DNA from: Eledone cirrhosa
Taxonomy: Eukaryota
DNA: 64,000 nucleotides
Assembly (NCBI GenBank): GCA_964016885.1
Contig: OZ024742.1
Span: forward strand, 175,584,001-175,648,000
Direction of reading: 5' to 3'
Shown in pieces: positions 1 through 64,000 of this stretch; positions within the stretch are counted from its first letter, which is position 1; every line of letters starts with the position of its first letter. The notes beneath the pieces were generated by a model. The model saw only the letters and a program-made list of their open reading frames with translations. It did no database searches and was not told the origin of the DNA. Made by a program: the position numbers and the translations under genes.

Positions 1-633
1 CGATCCTGCTATTACCTGAAATATATTTTCCCTCGGCTTCAGCTGAATACCTTTAGAGATGGACCTTCTGCTTCGCACTCGGCGCGTCAATGTATGTCTG
101 TTAAATGAACCGCGAACGCATTCTGATTCATTCTAAAGGCTACAAGTGGAAGCAACCGTAACACCCTCCTTCAAATGTCAGAGAACGCAGTCAAAGTCAC
201 TATTAAGAGCTACAAGTGAACGCTCACATGGCCCTTTTTAAGGCCATCATTTGAAATTTTTAATGGTTACCCCTCCTTACTGGAGTGTCAGTGAACAGCT
301 TACACGGCCCTTTTAAGGGCCCTTGAAATAGCTGATGGCGAACTTTCATTTAGGGCTGCCAGAAAACGCGCACACGCCTCAGGGCCCATTTTATTACACC
401 ACAGTTTGGTAAACGTTTGTTCAGTTGCGTTTAATTACTAAGGTGTAGTGGACTCCTTCGAGAAGGCTCCACATGCTGTCCCATTGCACGTCATGCCTTG
501 CTCAAGCATTGCAGACTTCCCTCTCACATAAGTGGTGACATCTGTCCTGCTGACTCATGCCACTTTATTAAAGTACAAAAGCACCAAGCCGATTTTCTCC
601 ACGTAGAAGGAGAAGCATACCTAATACTAATTG

Positions 634-1169
634 CATCAGAGTATTCGGTTTATTTCTTTACATATTGTCCAGGCATGCAGTTTTTCAACTTTTTGGTCGC
701 ATTAGGTGAAAAACTGCGTTTTTTCAGCATTTTAGGGTTTTTTTGAGGCGTTACGTTAGACCGATTTCCTTGAAACTGTAACTATGTATTAGTCAGTCTC
801 TTCTACATACCGTGAGCAAAGAAAATCCAACTTTTTTATGGTCTAGGGCCCGCATTAGGTGAAAAACTTCATTTTTTTTAGCTTTTTAGGGTTTATTTTA
901 GGCGTTACGTCTTGCCGATGTTTCCGAAATTTCAAGGCATATTATGCACATAAACAATTCATTTTCCTGATGTCCTAAGGCCCGCATTAGATGAAAACCT
1001 GCATTGTTCCTGATTCATCGAGGAAAATCTTAAAGATTATCCAGCCATCAGAGTATTCGGTTTATTTTCTTTACATATTGCCGAGGCATGCTTTTTTCCA
1101 CGATTAGGTATGTTGGTGGCCCGCGTTCCAAAATACCTTATCCCCTACAACGCCGGGTACCACTGCTAG
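634..1169 (+). mobile_element. Non-autonomous Helitron-like element, 3' part with internal repeats
   Basis: Ends in a degenerate hairpin CCCCTACAACGCCGGG followed by CTAG|T (1142-1170). Internal repeats CGCATTAGGTGAAAAACT (698, 851, 983) and CATCAGAGTATTCGGTTTATT (634, 1046). 5' end not identified. Confidence 0.55.
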
Positions 1170-1233
1170 TACACTATATAGGCATATTAGTATATTGTGT
1201 ATGTATACATAAATACATACATACATATATATA

Positions 1234-1307
<74 letters not shown>

Positions 1308-1437
1308 TAACAAGCAAAGAATCGCTGTTTCACACTTAACGGGATCTTCTGAAACTAACAAAGTCAATCTGTGAACGGAGAAGTGAATATTTCAAAAAAC
1401 GTTGCAACCGGAGGAACACAGGAAGACGATACTTTGG

Positions 1438-3669
1438 TTCGGAATAGGAGCAATTCCTTCCAGCAGCACCTGAAGAATAGAATTCGTTCTATTAAGGATT
1501 CTAATGCCGTGTACGTCCATTCCGACAAAACTGGCAATCTATATCAAGTGGAGCGCAGTACTTACCATCAACTGCTACATAATGCTGTAACTAAGGATTA
1601 CCGTAATAATTATCGGAGCGTCATTAATTAAATCAACGATGCTGGGTTTTAAATCACCTCTGATCTCAACATCCTGGACTGGACTGAAACTCTGGACCCT
1701 TTTTCTCCACACTTTACCCTGAAGGATCACAAATCCAATTTTCCGAACAACCCCTCTATTCAGCTTAATAACGCTACGAAGTCCGATTTAGGTAGACTTA
1801 GTAAAAGGATTCTTGATAGAATTAAACCTGAAATTAGAAGTTTGGTCCCTCTTGCACTGTGGAACAATTCTTTCGCGGTGATTGATTGGTTCAACGGCAT
1901 ATGTAACAAGGAACATTGCCGTTTTATCCAATTCGACATCACCAATTACTACTCCTCCATGACTTTACCACTTCTCCTTAGAGCTATCAATTTCGCTAAA
2001 ACACTCACAGTGGTTAAGGATTTCGAAGTTGATGTCATCCTCAATGCCCGTAAGTCAGTGATTAATATCGAAGACTCTATTTGGATTAAAAAATCTAATA
2101 GTACCCCATTTGACGTGAATACGGGCGCCAGCGATTCTGCGGAGGTTACTGATGTTATCGGCCTTTTCCTTCTTTTCTCTATCAAGGAGGAATTCCCCAA
2201 TGTGGGCGGTGGTTTGTACCGTCATGACGGTCTTTTGACCATGACTAAATTCGGCCCATGCGCTTGTGACAGGTTCAGAAAAGAATTCACAGCCTTCTTT
2301 AAAGGCTTCAACCTCTCCATACAGGTTGAGGCCAACCTCTCGGTCGTTAATTACCTCGACGTTACCCTCAATTTGTCGAGTGGCTTGCATTACCCGTATA
2401 GAAGGCCGAATGATACGCTTAATTACATAAGTAAGCATTCTAACCATCCTGCCAGCATAACCAAGAACCTGGTAAGAAACGTTTCTTTGAGGCTTTCCCG
2501 TCTATCTACAAACGAGCATATTTTCAACGAACATTCCACATATTACAATGAAGCTCTTGATAGGAGTGGATTTATCGATAAGGTAGTTTAGTGAATTGGC
2601 AGACCCAGGATTATCTACTTGTGTAAATAACACCGGAATCTAACTACTAAATTTTATACAGAAAAGGATAAGATATATTTTCAAAACACCATATCGAATA
2701 CAAGTCTTCATTTTATTGTAACTCCGTTATAATTGTTGTACACAAATATCCTCGTACATATTTAGGTATAATCCAAAGCCCGTGATTAACATGTTCATCT
2801 TCAATGTTGTCGGTTCGAAGGAAAGGCGCCAAAGAGAGAAAGAGCTGGCTGTGTTGCCGCTATTTATAACCTCTTTCCGGAAGTTGCAAAAGAGGGTTCT
2901 AGACTTTCGACGGGAAGTAACTCTAACTACTTCTCTGTCTAGAGAGCGCTACATTAGCATATACAGGGTACGAGAATAGACCTAGAAGAGATAGATCCCG
3001 ACGCATTATATGGTATAACCCACCATATAATATGGAGGTGGCCACACCATTAGCTAAGATCTTTCTCTCCCTTATTATGAAGCATCTTCCATCTACACAT
3101 AATATAGTAACATTTTTAATAGAAATACTATTAAAATGTCTTACTCTTCGACTCCTAACCTTGAACATAACATCACAGTTTCAAATTTAGCTAAACTACC
3201 TAGCCGTAGGAACACGTGCAAACCTGTAGTTAGTACTAACTGTAATTGTAGGAATCGGGTTGACTGCCCCCTATCCGGGAAATGCCTCTCTAGTAACATT
3301 GTCTACAAATGTAAGGTCGAAACACCCACGTCCCGTAGGGCCTACATAGGGTTAACCGCCAAGAGATTCAAGCAGCGTCTTTACATGCATACCCATTCTT
3401 TACGAAACCATTTAAGAAGGAATATGACGTCACTTTCAGCTTATATCTGGAGTTTAAAACACAACCACACCCAATATAAGTTACACTGGGAGATCCTAGC
3501 TAGGCCTAGATCGTATAACGGAAATAAAAGACCACGTGACCTTTGCGCCGCTGAGGCCCTTGAAATACTCTACGCCAAAGACCACTTCTTAAACAAAAAA
3601 TGTGAGGCAATTTCGGCTTGTAAACATAAATTGCACAAAACTTTCCTGTATTACAGCCCCACATTATAG
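1438..3669 (+). pseudogene. Disrupted PLE RT + GIY-YIG ORF (family A)
   Basis: ORF pieces 1371-1631, 1842-2591 and 3136-3669, with stops, frameshifts and an LTR insertion. Confidence 0.9.
2587..2953 (-). mobile_element. Solo LTR inserted in the PLE
   Basis: 367-bp insert absent from the family A copy at ~31060. Termini T(T)TAGTG...CGCTACA, imperfect 4-bp TSD GTAG/TTAG, and TATAAA and AATAAA on the minus strand. Confidence 0.75.
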
Positions 3670-4160
3670 CCTAACGGATAGTACGAACTATACGCGGATA
3701 TTTTACGTCTGGATGTGGTAGCTAAGTATATGTTATGTTTATACCATTACTTATTTGTATAGGTAAGTATATATTACCTGTATGTTTTGTGAAGGTACGT
3801 ATACTTTCTCGTACGTATATTTGATTGTATATGTTATGGCGTATATATTATATATTCTGGTACATATGCTTTTGGTTATGTGTATACGTGAGTTTTGCGT
3901 CTGTGTGAGTATGCGGGTTCGTACGTATGTAGGGTGTGTGTATATGTGTACTTTATGTTTTGGTTGACGTTGTCTCCGAACATATGTGTATTTACATGTA
4001 GGTATGTGTGTGCGCTTGTTATATACGTATTTATTTATTTATATACGTTTATTTAATTATATGTATACACGCACACGCACATATATATATATATTTTTTT
4101 ATATATATTGTTATGTGTATTTGGTGTATGTATTCGTATTTGGTGTATACATGTGTATTT

Positions 4161-4213
<53 letters not shown>

Positions 4214-4861
4214 TATAGTTGGGTATATTGGTATTTGATTTGAAGTATACACAATGTACACTATTTTTCTCAGTAAAGATAAGATTCTTCCTCTGACTAA
4301 TACACCTGAATACCTTTGTTAAAATTCCACTCCTGGGATTCGAAATTCCTTTCCTGAGAGCCAAGTGTATCCCTTTGAGAATCACTGATTTAGAAGCTAA
4401 AATCTATGAAATTATTAAACAGCATTGATAAATACAATTTCTTTATCTTTATCTTTCAGTAAAATAACCTTACATGATTATTATTATTGATTTCACTTGC
4501 TATGAGTTAAAAACAAATAGATGGTACTTAATTGGTTAGATTCCAGTGATAGTGGAAACCTAATTGGTTTTGACGTGGCATGGTTAATGCTTTGAACCTG
4601 GTGACCTGGTTGTATTCTGGACCCAATATTGTTTCACTATATCCCATTCTACAACTTACTTCTGTTTACTACTACTAACTAAGTAAAGTTCTCCACAAAT
4701 TAGCGATATATACATACATATATACAGTCAAAGAGATACTAATCTCGAAATATCAGGTCATATGAATAAATTAAGATAAAAAAGAATGAACCATACTTTT
4801 TGTGCTTATTGCATTTTGATTTTTTCTGTCCAAACCTGCATTGTCGTGGCTTTCCAACTTC

Positions 4862-4964
<103 letters not shown>

Positions 4965-4974
4965 TTGCATGGGT

Positions 4975-5014
<40 letters not shown>

Positions 5015-5929
5015 ACCCATGCAAGCATGAAAAAGTGGACATAAAAACAATGATGATGATATATATATATATATTATATATATATTCATGCATATGCTGA
5101 TATGATGTAAGCTTTTTTAGGTATATATAAATACTTTATACTTTTCAATATCTCTCCCTAAAGCTTTAAATCTATTATTATTTATAGCGAATTCTGCATT
5201 TGGATTCCAGCATTTCAAATTACAAACCCTCGAAGCTCCATAACATCATAACATCTGTTTATACTGGGAGACTTTTAGATAAATATAAACACATTATTAC
5301 AATCCGATTTGGTATCAAAAAGGTAGAGGGATGACATATATTGCTTCTTGATCATATCACTTAACATTTAATATCCTGCAAGGATTTATCAAAAAATATC
5401 TAAAAATAGGTTTATTAATTCAAATGTCTATAGCATCTTTACAAATAGAAAAATAATTGTAAACATTTTGCAGTTGGCTAATGTAAATGTAAAGAGTTTA
5501 AGTTTTAATGTGATGCAGTCATATTGCTGATTTGTACTTTTTAAGAATGTCTTGCTAATGTGGTAGAGGACATTAAGTGTTAATTCAGAATAATAGTTAT
5601 TTATAAATATGCAGATTTCATTGCAAATCTAAAATTAAATTTAACGAAATCCAGCACATTAATTAGATTACTTGCTGAGAAAGTAAACTGTACATTTACA
5701 ATATCTGATCACAATAGAGTTATCCAGTACTTTTTAGGTTTGGTAAATATTTCAGGAGTATGTAGAATCCCCACAAGAAATAGAATTTTAATTTAGTGAA
5801 AGTGAAAATGACCTGACAAGATGGAAAATAAGTTAATGTGTCAAGTACGACATAAATTAACGTGAAGTATTGCTTTTCCTTCTAGGATTCTGCCTGAAAT
5901 CTTTGGTAAATAACATCACCACAACCACC

Positions 5930-6410
5930 ACCACCATCATCATCATCCATTTGTTTTTCTTTTCTTTGCATGGGTAGGATGGGTCTTCTACAGCACATAT
6001 TTCCTCTACTTATTGTATTCCTTCATCCTCATCTCTGTCAGGTTCAGTGTGCTGGACTTAGTTCTCACTATTCTGCCCAGGTTTCCTTTGGTATTCGTCT
6101 TCTGCAGTTTCCATCCACTGGAATCCCTTGAGATTTCCTTACCCAATGACCCTCATTAATATGCAAGCATTCACATCATTCCAATCTTCTATTTTGCACA
6201 CTGTCTGTGATTCTTCTGAGGCCCAGTGTTTTCTTTCAGCTTGTCTATGCTTAATTATTAACGAACACTAACATCTCGCAACCAACAGAAAAGGTTTGAT
6301 TCATTTCTCTCCAGCATTTACAAGCCCTTGGCATTTACCGTTGGTATTTCTCTGTAATATATTTGCAAACAGACATCATACAATTTATCTTTTATTTGAA
6401 AAGAGTCTGA
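5930..6410 (-). mobile_element. Degenerate RTE-type LINE 3' fragment
   Basis: (GAT)n tail and decayed similarity to the RTE 3' region at 8465-8900. Confidence 0.5.
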
Positions 6411-8079
6411 AGAAAATTCTTAAATGGAATTTATAAACTTGTTACTGAAGAAAAGTCAAGACAATTATGTAACTTATATAAAAAATGAAAGCTTATTTGT
6501 TGGGTTAGAAAAATTAGAGTATTAAATATTGCTAACCCCATCAATTTGTTGCCAGTGTTTTCATCCTGATTTTAACGATAAATCTTTCTCTCATGAAAGT
6601 CAATGCAATATTTCAAACAAAATTTATCTTCATCTGCAAAACAAAACATATTTCCAAAATTGAATTTGAATAATTAAAATTAATTGGCATAAGAAAAGAA
6701 GAAAAGTTCTCCTACAATATGTCATAAAATAATAATTGTTGAGGTAAATAATACCAACTAAATAATGAGCAAGTTGAATCACTAAACATCTCAAACCTTT
6801 GAGAGGAAACATTGGAAGGAGTGTTTGAGGACTCTGCCCCACAACCCTCTGAGGAATAAGTGGGTGAAGTAGATTATACAGATAAATACAGTACTAAAAG
6901 GGAAAAGAAGGTAAATAATAAGGAAGAAAAAAGGAAACAGAATAATAATGAAAAAAATGGGGGAGAAAACTCACAAACTTGATTACACATAACAGAGTGT
7001 TATAACTTCCCTCTAATAATTTTTGAGGTAAGAGAATATACTAGTAACATTATCATGGGTGATAGTGAGGATAGGGCACTGGGACAAACAAGCACCCTCA
7101 TGGGCAACACCTCATACTTTGGTGAGGTGAGCTGTCAATGTGGTCAAGAAATTCATTGTCAGTGGATCAGCCCCCATCCCATATCTAAATGCCACAGGCT
7201 TCGAAACATAGTTTGCTGATAATTCCTGGTAAATAATTGAGATAGACAGTAAATAATAGTTTGAATAGGAACATTTGATATCATCATTTGATATCCATTT
7301 TTTCATGCTGGCAAAGGTGGCCAGGCTGTCACAGATCAAGTCAGTACTTAATTGGAACCACAATATTGGAGTAGAATCGACCTCTGTTGGATTCAACATT
7401 AAGTTTTCCATTTGATCAATCAATTAAACAACTTGGAAGCAGTTGAGTATTCCATAGATACATGCACTCTTAACAAAAGCCTTAATGATATTCAGTGTGA
7501 CACAATATATGACATGGCTGGCCTGTTAAAATTACAAGCACAATCAATCAAAACAGATCCCATCTACCCATTTTCATTTAAAATGCATGGGCTGATATCG
7601 AAGATATCAAGCATTGTGACTGAACCCTGAGACCTTATGAGTGCAAAACAACTTTTTAACCATTTGGCCATTTTCTTTCCATAATCTCTATATATGCTAT
7701 ATATATATACACTATATTATATACAAATAAACAATATAAATCTTCATAGATACAGAATGTGTTGACAGTGTGAACTTATTAAATATTTCTGATTTTGTTT
7801 CTATGATCTTAGAAACACAACAGATTTTCAAGTGTCTTTATATTTCATCATATATAATATTTTATACTATTTTGAAGTATATTCAGCAGATTTTATCAAA
7901 ACTATTTCATCTGAGATGATAGAAAAAAAAAAACAACCATCTACGAAAAAGATTATTTATTCAAAGTTTTATCTTAATTATTTTATAGTAAATATATGGA
8001 AGACATTCACACTGTTGTGGATATTATTTCATGCTTAGAGAAAAGACAAATATATATATAACAATATATATATATATAA

Positions 8080-9364
8080 CATCATCATCATCATCACCGT
8101 TTTACGTCCGTTCTTCCATGCTAGCATGGGTTAGACAGGTTGACCTGTTGTGGGCAGTGTCAGGTCGGCTGTTGTGGGCAGTGTCAGGAACTGATTCTGG
8201 CTTGATTTCTACAGCTGGATGCCCTTCCTAACACCAACCTCATTTACAGTGAGCGCTGGATGCTTTTTTTCCATGGCGCCTACATGTCCACTTTACAGTG
8301 TGGGCTGGGTACTTTTTTGCCGTGGCACCTCCACAACCACTTTGCAGTGGGAGGGTGTGGGGGTATATTGTCTATATGCTTCAGCTTCGGCTTCTACCAT
8401 TGGGGGGTCAGGTCTTCTGGATTACTGCGTGACGCCAGAGGTCACAATCATGTGTCATCGCCTTTCAGAGGTGTAATTGGGCAAGGTCGGCTTTTATCAC
8501 CTCATCCCAGGTCTTCTTGGGTCTCCCCACTCCGCGGTTTCCATCGATTTCTAGTGCTCTGTACCATTTTATGCAGGTGTCATCCTTCATACGCATCACA
8601 TGTCCATACCAACGCAACCGCCTCTCCTGCACACAGCATTTGATTCCTCTTATGCTCAGTCTCTCTCCTCTCAATTCATTTATGCTTTGCCATTTGAGTA
8701 TATTACTATTACACATCTATCAGAGCATGCAGGCTTTGTTTCTTTCTAATCTACGCAATTCTTCCACAGACAGTGCCCAGGTCACACTACCATGTAACAT
8801 TGTTGTTCGTATACATGCATCATACAGTCTGCCTTTCATTTTGAGGGAAAAGCCTTTTGCAGCTAGCAGTGGCAGTAGCTCCCTGAACTTCTTCCATCCC
8901 GTTCTTACCCTAGTTATTCTACTTACCGAACACCCACCTCTGCTACTAACTCGGTCACCTAGGTAGCAGAAGCTGTTTACTGTTTCTACAGAGCCCTCCC
9001 AGAGTTTGGTGGTACTTATTTCCTGTGGTTGTTTGCTGCTTGCTGTCCCAGCACAGTTGCTACATATGAAGCCTACATTCTTAGTTAAGCTTCCTGAGAT
9101 CCCGCTACATCTCTTGTGTACCCATTGTTTGCATTTGGGGCAGAGAATGGAGTTGCTAACTACACCTTTCCTACATACTGAGCAAGGCCATTTCCCTGAG
9201 GGGATCTGGGTTCTATTTTCTCGTCTACTTACAAGGACCTTAGCTTTGTCAGGTTGACTTTGAGACCCTTTCTTTCTAGCCCCTGCTTCCAAGTTTGAAA
9301 TGTTTTCTCTAGTTCTACCATAGATTCAGCTATAAGTGCGAGGTCATCTGCATATAGAAGAGGA
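8080..9364 (-). mobile_element. 5'-truncated RTE-clade LINE with PHD-like insertion, SINE-shared 3' region and (GAT)n tail
   Basis: LLYADDLAL; GLKVN; WPCSVC..CPKCKQWVHKRC..CSNC; FCYLGD; RRLRWYGHVMR; GRPKKTW. Several frameshifts. Confidence 0.9.
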
Positions 9365-10701
9365 TATATATATATAATATATATATATATGTTTGAATAT
9401 GTATAAAAAAGCCAAAACAATGCAAGTATGGACATAGAATAAAGAATGTAAATGCAAAAGATATTGTTGATAATTAGTCTTTTACCTTAGATTTATCTAA
9501 ATGTCCTTAATTTTCGAGATATTATCTCTTCTTCAGAGGGAAATATATATATATATATATATTGCACATGCCAATGCCTATCTATCTAGTTATTTATCTC
9601 TTCACCAACATCATCATTATCATCTTTTTACACCTGCTTTCCACACTAACATAGGTAAGAGGGAATATCATGGTCGAATCTTTATGCAAAATGACTACCT
9701 TCCATTTGTTATGACTGAATGATAGAGTGTACTAGGTGCATTTCATCATGGCCATAGCCCTACAGACAATGCCTTATATGCTGCTCCACTATATACTAAG
9801 ATATATAGTGTATGTGTGTGTATATACACACATACATGTATACACATATACACACACGCATATATTTTTCTATTTTCTGTAATTTTATGTTGATTAAGAA
9901 AGGTAAATAAGTACCAGATCCAAAGATAAAAGAAATATGTACATCCATTGATACAATTAATTATTTCCTTCAAGTCAGTTCCCCAGCATGGCCACAATCT
10001 AATGACAGAAACAAGTGAAAGAATAAAATAATTAAACAATCTTTTGGAGACAATCATTTTTTTTTTAAAGCAACAAAATAGAATGAAACCATCTTTGAAA
10101 ACAACATTTAATATTTGTGTTTCCATATACTTTTGCATTTCAGTTATTATTCCTAGAAGCAGAACAACAAGAGTTGTTTAACTACACATGGGATCCATGT
10201 GTGGTCATATATTTCATAATCTTATTTTAATGATCAATTACTTTTCATTTTCCTGTAAAGATGTATTATTATTTGAAACCTTTTTAAAGCCCAGCTTTTA
10301 CATTGAAGCTTTTGTTATAAAGTAATATACATTAACTTGAGCAATTGAAGAAATAACTTGAGAAGTTTTAGCTTAGCTTTAAGAAAAAAAATCCCTTCTA
10401 TGAAAATATATTTCTATTTTAATTCAATTTTGTTGATTGATTGTTTCGTTTTTTTTCAAGATTAATAAAAATAAAGTTGAAGACCAAACTTATTTTGCTT
10501 CAGATTCTGTATTATGTTGTTCTATACCACATGAAATAGCATTAGCAAAATATTGTTGAATATTATTAAAAAGCTCTGTGACATTAACAACTAAACCCTT
10601 TACAACGAAATATGGCAATTTTAACAGTGAACAGTCCACTAATAATGATACTCTAGTTACTTTAATTAAATCCATTTCCAGATATATAAACATATACATA
10701 C

Positions 10702-10788
<87 letters not shown>

Positions 10789-10799
10789 TATATACATAC

Positions 10800-10895
<96 letters not shown>

Positions 10896-10900
10896 ATATG

Positions 10901-10977
<77 letters not shown>

Positions 10978-10978
<1 letters not shown>

Positions 10979-11303
10979 TCGTTTCTGAATTTGGCGGATG
11001 TGGCGCATGCGCAGATTAAGCACACAACACACACACACAGAAACAAAATGGCGTAGGACAGAACAAAGGAGAGGCACAAAAACAAACAAAGAAAATAATC
11101 CCCAGTCACTGAAGAGGCCACATAATGTGTGACGAAAGAACTTTGACAATATATAAACAACTATCTGGTTGTGGAACCAACCAACCAAACAGAAATTTAT
11201 AGATTTATTCCTAAATTTATAAATTTATTATAATAAATTGAAGTGAAAGCAACTAGTACGTGTGTTTCTTATTGGCAACATGACCCTCCCAAAGTATAAC
11301 AAT
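10978..11303 (+). mobile_element. Solo pseudo-LTR of PLE family C with a 17-nt inverted tail piece at the 5' end
   Basis: Closely matches 36139-36425. 10978-10993 is the reverse complement of the tail CAAATTCAGAAACGAAA (~36468-36484). Embedded in (TA)n. Confidence 0.9.
11105..11147 (+). ncRNA. Minimal type I hammerhead ribozyme (family C)
   Basis: gtca-CTGAAGA-ggccacat/aat/gtgtgac-GAAA-gaac-TT-tgac. Confidence 0.75.
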
Positions 11304-11330
11304 ATATATATATATATATACATACATACA

Positions 11331-12200
11331 TCTTCAGTGTATACAGATTAATCTTCAGAGCCATCCTCAGCATTCTCGTGTAGCACCCATCCACCATCTG
11401 AGTGAGTTTCTTGGTCAGTGTCCATGTCTCAGACCCTACAGCAGCACAGAGTCCACTACAGCAATAAAGAGGCGGATTTTCAGGTCTTTACGAAGGTCCG
11501 ACTTCCACACAGATCTCAAGCTGTGACACGCCGCCCAGACTTTGCTCTTCCTCCCAACCCCATCATCTTCCGTATTCCCAATCTTTGCTCCCAAATACAA
11601 TAAGTCCTCAACCAATTCTAGCGGCTTCCCATCTACATTAGTGATCCCATCTGGCTTCTCAACATTCTCTACCAGATATGTTGTTTTAGTCTCATTCATT
11701 CTCAGCCCCACACTCATCGACACAGTCTCAACCTCCTGCATCAAATCCTCTGCCTCCTTCACTGTATTTCTCACCAAATCTATGTCGTCGGCAAATTCAG
11801 CATCAGATATCTTTTTTGCCTTAACTTCCTGCTCTGAGCCGGTGCTACAGTAAAGCCAGAGTCCTGGTGTTTCTCCAGTGTAGAGCTGTATGGGAGCCTC
11901 CCAAAAGTCAGCTCAAAAGGGACACAGAGGAGACCGAGGTTAGCTGGACATGCTCATCGGCATCCAGAGTTGACATTGCACTCAGTGCTCCTGTGAGGGC
12001 CCCTACATGGACACACTGGAAGAGGAAGACCAAGGTTAGCGTATGTTGATGCCCTAAGGATAGACACTGGTCTGTTGGAGACGTAGGACATGACAGCGAT
12101 AATGGAGAGACCTCGTCCATGGATCTCAGGAATTTTACCCGCCCTAGAATACGTACATATGCTCCGTTGAATGTGTAATAGTACACGAACGGCAAAGCAT
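11331..12200. mobile_element. RTE/RTEX-like LINE fragment with 5' inversion (minus 11331-~11865, plus ~11870-12200)
   Basis: Minus strand: FADDI..GLRMNETKT..LYLG..KIRLF..SETWTL..GCYTRMLRMAL. Plus strand continues ELYGSLPKVS..LAGHAHRHPE..GRGRPRLAYVD. Confidence 0.8.
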
Positions 12201-12235
12201 AGATGAGCTAAGTGAGAAATTAGGAATAAGAGGGA

Positions 12236-12285
<50 letters not shown>

Positions 12286-12378
12286 AAGTATTTCCGTCAG
12301 AAAGGTATAGGAAAAAATAGTGTATTATGTAGGCTACAGAGCTTATTAGTTATGTAATAAACAACATAAGATAATTAT

Positions 12379-12439
12379 TTCATTTATTAGTGGTTTCTTG
12401 AAGACGGATTTTGCGTCTGTCTTCAGTCATCAGAATGAA
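12379..12439 (-). ncRNA. Minimal hammerhead ribozyme candidate in an orphan PLE-like pLTR (~12285-12800)
   Basis: ttcatt-CTGATGA-ctgaagacaga/cgcaaaa/tccgtcttcaa-GAAA-ccactaa-TA-aatgaa. Confidence 0.65.
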
Positions 12440-12801
12440 TAAAAAACATGGTGTATTTATTAAATATGGATTTGAAAACCAAATTTAGGAAATGTGAAAG
12501 TGAGGCTGAAAAAAACAGGCAAAAAGGAAAAAGGGGAAACAAATATAAAAAATATATATATAAAATGTATAAATCCAGAACGTAAACATACACACACTCA
12601 ACTACACGCATATACTAAAAAGTACGTAGACGGATACTTTCTCACATAAGCGTATTTGCGTCTAAATAGAAAAACAGACAGGAACATAAATACATACACA
12701 TACATATACACAGATATATATGCACTCAAAAATGGACAGTGGTTAGGAAACAGGAATAACTAAATAAATAAGAACAAAAAATACAAAAAATAAATATATA
12801 T

Positions 12802-14370
12802 TGTTGATAACGTGATATTCCATGTTCGATCATTATACCTAAAGTTTATAATTTTAAGCAGACAGTATTTTGATTTAGGTGTCATAGAAACCCTGCATTT
12901 GGATTTTAACATCAATTCCAATGGGTCCAGGTCTCTGTGTTTTTTTATCATTTATTTTCTTTTGACCTGTTTAGCTTGATTTACTTTTTGGCTTAGGTGG
13001 TTGATGCTTTCTTGACCACTATTTCAGTTTTGTATGGCGTCTTCGCATATTGTTTTGCTCTGTTTTTTTTTAACTATGGAGCGCTTGTCAGCATTATTTC
13101 TGATTTTTGCGTTTCGTTTCGCCTTTTATACCCGCCGAAATGCGATTCTCGCTAAATCTATATTTGTATTAATCTCCCGTGTCTTACAATTAACTTGTTA
13201 ATAATTTTTATTGACAGGTTAATTGTATAAGTTTATTTTAAAAACTACCCGATTTAGAGCTTATTCAATTTGTGCTATTTATGCAATTTGTTGCATGGTA
13301 TACACATACTGAATTCATTTGCCAAAATCTGGGGTTTTTCCCCTTGTTGAATTCCACATGTGCTTTTACGGGCCTCTGTGTCATTCACAAATTTGGTACA
13401 GAGCAAAATACCTGTTGATAACGTGATATTCCATGTTCGATCATTATACCTAAAGCTTATAATTTTAAGCAGACAGTATTTTGATTTAGGTGTCATAGAA
13501 ACCCTGCATTTGGATTTTAACATCAATTCCAATGGGTCCAGGTCTCTGTGTTTTTTTATCATTTATTTTCTTTTGACCTGTTTAGCTTGATTTACTTTTT
13601 GGCTTAGGTGGTTGATGCTTTCTTGACCACTATTTCAGTTTTGTATGGCGTCTTCGCATATTGTTTTGCTCTGTTTTTTTTTAACTATGGAGCGCTTGTC
13701 AGCATTATTTCTGATTTTTGCGTTTCGTTTCGCCTTTTATACCCGCCGAAATGCGATTCTCGCTAAATCTATATTTGTATTAATCTCCCGTGTCTTACAA
13801 TTAACTTGTTAATAATTTTTATTGACAGGTTAATTGTATAAGTTTATTTTAAAAACTACCCGATTTAGAGCTTATTCAATTTGTGCTATTTATGCAATTT
13901 GTTGCATGGTATACACATACTGAATTCATTTGCCAAAATCTGGGGTTTTTCCCCTTGTTGAATTCCACATGTGCTTTTACGGGCCTCTGTGTCATTCACA
14001 AATTTGGTACAGAGCAAAATACCTGTTGATAACGTGATATTCCATGTTCGATCATTATACCTAAAGCTTATAATTTTAAGCAGACAGTATTTTGATTTAG
14101 ATGTCATAGAAACCCTGCATTTGGATTTTAACATCAATTCCAACGGGCAAGGTCTCTGTTTTTTATATCATTTATTTTGTTTTGACCTGTTTAGCTTGAT
14201 TTGCATTTTGGCTTAGGTGGTTGATGCTTTCTTGACCACTTTTTCAGTTTTGTATGGCGTCTTAACATATTGTTTAGCTCTGGTTTTTTAACTATGGAGC
14301 GCTTGCCAGCATTATTTCTGATTTTTGCATTTCGCTTCGCCTTTTCTACCCGCCGAAATGCGATTCTCGC

Positions 14371-14377
<7 letters not shown>
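12802..14377. repeat. Tandem repeat, 611-bp unit, ~2.6 copies
   Basis: Units start at 12802, 13413 and 14024. The first two are nearly identical and the third is more diverged. Confidence 0.95.
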
Positions 14378-14464
<87 letters not shown>

Positions 14465-14555
14465 TATAAGAAAGTAAAGATCAAAATCAAAAACAAAATA
14501 AAGTAAAAAAAGGAGGACGTGTTGACAACGGTAGGTGTGAGAGTGTGGGGGGAGG

Positions 14556-15360
14556 GGGAAATGCCCATTACAGGGTAAATGTAATACCAAATCTATTGTG
14601 TATGAGGCCAGATTGACACCAATGATTAATAACGAGCCAGCCAGGAGTGAACGATTTGTTGGCATGACTCAGGACAGATTTAAAACCAAGTATTATGCAC
14701 ATGTCGCTTCTTTCAAACACTCTGAAAAAAGAACAGCAACGGCGCTGGCGCAAATAAAGTGAGAGTTCAAAGACAAAAAACATTCCGTACACTATTGATT
14801 GGTTTATTTTAAACCATTCAAGAGAATACCAAAGGGGCACAAACTCCTACCACTTGTCTCAACTCTAAGACCAAGATATTTAGATGTTGTCCGCACCTGA
14901 AATTACATCTACTTTTTAACTGGATTAACATACCAACGATTACTCAACCACCTTGAGCTTTTTCTTTACTTATCACGCCTTCCACTCACTACCAATTTCA
15001 TCACCTTATGAACGCATACTTTCTACCGATATATACTTTTTCTCCCTCATCTCTTTCTATATATCATTTGACTTATATATCCCACCCCTACTATCTACCA
15101 CACCCACCACCTTTGTCCTTTATTGAGATTACTTTTTAACTATATACCCTTATCCAGATCTCATCACAAACATTTACTCTCTACTACTTTTACACACCTT
15201 TGCGCCCTTATATTTTCTTAATAATTGTTTTAATTATTTTATTTTAGTTTTTCTCCACTTTGTCCTTACTTACCCACTAGGTTTTTAAGCGTACTCACAT
15301 AAGGTTATGTGTGGGCACATATGCAGACAGGCTTATTTGTACTTACATATATAGGCGTTT
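14556..15360 (+). mobile_element. PLE family D 3' fragment (GIY-YIG remnant + 3' UTR)
   Basis: Translates GKCPLQGKCNTKSIVYEARL..RFVGMTQDRFKTKYYAHVASFKH..TALAQIK*EFKDK..YTIDWFIL. Confidence 0.8.
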
Positions 15361-15383
15361 TTACTTATATATATGTGTGTGTA

Positions 15384-15416
<33 letters not shown>

Positions 15417-15417
<1 letters not shown>

Positions 15418-15580
15418 ATGTATAAAATCAATACAATTACCTCATTACCAGAGGTTTCCCGAATGAGGCGAATACGAAATAAACGACTTCATGCCTCGTC
15501 ACGAATGAAGTCGTTTATTTCGTATTCGCCTCATTCGGGAAACCTCTGGTAATGAGGTAATTGTATTGATTTTATACATT
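15417..15580. repeat. Perfect 76-bp inverted repeat with 12-bp spacer (PLE pLTR foldback with hammerhead remnant)
   Basis: Arms 15417-15492 and 15505-15580. Contains GAAA-cctctgg-TA-atgagg. Confidence 0.9.
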
Positions 15581-15874
15581 GAATTTTGCACTGATACTTA
15601 CATAGAGCACTCTTCATTTCTATGACCTTTTCTGTTTCCAACGGAAATTTCAATACTTATATATATATATATATATATATATAAAAACAAATAACGAAAC
15701 GAAATTAAATTTCGTTTCGTTTTAACTTAATTGTATATATATATATAATGTAGGAGGTGAGTTTTATTGTAGTACAATAAAGCAATGCAGATATCGGATA
15801 AGAAGCACTCTACAGTTTGTGGGACTGGAGTATGCATAATATAAGATCAAAAGATGGTTAAAGGAGTTCCATAT

Positions 15875-15943
15875 ATTTTATTATGCGCATTTCAAAAACA
15901 AACATCATCATGCAATAATATTTGTGTTTTCATCAGATAAAAC
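15875..15943 (-). ncRNA. Minimal type I hammerhead (family B, inverted pLTR)
   Basis: Reverse complement of the motif at 20744-20811. Confidence 0.85.
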
Positions 15944-17336
15944 AGGAGAACATGATATGAAGGCTGAAAAACACTTGTGGATAGTGCAGTTTTAAATCAA
16001 CATATGAAAAGTGGTTTTAGATTGATGTGTGATATTGGGAAAAATATTTTATTTAGAGAGGGGGGGGGGAAGGATGAAAAGGGAAGGAGATGAGAGGGAG
16101 AGATGGGTGATAGAGAGAAAGAGATAGTTTTTATAACTGAGAGGAGATATATTTTTTACATAGAGAGGTTGAAAACCGTTGGAAGATACTGTATAAATTA
16201 AAAATTTTGAAAATTAACGAAGGGAGGATATGTGCGAGGAAAAAATATTTTATTTAGGGGGAGGGGTGGAAAGGATGAAAAAAAGGGGGAGGAGATGAGA
16301 GTGAAGGTGGAGAGGGAGAGATGGGTGATAGAGAGAAAGAGATAGTTTTTATAACTGAGAAAAAGATATATTGTTTTAATATAGAGAGGTTGGGAACCGT
16401 TGGAAGATAATGTATAAATTAAAGGAATTTGAAAATTAACGAAGGGAAATTATGTATGAAGATAGAGAGAAAAAAATAATAATTGTGGGTGAATATTCTA
16501 ACGTCAAAAAAAGAAATGTATGTATTGTGGCAATTTCAAAATTAACGAAGAGAAAAATTGTTAAGGTTTGTGTGTAGAAGGATTTGAGAAAAATAATGTG
16601 AAGTTAAAGTTTGTATATTGATTGAATTGATAATATATGCGAATAAAGAGTTAATATGTATTAATAATGAGTTCGGGGATGGGGAGAAAAAAATAATAAT
16701 AAATTAAGGATGAAATTGAGATTAAAAAGATTTATGATAGAGAGAAAAAATAATAATGATTGCGGATGAATATTCTAATGTCAAAACAAATGTTATGATT
16801 TTACAAGAAGATAGAATGAGGGTAATGAGTAAACGAGTATTATAGAGTGTATAATGCCCTTTAAAGTAAGGTAGATGGGTATATTTTAAAGAGGTGTATG
16901 TATATGTGCCTTTGAGAAAAGATTCTAAATTGATAAAGAATTGAATATTAACTGCATACTTTGTGAAAAGTGCTATGGAATTTATGCAGGCAGATAGAAA
17001 ACAAATCTGTGCGTCTATTTATTATAGAATCTAGGTTAGAGATAATGGTAAATTTTTCATTTAGGCAGAGATTACAGATTTTAGATAGAGAGCTGTTCAA
17101 GTATGAGGATGCAGAAGAAATCTTCTTCCAAAAGATGGTATATTTAATGTTTTTGTCTTTTAAGGACCATATGAGTTCTGAGAGAGCAGTTTTAGTTCTT
17201 TTAAGTTTGTATTTGAAAGATGAATGATGATTATAGAGACGAGCTTTAAAAGAGGTGGAAGTGGAGCCAAAATAGTTTGAGCGCTTACTCTCATATTGGA
17301 TACCTTTTGATGGTCCTTCACCTCTTCTTCTACAAC

Positions 17337-19739
17337 ATGGATTATTACAACATAACCAATTCAACTAAAGACATTCCTATACCTGGTAAATCTGAATTCA
17401 CCAAACTTCTTATTGAACAAACTGACTCCTTCGTAAGAAGACTTAGATGGACAGCCTATTTCTATGACCAGCGCCTAAAAGGGAACTTTCATACCAAAGA
17501 ACACAACTTCCTCGATCATCTTTTTAATTCTAGACGAAATCCTCCTTCCAACAAAAATCTAGTACAATTCGAGGAAGAATTAACTAAAATAATAAAAAAT
17601 CTTAAATTCAAGAGATACCCTTACAAAGGACAAGAGCACCTTGTAAATCTCAAGAACACAATCTCTAACCTAAATTCCTCAAAAAATGTTTTAGTCCACT
17701 CTGACAAAACCAATAACCTATATGGTATTTCCAAGGATAATTATAACAACCTTATCCTAAAGGAACTTAGGAAAAAGTATCGTAAAACCAACCATGAAAA
17801 TTTAGAATGCATAAACCTTGAAGCCTATGAGATTATGTCAAAACTTGGCATTGAAAAAAAGACCGAACCATTCCTCGCAAGAACTCCGAGGATAAATCTC
17901 AAGGATCACAAAAACAATTTTCGCACTGAACTACCTGTTAGATTAATCGCCCCCTCTAAATCTGATCTGGGGGTTGTTAGTAAAGCCATCTTGGATAGGA
18001 TTATCCCACAGGTTAGTTCTAATTGCTCTTCTTTGAACCTAAATTTATGGTTTGGTACTTATGAAGTGATTGGCTGGTTCAACAAATTGGATAATAAAAA
18101 CAAACTAAAATTTATTCAATTTGATATTGCCAGCTACTATTCCTCCATTTCGCCTTCACTTCTCAATAATGCTCTATCTTTCGCACTTAAATATTCTGAC
18201 ATCACCACAGATGAACTTCACATCATCCTCACCGCACGTAAAACCATCCTAGAGTTCAACAACGCATATTGGACCAGAGCCGATACCTCTAACAACTTCG
18301 ACATCACAATGGGAGCATCCGATTCATCCCAATTGACTGATTTAATTGGTATCTTCATTTTGAACTCTTTGAGTCGGAAAATTCCTCAACTTCGCGGTGG
18401 AATTTATCGTGACGATGGACTCTTTACTATCCTAAATTGCAATATAGTTAAACTTAATATTATTAAGAACAATATACGTAATCTCTTTAACCAACATAAC
18501 CTAAAAATTGAATTTGATAATAGTATCAAACTAGCTAATTTCTTGGATGTATCTCTTAATCTTGACACTGGCCTATATTACCCTCACCATAAAAACAATG
18601 AGAACCTTAATTATGTTAACTTTAAATCTAACCATCCTACCAATATCAAGAATGCTATAGTTAATAATATTGGAAATAGAATATCTAACATATCTTCTAA
18701 TAAAAACATCTTTGATGCTAACGCCAATTACTATAATAACGCACTTTCTAAAGCCGGCTATCCAGATAAAATCAAATATAATAAAGAAACAAATTCTAGA
18801 AAAACTTACAGTAGAATAATTAATCATGACCATTCCAATAATTTTAATAAAAGACCTAGATACAAAAACATAATCTGGTATAATGCTCCTTTCTCCATCT
18901 CTATTAATAACAATATTCCTAAATTATTTTTTAGAGCCTTAAATAAATGCTTCCCTCCCTCACATATCTATAGTAAAATATTTAACAAAGACACCATCAA
19001 ATTTTCTTATTCTACATCCTCCAATATTTCCAACATTATCTCTAAGCACAACAATAAAATACTAAATACTAAATCTCTTCCTTCCAACATTGAATTTCAT
19101 AATAACAGTAATAGTACTCCCGACGTCATTGTAAACCCTAGGCTAACTTCTGTAAACCCAAATACAACGTCAAACACAACTTCGCTAAATGTTCATAGTC
19201 CAACTCTAAATCAAGAAACTATTATTCCTATTATTCCTATCGCTAACAACTTCTCCAATCCAATTCCTTCTATAGATAACACTAGATCACTCATTAATAA
19301 TCTCTCTAATTGCAACTGCCGCATTAAAAATAAATGTCCTCTCAACAACCATTGTCTCGATAAAAACTTAATTTATGAATGTAAAATTATAACTAGCACC
19401 AATTCCTTCACCTATTTTGGCTCCACTTCCACCTCTTTTAAAGCTCGTCTCTATAATCATCATTCATCTTTCAAATACAAACTTAAAAGAACTAACACTG
19501 CTCTCTCAGAACTCATATGGTCCTTAAAAGACAAAAACATTAAATATACCATCTTTTGGAAGAAGATTTCTTCTGCATCCTCATACTTGAACAGCTCTCT
19601 ATCTAAAATCTGTAATCTCTGCCTAAATGAAAAATTTACCATTATCTCTAACCTAGATTCTATAATAAATAGACGCACAGATTTGTTTTCTATCTGCCTG
19701 CATACATTCCATAGAACTTTTCACAAAGTATACAGTTAA
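17337..19739 (+). CDS. PLE polyprotein: reverse transcriptase + GIY-YIG endonuclease (~800 aa)
   Basis: MDYYNITNSTKDIPIP start; HSDKTNNLY, LKDHK, FDIASYYSSI, MGASDS, YRDDG, FLDVSL; N/T/S-rich linker; CNCR..CPL..C, LIY..YFG, ARLYNH, CNLCLNEK, INRR. No internal stops. Confidence 0.95.
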   Translation: MDYYNITNSTKDIPIPGKSEFTKLLIEQTDSFVRRLRWTAYFYDQRLKGNFHTKEHNFLDHLFNSRRNPPSNKNLVQFEEELTKIIKNLKFKRYPYKGQEHLVNLKNTISNLNSSKNVLVHSDKTNNLYGISKDNYNNLILKELRKKYRKTNHENLECINLEAYEIMSKLGIEKKTEPFLARTPRINLKDHKNNFRTELPVRLIAPSKSDLGVVSKAILDRIIPQVSSNCSSLNLNLWFGTYEVIGWFNKLDNKNKLKFIQFDIASYYSSISPSLLNNALSFALKYSDITTDELHIILTARKTILEFNNAYWTRADTSNNFDITMGASDSSQLTDLIGIFILNSLSRKIPQLRGGIYRDDGLFTILNCNIVKLNIIKNNIRNLFNQHNLKIEFDNSIKLANFLDVSLNLDTGLYYPHHKNNENLNYVNFKSNHPTNIKNAIVNNIGNRISNISSNKNIFDANANYYNNALSKAGYPDKIKYNKETNSRKTYSRIINHDHSNNFNKRPRYKNIIWYNAPFSISINNNIPKLFFRALNKCFPPSHIYSKIFNKDTIKFSYSTSSNISNIISKHNNKILNTKSLPSNIEFHNNSNSTPDVIVNPRLTSVNPNTTSNTTSLNVHSPTLNQETIIPIIPIANNFSNPIPSIDNTRSLINNLSNCNCRIKNKCPLNNHCLDKNLIYECKIITSTNSFTYFGSTSTSFKARLYNHHSSFKYKLKRTNTALSELIWSLKDKNIKYTIFWKKISSASSYLNSSLSKICNLCLNEKFTIISNLDSIINRRTDLFSICLHTFHRTFHKVYS

Positions 19740-20743
19740 TATTCAATTCTTTATCAATTCAGAATCTTTTCTCAAAGGCACATATACATACACCTCTTTA
19801 AAATATACCCATCTACCTTACTTTAAAGGGCATTATACACTCTATAATACTCGTTTACTCATTACCCTCATTCTATCTTCTTGTAAAATCATAACATTTG
19901 TTTTGACATTAGAATATTCATCCGCAATCATTATTATTTTTTCTCTCTATCATAAATCTTTTTAATCTCAATTTCATCCTTAATTTATTATTATTTTTTT
20001 TCTCCCCATCAACGAACTCATTATTAATACATATTAACTCTTTATTCGCATATATTATCAATTCAATCGATATATAAACTTTAACTTCACATTATTTTTC
20101 TCAAATCCTTCTACACACAAACCTTAACAATTTTTCTCTTCGTTAATTTTGAAATTGCCACAATACATACATTTCTTTTTTTGACGTTAGAATATTCACC
20201 CACAATTATTATTTTTTTCTCTCTATCTTCATACATAATTTCCCTTCGTTAATTTTCAAATTCCTTTAATTTATACATTATCTTCCAACGGTTCCCAACC
20301 TCTCTATATTAAAGCAATATATCTTTTTCTCAGTTATAAAAACTATCTCTTTCTCTCTATCACCCATCTCTCCCTCTCCACCTTCACTCTCATCTCCTCC
20401 CCCTTTTTTTCATCCTCCCCCCCCCCCTCCCTAAATAAAATATTTTTTCCTCGCACATATCCTCCCTTCGTTAATTTTCAAAATTTTTAATTTATACAGT
20501 ATCTTCCAACGGTTTTCAACCTCTCTATGTAAAAAATATATCTCCTCTCAGTTATAAAAACTATCTCTTTCTCTCTATCACCCATCTCTCCCTCTCATCT
20601 CCTTCCCTTTTCATCCTCCCCCCCCCCTCTCTAAATAAAATATTTTTCCCAATATCACACATCAATCTAAAACCACTTTTCATATGTTGATTTAAAACTG
20701 CACTATCCACAAGTGTTTTTTAGCCTTCATATCATGTTCTCCT

Positions 20744-20811
20744 GTTTTATCTGATGAAAACACAAATATTATTGCATGATGATGTTTGTTTTTGAAATGC
20801 GCATAATAAAA
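20744..20811 (+). ncRNA. Minimal type I hammerhead with palindromic stem III (family B)
   Basis: gttttat-CTGATGA-aaacacaaat..gtttgttttt-GAAA-tgcgca-TA-ataaaat. Confidence 0.85.
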
Positions 20812-20851
20812 TATATGGAACTCCTTTAACCATCTTTTGATCTTATATTAC

Positions 20852-20883
<32 letters not shown>

Positions 20884-21218
20884 ATATATATGTGTTTGTA
20901 TATATATATATATATATATGTATGTATTTGTTTATATGTATTTGTATATATATATGCTTGTGCTTGTATATATGTTTTTGTGTATATGAGTATATATGTG
21001 TTTATAGATTTACGTATATGTTTATTTGTATGCGTGTATTGATTTCTTATTCCGTGCGTGTGTGCCAACGCGTATGTTTACGTATGTATGTCGGTTATGT
21101 ACCTTTGAGATTCATTTTTGTAATTTTTTGGAGTGTTTTTTTGTTTTGTATGAGTATGCATATGATGTGTATATGTTTGTATGTATGTGTGTTACACATA
21201 TATATATATGTCTGTGTG

Positions 21219-21253
<35 letters not shown>

Positions 21254-21489
21254 ATGTGTGTGTGTGTGTATATATATATGTGTGTGTGTGTATGTATATA
21301 TGTGTGTGTGTGTATGCATATATGTGTGTGTGTGTGTGTGTATGTATATATGTATGCACATGTATGTGTATGTATATTTTTTTTAATTTATATCGACAGT
21401 CGATCGACTTTCGTCAAATCGGCCCGATGAAACCATGTTTCCATTGGTCTTTCCAATTGCTAATACTATCTATCGGTTGCAACTCCAGG

Positions 21490-21613
21490 TAGAAGGAGCA
21501 ACGTGAACTAAAGTGTCTTGCTCAAGGACATAACGCATCGCCCGGTTCGGGAATCGATCTCACGACCTCACGATTGTGAATCCAATTCTCTAACCACTCA
21601 GCCACGCGCCTCC
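21490..21613 (-). mobile_element. tRNA-derived CORE-like SINE, 5' part
   Basis: A box TGGCTGAGTGG, B-box-like GATCGATTCC, then CCTTGAGCAAGACACTT. Confidence 0.75.
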
Positions 21614-21682
21614 ACACAATATATATATACGCATATATACATGTGTGTATATGTATGTATGTATATATATATATATATAATA

Positions 21683-21738
<56 letters not shown>

Positions 21739-21990
21739 GTGTGTATATATGTATATATGTATGCACATGGATGTGTATGTGTACGTATATATATATATAT
21801 ATTTTTTTTTTTATATATATTTATACATATATACGTGTGTGTGTTTGCATGTGTGTATAGGTATATGTGCATGTATATGTGTATGTATGTGTGTATATAT
21901 ATATATATGGTTATGTATATGCTTATTTTGTGTATTTGTTAATTTTTAAGTTGTTTTTATTTATAAAAAATACATATATATTTATCTATA

Positions 21991-22062
<72 letters not shown>

Positions 22063-22446
22063 ATCATCATTATGTTATGTTCACGTTTCCATATGGCATG
22101 TCATTAAAAACCAAGATGGTACTTAATAGGAGCTGCTCTACTTCTAGATAGGTGGAGACATTATACTAAAGCTCTGGATCTGAGTTTACTGTGTTGAAAT
22201 AAAACACACACGCACTCTTGATAACGGATGGTAAATCTGAAAACATTTGGAATCATTAAAATTGGTAAGATAAAATTGAACCATTCTCACTCTTTGCCCA
22301 GTTCTTCTGTCCTGTTTTCTTCATTTGTTATTACCTTGACACTTATAATCTCATATATATTGTTGAGCTTCCAAATAATTAAACTTAATCCTCGTTATAT
22401 TTGTATTTTTTATTCCACAATGCTTCAAGTAATCTACAAAATTCTG

Positions 22447-22494
<48 letters not shown>

Positions 22495-23239
22495 GATGGT
22501 TGCCCCCTCATTATCGAGTATGTCCATTGCACGATATACCATTATTAATAATTACAAATTAATTCTATTGTGCAATGCCTGTGCATGAAGATATTTTTTA
22601 AAATGAGGAAAGACTGTGCACTGAGCCAATCCCACTCTCTGAGCGACAGTAGCTATAACCCGAAAAGAAGGAAAGATCAACATCATCGGTAACTACTGGG
22701 CCGCAGATTTTATATCGGAGTTATCCCAGTTTCCTGAGTAGTCTTCTCCTAGAAGAATGCCCTGAAAAAGGCTAGGTGTCCTTCACTCCCAGTGGTTTAA
22801 CCACGTGATTGGCTGTCCAGCCCGACTATTTCTATGTCCCCCCGCATATACATACACATGCACCCATGTATATGGACATATACATCCATATGTACATGTG
22901 TATATACATATTTGCACAATTTTTGGATGGCGATTGACTCTTATGAGTTCTTCCACCCTTTGTCAGGTTTTGTTTTTTGTCCTGCAGGGTGTCCAAAATC
23001 ACCCTCCTCACCATGTAAACTTGGTGGGGTTGCTGGTTTAGTCGCCGACGACCCTACCATGCGACAGGTTGTACTGGATTACATTTTACCAGTAGCACTG
23101 AAGAGTGACCTGACATACACACATACACATATATATGTATGTATACATACATATTTTTATAATATGAATGTATAATATCACCGTCAGCACTGTTTTACAG
23201 CTCTATTTTATCATGCTTATAGATTACAGTGACAAATAC

Positions 23240-23365
<126 letters not shown>

Positions 23366-26300
23366 AGAGATAGATAATGAAATAATTGAATATAAACTGT
23401 CTCCCATGTTGTATATTAAATAAAACCTTGATAGAATACAAGAGTGGTCACATGTTTCTGACGTTTTGAAAGCAAAAGGGAAACAGCAATGATATGTTGG
23501 CAACAAAATGAAAAATGTATTGATGAAAGGAAATTTGTACAAAATATCGCAATTCTAAAGTGATAATTTGAAAAGAGACATCTCACCAGTTGTTGAAAAT
23601 TACAATATTTCTCTCTTTTCTGTTGGCACAAAAGATGATGATAGCTTCATTGAACCAATTCCAGTTATTTCTATACACATTCAACTAAATATCTGAAAAA
23701 GGTATTTTTTTAAATGTCAAACTTCATAATTATCCAGTCCAATTTGGTCAGAGAATGGTAATCAGAGAAAATGTAAAAAGAACATGTTTGATTAGACACT
23801 GATATCTCTAATAATATTAGATTAGGTGTATAATTCTATTATATTTTTAAAAATTATATTCAGAGTTCCATCTGAAGAGTTAATATTTTGTAAAGTAATG
23901 GGTTATATCCTATTTAGCTAGAATAGACTCTCAGGCTGTGTTTGTATGGACAACAAAGAGGTTTAAGTGAAGTTTCAACCAACACTATTTCACTTGAGCA
24001 GTTTCATATAATAGTTTTTATTTATTCAATAATCTTGTATCATTAATAAAGGAGATCAGTGCACAATAGAAAACATTAGTAATTTCTGATGTAATATACT
24101 TGGTTCCAGTCTGATAGTGCAGGTGGGAAGACATGTATGTTATATTGCATAAATAGTTATTCACCATTATTAACTACTTGTATATTATATATTTTTAAAG
24201 GATATGATGCTAGCATCTTCTGTTAGATATTAATTAATTTCCCAATGTTTGTGTGTATAGGTAGACATCTAACTAGCTTTAGATTAGTTATCACAGTTCA
24301 CATCTATGTAACTTTAGCTGACTTCCTATAAGGTTGTGTCTCAAAGGAGGTTTATTGGGTATTTTAATGAGATGCCACAATTCTATCATGTTATTACAGC
24401 TTAAACCTATGTAACTTTAACTGGCTGCTTACAAGGTAGTATCTCAAAGAATGTTTCTCAAGTATTTAAGGGCATAGAAGCCCCAGTCACATCATGAAAA
24501 GACTCCCCATTTGAACAGGCTATCACTCATTTGGAGGGGGGGGGGGTAATCCGCAGGCATTACTGGTACTATTTTTTAATTTTTTACTTGAATGAACTGG
24601 AACCATGTACTGCTCAAGGACAAACAAACTGTTCAGTCTTGGAATTGAACCTACAACAATATGCATGTGAGTCTTACTCGCTAACCACTATTAATATATA
24701 CTATATTACTATATTATATACATCTTTAGATTATATGATTGATAAATGGTCAATGATATTTTATGTTTCAGGATTCAATCATTTAGTCAATTCCCCAATG
24801 TTTGTGAGTATGCTGGAGACATCAAACTAGATTTAGATTAGCAATAAATCTAAAACCATTGGATGAACTGACAACCCATTCAGTAGTTTGATTATAGTAG
24901 GGATATCCGGTGTAGAAGCAATAGAGTTTAGTCTTGACAATGGTATTAAATTGTTGCAATTTATACCACAAACCTGAGGCGTAACATACTTCAGGGTTTT
25001 CTTGTAAGAGTTAGTCATTCTCTAGATCAGGGGTTTCACACTACTTTCCTATATGACCCATGGTAGAATATTTATAACTAATTAAGGAAAATTTGCAACA
25101 GAAAATGTACCGATTTAATTTTGTATTAATTCATATAATCCACTTATGATCATATGCATGCATTTTGATGAAAAATAAAGAAATAGCATTGCACATCAGA
25201 GTTATAACGTGTAAAAATCATTCCTCCCCATCTCCCTTTTGAGCTACTGTGCTTCTCCTCTAGGAGTCCTAGACTCTGCTCAAGATAGTGATTCAGTCAA
25301 GACTAAAAAAGAAGTTATTATCTCTCTCAGACTCCACTATTCTCTGAAATCATCAAAGTGCACCACACCTTTCATCATAATACAATGTACACATACAATA
25401 GGTTGGATGGATTTTCATAGTCTGAGACATAGCTTGGTCTGATAACAATGTCACATATCATATGGCTAGATCCCCTTCCTAATGCCAGAACCTATACATA
25501 ATATACTGAGTGCATTTTACCATGGCACCAAAACAAGAAAAACTACCAAGAAAAGCTGTAATTGGCCAAATGAAAGAATCTACTCTACCCTAAATTCCCT
25601 TTGTTCAATTATCAATCCTGGGATTTGATAAAAATTAATCATAAACACGTCCTGAGATTGTTCCATTCAAATATAGCTCCTCACTTCAAAATTATTGTTT
25701 TATACCAAGAAAAAATATTTTTAATGCTAAATTGTAGTTGAGATTTGTTAAAAATTTCTGTTATAAAAGGTTTGTCATGAAATTGCATTATTAAACAAAC
25801 ATATTCAGCCCCAGACTTCAGCTTCATTTTATGTCCCCATTTATTGCTGTTATGTGTTAGACTGATCATCATGATCTGGGAGCAGACTGACTGGAGGGAC
25901 CAATCTTGCTATTTACATTCTATCCTTAGTAAGCTTTCTACAGCTGGAATCCCTAACACCAACCTCCTTACATATTGAGTGTGTTCTTCAAGACACCAGT
26001 AATACTACTTTATAGGGGGAACTGGGTCATTTTACTATGGTACCAACACTAACATCCTACTGTGTGTACTGGATGTATTTTATTATGGCCCTGGCTCTAG
26101 AGACGGTCTCATACATTTGACCAGGCTGGAAAGTCCTCTCAAACCCTATATTTTCTTTGATTGATTTTAATTGCCAAACACATAAATAAATATGAAGCAT
26201 TCTGGGCAAAAACATTTTTGGGCCTAATTAATGGTTGAAGGAAGTAGGAGGTATATGAGAGTGGCCTGAGGATGAAATAATTAGATGATATCTAATAAGT

Positions 26301-29064
26301 TAACATTTTAATGTAAACATGAGCATATAGTATTAAATGCCATTAAGAATATTTCTTTTATCTTTTTATACGTAGCCATGTGGAAATACGTAAATAAAAT
26401 TAACTCTTTTGATATCAAACACTCTAAAATTCTCCTTGGTTCTATGATACAAAATAATTTCTTTTAAAGTGTTTATATTCATCTAAAGACCTTCCATCAT
26501 AAGATTACTTGTTAAGATATGTTCCACACACCATTTTAATAATAAGAAAGTAAGTTATATTACTAATAATATTATAAATTCTTATTATTCTCAAAATTAT
26601 TGACAGTGTCTTTTATATGAAATATGGTAATGAAGGCTGCTACACTAATGATGTTAAATATGATGTTGGCATTAACAATAAAAATGAAAAACTAAGGAGC
26701 AGACACTGGAAGATATTGTGACGTTGAAAGAACTTTTAAATAATAATGACAATGAAATTGTATAAAACATGAATTCAAATAATTCCACAAAACCATTCAC
26801 TCCTTCTTAAATTTGAAATTCTAGTTACGTGTGAGCTCATCTTCCATTCACATAATAAAAATTTAAATAAGATAAAGTAGATATTCTGCTGTAAAAGAAG
26901 TTGTAATTCTCAGATAATTTGCTTTGTGTTAATCAAGCCATAATAACCCTCTCTCGAATTATGAACACTACACTATGTAGTAGGAAGTTTCACAATTTTC
27001 GCAATAAATATTCAATAGCATATAAGCTTTAATTGATTGTTTTTGTTATTTTTGATTTTTTTGCTTCCCAATTAGCACTCGTTTTAGAAACTAAATGTTT
27101 CTTCAGAACTGTCATCCTTTGTGATGTTTCAATGGACATTTAAAATAGATCTTGGCATTTCTTTTGCTTCTTCGTTTATATTTGTTGTTCTCTTTTATAG
27201 ATAACAACTTTCTTTTCTTTTACTGCATCTGTGAATGCCATTATGCATGAATATGTGACTGCATTTGTGTGTCCAACACTTCATTTGTTTCTTCATTTTC
27301 ATTTCATTTGAAATTGGTTTAGAATATTGTTCAAATATTGATTATATAGTTCCTTCAATTGAATCCTGTAAAAATCATTTATTTTATCACAATACATACC
27401 CAAACATGAGTGTACATTTGTAGATTATTTCTCTTACATATACACACACTAGAAGAAATATTAATTGCATGTTTGTGCTTTTAAATTTCACTGTATTAAG
27501 TCTACAACTTTAAACTTAAGTATAGTTTGGCTCCAGATTTGAGAAAAGAAATGTTTAATTCTTTTGCTTTCAAACATTGAGTGTGGCCATGCTGGAATGC
27601 TTCCTCAAAGGGCTCCAGTCAACAATATATTGACAATCATAGGGCATTTCTTTTCACGTCTGGTATGTATTTCGTCAAACTGCCAAATTACCATACATAA
27701 TCAGAGGGTAAATATAAACACACACAAGCACACAAATATGACAGACTTGTCCACAGTTTATGTCGGCCAAATTTCACTCACAGAACATTGATCAACCTGA
27801 GGCTATAGCAAATAGAGTTGTTCATGTTGCCTCACATATTTGACACAGGAAAGTGTTGTGGATTCAACTTAATTTCATATATTACAAGTTGTTCATAAGA
27901 TGGTGTGCTCTACAACATTTGGATATTACATTTTTTATGAAATTCACATACTACACAGCACCAAGACACCAACCAGAATTGCAGAATCATATGAAGAAAA
28001 AAATAAAGCCCCTCTTCTATGAAGCTATACACTTTAATATATCTATCTAGCACTTGAGAAACCTTTCAAGTAAATACCCAGCTATATCTTTCCGACCTGA
28101 ATAGTAGATTCCCCAACACTATATTACTTGTTCCTAATTTATACAATCCTAAATACAGTAACAACTATTGCAAAGGCCATGATGACTTTTATTCATAATA
28201 TGCCATAACACATGTATCTGTGGTTTTAATAATCATGTAATACTATCATCACACAACCACCAACACGACTTCATAAGACAGCATCATAAATAAGGAAGTT
28301 GGTATGTAATAATTCTAATGCAATACAGTCAATCGGAAGGAAACAGATGAATTGGATGTTGGCCATATCATAATCAGTCTCCACCTTGTGACAGAAATAT
28401 GTTTATCTGGACTTCACACTTACCATAATTGTACATATACACCATAATAGACTACTAAATCGGATTTGGAATAATACACATGATGTTGAGTCCTTAACCC
28501 TAATTGCATCTAGTTTACTGATTGGTGTGTTGCATATACAGCCTGGCTGGTCAACATCTCAGAACACACAAGCCCCCATACACATACTCATTAATACTCA
28601 TCTTTCTCCATTTCTTAGAGGATTCTAAACCTCATTATCAGGCTAAATTTCTTTAGTTAAAAGAATATGGTGAAAGCTTCTATTTCTATTTTCAAACTCA
28701 CTCGCTGTTTCAAAACAAACTTACTTGGCAATATAATTGCTATGAATGTAGCTTCTGATTTGAATGGAAGGAGATGGGTGATGTGTTGATGTAATGGTAG
28801 CACAGTGGTTTGAATAACCAAAAATGTGGGTTCAACTCACCTGTATGTCAATACTCATCTTCCATTTCTTATAGGATTCTAAACCCCACTACCAGGATAA
28901 AATTTCTTTAATAAACACAATATGGTGAAAGCTTCTATTTCTGTTTTCAAACTTGCTTGCTGTTACAATACGAACTTACTTGATATATATATATATATAT
29001 ATATATAGGTATACGAGAAATAAACCCAACTGTACTGCTTATCTGTGTTGATCCTCTTTTTAAC

Positions 29065-29096
<32 letters not shown>

Positions 29097-29552
29097 AACA
29101 TACATTATACATATACATATATTTTGCAACGTTTTGTAGTGTAATTTCTTTCATGATAACAATCCTTTTAGTCTTACTCATAGCAGTAATCTTAACATGA
29201 ATACAGGAAATGTATAGTGCCAATGAAAATTCACTTTACACATCCACCCAACCATTAAACTAGTATAATATATAATATGAAGTGTGAACCTGCTGAACAT
29301 ATATAGGCATTTAATTTACAACTGATCAATAGATTTCAAGACATTTATCTTACACATATATATGTCAAAACTAGACAATGAAGGTATGAATAAGAATGGC
29401 ACAAGGGTGTAAAGAGAAGATAAATGAAATGCTCATTATTTTTGGCAGAGATAATCAGAACAGATAATCTTATGACATGGTCATTGAAAATGAATAACTA
29501 ATCAAATAGATACTTTGTAGTGTATGTATAATATATATATATATATATATAT

Positions 29553-29893
29553 ATTTATTAAAATAACAGATTAAAGATTAAGCAAAGAATCGCTGCTTTC
29601 ACCCTTAATGGGATCTTCTGAAACTAAAAAAATCAATGTGTAAATCAATGCAGAAGTAAATATTTCCCAAAACGTTGCAACTGAAAGAAAATAGGAAGAC
29701 GATACTTTGGTTCGTGGAGACAATCCCTGGCAATGCACGAACAAAAAACCGAACATAATACGTCAATATTTGGAGCGGTGAGAACAATTACACGCAAAGA
29801 CAAAACCACAATTATGGTATAAAAAAAACCCACGCAACACCTGTAACCGCACACATATGAACGTATACACCAAGTACACATAAACAATATATA

Positions 29894-29949
<56 letters not shown>

Positions 29950-32900
29950 CGTGTGGGTGTGTGTGTGAGTGTGGGTGTGTGTGTATACGTATAATTATAT
30001 AAACGTATATAAATATAAACACATAAATATGTATATAACGCGCGCACACACATACCTACAGATTAATAAACATGTGTTCGCTAAATGAACGTCAACCAAA
30101 AAACAAAGTACACCCTACATACGTGCGAACCCGCATACACACACAAATGCAAAATACACGTATACGCATAACCATATACACATGTACCTGTATATATAAT
30201 ATAACATATACATATAACAAATACAAGCAAATATACGTACGGGAAAGTATACGTAACTTCACAAAACATACAGGTAATATATACTTACCTATACAAATAA
30301 GTAATGTTATAAACATAAAATATACTTAGCTACCACATCCGCGTATTCTTCGAACTATCCGTTAGGGTATAATGTAGGGCTGTAACACTGGAAGGTTTTA
30401 TACAATTTATGTTTACAAGCTGAAATTGCCTCAGATTTTTGTTCAAGAAGTGGTCAATGGTGTAGAGTATTTCCAGGTTGCAGAGGTTGCATGGTCTTTT
30501 ATTTCCGTTATACGATCTAGCCCTAGCTAGGATCTCCCAGTGTAATCTATATTGGGTGTGGTTGTCTTTTAGACTCCAGATATAAGCTGAAAGTCACGTC
30601 ATATTCTCTCTTAAAGGGTTAAGAAAATAATGGGTATGCTTGTAAAGACGCTGCTTGAATCTATTGGCAGTTAACCCTATGTAGGCCCTACGTGACGTGG
30701 GTGTTTCAGTCTTACATTTGTAGACAATGTTACTGGAGAGGCATTTCCCGGATAGAGGGCAATCAACCCGATTCCTACCGTTACAGTTAGTACTAGCTAC
30801 AGGGTGGCATGTGTTCCTACGGCTAATTTGAAACAGTGATGTTATGTGCAAGGTTAGAAGTCGTAGATTAAGAAATGTTAATGGCATTTCTATTACAAAT
30901 TTTATTATATTTATGTGCTGGGAGGAAATACTTCTTAATAAGGGAGAGAAAGATCTTAACTAATGGTGTGGCCACCTCCATATTATATGGTTGGTTATGA
31001 CATATAATGCGTCGGCATCTATTTGTCCTAGGTCTATGCTTATACTCGATATATGCTACCTTATCTACAAATCCACTCCGACCAAGAGCTTCATTGTAAT
31101 ATGTGGAATGGTCGGTGAATATATGCACGTTTGTAGATAGACGGGAAAGCCTCAAAGAAACGTTTCTTACCAGGTTCTTGGTTATGCTGGCAGGATGGTT
31201 AGAATGCTTACTTATGTAATTAAGCGTATCATTCGGCTTTCTATACGGGTAGTGCAAGCCATTCGACAGATTGAGGGTAACGTCGAGTAATTAACGACCG
31301 AGAGGTTGGCCTCAACCTGTATGGAGAGGCTGAAACCGTTAAAGAAGGCTATGCGTTGTTTTCTGAACCTGTCACAAGCGCATGGGCCGCATTTAGTCAT
31401 GGTCAAAAGACCGTCATGACGGTACAAACCACCACCCACATTGGGGAATTCTTCCTTGATAAAGAAAAGAAGGAAAAGGCCGATAAGATCAGTAACCTCC
31501 GCAGAATCGCTGGCGCCTATACTCACGGCGAATGGGGTACTATTAGATATTTTAATCTAAATAGAGTCGTCGAAATTAATTACCAAATTACGAGCATTGA
31601 GGATGACATCAACTTCGAAATCCTTAACCACCGTGAGCGTTTTAGTCAAATTGATAGCTCTAAGAAGAATCAGTAAAGTGATGGAGGAGTAGTAAATATT
31701 GATGTCGAATTGGATAAAATGGCAATGTTCCTTGTTGCATATGCCGTTGAACCAATCAATCACCGCGAAAGAATTGTTCCACGGTGCAAGAGGGGCCAAG
31801 CTTATAATTTCAGGTATAATTCTATCTAAAATCCTTTTACTATGTCTACCTAAATAGGACTTCGTAGGGTTAATAAGCCGAATAGAGGGGTTGTTGGCGA
31901 AATTGGATTTGTGATCCTTCAGGGTAAAGTGTGGAGAAAAAGGGTCCAGAGGTTCAGTCCGGTCCTGGATGTTGAGATCAGAGGTGATTTTACACCCAGC
32001 ATCGTTGATGTCATTAATGACACTCCGATTGGTTTGACGGTAATTCTTAGTTACAGCATTATGTAGCAGTTGATGGTAAGTACTGTTCTATACTTGATAT
32101 AGATTGCCAGTTTTGCCGGAGTGGACGTGCACGGCATTAGAATTCTTAATAGAACGAATTCTATTCTTGATGTCCTGCTGGAAGGAATTGCTCCTATTCC
32201 GAAATTTGATACTCCGTATGAGTTCCAAGACATCATTTTCGAAGGGTAGCAATGCTGGGTTATTCGGAGGATTATTGTAAGTTTTAAACCCAAATTTATC
32301 CTGTTTATTATCCGCTTTTTCCTGACTATCGAAATAAAAGGCACGCCAACGCAACCTTTTAATGAACGAATCTGTTTTCTGTATCAGGTGTTTTAGATAT
32401 GTCTTGGTATGGGTATGTTCTTTGTAGAAATATTCAGATGTTGTTTCTGCATGATGAATATAAGTCAATAGAGTGCTCAACCGAGGGATCCAAATATTAA
32501 TAATAATAAATTTGAAGACTAACATCCAAAGAGGGCTCGATAAGGATAAATATATATCAAATATATAAGAACCTTAGAGCAAATATTTATTAAAATAACA
32601 GATTAAAATTTAAGCAAAGAATCACTGCTTTCACCCTTAACGGGATCTTCTGTTACGTGTAATTGTTCTTCGCGCTACACATAATGACGTATTATCTTCG
32701 CTTTTTTCTTTTCATTGCCAGGAAACGTCTCTACGAACCACCTAAATAGAATATCAGTCCACTACTTCATTTATACCATAAATTTGGTTTTGTCTTTGCG
32801 TGTAATTGTTCTCACCGCTCCAAATAATGACGTAGAATCTTCACTTTTTTTCCGTTCATTGCCAGGGATTGTCTCCACGAACCAAAGCATTGTCTTCCTG

Positions 32901-33106
32901 TTTTCCTTCGGTTGCAACGTTTTTCGAAATATTTATTTCTGCATTCACAGATTGATTTTTTTTTTAGAAGATCCCGTTAAGGGTAAAAGCAGCGATTCTT
33001 TAATCTGTTATTTTAATAAACATTTGCTCTATGGTTCTTATATATTTGATATATATTTATCCTTATCGAGCCCTCTTTGGGTTTTTGTCTTCAAATTGAT
33101 TATTAT

Positions 33107-33110
<4 letters not shown>
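29553..33110 (-). mobile_element. PLE family A, copy 2 (full-length, decayed), with partial tandem pLTR (to 32652) and inverted pLTR (32653-33110)
   Basis: Begins MQKQHLNISTKNIPIP at 32452. Frameshifted RT (YRHDG) and GIY-YIG pieces run down to ~30365. 3' pLTR ends in (TA)n. Confidence 0.93.
29575..29625 (-). ncRNA. Variant hammerhead-like motif (family A)
   Basis: agttt-CAGAAGA-tccc/attaa/gggt-GAA-AGCAG..TTGCT-T-aatct. Confidence 0.5.
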
Positions 33111-33155
<45 letters not shown>

Positions 33156-33220
33156 TAATGGTAGCTAAGATGCTTCAAAGGCGGTATGCCAGTTGAGCAC
33201 TCTATGCTCCTACGGAGCAT

Positions 33221-33484
33221 AGTATTATAGAATGAAAACGAAAAATCAGTGATGCATAGGATCTCAATTTATTGTGTGTTACAATTGTTTCCCCGGCAAA
33301 CAGCTTGAGGTGCAATCCATGTGTGTATCTAACTCACTCTAGACTCAAAGTTTCCTCAGACACGATTATTGATTTCGGATCATATGGATCGCACTGATAG
33401 CTGTTCGCCGGGGAAACAACTGTAACACACAATACATTGAGTTATGATGCATCACTGATTTTTCGTTTTTCCATTCTATATACT
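33221..33484. repeat. Imperfect ~85-100-bp inverted repeat of PLE-pLTR type with hammerhead 3' halves
   Basis: Arms ~33221-33305 and ~33399-33484. Each carries GAAAC-AAYT-GTA-acacac. Confidence 0.7.
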
Positions 33485-33516
33485 GTATATATATATATAT
33501 ATATATCTTGAAATGG

Positions 33517-33549
<33 letters not shown>

Positions 33550-33752
33550 TTTACGTCCGCTTTTCCCTGCTTGCAAGGGTGGGATGGGAACTGATTCTGG
33601 GTTGATTTCTACAGCTGGATGCCCTTCCTAACACCCACCTCATATACAGTGAGTGCTGGGTGCTTTTTTTCCGTGGCGCCTACACGTCCACTTTAGAGTG
33701 TGGGCTGGGTGCTTTTTAGCCGTGGCACCTCCCCGACCACTTTGCAGTGGAT
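33517..33752 (-). mobile_element. SINE 3' half with RTE-like (GAT)n tail
   Basis: Matches the reverse complement of 46147-46312. Confidence 0.8.
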
Positions 33753-35150
33753 GGAGTTAGCTATTTGCTGGATGCTTTCCATTGTCTTTTTCTCTAGTTC
33801 CTGACTGTTCTCTAGTGGGGGTGTCTTAACTACGATGTTTATATCATCAACGTAGCGGGAGTACATTATCAGGGTTAAGGGGTCTTCTAATTGTTCTTTA
33901 AGTTTAAGTTTAAGTCTACTGTCCCACCATACCATGAATAAGTTAGCTATGCCGCCTCCAATGCTAACACCAATGGCTGCTCCTTCCTCTTGGGCATATG
34001 TTTTTCCATTAAATTTGAACATATGTTCCTTGGGCATTGAGGATAGAGAAAAAGCCCTCAATGCCCATATGGTAATGTGGACGAATATAATGCAGCCCAA
34101 CAAAAGGACTGCCAACAACTTCCAGGCCTGGAACAATGACGTGCCGGCGTTGTATGGGCTTCGAAAAGACCATAAAACGGGCAGTGACCCTGTCACGGGA
34201 CCACCAACACGGCCAGTCTGTGGAGCTAACATTGCCAGTAACTACAGACTGTCCTACTTCCTCTCCCTGATCATACGCCGCATCATTGAAATGTCCCCAG
34301 ATGTATGTGACAGCACGGAGGACCTCCTCAGCAGAATCGGCGAGAGTAACCGATCTAGGGACCTAACAAACTGCATAATAGGTAGTATGGATGTTGTGTG
34401 CCTGTATCCATCTATTGACGTGGATTTTGCTGTGGAGAAATGCGTAGAAATGATCAGTGAGAGCAATGTTGAGTTCCGTGGGATTGATACCAGTGAGCTG
34501 GGACTCCTACTTAAACTTACCTATAGTAATAATTACCTAGACACATATGACCTTAGCAACCTGGGCCCTACAAGACCAGCAAGAGGCAGACCACCTACCA
34601 TTACCGCAATGGCCAAGAAAACCCACACAGATAGATGGAACGGGTGGACCAGAGCCATACGGACACACGAAAACCACGATGAACTGAAGAAAATGATTGC
34701 ACATGCGGTAGGGGCCAGCATAAAACTAACCCTTAAGGAACATATGTTCAAATTTAATGGAAAAACATATGCCCAAGAGGAAGGAGCAGCCATTGGTGTT
34801 AGCATTGCAGGCGACTTAGCTAACTTATTCATGGTATGGTGGGACAGTAGACTTAAACTTAAACTTAAAGAACAATTAGAAGACCCCTTAACCCTGATAA
34901 TGTACTCCTGCTACGTTGGTGATATAAACATCGTAGTTAAGACACCCACACTAGAGAACAGTCAGGAACTAGAGAAAAAGACAATGGAAAGCATCCAGCA
35001 AATAGCTAACTCCATCCACCAGAGTATTAGAGTTACTATAGACTACCCAAGTAAACACCCCAACCATCGATTACCTGTACTAGACACAGAGCTCTGGTTA
35101 GATACCATTAATAACAAAAAACAAATCCTCCATTCCCATTATGCCAACCC

Positions 35151-36041
35151 ATGACTTCCAAACATCTGATCCACCGAAACTCGGCCGTTTCGGACCATAC
35201 CAAAATCAACATACTGATTGCGGATTTGGTACGGGTGATGAGAAACGTGTCCCGCATGTGCAACCCCGAAGAACTAGAGAGACACATACAACACTTCATC
35301 CACCGTATGCAGTTCTCTGGCTACAATCAGAGAGATAAAATCAGAGTGTATAGAGGAGCCAGAACCAAATGGGAAAAAATGGTAAATAATCTGAAAAAAT
35401 GGGACCTGGCCTTGTATAGGAGCAAATTTTGGAATAGAATAGAAAGAATTAGCAACAAGGCTAATGGAATAAACTCATGGTATGATAGCAATAAATACCA
35501 GAGTGTAATGTTCATCGATACAACCACTAGAGGTGAATTAGCTTACAAATTTAGAAGGGCCCTAGATAAACATAAACTCAATAGTAAGATAGTAGAAAGA
35601 CCAGGTACCTCCGTAAAAACAGTTATTAGCAAGACATACCCTTTTCAAAGACCCTCATGTATAGATAAGAAATGTATAACCTGTAAAATATGCCCCCATA
35701 TTAACTGTAAAACTAGAAATGTAGTGTATAGCATAAGATTTACTGAAGGACAATGTAGAGACAAAAATATAGTGTACATAGGTGAGACAGCTCGTAGTGT
35801 AGGGGAACGGATAAATGAACACTGGCGAGACCTTCAAGATAGTAAAGAATCATCTGTACTCTACCAACATGCTAAAATAGAACACAAGGGTAAATTAGAG
35901 AACATAGAAATAAAAATAGAATCTACACACAGAAAAGACGCAATGGTTAGACAAATCACAGAGGCAATAAACATAAAAGAATTACAACCAAAATTAAATA
36001 GAAAATATGAGTGGAACAGCAACATCACAACTTACAATTAA
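35151..36041 (+). pseudogene. PLE family C thumb/linker + GIY-YIG segment
   Basis: 296-aa ORF that continues the 34032-35154 RT after a frameshift. Confidence 0.85.
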
Positions 36042-36242
36042 GGACAAAATGAAAACACACACACATATAGAACAAACAACCAACCAGTAACATGTAAATA
36101 AACAAATAAATAAATGAACAGAAACACACACAGACACCCGGATGTGGCGCATGCGCAGACTGAGCACACAGCACACACACAGAAACAAAATGGCGTAGGA
36201 CAGACCAAAGGAGAGGCACAAAAACAAAGAAAAGCATCCCCA

Positions 36243-36285
36243 GTCACTGAAGAGGTCACATAGTGTGTGACGAAAGAACTATGAC
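36243..36285 (+). ncRNA. Minimal type I hammerhead (family C)
   Basis: gtca-CTGAAGA-g-gtcacat/agt/gtgtgac-GAAA-gaac-TA-tgac. Confidence 0.85.
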
Positions 36286-36495
36286 AATATATAAACAACT
36301 ATCTGGTTGTGGAACCAACCAACCAGAAATTTATAAATTTATAAATTTATTATAATAAATTGAAGTGAAAGCAACTGGTGCGTGTGTTTCTTATTGGCAA
36401 CATGACCCTCCCAAAGTATAACAATATCGGTTTCAACACACGATTTCAGATAAAGAATCTTGCTAAACAAATTCAGAAACGAAATATATATATAT

Positions 36496-37910
36496 AACAC
36501 GTGCAACCCTGTAGTTAGTACTAACTGTAATTGTAGGAATCGGGCTGATTGCCCCCTATCCGGGAAATGCCTCTCTAGTAACATTGTCTACAAATGTAAG
36601 GTTGTAACACCTACGTCCCGTAGGGCCTACATAGCGTTAACCGCCAATAGTTTCAAGCAGCGTCTTTATATGCATACCCATTCTTTTCGTTACCCTCTAA
36701 GAAGGAATATGACGTCACTTTCAGCTTATATCTGGAGTCTAAAAGACAACCACACCCAATATAAGTTACACGGGGAGATCCTAGCTAGGGCTAGATCGTA
36801 TAACGGAAATAAAAGACCATGGGACCTTTGCGCCGCTGAGGCCCTGGAAATACTCTACGCCACAGACCACATCCGGATAGCACGATCTATACGTGGATAT
36901 TTTACGTCTTGATGTGGGAGCTAAGTATATGTTTTGTTTAATCCTTTACTTATTTGCATAGGTATGTATATATTGCCCGTATGTTTTGTGAAGGTATGTA
37001 TATCTTCTCGTACGTATATTTGACTGTTATGGCGTATAATTTTTACATATTCTGGTATTTAGGGTTTGGCTATGTGCATACGGGAGTTTTGCGTCTGCGT
37101 GAGTATGTAGGTTTGTAAGCATGGTGGGTGTGTGTATATGTGTACTTCTTGTTTTTGTTGACTTACGTCTCCGAACATTCGTGTATTTATTTGTAGGTAT
37201 GTGTGCGCGCTTGTTATATACGTATTTATTTACTTATATACGTTTATATAATTATTTATTTATTTGTACACAAGCATACACACACACACATATTTATATG
37301 TGCGTGGTTTTGTATACCTATGGTAAGGTTTTGCATATGCTTGTGTATGTGCGTATCTGTTTGCGTGTATGTATTTATTTGTTTCTATTACTTCTGTATT
37401 GTATTTATTTACTTTGTTCTTAACTCTGTAGTGGAGATTCATTTGGTCTCCTAGTTAGAATTTTAGTCTACAACTTCTGCTATACCATATACGTGGTTTT
37501 GTCTTTGCGTGCTATTGTTCTCCACGCTCCACATATGACTTATTATCTTCGTTTTTTCGTTCATTGCCAGAGAACATCTCTATGCACCACCTAAGAGAAC
37601 ATTAGTCTACGACCTCTTTCATACCATAAACGTGGTTCTGTCTTTGCGCGTAATTGTTTTTCACGTATTATTCGTTTTTTCCCGTTCTTTGCCAGCGAAC
37701 GTTTTCCACGGACCAAAGTATCGTCTTCCTGTCTTCCTCCGGTTGCAACGTTTTTTGAAATATCCAGTTCTGCGTTTACAAATTGACTTTGTTAGTTTCA
37801 GAAGATCCCGTTAAGGGTGAAAGCAGCGATTCTTTGCTTAAACTTTAATCTGTTATTTTAATAAATATTTGCTCTAGGGTTCTTATATATTTGATATATA
37901 TTTATCTTTA
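36496..37910 (+). mobile_element. PLE family A, copy 3 (GIY-YIG + 3' pLTR)
   Basis: CNCRNRADCPLSGKC..IVYKC. Matches 3211-4160 and 29553-30815. Confidence 0.9.
37794..37844 (+). ncRNA. Variant hammerhead-like motif (family A)
   Basis: agttt-CAGAAGA-tccc/gttaa/gggt-GAA-AGCAG/cgattct/TTGCT-T-aaact. Confidence 0.55.
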
Positions 37911-37985
37911 ATAATTGGAAGCTATTATTATAAAACCATATTTATTTTTTCATATGTATTTCAAAGGTACAAATATTTTGGTACG

Positions 37986-38148
<163 letters not shown>

Positions 38149-38179
38149 AGAACAAAAGATGGTTAAAAGAGTTCCATGT

Positions 38180-38249
38180 ATTTTATTATGCGCATTTCAA
38201 AAACAAACATCATCATGCAATAATATTTGTGTTTTCATCAGATAAAACA
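38180..38249 (-). ncRNA. Minimal hammerhead (family B, inverted pLTR)
   Basis: Same motif as 20744-20811. Confidence 0.85.
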
Positions 38250-41080
38250 GGAAGACATGATATGAAGGTTAAAAAACACTTGTGGATAGTGCAGTTTTAA
38301 ATCAACATATGAAAAGTAGTTTTAGATTGATGTGTGATATTGGGAAAAATATTTTATTTTGAGGGCGGTGGGGGTTGGAAAGGATGAAAAAGAGGAGGAG
38401 ATGAGAGTAAAAATTGGAGAAGGAGGAGTATAACTGCTCTTCTTTGAACCTAAATTTATGGTCTGGTACTTCTGAAGTGATTAGCTGGTTCAACAAATTG
38501 AATAATAAAAACAAACTAAAATTTGTTCAATTTGATATTGCCAGCTACTATTCTTCTATTTCGCCTTCACTTCTCAATAATGCTCTATCCTTCGCACTTA
38601 AATATTCTGACATCACCACAGATGAACTTCACATCATTCTCACCGCACGTAAAACCATCCTAGATTTCAACAACGCATATTGGACCAGAGCCGATACCTC
38701 TAACAACTTCGACATCACAATGGGAGCATCCGATTCATCCCAATTGACAGATTTAATTGGTATCTTTATTTTCAACTCTTTGCGTCGGAAAATTCCTCAA
38801 CTTCGCGGTGGAATTTATCGTGACGATGGACTCCTTACTATCTTAAATTGCAACATAGTTAACCTTAATATTATTAAGAACAATATACGTAATCTCTTTA
38901 ACCAACATAACCTAAAAATTGAATTTGATAACAGCATCAAACTAGCTAATTTCTTGGATGTATCTCTTAATCTTGACACTGGCAAAAAAACAATGAGAAC
39001 CTAAATTATGTTAACTTTAAATCTAACCATCCTACTAATATCAAGAATGCTATAGTTAGTAATATTGGAAAAAGAATATCTAACCTATCTTCTAATAAAA
39101 ACATCTTTGATGCTAACGCCAATTACTATAATAACGCGCTTTCTAAAGCCGGCTATCCTGATAAAATCAAATATAGTAAAGAAACAAATTCTAGAAGAAC
39201 TTCCAGTAGAATAATTAATCATGATCATTCCAATAACTTTAATAAAAGACCTAGATACAAAAACATAATCTGGTATAATGCTCCTTTCTCCATCTCTATT
39301 AATAACAATATTCCTAAATTATTCTTTAGTGCCTTAAATAAATGCTTCCCTCCCTCACATATCTATAGTAAAATATTTAACAAACACACTATAACATTTT
39401 CCTATTCTACATCCTCCAACATTTCCAACATTATCTCTAAACACAAAAATGAAATACTAAATACTAAATCTCTTCCTTCCAACACTGAATATCATAATAA
39501 TAGTAATAGTACTCCCGACGTCATTGTAAACCCTAGGCTAATTTCTGCAAACCCAAATACAACGTCAAACACAACTTCTCTAAATGTTATTAATCCCATT
39601 CTAAATCAAGAAACTATTATTCCTATCGCAAATATCTTCTCCAATCCAATTCCTTCTATATATAACATTAGGTCACTCGTTAATAATCTCTCTAATCGCA
39701 ATTGCAATTGCCCTGTTAAAAATAAATGTCCTCTCAACAACCATTGTCTTGATAAAAACTTAATTTGCGAATGTAAACTTATAACTGACACTAATTCCTT
39801 CACCTATTTTGGCTCCACTTCCACCTCTTTTAAAGCTCGTCTTTATAACCATCATTCGTCTTTTAAATACAAACTTAAAAGAACCAACACGGCTCTCTCA
39901 GAACTCATATGGTCCTTGAAAGACAAAAATATTAAATATAGCATCTTTTGGAAGAAGGTTTCTTCTGCGTCTACATACTTGAACAGTTCTCTATCCAAAA
40001 TTTGCAATCTCTGTCTAAATGAAAAATTTACCATTATATCTAATTTAGATTCTATAATAAATAGACGCACTGACTTGTTTTCTATCTGCTTGCATAAATT
40101 CCAAAAAACATCCCACAAAGTATACAGCTAATATCCAAATCTTTATCAATTTAGAATCTTTTTCTCAAAGGCACAGATATATATATATACACTTCTTTAA
40201 AAATATACCCATCTTTCTACCTTATTTCAAAGGTTATTATACATTCTATAATACTTGTTACTCATTCTATATCGCTCCTATTTATCACTTCCCTTCTCTT
40301 TTTCTTTTAATGTCTAACCCCTAATCTGTACCTTTTCTCACTGTTGCCTAGCATAGAATCAATTATTACATAATACAATACATTCTTACTCTATATCACC
40401 TTGTAAAAATCCTTCGTAAACAAAAGCATTTTTTTGACGTTAGATTATTCATCCTCAATTCATTATTCTTTTCTCCCTTTCATCTAACTCATTCATGCTC
40501 ATCTCACAATATATCCTTACTTAAATTACCTGTTGTTCTTTTTAATAATACATATCAACATTTCCTTTCCATCGCACATATTATTAAACCCTTAAATATC
40601 ATTCTTAATACATATTAATAATTTTTTTTCCATCGCACATGTTATTAAACCCTTAAATATTATTCTTAATACATATTAACATTTTCTTTTCATCGCACAT
40701 ATTATTTAAACCCCTCAATATACAAACCTTAACTTTACATTATTTTTCTCTTCGTTAATTTTCAAATTCTTTTAATTTATACATTATCTTCCAACGGTTT
40801 TCAACCTCTCTATGTAAAACAATATCTTTCTCAGTTATAAAAGCTATCTCTCTCTCTCTATCACCCATCTCTCCTCCTATCTCATCCTTCCTCATTATAC
40901 TCCTCCCTCTCCACTTTTTACTCTCATCTCCTCCTCTTTTTCATCCTTTCCACCCCCACCCCCACCCCAAAATAAAATATTTTTCCCAATATCACACATC
41001 AATCTAAAACTACTTTTCATATGTTGATTTAAAACTGCACTATCCACAAGTGTTTTTTAACCTTCATATCATGTCTTCCT

Positions 41081-41149
41081 GTTTTATCTGATGAAAACAC
41101 AAATATTATTGCATGATGATGTTTGTTTTTGAAATGCGCATAATAAAAT
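41081..41149 (+). ncRNA. Minimal hammerhead (family B)
   Basis: gttttat-CTGATGA..GAAA-tgcgca-TA-ataaaat. Confidence 0.85.
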
Positions 41150-41276
41150 ACATGGAACTCTTTTAACCATCTTTTGTTCTTATATATTATGTATACTCCA
41201 GTCCTACAAACTGTAGAGTGCTTCTTATCCGATATCTGCATTGCTTTATTGTACTACAATAAAACTCACCTCCTAC

Positions 41277-41364
<88 letters not shown>

Positions 41365-41969
41365 TATATATATATATACACACACACACAAACACTCTCA
41401 GATATACATTGACATACTATGTTTTTTTCTTAATCTCATTTAAAATATACAACACAGTTTGGACTGTACTACACACTTTTATGTCAAGTTGTATGGAAAA
41501 CTGTTATACTCTCCCCTTCCAAAACAAAAATGTACAGAGAGAGGAATAGAGAAAAGGGTGAGAGACAAAGCAAAAGAGGGTCAGAAAGAGTGACAATTTG
41601 AGAGGGAGAAAGAAAGAGGAGTAGAAAGAATGAAAGGGTGAGAATAGGTGAAAAAAAGGGTGAAAGAGGGCAAGAAATAATGTATGGGAAGGGGTGAGAA
41701 TGAGTGAGGGAGAGAGAGAGAATGGTGACAGATGGGGGAAGAGAATCTCTGTTATAGAAACACAAATTGCCATTGCATCATCTAGTAATAGAGATACCAT
41801 GTAGATGTTTGTTTTTTGGTAAGTTCCAATTATATGTTCAATATTCATCTCAATTTGTCAAAATTTTATGCTGCTCATGTCGTAATCAATAAACAGAATG
41901 AGATAAAATATCTAAGAAAACAACTGCCATAATGTTTGTTTATTTATCTATCTATCTACTTATTATTAA

Positions 41970-42130
41970 TTCGCAGTATCGCTAGAGGCTCGGACATGCT
42001 TTCCAGCATAGTTACGTCCCTTTATGATATGAGTTCAAATTCCCCCGAGGTTAACTTTGCCTTTCATCCATACGGGGTCGATAAAATAAAGTACCAGTAA
42101 TGTACAGGGTAATTGCTGGCCTTGTGCCAA
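41970..42130 (+). mobile_element. tRNA-derived SINE with Meta-like central domain
   Basis: B box GAGTTCAAATTC; GCCTTTCATCC.TACGGGGTCGATAAAATAAAGTACCAG. Confidence 0.75.
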
Positions 42131-42459
42131 TAAACCTCTCAATGGCTTCAGTTTATAAAAAATGAATATATAGACATCATCTACCTTCTCATTCTCAAAT
42201 TTCAGTGTGTGTGTGTGCAATTTAAACTTTAATGTCTAAATGAAACTGCAATAGTACTTAGCTTTCTGCGAGTTGTGATAAATCTTCAATTTGTTTTACT
42301 TTTTTCAGTCATTAAACGATGGCCATACTGGGGCAGAGCCTTGAAGAGATTTAGAAAGAATATATTGATCCCAGTACTTAAATGCTTAAGTTGGTATTTA
42401 TTTTATTACATTTACTTGAACTGCTAAATTACAGGACATAAATTTACATTAAATGCAAT

Positions 42460-42503
<44 letters not shown>

Positions 42504-42510
42504 ATATTAT

Positions 42511-42561
<51 letters not shown>

Positions 42562-42739
42562 TATATATATATAACGGTATCTTATAAACTTGTATATGCC
42601 TGTAGAAAAGGTCATTGATTTGATGCCTCTTGTATGGGAAGAGCCTCTTTTCTGTGTATGAATATAAGTAGATAATATAATATTTCTGTTCTCTTTCCAA
42701 TTGAGCACTGTTTTTGTTTTACCTTTTCACACTTACGGA

Positions 42740-42794
<55 letters not shown>

Positions 42795-43628
42795 CTAAAG
42801 GGTGAGCCTTGTTACTCTGGAGTTGTGTCTATGCCCTTGCTAGATCATCAACCTATTTTTCGATATTTTCTGCTAAATCATTTCAAAAAGTTATGATTTA
42901 AGGCAGTGCCCTCAGCATGGCTACAATCTTATGACAAAGCAGGGAAAAAATAAAAAAACTCAAAATATCTTACCTTTCCACTTGAAACACATATTGTGAT
43001 AAAACTTTAGGTATTCCTGTATCTATGCCCACCATGCCTAGTACTGACTCATTCTTAATGCTTTCAAAAGTTACAAAATAAGAAATTAAACATTACCTTA
43101 TGTTCAAGTTGAAAACTGAATTTCAGATATTTAATAATTAATGACAGGAAAAGAGATGAAGGCAATGGAAAGGAAAGAGCTTTTTGTTGGTTATGGAGTA
43201 GATGAGAGGATATTAGCAATGATTAAAGAATCACTGCCAAACCATCAATAGGTGGGTGCTAAAGTTCAGGTTCAAAGCACTCAATGAGCATTAGGCACAA
43301 TGGATTGCATCATCTGCTCCTGGCCAAGACTATAATCACCGAAGGAGAATCGATATAAGATATCTTCTTTAATATGTAATTGTCCTTATGAAGGTATATA
43401 CAAATCCTTATAGTCTATTAGTCTGTTACTGTTTTCAGTCATTAGACTGTGACAATGCTATGGTGCTACTATAAAAGGATTTAGTCAATCATATTAAATT
43501 CAGTACTAATTTTTCAAGCACACTATTTATTTTATTAAACAATGTTTGTCATACTGCTAAGTTATGGGATACAGAGACAAATGTAAATACAGTAACGAGA
43601 TACACACACACAGAGGGACAGACATATG

Positions 43629-43666
<38 letters not shown>

Positions 43667-44787
43667 CTTTGACAAAAAGAATCATATATAAAATAAAATG
43701 CTTGAAAAATATGTAATAGGGTTGATATATCAACTAAATTCCTTTAAGTTGGTGCACCAGCATGGGTAAAAGTGATCGATACATGTATTTCATAATCATT
43801 ACAGTTAATCAGTACTCACATCCAGATATTGAGATATTAAAAACAATACTATTATAGATTTTGTTAAAAGGAGTGTTATTAGATAACACTAATTTACATA
43901 GATTGCAAGCTTAAAATGTGTTTATTATATGTATTAGCGCTCTAGCTAATTGATATTATTTACTGTAGTAATGCTTTTAAATAGTAATTATGTTTTAATT
44001 AAAAATATACAATTAATTTGTTTTGACTATGTGCAATCATGAAAAAACCTACGTAAAAACGATGATGATGATATGTGTTAGTAATAAAAATCATTGGTTG
44101 TTTTCAAAAAGACATTTTCTAATCACTTATTTTGTTGAAATAACATTCACCAAAATTCTGTTAAAATACTGTCTTATTATATTTTAATGTCTTCCTTGAA
44201 GCTAAATAAATAAAGAGGACTCCCTGAATGTCATTTTATTCAAGAGATCGGAATGTTATAAAAAATATATAACAAAGTATATTCATACAGTTTCATCATT
44301 TTTTTTTTTTTTTTAAATATTTTAAAATAAAATTCTACTTCATTTTATTTATACTTTATTTATGATAGTATTGGACAGTTGAAAATTTAGTTAAATGTCC
44401 ATTTTATACAAGTTCATATTTGAAAATTATTTATGATGTAAATCACAAAAGAAAACCTGGCCAGATATTTAAAAACAACCTCTTAATTATGCCTCCAAGT
44501 AATAATGTAAGTATAATTATGTAATCGAATATTAGGTAATGAATACGGTTCTGAAGATCTCAAGATGGCAGCTAAATGTAGAAAGATATGTTAACTGTTA
44601 AGTATTTTGATAAGTTTGAAGAGAGAAGCAACATTTTTCACGGAAGACAAGCGAGAGTTAGTATGCTTAATTTATCATGAACAAGTGGTCATTAATAAGC
44701 AATTAAAAGTTATGAGTAAACAAAATTCAGAAATAAATTAACTTGTATGCAGAAACAAAATTATATAATTGGGGAATACAGTAACTA

Positions 44788-45187
44788 CTAGCAGAATGAC
44801 ACGGTGTTGCTCGGGGTTTGCTCTAGGGTTCTTATATATTTGATATATATTTATTCTTATCAAACCTCGTGAAATAAATACGTTTGTTTATATTTTGTTA
44901 TTGTGTATGCAAAAATATCTGTACACGAATATATAATTATATATATATATATTTATATTAAAATAACAGATTAAAGTTTAAGCAAAAAATCGCTGCTTTC
45001 ACCCTTAACGGGTTCTTCTGAAACTAAAATCAATCTGTGAACGCAGAAGTAAATATTTCGAAAAACGTTACACACTATATATATACACACACACTATATA
45101 TACATATATACACACACACAGCGTCATAATGTCCTAATGCAGACAGCCAGACAGACAGACAGACATTCTCTGTTTTAGATATATAGA
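44788..45187 (-). mobile_element. Non-autonomous Helitron containing PLE family A pLTR fragments
   Basis: Minus strand: A|TCTATATATCTAAAA, (TGTC)n near the 5' end, 3' CCCGAGCAACACCGTG..CTAG|T. AT insertion site, no TSD. Confidence 0.75.
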
Positions 45188-45976
45188 TAAAGTTTGATAA
45201 TCACAAAACAAATTTGCATAATCATAACCCACTCTACCCCCACTATATAACTGCTATGTAATAAATTATTTATTAGCTAAACATTCTAAGCCATTTGGTA
45301 TTTTGTAGTGCTGTTGCTGTTGTGTAGCCCTAGGTGTAGGTATAGGATTGCTGGCTATCGCACATTCTATTTCGATACAGGTATCTAAGATGACATGGAG
45401 TGGATGATTTTAGTCTACTGAGGCCTTGGTTACCAACCTATGTGTGTGTGTGTGTGTTGCTATCTACGAAGGGGAGCACATATTGTGAGCTGGTTGCAGC
45501 ACTTCAGGATCTTACATGATTGTTGTCTCATACAAAAGAAGAAACAGGATCACATGTAGCCAAGTGTGTCATAAAAAGGATTGAAATCAGGATAGGTATC
45601 TAGTTATAAAACGTTGTCTCAAAAAGAACCACTTGATGAGTATGAAGACTGTCATGGGACCCACAAAACTAATCCCTAATGTAGCAGGGAAGATGTCCTT
45701 AAAACTATGGTTGTTGTATCCTGGAACACATTAAGGTTTAGTGGTTAAAAGGTCTGGCTCAAGCTGGAAAGTTTATGGATTTCACTACTCTCGCCATTAC
45801 TGTAGCTGATAGACTTGAGGTTGTTGTTGATATTGAAGAAGGTTTTTTTGCTATTTTCATGGTTGTTGTTGTTGGATATGTTGTTGTTGTTATCATTGTT
45901 AATTCAGTAGCTAATATTGGGTTTACTTGCCTACCATTAACCCTCTACCCCATCAATGACAAATTTCAATACTTAT

Positions 45977-46312
45977 GGAGGCACATGGCTTAGTGGTTAG
46001 AGCATTGGCCTTGCAATCGAAAGGTTGTGAGTTCAATTCTCAGACCGGGTGATGTGTTGTTTCCTTGAGCAAGACACTTAATTTCACATTGCTCCAGTTT
46101 ACTCAGCTGTAGAAATGAGATGATAGGGGCTGGGGTCCATATCATTCCACTGCAAAGTGGTCGTGGAGGTGCTACGGCAAAAAAGCACCCAGCACTCACT
46201 GTAAATGAGGTTGGTGTTAGGAAGGGCATCCAGCTGTAGAAATCAAGCCAGAATCAGTTCCCGTCCCACCCTTGCAACCAGGGAAAACGGACGTAAAATG
46301 ATGATGATGATC
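45977..46312 (+). mobile_element. Full-length tRNA-derived CORE-like SINE with RTE-derived tail
   Basis: A box TGGCTTAGTGG, B box GAGTTCAATTC, CCTTGAGCAAGACACTT, then GTCCCACCCTTGCA..GGAAAACGGACGTAAAA(TGA)n. Confidence 0.85.
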
Positions 46313-47919
46313 ATGAAATCTTAAAAAATATGTCCCCTGCACTGTTGAAACCAAAGTTTAGAATGGTGGTAACAGAGCCAATGATAAATGTTGTGAAGAA
46401 AAATGGAGTGAGATGGTTAGGCGATGTGTTTTGAAGAAGGGTGTGAGGGGTGAGAGGAGTGATAGAAATGAAAGAGGAAGAGAACAACCAGAAAAGACAT
46501 GGTTAAAAATGATGGAGGAAGGAATTGGGAGGAGGACACAGATGATACAGGAAAATGGAATAGCTTGCCATGGGCCTCAGAAGGCTAACTCCTTTAACAG
46601 GGAATATGGTTTTAAAACACTTGTTGTAGTTGTATATATTATACAAAATTCAGTGTTTTAATCTATTATTGCAGACTTAAATTGATCTGTAACAAAATAA
46701 GCAAATTGATGAAAATCAATATATTTTCAGACAGTAGCTTCATTAAGCATCTTTTGTGTTTATTTCTGCAAGGGTTTAAAATAGAAATTAAAAATAGCCA
46801 TAAAGTACAGTGAGATTGATTCAAATAGACTAAGACTCATAGAATCTACTGACATACGGCAATTCAAACTTAAGGTATTAAATTCGATTAATCTTCTAGT
46901 CATATTTATATCTGATGAAAAAACACAACAATAAATAAACAAATGAAAATTTAAAAAGTTTGAAATTGATATCCAATCAATACATGATAAATGGCAAATA
47001 TTCTTTGTCCAATATATATTATCAAACATTGATGAATATATAGTCTAACAACTTTTCACCATTTCTAGTTTTTTGTGAAAGAAAAAAGAAAAGATAAAAA
47101 AAAACAACAGTAACAGTTAAGCATGTAATAGTGTGTGACCTGGTGGATAGTGTGTTGTGCCCATGATCCTAATATTGTGGGTTCAATACCAGGATCAGGT
47201 TTTTTCAAGTCAGATGCTTCATCTTACATTGTTTTTAATTATAAGACTGAATCTCTATCATTAAAAAACTCAAGACACATTTTATGAGATGTAACCTTAT
47301 TAGAGACTAGTTAAACCTACAAATGTACATATGTGTGTGCTGTAACAACAACAGCAATTGGACCTTTATTATTAAAACTACCTAGAAACATACTGAGTTA
47401 TGACTTTGTAAGAAGGCCACAAAACCTGCAAAGTTATGAACTGTAGATTTCATTTTTCTTTCAACTAACCATTGATACATGACAATGTAAATAATTACAC
47501 AGGCTTTACTAGAATACACATATATTTATCATGTGGAAAAAAACTAGAATAATCTATATTTAACTCTTTTGGTACCAAACATACTGAAATCGACTCTGGT
47601 TTTATGACACAACATTTTTTATCTTAGAATATCTATTTAAAACCTCCCATTCTAATTTTATGTAAGAACCTTCGTTATGAGATGTAGTATTTAACACTTT
47701 AAACACTACATCCTTTAAAACCTCCATTCTTCCTGAAATTCGCTAAGACTATACCTGATATCCCCCTCCATAAACATGCATGCATGTAAATTATGTCTCA
47801 TACACTGTTCACATTCCTGACATTTGTACATTATTCTATGCACTATACATGCACCATTGATGAGTTGTAGTGCACCTGAGCACTGTACACAATTTCATTA
47901 TTATTATTATTATTATTAC

Positions 47920-48120
47920 GGGTGGTGGATTGGCAGTATCAGTAGAGGGTCGGATGCCATGCTTTCCAGCATAGTTATGTTCCTTTACGATCTGAGTTCA
48001 AATCCCACCGAGGTTGACTTTGCCTTTCATACTTACGGGGTCGATAAAATAAAGTACCAGTAATGTACTGGGTATTTGCTGGCCTTGTGCCTAAAGTAGA
48101 GACAATTATTATTATTATTA
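47920..48120 (+). mobile_element. Meta-like tRNA SINE
   Basis: Same family as 56280-56680, with (ATT)n tail. Confidence 0.8.
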
Positions 48121-49089
48121 TTACTATTATAACCTTTGATAACAAAACTACCTGAAATGTCTCCAAGTTCTATCCCACAAAAATGTTTATTTTAAAGTGT
48201 TTATGTTTATCTAAAAACCTTCCATCATAATTTCATGGAAGAACCTTCCTTATGTCCCAAACACCAGCTTGATAATGAAAAAGTTACTTTTATTACACAT
48301 GTGTGTTGCTGATGTTAATGTCACAGTTGTTGTCATTGCCTTCCTCTTATTAATGGTGGTGGAGATGAAACTGCTATCAGGTCGGGCTGCCAGGCAATAT
48401 GCTGAGGCTCAAGTGCCTTCTTTTACTGAAGATACGGGGTCGATGTTATTATCCTGTTGCTGTCGCCTTCTTGGCCGGAGATGTGGGTCAGTCACTTTTG
48501 GTATCATTTGGCAGCACCATGGCAAATAAATATATTCTCTATTATTTGGGGGGGGGGGTCTTTCCTTTCTATCCATCTAATCCAATTCAAATTATTTGAC
48601 AGTGAATTGGTGGTTGGTGTTGTTTTGTTTTGTTTTATCTTTCCATTTGTTTTTATTTATTTCTCTCGCTCTTCTCGTATGTTTCGGTGTGTTAAATTTG
48701 TGAGGTTCCTAGCAGTTATTATTTAAGGTTATATTTTCATTCTAGGATGTATTTCATCATAACAGCACATACTCCTTCCCAGCATCAACTGTGAGTTAAT
48801 GCCGCGAATGTTTGACTATTGGGTAATCAGATAATCCAAGTCTAAAATCATCAATGTAGATATGGATAGAGTCTAGTGGATTTGAGAATGTGTTAGAAGT
48901 GATGAAGCAGCATGGTAAATGTTTAAAATAAAAATTCATTAACTCAAGAGAGTTGGTATCTGATGCAGGCAAATTTCCTTCATCGATGTCAGGATCAAAA
49001 TCTTTATGGGCTTTGTGTATTGAGTTACGTATGGCGAACTATAATGTTTAATAATTCGCTACTAGTATAACAGCTCTGTACGGCTTTCA

Positions 49090-49290
49090 TTCAATTTCTC
49101 ATCCATGAAAACCTAAAACACCTTCCAGATATGCAATTGAAATCATGCAAACCATTTTGGGAATCAATGAAGACCCTTCAGGACAATAACTTTGATCTGA
49201 TGGAAGAGTGGCAAATATCATGAAATGAGTCCAAATTTGCCAACCAAGACCTGATGCAGAACCCCACATCTAAACCAGCGAGCTTTGACC
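49090..49290 (+). mobile_element. Degenerate non-LTR retrotransposon fragment (second copy at ~51795-52030, minus)
   Basis: Shared LPDMxLKSCKPFWESMKTLQDNNFD segment in both copies. Clade not determined. Confidence 0.45.
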
Positions 49291-49858
49291 TTCCCAGAAA
49301 GCAATGGGAGTCCCTTAATCATATTTACACTGCACATGCCAGGACAGCCCATTGTTTCCTTCGGTTCGAAAACGAAAGACAGCCCAGCATGTGACAGTAC
49401 CACATGTTGTTTGGAATTGACCCTCAGATATTTTCCCAGCAGCCTGGAAGCAATCCATAATGCTGCAAATGAAGCCTTGGTCTGGCTTGCTGGTCTCGAC
49501 ATGCCACTCTAACTATAGTGCATTTGTGATACAACAAGAAGTACATGGTAAGATGATTGGCTGGTTGTCTGAATTATTTTTTGTTCAGCATTGTATCTAT
49601 TACCTCATACCTCATTCTAATACATAATTATATATGCTATATGTAGCCATTTAAAGCACCTTTATTCTCCAATTTGGTATCATTCTAATACTTGTCTTAT
49701 TTCTTTCTTATTTTTGTCTTCTTACTCTAATTTGATAAAGTGTTTGTCATGTGAGAACCTCTCTTTAGTTTCTATTCGATGTAAATAATTTCACACTACA
49801 TTTATTAATTGTTTGCTCACATGTTCTATTTGTTACTTTTCCCTACTTTATATATATA

Positions 49859-50150
49859 TACGATATATTAACAAATGGAAACTATATTTATAAAACCATA
49901 TTTATTTCATTATACATATTCCAAGGATAGTCTATCCGGGAGCTTCCAACAGAAATGGTTGCATTATTTAAGGGTATGTCAATATTTATTTATAAAACTG
50001 ATATATATTATATTTTATCTGACGAAAGCACACCATAATTTAACTTGGTGTCCTTGAAATATGTATAATGAAATAAATATAATGAAATAAATATAGTTTC
50101 CATTTGTTAATATATCGTATTTTTACTCCAATAATTTGTTGAGTGCTTTA
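49859..50150 (+). mobile_element. Orphan PLE pLTR with 5' inverted partial copy
   Basis: 49859-49927 is the reverse complement of ~50051-50119. Contains a hammerhead and the TTGAGTGCTT motif. (TA)n flanks. Confidence 0.75.
50011..50075 (+). ncRNA. Minimal type I hammerhead
   Basis: tattttat-CTGACGA-aagcacacca/loop/tggtgtcctt-GAAA-tatgta-TA-atgaaata. Confidence 0.85.
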
Positions 50151-50412
50151 TATCAGTTATAAAAATATTTGCTTGTTGTATCCCAACAATTTAAATAGAA
50201 CTTCTACATATATATATATATAATCATTATCATCATTATTATTATTATCACCATGTTTCTATGCTGGATAGATTGTTTTGTGACAATATTTTACAACTGG
50301 ATGTGCTTCCAGATGTCAATCCTTTTAGTCATTGACTACAATATGAAAGGTACAGTGTACCTATTCTAAAAGATAGGATATACAGCAAATATATATATAT
50401 ATATATATATAT

Positions 50413-51260
50413 CATCATCATCATCATCATCATCAACGTTTAACGTCCGTGTTCCACGCTTGCATGGGTTTGGACGGGGGTAGTCCCACTTGAGGCAAAA
50501 GTGATTGTCTTGCTCGCATAGGACTGTCTGACAGGTTTTCTACAGTTGGATGCCCTTCCTAACACCAACCACATTTACAGTGTGGGTCTGGGAGGTTTTT
50601 ACAGTGTTGCCTACACGGCCACATTACAGCGTGGACTGTGTGTTTTTTTGTCGTGACACCTACACGATCTCATTTGTTTTGGCCTGGATGGTGTGGCACC
50701 AACATAACTTTACATAGAACGGGGTGGTGTGGATGGGGGGGGGGGTATTTTGTTAGAAATGCCTACTGGCTGTAGTAGGTTTTACTATATATATATATAT
50801 ATATATTATAGATGCTCTGAACAGAAGTTTATTGATCTCTTTACTGAGAAATATTATTGATATATATTTTATATGTATTGATTAAACCAAAAATTAACTT
50901 ATATATATATCATCATCATCCTCATCATCACCATTTTACATCAATTTTTCCATGCTAGCATGGGATAGACAAGTTGTCCTGTTGTGGGATATGCTAGGTC
51001 AGATGACCATGTCTTGCACATACACAACTGATTTTGGCTTGGTTTCTACAGCTGGATGCGCTTCCTAGCACCAACTTCATTTACAGTGAGTACTGGGTGA
51101 TTTTTGTTGTCACCAGCACGACCACTTAACTGTGTGGACTTCTGCTTTTTGTAGTGTCACCAACGCGACCACTTTACAGAGTGGGTTGGGTATTTTCTGT
51201 TGTGACACACAACCACTTTACAGTGTTGGCTGGGCGCTTTTTGCCGTGTTACCATCATGA
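50413..51260 (-). mobile_element. Two SINE/RTE-tail 3' fragments (50413-50760, 50911-51260)
   Basis: (GAT)n tails and the shared block GGTGTTAGGAAGGGCATCCAGCTGTAGAAA. Confidence 0.65.
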
Positions 51261-54200
51261 CCACTTTAATGTAGTCTGGGGCTTCACTGGATGTATACTT
51301 CATACTGCCTCAGTATATATAGTAATATTAATAAGTAGGGATGAATTATCAAATTATCATTAACTTTATTCAGGTGTGACATGCATTTCACGATTGAACA
51401 GCTCAAGGTTTGATCTCTATCGATCAAGCTCCACTCTGGTATCAAAATCTCACCAGACTTTTGTTTGCTTAATGATGGAATTACACTTTGTCCCTACTTA
51501 TTATTACTATTGCTCTCTGCTTAGTACATCTCCAAAATACATACCAGAGAGGACGTAACTACACGTCAAGTGCTCTATTAGGTGAACCAACAGTAACTTG
51601 TCATTTCAATCCCTAAACAATATATATGTGTGTGTGTGGTGATAAATTTATCTTCTCTACTTAAGAAGATAGACATATGGTGTCATATGGCAATGAAGAT
51701 AGACATATGGTGTTTATATTTAGTAGAATCTTAAGTAAAGCATCCAAAATTACAATCGAATAATAAAGCATTGCTTAATATGCTTCCATGAAATTTATCG
51801 AACCACAATCATCATATCAAAGTTATTGTCCTGAAGGGTTTTCATTGATTCCCAGAATGGTTTGCATGATTTCAAGTGCATATCTGGAAGGTTTTTTAGG
51901 TCTTCATGGATGAGAAGGTCGGGTTTGGATTTGGTAAGAAGTGCTGCTTTGTGGATCATCTCCTGATGCTGCATATGAGAAGGAGCTATATGAAAAAGCA
52001 TAGGCAGCCATGGAGCAGACATAGGTTTGGCATTTACTAGTCAATTTTCCAGTTGCTGTCTAAGAGAGAAAGAATCTTACTCTTACGCCTGTCTCACACC
52101 AAATTACAGTTGTTAAAATTGTCCAAATACTAATAAATCTAACAATGCTTATAACAGTGTTGTAAATTAAAATCTAAATATTTATTTACATAGATTATAA
52201 GAACAAAAAAATGAGAAGACATGCCCACTCAATTAGATACTCCAATGAATGTTGCTGGAGTTTCTCTCTAAAAGCAATTGAGGGAAGTCAGCAGACATGA
52301 AACACTGCCATGGCTCATGATGAGGCTAAAACTCTGGAATAACCAATCACCCCCATGAGTAACACTTAATAATTGGTAAGGTGAGCTGCGAATAATAACA
52401 ATAATTTCTGTTAGCAACCCAGTTCACTCAAATGTCTTGGAGACTATGAAGGCTGAAAACATTAGTGTGCTGATAATTCTTGGTGATCTTCCAGATGGTT
52501 CAAATTTGATCGATCTATGTTGTATTTTATCAAATGTTGGCAATTATTTTTCTGGATTTTTTTCTCAATATTTTAAAAAATAGATGCTGAAAAACATTGG
52601 CGATTTAATTGATGAATTAATAACTGATAAGAATATTTTGCCTTTGAAGATGTTTTGTGATGTATGTATGATAATCACTGCTACTAATTGCGTTGAATTT
52701 ATTATTAACATTTTCTTTACATCGAATATTTTAGAGCACCTGTTTTTCCCCCCATTATTATGAAATTAATTAACAACCATGCATACACAATATTATTTTT
52801 AGCATAATTTACTGCAACGCAATAAATATTTAACTCTTTAATCTAATGTTACAAATCTTCAGAAATTTATTTTGAAAACTAAATATAGTGTAGATAGAAC
52901 AAGATTAAAACAAAAAGTACAGACAGAGGGTCATGAATAGTTTTTGAGAAGGTCCCAGAATGTGTGATGAATGAGCTTTGACAATTACCAATTAAACAAC
53001 CAACCAACTGGTTACTAAATTAAAGGATAAATGGATTACTCATTCCACTGATAATAAACTGAAGTGAAACTCAACTTGTGTGTGTGTGTTTATTGGCAGC
53101 ATGCCCTTCCCAAATTTTAATAATATCTAAACTAGTATGTTATTCGAAGATTACGGCAATGCAATATGTAATGTAAATTTTGAAAAGATTGAAGGCGACA
53201 AAGATATTTGTTTGTTAACTGTCCTAATATTTCGGGACTAAAATCCCTTTGTTGTTATCATATGTTTAGGTTGGCTAAATAATGTGTGTGTGTCTTTATG
53301 TCAGGAGTTTGTACATGTTGGATGTGATGACTGAAATAGTAATGTTCAGAACAGACTATGCAGTTAGTCCCTAGGTTGACCAGTGGGTGAGCAGGTACTT
53401 ATATATGGAGAGAGACAATGTTGAAGATAAAATGTTATCTATTCAGTTTGAGTTAGTCTGCCGGTGGAGTTTTTATATGCCTTCACTGGAGCTGCTGACA
53501 TGGAATGTATAAGTTTGAGGATCTAAGAGAGGAGCCAGGAGATTTTTAGAAGAGTCCTTCTACTCTATAGAAAATGGGTCTAATCTAGAGTCCAGTACTG
53601 GTTTGTGGGGTTTTATGAGGTAATAGAATCAACTGTTCCTCGTGGTGAAGTTATTTTTATATTTGCTAGGAAGTGTCTCCATCTGCAGATATCAGTACAG
53701 GCAATGTTCATAATACCTTAAGTGTGCCAATTAACTGCCTTACTGTGAAATACATGTGGGACCTGGTGTCTTAACTGTGCCAAGTCATCATATTAGTGTG
53801 AAATAGATTTTGAACTTCATGTCTTAAAATCTTTGTCACATCGCTGTTTTAGTGTGAACGACATCTGGAAGTTATTATCAGATGAAGTACTAGTGGCTGG
53901 AAAGAGTGAGATACTGTCCCTAATCTACCTACAGACAACACTGTACTTTATTAAAAGTACTAGCAGAAAAACCACCCTTCAGGTGGTTTTCTGCTAGCAT
54001 ATGTAGTGTGCATATTGATATTATATGCAAGTATATATGCATGTTGGTATGATATGTCAAATAAAATCGTAATTGACAATATCCACAAATTGAAGAGTGT
54101 CTGTGTTACATTCTCTTCTGTAATCAGTAAAGTAATCCATGATTCATTTAAAAAAGACGATATTATATATAAACTGCATTAGGAGAAAATTAGCAATGGA

Positions 54201-54823
54201 AATATAAGCAATGTTTCTATAAGTGTTATAATATTATCGGAAGTGTTGACATTTGAACATTTCAAAGAAGTGAATCTTTAAATAAGCAATAAAATATATT
54301 TAATCAAGAGTTACGAAATTTAGTACATAAATTATGTAATATTCATTCATTATTTATTCAAAGTAATCCAACTTATTTTAGTAACGGCGTAAAAAAATGT
54401 ATTCTGGATGCAGTCCCGCACTCCTTTCTTTATTATAGTTAAGATAGGAATAATTCATGGAATATAATAGACATTCATCAGTTTTGACAATAATTGTTTC
54501 TGTTGTTCAATCCATGAGGCATCATGTTCATGAAATTAACATGTTTGTAGTTGGGTATTCTACAGATATGTGTATCCTTAACACAATTTTCCAGTCGATT
54601 CAGTGTGGCATAGTGTGTAACACGGCTGGCTTTTTGAATGACATGAACACACCATGTTTCATTGTGTAAATAATTAATTATTTCACAGATATGTGTATTC
54701 TTAATATAATATTTGGGGAGATTCATCATAACACAGAATTTAAGAAAGCTAGCTTTTCGATATCGATGTAGAGTCTTTCTTGCCTTACAAACTAAGTGGT
54801 TAAATTTTCCACAGATATGAATA

Positions 54824-55143
54824 TCATCATCAACATTTTTACGTCCGCTTTTCCCTGCTGGCAAGGGTGGGACGGGTCCTATTCAGCACAGCATCTCTCC
54901 ACTTGTTACGGTCCTTCATTATCTCCACCGTGAGCTTCAGCGATCTGAGGTCTGCTCTCACCACCTCCGCCCATGGTTTCCGTGGTCTACTACGTCTTCC
55001 TTCAACTGGCATTTCCTGGCACTTCTTTACCCATCGGTCATCCTCCATGTGCATCACATGTCCATACCATCGCAGTCTCCTCTCCCGCACACTACAATCT
55101 ATCCCTCTCAACACATCCATGCTCGGTCGTTCAGGCACATTGA
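54824..55143 (-). mobile_element. RTE LINE 3' fragment
   Basis: RERRLRWYGHVMHM..RPRKPW..DRNKWRDAV, followed by a (GAT)n tail. Confidence 0.85.
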
Positions 55144-55702
55144 CATAATTCTCAGGAAGAGAAACAAGGAGAGATGCCACTAGAGAATTTTCCACCCTCT
55201 GTAAGACAGAAGAGTTCTCTGTAGCTCATATTATCTCTGCTCAATCATTAACAACGTTACAGAGTGTACCAGATGCATTTTATTGTGGCACCAACAGTGC
55301 CTTTCTCATTATTTCACTTCTACAGTTAAACCAGAGATAAATAGTATTATACACATTCGTAAGTCAATTATCTATCTCCATGAGTCTGGTAACTGATCTT
55401 CACACCAACAATATACCAAAAGATACTACAGAATTTTATTTATTTACTAGGAAATACAGAGTTAATCACATCATTTGAACACAGTTGAAACTAAATATTT
55501 CTGTACTTATTATTCCTAGTAATAGCAATATCACTACTGATGAAGTACCACTTTTATATTGACAATATATATATATCTATGAAATTTGAAATGTGTGCAA
55601 CCCAATGCAAATGAGCATAATGATAATTGATCACTATAGAGAGATTGGCTACATATACACGATGTTGGTTGACATTTAAAAGCTGTGATTCAACTATCTA
55701 AT

Positions 55703-56143
55703 TTAACCCATTAACATTTACATTACTCTATATTTAGTATTGTATTTTCATAGTAAAGGCTTTATCTCACATAGTATTGAATCTATAAGATTTTGATATT
55801 ATTTATTTTGAGAAAAGTTCTTTAATCCTTTAGCATTTAAACTGGTCGTATCCGGCCAGAATTCTCTCACCTCTTTTTGTTCTATGCGGTAGCAACCAGC
55901 CACTCATACTCATATTAAGGTATTGTTCTCAAAATAAATAATATCAAAATCTCATACATTCAATATTATGTGAGATAATTATGTGAAGTAAAGCCTTTCC
56001 TGTGAAAATACAACAGTATATATAGAGTAATGTAAATGCTAAAGGGTTAAAGTTGGTATGAGGGGCCAGTTACAGCCAGTTTGAGCAAAAAGAGGTGAGA
56101 GAAATCTGGTCAGCTACAGCCAGTTTAAATGCTAAAGGGTTAA
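55703..56143. mobile_element. piggyBac-like MITE with an inverted copy of itself nested at an internal TTAA (55822-56050)
   Basis: TTAA-CCCTTTAGCATTTA termini. The reverse complement of the inner copy aligns to the rejoined outer copy. Confidence 0.8.
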
Positions 56144-56279
56144 GATGGTAAGAGTTGTTACTGTTCCTTGGCTTAATTGTTCAATGTGCCTAGCTGTCAT
56201 TTCAAAGATATGGGGTTCAATTACTCATAGCAGCCAATTATTTCTATTATTTCTATTTCTCATTATTTTTATTTCTAAT

Positions 56280-56680
56280 AGGGCGGTGGATTAGCAGTAT
56301 CAGTAGAGAGTCGGACGCCATGCTTTCCAGCATAGTTACGTCCCTTTATGATCTGAGTTCAAATCCCGCCGAGGTTGACTTTGCCTTTCATCCTTACGGG
56401 GTCGATAAAATAAAGTACCAGTAATGCACTGGGTAATTGCTGGCCTTGTGCCTAAAGTAGAAACAATTATTTTTATTTCTAATAACGGCGGTGGATTGGC
56501 AGTATTGGTAGAGGGTTGGACGCCATGCTTTGCAGCAAAGAGTTACGCTCCTTTATGATCTGAGTTCAAATCCTGCCGAGGTTAACTTTGCCTTTCATCC
56601 TTACGGGGTCGATAAAATAAAGTACCAGTAATGTACTGGATAATTGCTGGCCTTGTGCCAAGAGTAGAAACAATTATTTA
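56280..56680 (+). mobile_element. Head-to-tail pair of Meta-like tRNA SINEs
   Basis: Two ~200-bp copies starting at ~56281 and ~56487. Confidence 0.85.
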
Positions 56681-57887
56681 TATTTAAGGGTCTTCACCCT
56701 ATTTTACAGCATATCCATACATAAGCAGACCACTCTTATACATTCATTTATAAATTTATTAATGTCTTACTCCTATTAGTGAAGTGCTTATTTTGGACAA
56801 CACAGTAGGAGTACAGCTACTTTTCTTCAAGCTGGTGGCAGACACATGAAAGTAGAGATGGTGTCTGCCAGTATGGCGAATGCCTGAAAAATATTTACTT
56901 TTCCCTGTTTAGTTTACTGGACAATGCCCACTGACAACCCTATGTTGATTCCAGGTTGTGAAGCAAGTGACTGTTGGAATAAGCATATATTTATGTAATA
57001 CTAACAGTTCAGTTGTGATGCAACTGATTGTTGGAATATGCACGTATTTATGTATGTGATACAAATCAATTCTGTATGAGCAAGACATGGTCACTTGACC
57101 TGGCATTGCCCACAACAGGACAACCCGTCTAACTCATGCTAGCGTGGAAGATTGGATGTAAAATGGTGATGATGATGATACTAACAGTTTGGCCTTTGGA
57201 AAACCAGATGCTGCTTTGGCTATATATCAATAGTTTTTGTTATTTTTATTGATTCAATTATTGATTGATTGATATTAGTTTTGATAGTAATCCTAATATA
57301 TTTGTGGGTATATATTGATATTTTTATTAATTTGATTGTCAAATGGTTGTTAGTTATATGAATTTTATAAAGAACCTTAATTAAATTGTTCAATATTGCT
57401 GTTACACCACTGATTCTGTAAGAGAGTACTCTGTTTTCTTGAATTCATTTCAGTTAACATTGAATAGTGGCATGGTGTTACAATGCCATGGATGTGCAAA
57501 ACACCTCATAGTAATTTTATTTCATAAATTTATATATATATATATATATAAGTACCACCAAATTTGGTGCCTACTCACATGATCTTCCTCAACCTATCAA
57601 ATTCTACTTCAAACATATAGTAATCTGAATCACACTTTTTGCACAAAACTGAAAGAAATTCCCAACATCAGTTAGATGCGAGTTACAAGTCGGCACGGTC
57701 ACACATCTCTTAATACATTAAGGTATCAATGCATATTTAATATGTATGATAATGTTTCTCAGTAAATAAGCTCAATGAATCTTGGTTCAGAGCATCAATA
57801 ATTCAAGTTAAAAGATATGTAGAGGTATATATGACTCAATCTGTCTCTACATATATCTTTTAACTTGAATTATATATATATATATAT

Positions 57888-58160
57888 CATTTCATCATCA
57901 TCATTTCATTTTATGTCTGCTTTTCCCTGCTTGCAAGGGTGGGATGGGAACTGATTCTGGGTTGATTTCTACAGCTGAATGCCCTTCCTAACACCAACCT
58001 CATTTACAGTGAGTGGTGGGTGATTTTTTGCCGTGGCACCTCCACGACCACTTTGCAGTGGAATGATAGGGACCCCAGTCCCTATCATCTCATTTCTACA
58101 GTTGAGTGGACTGGAGCAATGTGAAATAAAGTGTCTTACTCAAGGAAACAACACATCATG
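57888..58160 (-). mobile_element. 5'-truncated CORE-like SINE
   Basis: Reverse complement of ~46050-46312. Confidence 0.8.
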
Positions 58161-59985
58161 CGGTCTGATGTGTAAATATATATATATATATGATAGCTTT
58201 CTTGAAGCATTGTGGAATATAAAACTGAAAATGTGGTATGTGTGTTTAGAAAGCTGTATAATGCAAGCAACTTATATATATATATTACTATTCTACTCTC
58301 TCATCTCTTTGATCCTGTTTCATATTTTAGACACAATACTGCTTGATGAGGAATGTCTTCAGTTAAATTAACTTGCTACACACATTTTGCCTGCTAATCT
58401 TGGATTACTATAGCAACTGTGACACTATTGGTTATATATAATTATAAAACTTACTTGATGGCAGCAGACAACCAACTGAAATAGATTTGAATTCATGATT
58501 GATTCTATTTGTATTTTAAGTCAAAATAAGACACTAGAAAACCAATGCTAAATGACACTTAACTACAAGTAGTTTACAATTTGTAAACAAATTATTCTGA
58601 AAATAACTCAACATGTCACACTTTTCAGAAACATCATGTAAGTTTAGAACACTGGTTTGTAACACTTTCCCTACCATGGATTGAACTTTATTTCCCCAAT
58701 GAAGCACCAAGTTGGCAGAATCATAAGAATGTCAAATAGAATACTTTGTGGTATTCATTCCTTCTATCTAAGTTCAAATTTCACCGAGGTCAACTTTGTC
58801 TTTCATACTTTCTAGGTCAATATCAGTAAAAAATATAGTTCCACTCTAGTACTGGGGTCGATTATTTCTCTATATTTTTCTCATTTCCTTTCCCTTACTC
58901 TATATCCGTCTCTGAAAGAAATCTACAGTGTTCTGATCTGGAGAGGAGATGGGCTCTGCCAGGTTTTAAAATGATCAAGAAATACTGTATATCAATATCA
59001 TGTCCCTACTACAACATCAGGATTTACAGTTCCATTAAAACATATACTTCCCCCAATGGCCCTCAGAATTTTAAAATTTCCCACTTTTTAAAAAATTTAT
59101 TTTATTAACTAACAGCAAAATTTGTTGTTCCGTATATATTATTCAATATCCATATATTTACAGCAACAAGTGTTTCAAGATCATTTTCCTGCTACGACGG
59201 GCTAATTTGTAGGCCCCATGACAGGTTTCATATTCATCATGGAATCCTTTTTTGAAGCAATGTCTTACCACCAGATTCATTTCCTGGTTCTAACATTGCT
59301 CCAGTTCACTCAACTGGAAGAAATATGTTGTCACATCGATGGTGACAAGCTGTATTGGCTTTTGCCTGAATATAATTGGTAGTGTAGAGATGAGAGACTG
59401 GTAGGCATAGATAACTATTGTGCCTTGGAGGGGAACTTTCGAGGTGCAAAACCCATGGTTATTCATGATAGAAGGAGCTCTTTACCATTCTTATGATAGG
59501 GTAATCAGAAATGGAATAAGCTGGACCATTAGAACGTCTGATAAAATTCTTTGCAGAATTTGTTCTGGCTATCTGCAATCTGAAGTCAAATCTCGCAAAG
59601 GTCAATGTTGCCTTTCATCCTTTTGTAACTGCAATTCAAAAGCAGTGTCACATTGAATCACTCTGAGAATTACATTAAAAGTAAATGTGTCTTTGGATTT
59701 CTCAGCCACTTACATATTGGTTTCATGAACAGGTTGTTCCATTGATAAAAATCTGGAACTCTCATCAACATCAATCGATGTCCATTGATATATATTTTAC
59801 AATGAAACCTCTTGAAATTCTGAACATAGCTCTCCAACCCTCAGCAAATCCTTGTGGATCCTCAGGTGTCTAATGACTATACATTGGGAATGGCTGGTCA
59901 AGAATCAATTCCAATCAGAGTAAATGTGAAGATTTAACTATACAATTCCTATTTTAAAAGAGCAGTGGTTAATTACATTGCAACT

Positions 59986-60192
59986 TTAACCCTTTCATTA
60001 CCATATTTCTAACAAAAGACACTGCTTATGAATTTTAAATCATTTTGAAAATAATGAAGTGTTTGGAGCAATAGATCTTACATAAAATTATGATGGAATG
60101 TTTTAGATAAATATAAACACTTTACAATAAAGAGTTTTCTATTTTAGAATGGGTGCAGGTGATTTCATACAGACTGGTATCAAAAGAGTTAA
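59986..60192. mobile_element. piggyBac-like MITE, second family (relatives near 26400 and 47560)
   Basis: TTAACCCTTTCATTACCA ... TGGTATCAAAAGAGTTAA. Confidence 0.55.
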
Positions 60193-60835
60193 CCCTATCT
60201 GAAAAATAACTGGTGGGGTTCATATGAAATTAAACATTTTAATTAAAGAATCTCTACAATCAGTGATAATCTGGAGCTTGTAATCAAAAGAACTGAATCT
60301 ATCAAAATGAATTAAAATTCAAAGGAATATTATTCATATTGTGTTTTGTATCATTTGTGTTGCTTAAATATCTTTGAAAAATTATTATTCCCAATAAACA
60401 TGACTTTTACATCTGTCATAAATGATAACTTTTTTTAAAAAAGAAAACATCTCAGTTAATCTATATGTAAACATGGTTCACTGGATGAGAGGGAGGGGGG
60501 GGGGGGGGGACAGACAATGGATTGCAGAGGATAATGGGAATAGAGTTAGTAATGAATGTTGTGAAGAGAAATGGAATGAGATAGTTGAGTTGTTTCGAGG
60601 AAAGATGAAAGTAATTGTGTGAAAGAAATGATAGAAATGAATTTGGAACGATGTAAAGGAAGGAGAAGACAAAGAAAGACATGGCTGGCAATGTTAGAAA
60701 AAGAAATAAAATCTATAGGATTGGTGAGAGGGTAGAGAGTTGGTAGGGCAAAATCAGGAATCTTATTATGGGGGTATCTTTTTAGAGGGAAAATATCTTT
60801 ATAACAATTGTGTGTAATTGTATTCTACATAATGT

Positions 60836-61165
60836 GAAGGTGTGTGGTTTAGTGGTTAGGTTTCTGGGCTCATGATTGTAAGGTCATGAGTTTGATTTCC
60901 CTACCTGGTGGTATGTTAAGTCCTTGAGCAAGACACTTTATTTCACATTCTTTAAGTCCACTCAACTTTCGAAAATTAGTTGTACCTGTAATTCAAAGGG
61001 GCAGCCTTGTCATACACTGTGTCATATGAAATCTCCCTGAGCACTACAGTAAGGTTGCATAAGTTTGTAGAATGCTCAGCAGTTTGTATATTTATTTCAC
61101 AAGTAGGCTTTTCCATTGATTGATTCAACTGAACCATTAATTGTCAGGAATGATGAAAGCCCAAC
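60836..61165 (+). mobile_element. Degenerate CORE-like tRNA SINE
   Basis: TGGTTTAGTGG A box and CCTTGAGCAAGACACTT. Confidence 0.65.
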
Positions 61166-61769
61166 ACAACACATTCTACATAATCCAAACAGAAAATAAA
61201 CCTTTTTGTACAACAGCAGGCATCCAACTGCTGCTTAACAGATTCCACTAATTATCTAAATTTATTTAAAATAAGAAAAATAAACAGTAATTTGAAAATA
61301 AAATATCAGGTTTTTAAATGCAACAGAGTCAAAACAAGATTAAGATAATAAATATGATAAAATTAGTAATTTAGTTTCACTTTTTCCCCTCAGATTAACA
61401 ACAAATATTCTATTAAAATTGCTATTACGATATAATCAGTTGCTAATGGTTTTCTTTTGAAGTAAATATCATTTCATCTACAAAATTGGAATGTTTTATC
61501 TAAATTTGATTCTAGATTAAACTATTTCCCTGACACTCATAAAACAATAATCATATTAGAAAAGCATAATAAGACAATACACAACTGTTTCAAACTGTCA
61601 AGATATGATGACATTAAACCTCTTAATTCTATTTTGTTAATCATCCTTGCTCTTCCAAATTTGAAAATTTTGTTCTTTCACTATATATTTTTTTCCATGC
61701 AAACTCAATTCTGTATAAGCATGGCAGTTTGGTTAAAGAGTACACTTGATTATCACAAGATCTTGTATG

Positions 61770-61899
<130 letters not shown>

Positions 61900-61998
61900 T
61901 ATATTAACAGATTGCAGTTTAGGCTAAGAATCGCGGCTTATATATAGATACTCCTTATCGAGCCCTCTTCGGATTTTAGTCTTCACATTTATTATTAC

Positions 61999-62071
<73 letters not shown>

Positions 62072-62679
62072 TTGTATACACAAAGAGGGTGTTGTAAGAT
62101 ACCAGGTGGATCATAACGCAACAGAGTACTCAATACTTACGGTAGTAGAGTGAGTAATAGGAAAAGAGTCAGGAACCCAGGTCCTGACTCTTTTCCTATA
62201 TATAAATATGTGCATGTGTGTATGTGTGTGTGTATTGCAATATGAATTATTCCATATAGACTGATATTGCCTATCTGCTAAGGTTGTATTAAGTATATAA
62301 TTGATAAGCCCTCGGCAGACAGCAATTATATAATTGTTCATATTTGATAAGTTCTATCAATTAATTTTGATGTTAACTCAAGCCCAGCAAACATATGTTT
62401 GCCAGGCTTCAGATGAGATAAAAAATACTTGTCCAGCCCATGCAAGTATGGCTAAGTGGATGTAAAAATGATGATAATGATGATCATGATGATATATATA
62501 TATGTATATGTATGAACACATATATATATATAAATATATATGATACACTTTTATAAGTATGTCGAGATTGACACTTTCCTTTAATTACTATACTCCCTTA
62601 CCGCTTTTACTTCCGCATCTAAATGTAAGTGTGTGTGGGCGTATTTATGTGAGCGCCTCAATATCCATATATTTATAAT

Positions 62680-62733
<54 letters not shown>

Positions 62734-63441
62734 ATATATATATATATTCTCTCTGTTGATTATAGACATACAGATACATTAGCCCTAAATTTTTATATTT
62801 ACATACACTTTTTCAATATACGTATACATATGGGCATACACTTTTATGCACATCTGTGAGCGTATTTACATACATATACACACACCTAACTGTATTTTCT
62901 TGATAAATTTTTATGTATCTCAATCCTTATTTCATTGGTCTATACAAAATCTGTTCCCAAACAGACCTATTATTTTGAATTGTTGTTATTATCAATAAAC
63001 AAGCATCATTATTTCTGAAGACAGCATATATATGTGAAGGTATGTATATTCTCTCTGATAGTTTGTATAATTTTGTACATAGATCTTTTGAATATGCATA
63101 CCAATTCTAACACATATATGTCCTAGAAACGATCGTAAAATAATGAACATTTTTTGTTTAATATAAGGAACTGTTTCTTTGTTTATTCATTATTTTTTTA
63201 ATAATTTATCTTGACTCTATTTTCCGTTTATCTTTCACCGAAAGTGATTTTTGAATGCATCTCTTCTTTTCATGATATCCGGATTACATTGAGTTCCTCA
63301 TACGGATTGGACACTACCGTAAACTTTTGGTAGATTTATCTACATATATATATATATATATGCTATACGGTTCTTATATATCTGATATATATTTATCCTT
63401 ATCGAGCCTTCTTTGGATTTTATCTTCAAATTTATTATTAT

Positions 63442-63520
<79 letters not shown>

Positions 63521-63522
<2 letters not shown>

Positions 63523-64000
63523 CAGGGTGTGGACGATATTTGTTTGCAATTTTCAACTGCTAATTTTAAATCCCTGCCGGGAGGACACATAGGGATATTT
63601 CATACTTTCTCAGCGTCAGCAGTAGAATGGTGGAAAAGGTCAGAAAGGAATTGGAAGATTAAGGATTCGACTACGAAGCAACATCAGAGAGGAAAACACA
63701 TGATCGACGATCTGACGCCCTGAGAACACCCGAGTTCGTCGCTGAAATTCAGGATATCATCAACAATGAACCTAACAAGTCGATGCGTGCCATTACAAGC
63801 GAGAAAGCGTGGATGAAAAGCTCATAAGGCTGGTGGTACATGAAGACTTTCGCTACGTTTCATACAAGATGAGGAAAGGACAATTTCTGTCAAAGGCGAT
63901 GCAAGAAAAGTGACTGAAGCACGCAAAGAAGTTGAACAACAAGTTGAAACACCCAGTGGAGCCCGACTTGCTGTGGTTTTTCTCCGACGAGAAAAACTTC
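63521..64000 (+). mobile_element. Tc1/mariner (maT/DD37D-like) transposon, decayed, runs off the window
   Basis: TA|CAGGGTG terminus. Translation RTPEFVAEIQ..PNKSMRAI..IRLVVHEDFRYVSYKMRKGQFLS..LWFFSDEKNF, with stops and a frameshift. Confidence 0.8.

Follow-up and report, generated by a model that had tools for sequence, protein, structure and literature searches.

The 64,000-nt stretch of Eledone cirrhosa DNA analysed here (the window) contains copies of a Penelope-like element (PLE), which we call family A, and the copy of main concern is a 5'-truncated one that carries the 3' end of an ORF, a spliceosomal intron and a hammerhead-like motif in its pLTR (Table 1). On the plus strand, 37794-37844 reads AGTTT CAGAAGA T CCC GTTAA GGG T GAA AGCAG CGATTCT TTGCT T AAACT, which bears out both the letters and the hammerhead layout given in an earlier note on this DNA and places the predicted cut between 37839 and 37840. 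Three helices surround the core and helix I is open, as in type I hammerheads; G12, A13 and A14, the A15.1-U16.1 pair and H17 are all present, and six of the seven positions of the canonical C3 U4 G5 A6 N7 G8 A9 conform, the only departure being A for U at position 4 (U4A). The extent first proposed, 37794-37844, holds for the core, but the whole motif is larger and runs from 37778 to 37853. A strict type I descriptor, written with a C-N-G-A-N-G-A core, found six sites in the window, two in family A (the copies at 37794 and 45025 only) and four in another PLE family, and none in each of the 30 locally shuffled windows used as a null.

Table 1. Positions of the features discussed, numbered from the first letter of the window.
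Feature	Position	Strand	Basis
3' fragment of RT-GIY-YIG ORF, 5'-truncated copy	36454-36912	+	sequence comparison
Spliceosomal intron in 3' UTR/pLTR; second donor at 36994	36962-37695	+	spliced retrocopies
Distal helix I extension, 5' strand; private G>A at 37781	37778-37786	+	pairing
Helix I bulge, 7 nt, U-rich, ending TT/AGTT	37787-37793	+	subfamily variation, folds
Family A hammerhead core region	37794-37844	+	sequence, shuffles, layout as in published Hydra-clade hammerheads
Likely first nucleotide of capped element RNA	37794	+	5'-end pile-up, extra G
Proximal helix I	37794-37798 with 37840-37844	+	sequence
C3-A4-G5-A6-A7-G8-A9	37799-37805	+	sequence
A4 in place of canonical U4, family-fixed	37800	+	genome-wide letter counts
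Helix II, 3 bp, U.U-flanked	between A9 and G12	+	sequence
G12-A13-A14	37819-37821	+	sequence
Helix III	37822-37838	+	sequence
U17	37839	+	sequence
Stretch past predicted cut, into longer tail and 204-nt ORF leader	37840-37910	+	copy mapping
Distal helix I extension, 3' strand	37845-37853	+	pairing with 37778-37786
Damaged motif copy in inverted pLTR	1312-1356	-	sequence
Near full-length decayed family A copy	29551-33112	-	sequence comparison
Inverted pLTR within the preceding copy	32653-33112	+	sequence comparison
Further motif copy with private A10.1	44975-45025	-	sequence
Family B intact 829-aa frame	17250-19739	+	sequence
Family B hammerheads	20743-20815; 41088; 38241; 15936	+; +; -; -	sequence

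Copies of the motif do recur at the places listed earlier, but they are less intact than had been implied. Except for the one at ~32965, the further copies lie on the minus strand. The near full-length element has a truncated 5' hammerhead at 32611-32652, which begins at C3 at an inversion junction, and a 3' hammerhead at 29575-29625 with a mismatch in helix I, while the copy at 1312-1356 has one broken helix II pair and lacks both G15.2 and the 3' strand of helix I. The perfect accc/gggt stem II described at 44975-45025 is present, but its A-U closing pair is a private change, the family norm at that position being U.U (70/71 copies). A candidate sister family at 61892-61939 was rejected, as it is a decayed family A copy. 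It had also been expected that standard searches would miss the motif, which is true of a "cuganga" descriptor; Rfam, however, gave 141 matches at E<=5, not one of them a hammerhead, and overlooked the canonical hammerheads of the window as well, so that its miss is not specific to U4A.

Family A, with at least 41,618 tail copies genome-wide, is identified as a Hydra-clade PLE by its motifs, its targets and a by-eye comparison with a published protein alignment. From 127 scored loci we took 20 with long open frames, 17 of which have start codon context; the ORF is 708-710 aa long in 15 of these 17. YRDD, WRA and HSDKT each occur in 14/17, the GIY-YIG-like C-terminal motif in 15/17, CxCx5C in 13/17, and the RWK motif takes the form RWR (R for K) in 11/17. 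These ORFs are mutually 97-99% identical, and the family A ORF gave no match in Pfam. A single ORF joining RT to a C-terminal GIY-YIG domain is characteristic of the Hydra clade, as are the pLTRs, inverted partial copies, tails and (TA)n targets that we found, TA repeats adjoining 42 of 45 short-ended copies; the canonical pLTR hammerhead of the clade is lacking in family A owing to U4A. Three copies have a pLTR-ORF-pLTR structure; in these, 204 nt separate the start of the motif from the ATG, no other ATG lies upstream, and a second motif starts 909-962 nt past the stop codon. Of 100 copies, 45 have a short 3' end close to 37865, about 25 nt beyond the predicted cut; long tails reach as far as +160. 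A 5' end lying 99 nt ahead of the tail anchor is common to six of 100 copies, in which it follows a TG/TA-rich flank; these copies probably represent a non-autonomous derivative. In several pLTR copies one unrelated short repeat is inserted at a single site ~170 nt upstream of that anchor.

Using a query with the helix I strand in front, we counted A at position 4 in 18,362 genomic matches and another letter in 181, i.e., A4 in 99% of family A copies. U4A is thus a trait of the family and not copy-specific decay, as had been argued, and the genome-wide consensus carries A4 rather than reading CUGAAGA. By eye, the non-A letters in the first 100 such matches listed were 39 G, 33 T and 28 C, a near-even split that is expected from mutation after insertion. 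The sequence CNGAAGANCCCGTTAAGGG occurs 26,479 times in the 3.0-Gb genome, with 0 control matches. Among 129 copies from 157 loci, selected independently of their core letters, position 4 was A in 124, T in 4 and G in 1, and the four copies with T are truncation or inversion junctions. The possibility that CUGAAGA copies form an ancestral subfamily was rejected, since each one examined proved to be a junction from inversion or truncation at the TTCAGAA palindrome, or else a sporadic point change; annealing of two cDNAs at this palindrome also yields apparent CUGAAGA copies. When the closest outside protein (56% identical) served as query, family A alone was recovered, and no sister family at intermediate distance. 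On these counts the motif is a real, family-fixed core variant of a known ribozyme kind. Seven loci carry a chimeric repeat in which the family A motif, from A4 on, follows an unrelated upstream sequence, so that the core reads UAGAAGA; this repeat recurs and has spread as a family of its own.

To locate the 5' ends of family A copies, we mapped the first 100 of the 41,618 tail-anchored copies. Of these, 26 have their ends inside a 16-nt interval around 37794, including one mis-aligned inversion; the next 32 nt upstream contain no ends, and one copy ends at the predicted cut site. Although the template base before 37794 is T, this base is G in 6/8 ended copies vs. 13/70 at other ends (p=0.002), in 20/28 junction loci with varied flanks and, genome-wide, in 1,529 of 2,749 non-T cases. 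The sequence around this position, TT/AGTT with the stroke before 37794, is one we take to be initiator-like. An untemplated G of this kind is read in L1 as a copied cap (PMC9341517), so the pile-up and the extra G together suggest that transcription starts inside helix I and that 37794 is likely the capped +1 of the element RNA. The earlier note had proposed mapping RNA 5' ends at 37840; genomic copy ends point instead to a capped 5' end at 37794, and a cap mark in genomic copies offers a way to map a start site when RNA is not at hand. Annealing of two cDNAs better accounts for those ends of the pile-up that sit at the TTCAGAA palindrome. A4 as an alternative capped start was dropped, G being rare before A4 in the first 100 matches listed. 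An internal promoter is described for Penelope of D. virilis (PMC2377424), and the literature searched yielded nothing on family A or on transcription beginning within a hammerhead of a PLE.

Counted from 37794, helix I resumes beyond its 7-nt bulge in intact copies, where -16 to -8 pair with +52 to +60 over 9 bp, a length reached in 31 of 5000 shuffles. The probability of this distal pairing was 0.94-0.97 in 85-nt folds of three copies and 0.03 in one 180-nt fold. Since transcription likely starts inside helix I, a capped copy would be made without the distal strand. In 71 copies, no subfamily-shared change falls in +1 to +49 vs. 17 in 121 upstream positions (p=0.003); for 58 core, helix and loop positions, a set drawn after the data had been seen, the count is 0 vs. 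17 in 112 other upstream positions (p=0.0007). Two of the shared changes lie in the helix I bulge, which differs among subfamilies in letters and length, and one lies just outside the distal helix, of which one strand has a single minor change (4/60). Loops II and III are invariant to the same degree as the core, so this pattern is no proof of selection for catalysis; conservation of the motif may reflect promoter or protein-binding sequence together with few source lineages. Helices I-III show 0 compensatory changes among the 129 copies, whose differences arose mostly after insertion.

The 26 Hydra-clade rows in File S2 of Craig et al. (2021; PMC8557442) are, like family A, type I hammerheads in pLTRs with a helix II of 3-4 bp. 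As in family A, U follows A9 and U precedes G12 in 14 of the 26 and the cut follows U in 10, so the U.U-flanked helix II and U17 are ordinary for the clade; the hosts likewise have RT, C-terminal GIY-YIG, DKT, CxCx5C and (TA)n targets. In contrast, CUGA is found in 26/26 rows where family A has A4, the 15.2-16.2 pair is C-G (26/26 start "ac") where family A has G15.2-C16.2, and loop III measures 1-3 nt as against 7 nt. Helix III can form within one copy, as noted earlier, but it is not unusual, since it spans 3-4 bp in the published Hydra-clade hammerheads, and the longer loop alone is new in family A. The same paper calls canonical hammerheads universal in the Hydra clade and reports that Naiads amplify without hammerheads. 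Minimal metazoan PLE hammerheads (Cervera and De la Pena, 2014; PMC4209133) share with family A the pLTR location and a short helix I, occur as thousands of solo copies and include core variants (U3-A8). Their helix III, however, is absent or small and palindromic rather than a closed hairpin, their helix II is long with G10.1-C11.1 rather than short, and family A further differs by U4A. The viroid U4C hammerhead (cited in Perreault et al., 2011; PMC3088659) also has a natural change at position 4, but a pyrimidine transition, whereas in family A, a genomic element of high copy number, the fixed letter is a purine. The Anolis element PAc (Poseidon; Frangieh et al., 2024; PMC11167929) shares with family A two internal RT start sites past the hammerhead and an uncut RNA template; its core is canonical and cuts with protein, whereas any cutting by the altered core of family A is putative. 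No U4A or U4G hammerhead was found in the literature searched, and an earlier report of U4A may exist; the passages searched in PMC11014351, PMC6155905 and bioRxiv 10.64898/2026.07.22.740005 add nothing on U4A.

Other hammerheads at hand have canonical cores. Family B (17,311 tail matches genome-wide) is Hydra-like, with a protein 36% identical, a CUGAUGA hammerhead and a palindromic helix III; its 5' ends pile up ~70 nt before the core (20/84 ends, G in 9/22). Family D, with a few hundred matches genome-wide, shares the geometry of family A, has a canonical core and shows covariation in helix II, where a C-G pair has become U-A; the 11 loci examined have a long but interrupted helix I, and two copies have their start within the bulge region of that helix. 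A third PLE family in the window has a minimal hammerhead (CUGAAGA, 7-bp helix II) at 36240-36290 (+), after ORF pieces at 33856-36041, and a short AT-rich repeat at 50011-50075 (+) has a CUGACGA core and a palindromic helix III. At one locus, A>G and T>C differences amount to 2-5% in sequencing run X4 vs. under 0.4% in X2; these resemble A-to-I editing, and as X4 is unrecorded as RNA they are a lead only.

Since cDNAs that reach the cap have traversed the cut site, their templates were uncut, and capped genomic copies therefore show that insertion templates escape cleavage. Cut-site junctions with a G/C flank in family A numbered 120 vs. 69 at the control position, and inspection found 23/30 and 11/30, respectively, to be true junctions; many true cut-site junctions have AAA in common with the partner arm. 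Genomic 5' ends form no spike at 37840 in family A. Canonical family B gave 47 matches at its cut site vs. 18 at the control, and 2/84 of its ends lie there. Since neither family has a cut-site spike, such ends do not separate active from inactive hammerheads. Insertion from uncut templates fits the behaviour of the lizard PLE, in which uncut RNA is the template, the hammerhead cuts only with protein and is dispensable for insertion in vitro (PMC11167929). PLE hammerheads are reported to be generally slow (PMC4209133; PMC6765202). The hammerhead fold of family A lies 3.3 kcal/mol above a form in which a UUUCA:UGAAA helix, lengthened by A4, covers G12-A14; this competing helix has a probability of 0.56 with A4 vs. 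0.05 in one natural U4 copy, which differs from the A4 copy at a second site as well. Helix III prefers a slipped register. However, no monomer hammerhead fold is obtained for canonical family D either, and in view of this and of the second difference in the U4 copy the argument from misfolding is weak. A viroid gets by with a natural U4C change in spite of markedly reduced activity, U10.1-U11.1 is tolerated in hammerheads (PMC3088659), and U4 did not appear among the inactivating changes of a phage selection (PMC4075628); U4A may therefore keep real activity.

The reading we favor, at a probability of roughly 0.6, is that the family A motif is an attenuated hammerhead lying over the likely transcription start, and that most of the RNA would stay uncut and capped. 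In the capped 5' copy, helix I would consist of only 5 bp, mostly A-U, without the distal strand, so that the cap would be kept. The read-through 3' copy would have the 9-bp distal helix too and would be the better candidate for residual, perhaps protein-assisted, cleavage. Low activity could be tolerated or even favored, since a cut at +46 would remove the mRNA cap and would part the full-length template from RT start sites 25-115 nt beyond; full-length templates would still contain the internal priming sites that follow the 3' copy. The most amplified family having an altered core, beside related families with canonical cores, raises the question of whether it disarmed its ribozyme, and Craig et al. 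consider that PLE hammerheads may even restrain or parasitise their hosts (PMC8557442).

It is unlikely, in our estimate, that U4A is instead a physiologically active hammerhead cleaving in monomeric form, chiefly in the read-through 3' copy, with cut RNAs never inserting. The remaining core bases are canonical and helix III is self-contained, but the hammerhead fold is 2-3 kcal/mol above the best one and the register of helix III slips. Position 4 belongs to the more permissive part of the core (PMC3088659, PMC4075628), yet U4 is retained in every published Hydra row (26/26). The bulged long helix I of the 3' copy could supply tertiary contacts, the distal helix is kept though the bulge varies, and canonical family B templates are uncut as a rule too; against this, the 129 copies offer no compensatory change. 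A related proposal, which we likewise consider unlikely, is that the hammerhead still cuts and is switched by position, the incomplete 5' copy sparing the cap while the 3' copy cleaves. If true, the range of natural core letters would widen to include a purine at position 4, and PLE hammerheads would have a concrete control mechanism.

Less probable still is a dead relic, in which one source element gained U4A and the sequence was kept only as an internal promoter and a protein-binding and RT-start region, or the family is simply young. Such an origin would be consistent with the near identity of the ORFs, the invariance of loops as well as stems, the start site inside the motif (recalling the internal promoter of D. 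virilis Penelope) and the amplification of Naiads. However, the distal strand upstream of +1 stays complementary to +52 to +60 while the bulge changes, and the whole motif is common to subfamilies that differ at 17 nearby sites, both of which count against a relic.

PLEs are best known for intron retention. The pLTR intron of family A is about 730-780 nt long across copies, and about 75 of the first 100 matches listed are spliced retrocopies; its acceptor lies 97-98 nt upstream of the first base of the hammerhead. That A4 is present because C3-A4-G5 serves as a splice acceptor, splicing restoring or rebuilding the core, has in its favor a pyrimidine tract before CAG, a real intron in family A and a D. 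virilis PLE intron that stops at helix I (PMC4209133), but it is hardly credible and was rejected, since none of 200 matches listed at the two main donors joins the hammerhead AG. Spliced copies rely instead on the acceptor that lies 97 nt upstream; the 30 loci in which different letters precede the core include no splice from donors within the element, and the main donors would produce UAG or AAG, not CUG. Many retrocopies have lost the pLTR intron; two donors were used, and besides the main acceptor there is a minor one 4 nt further upstream.
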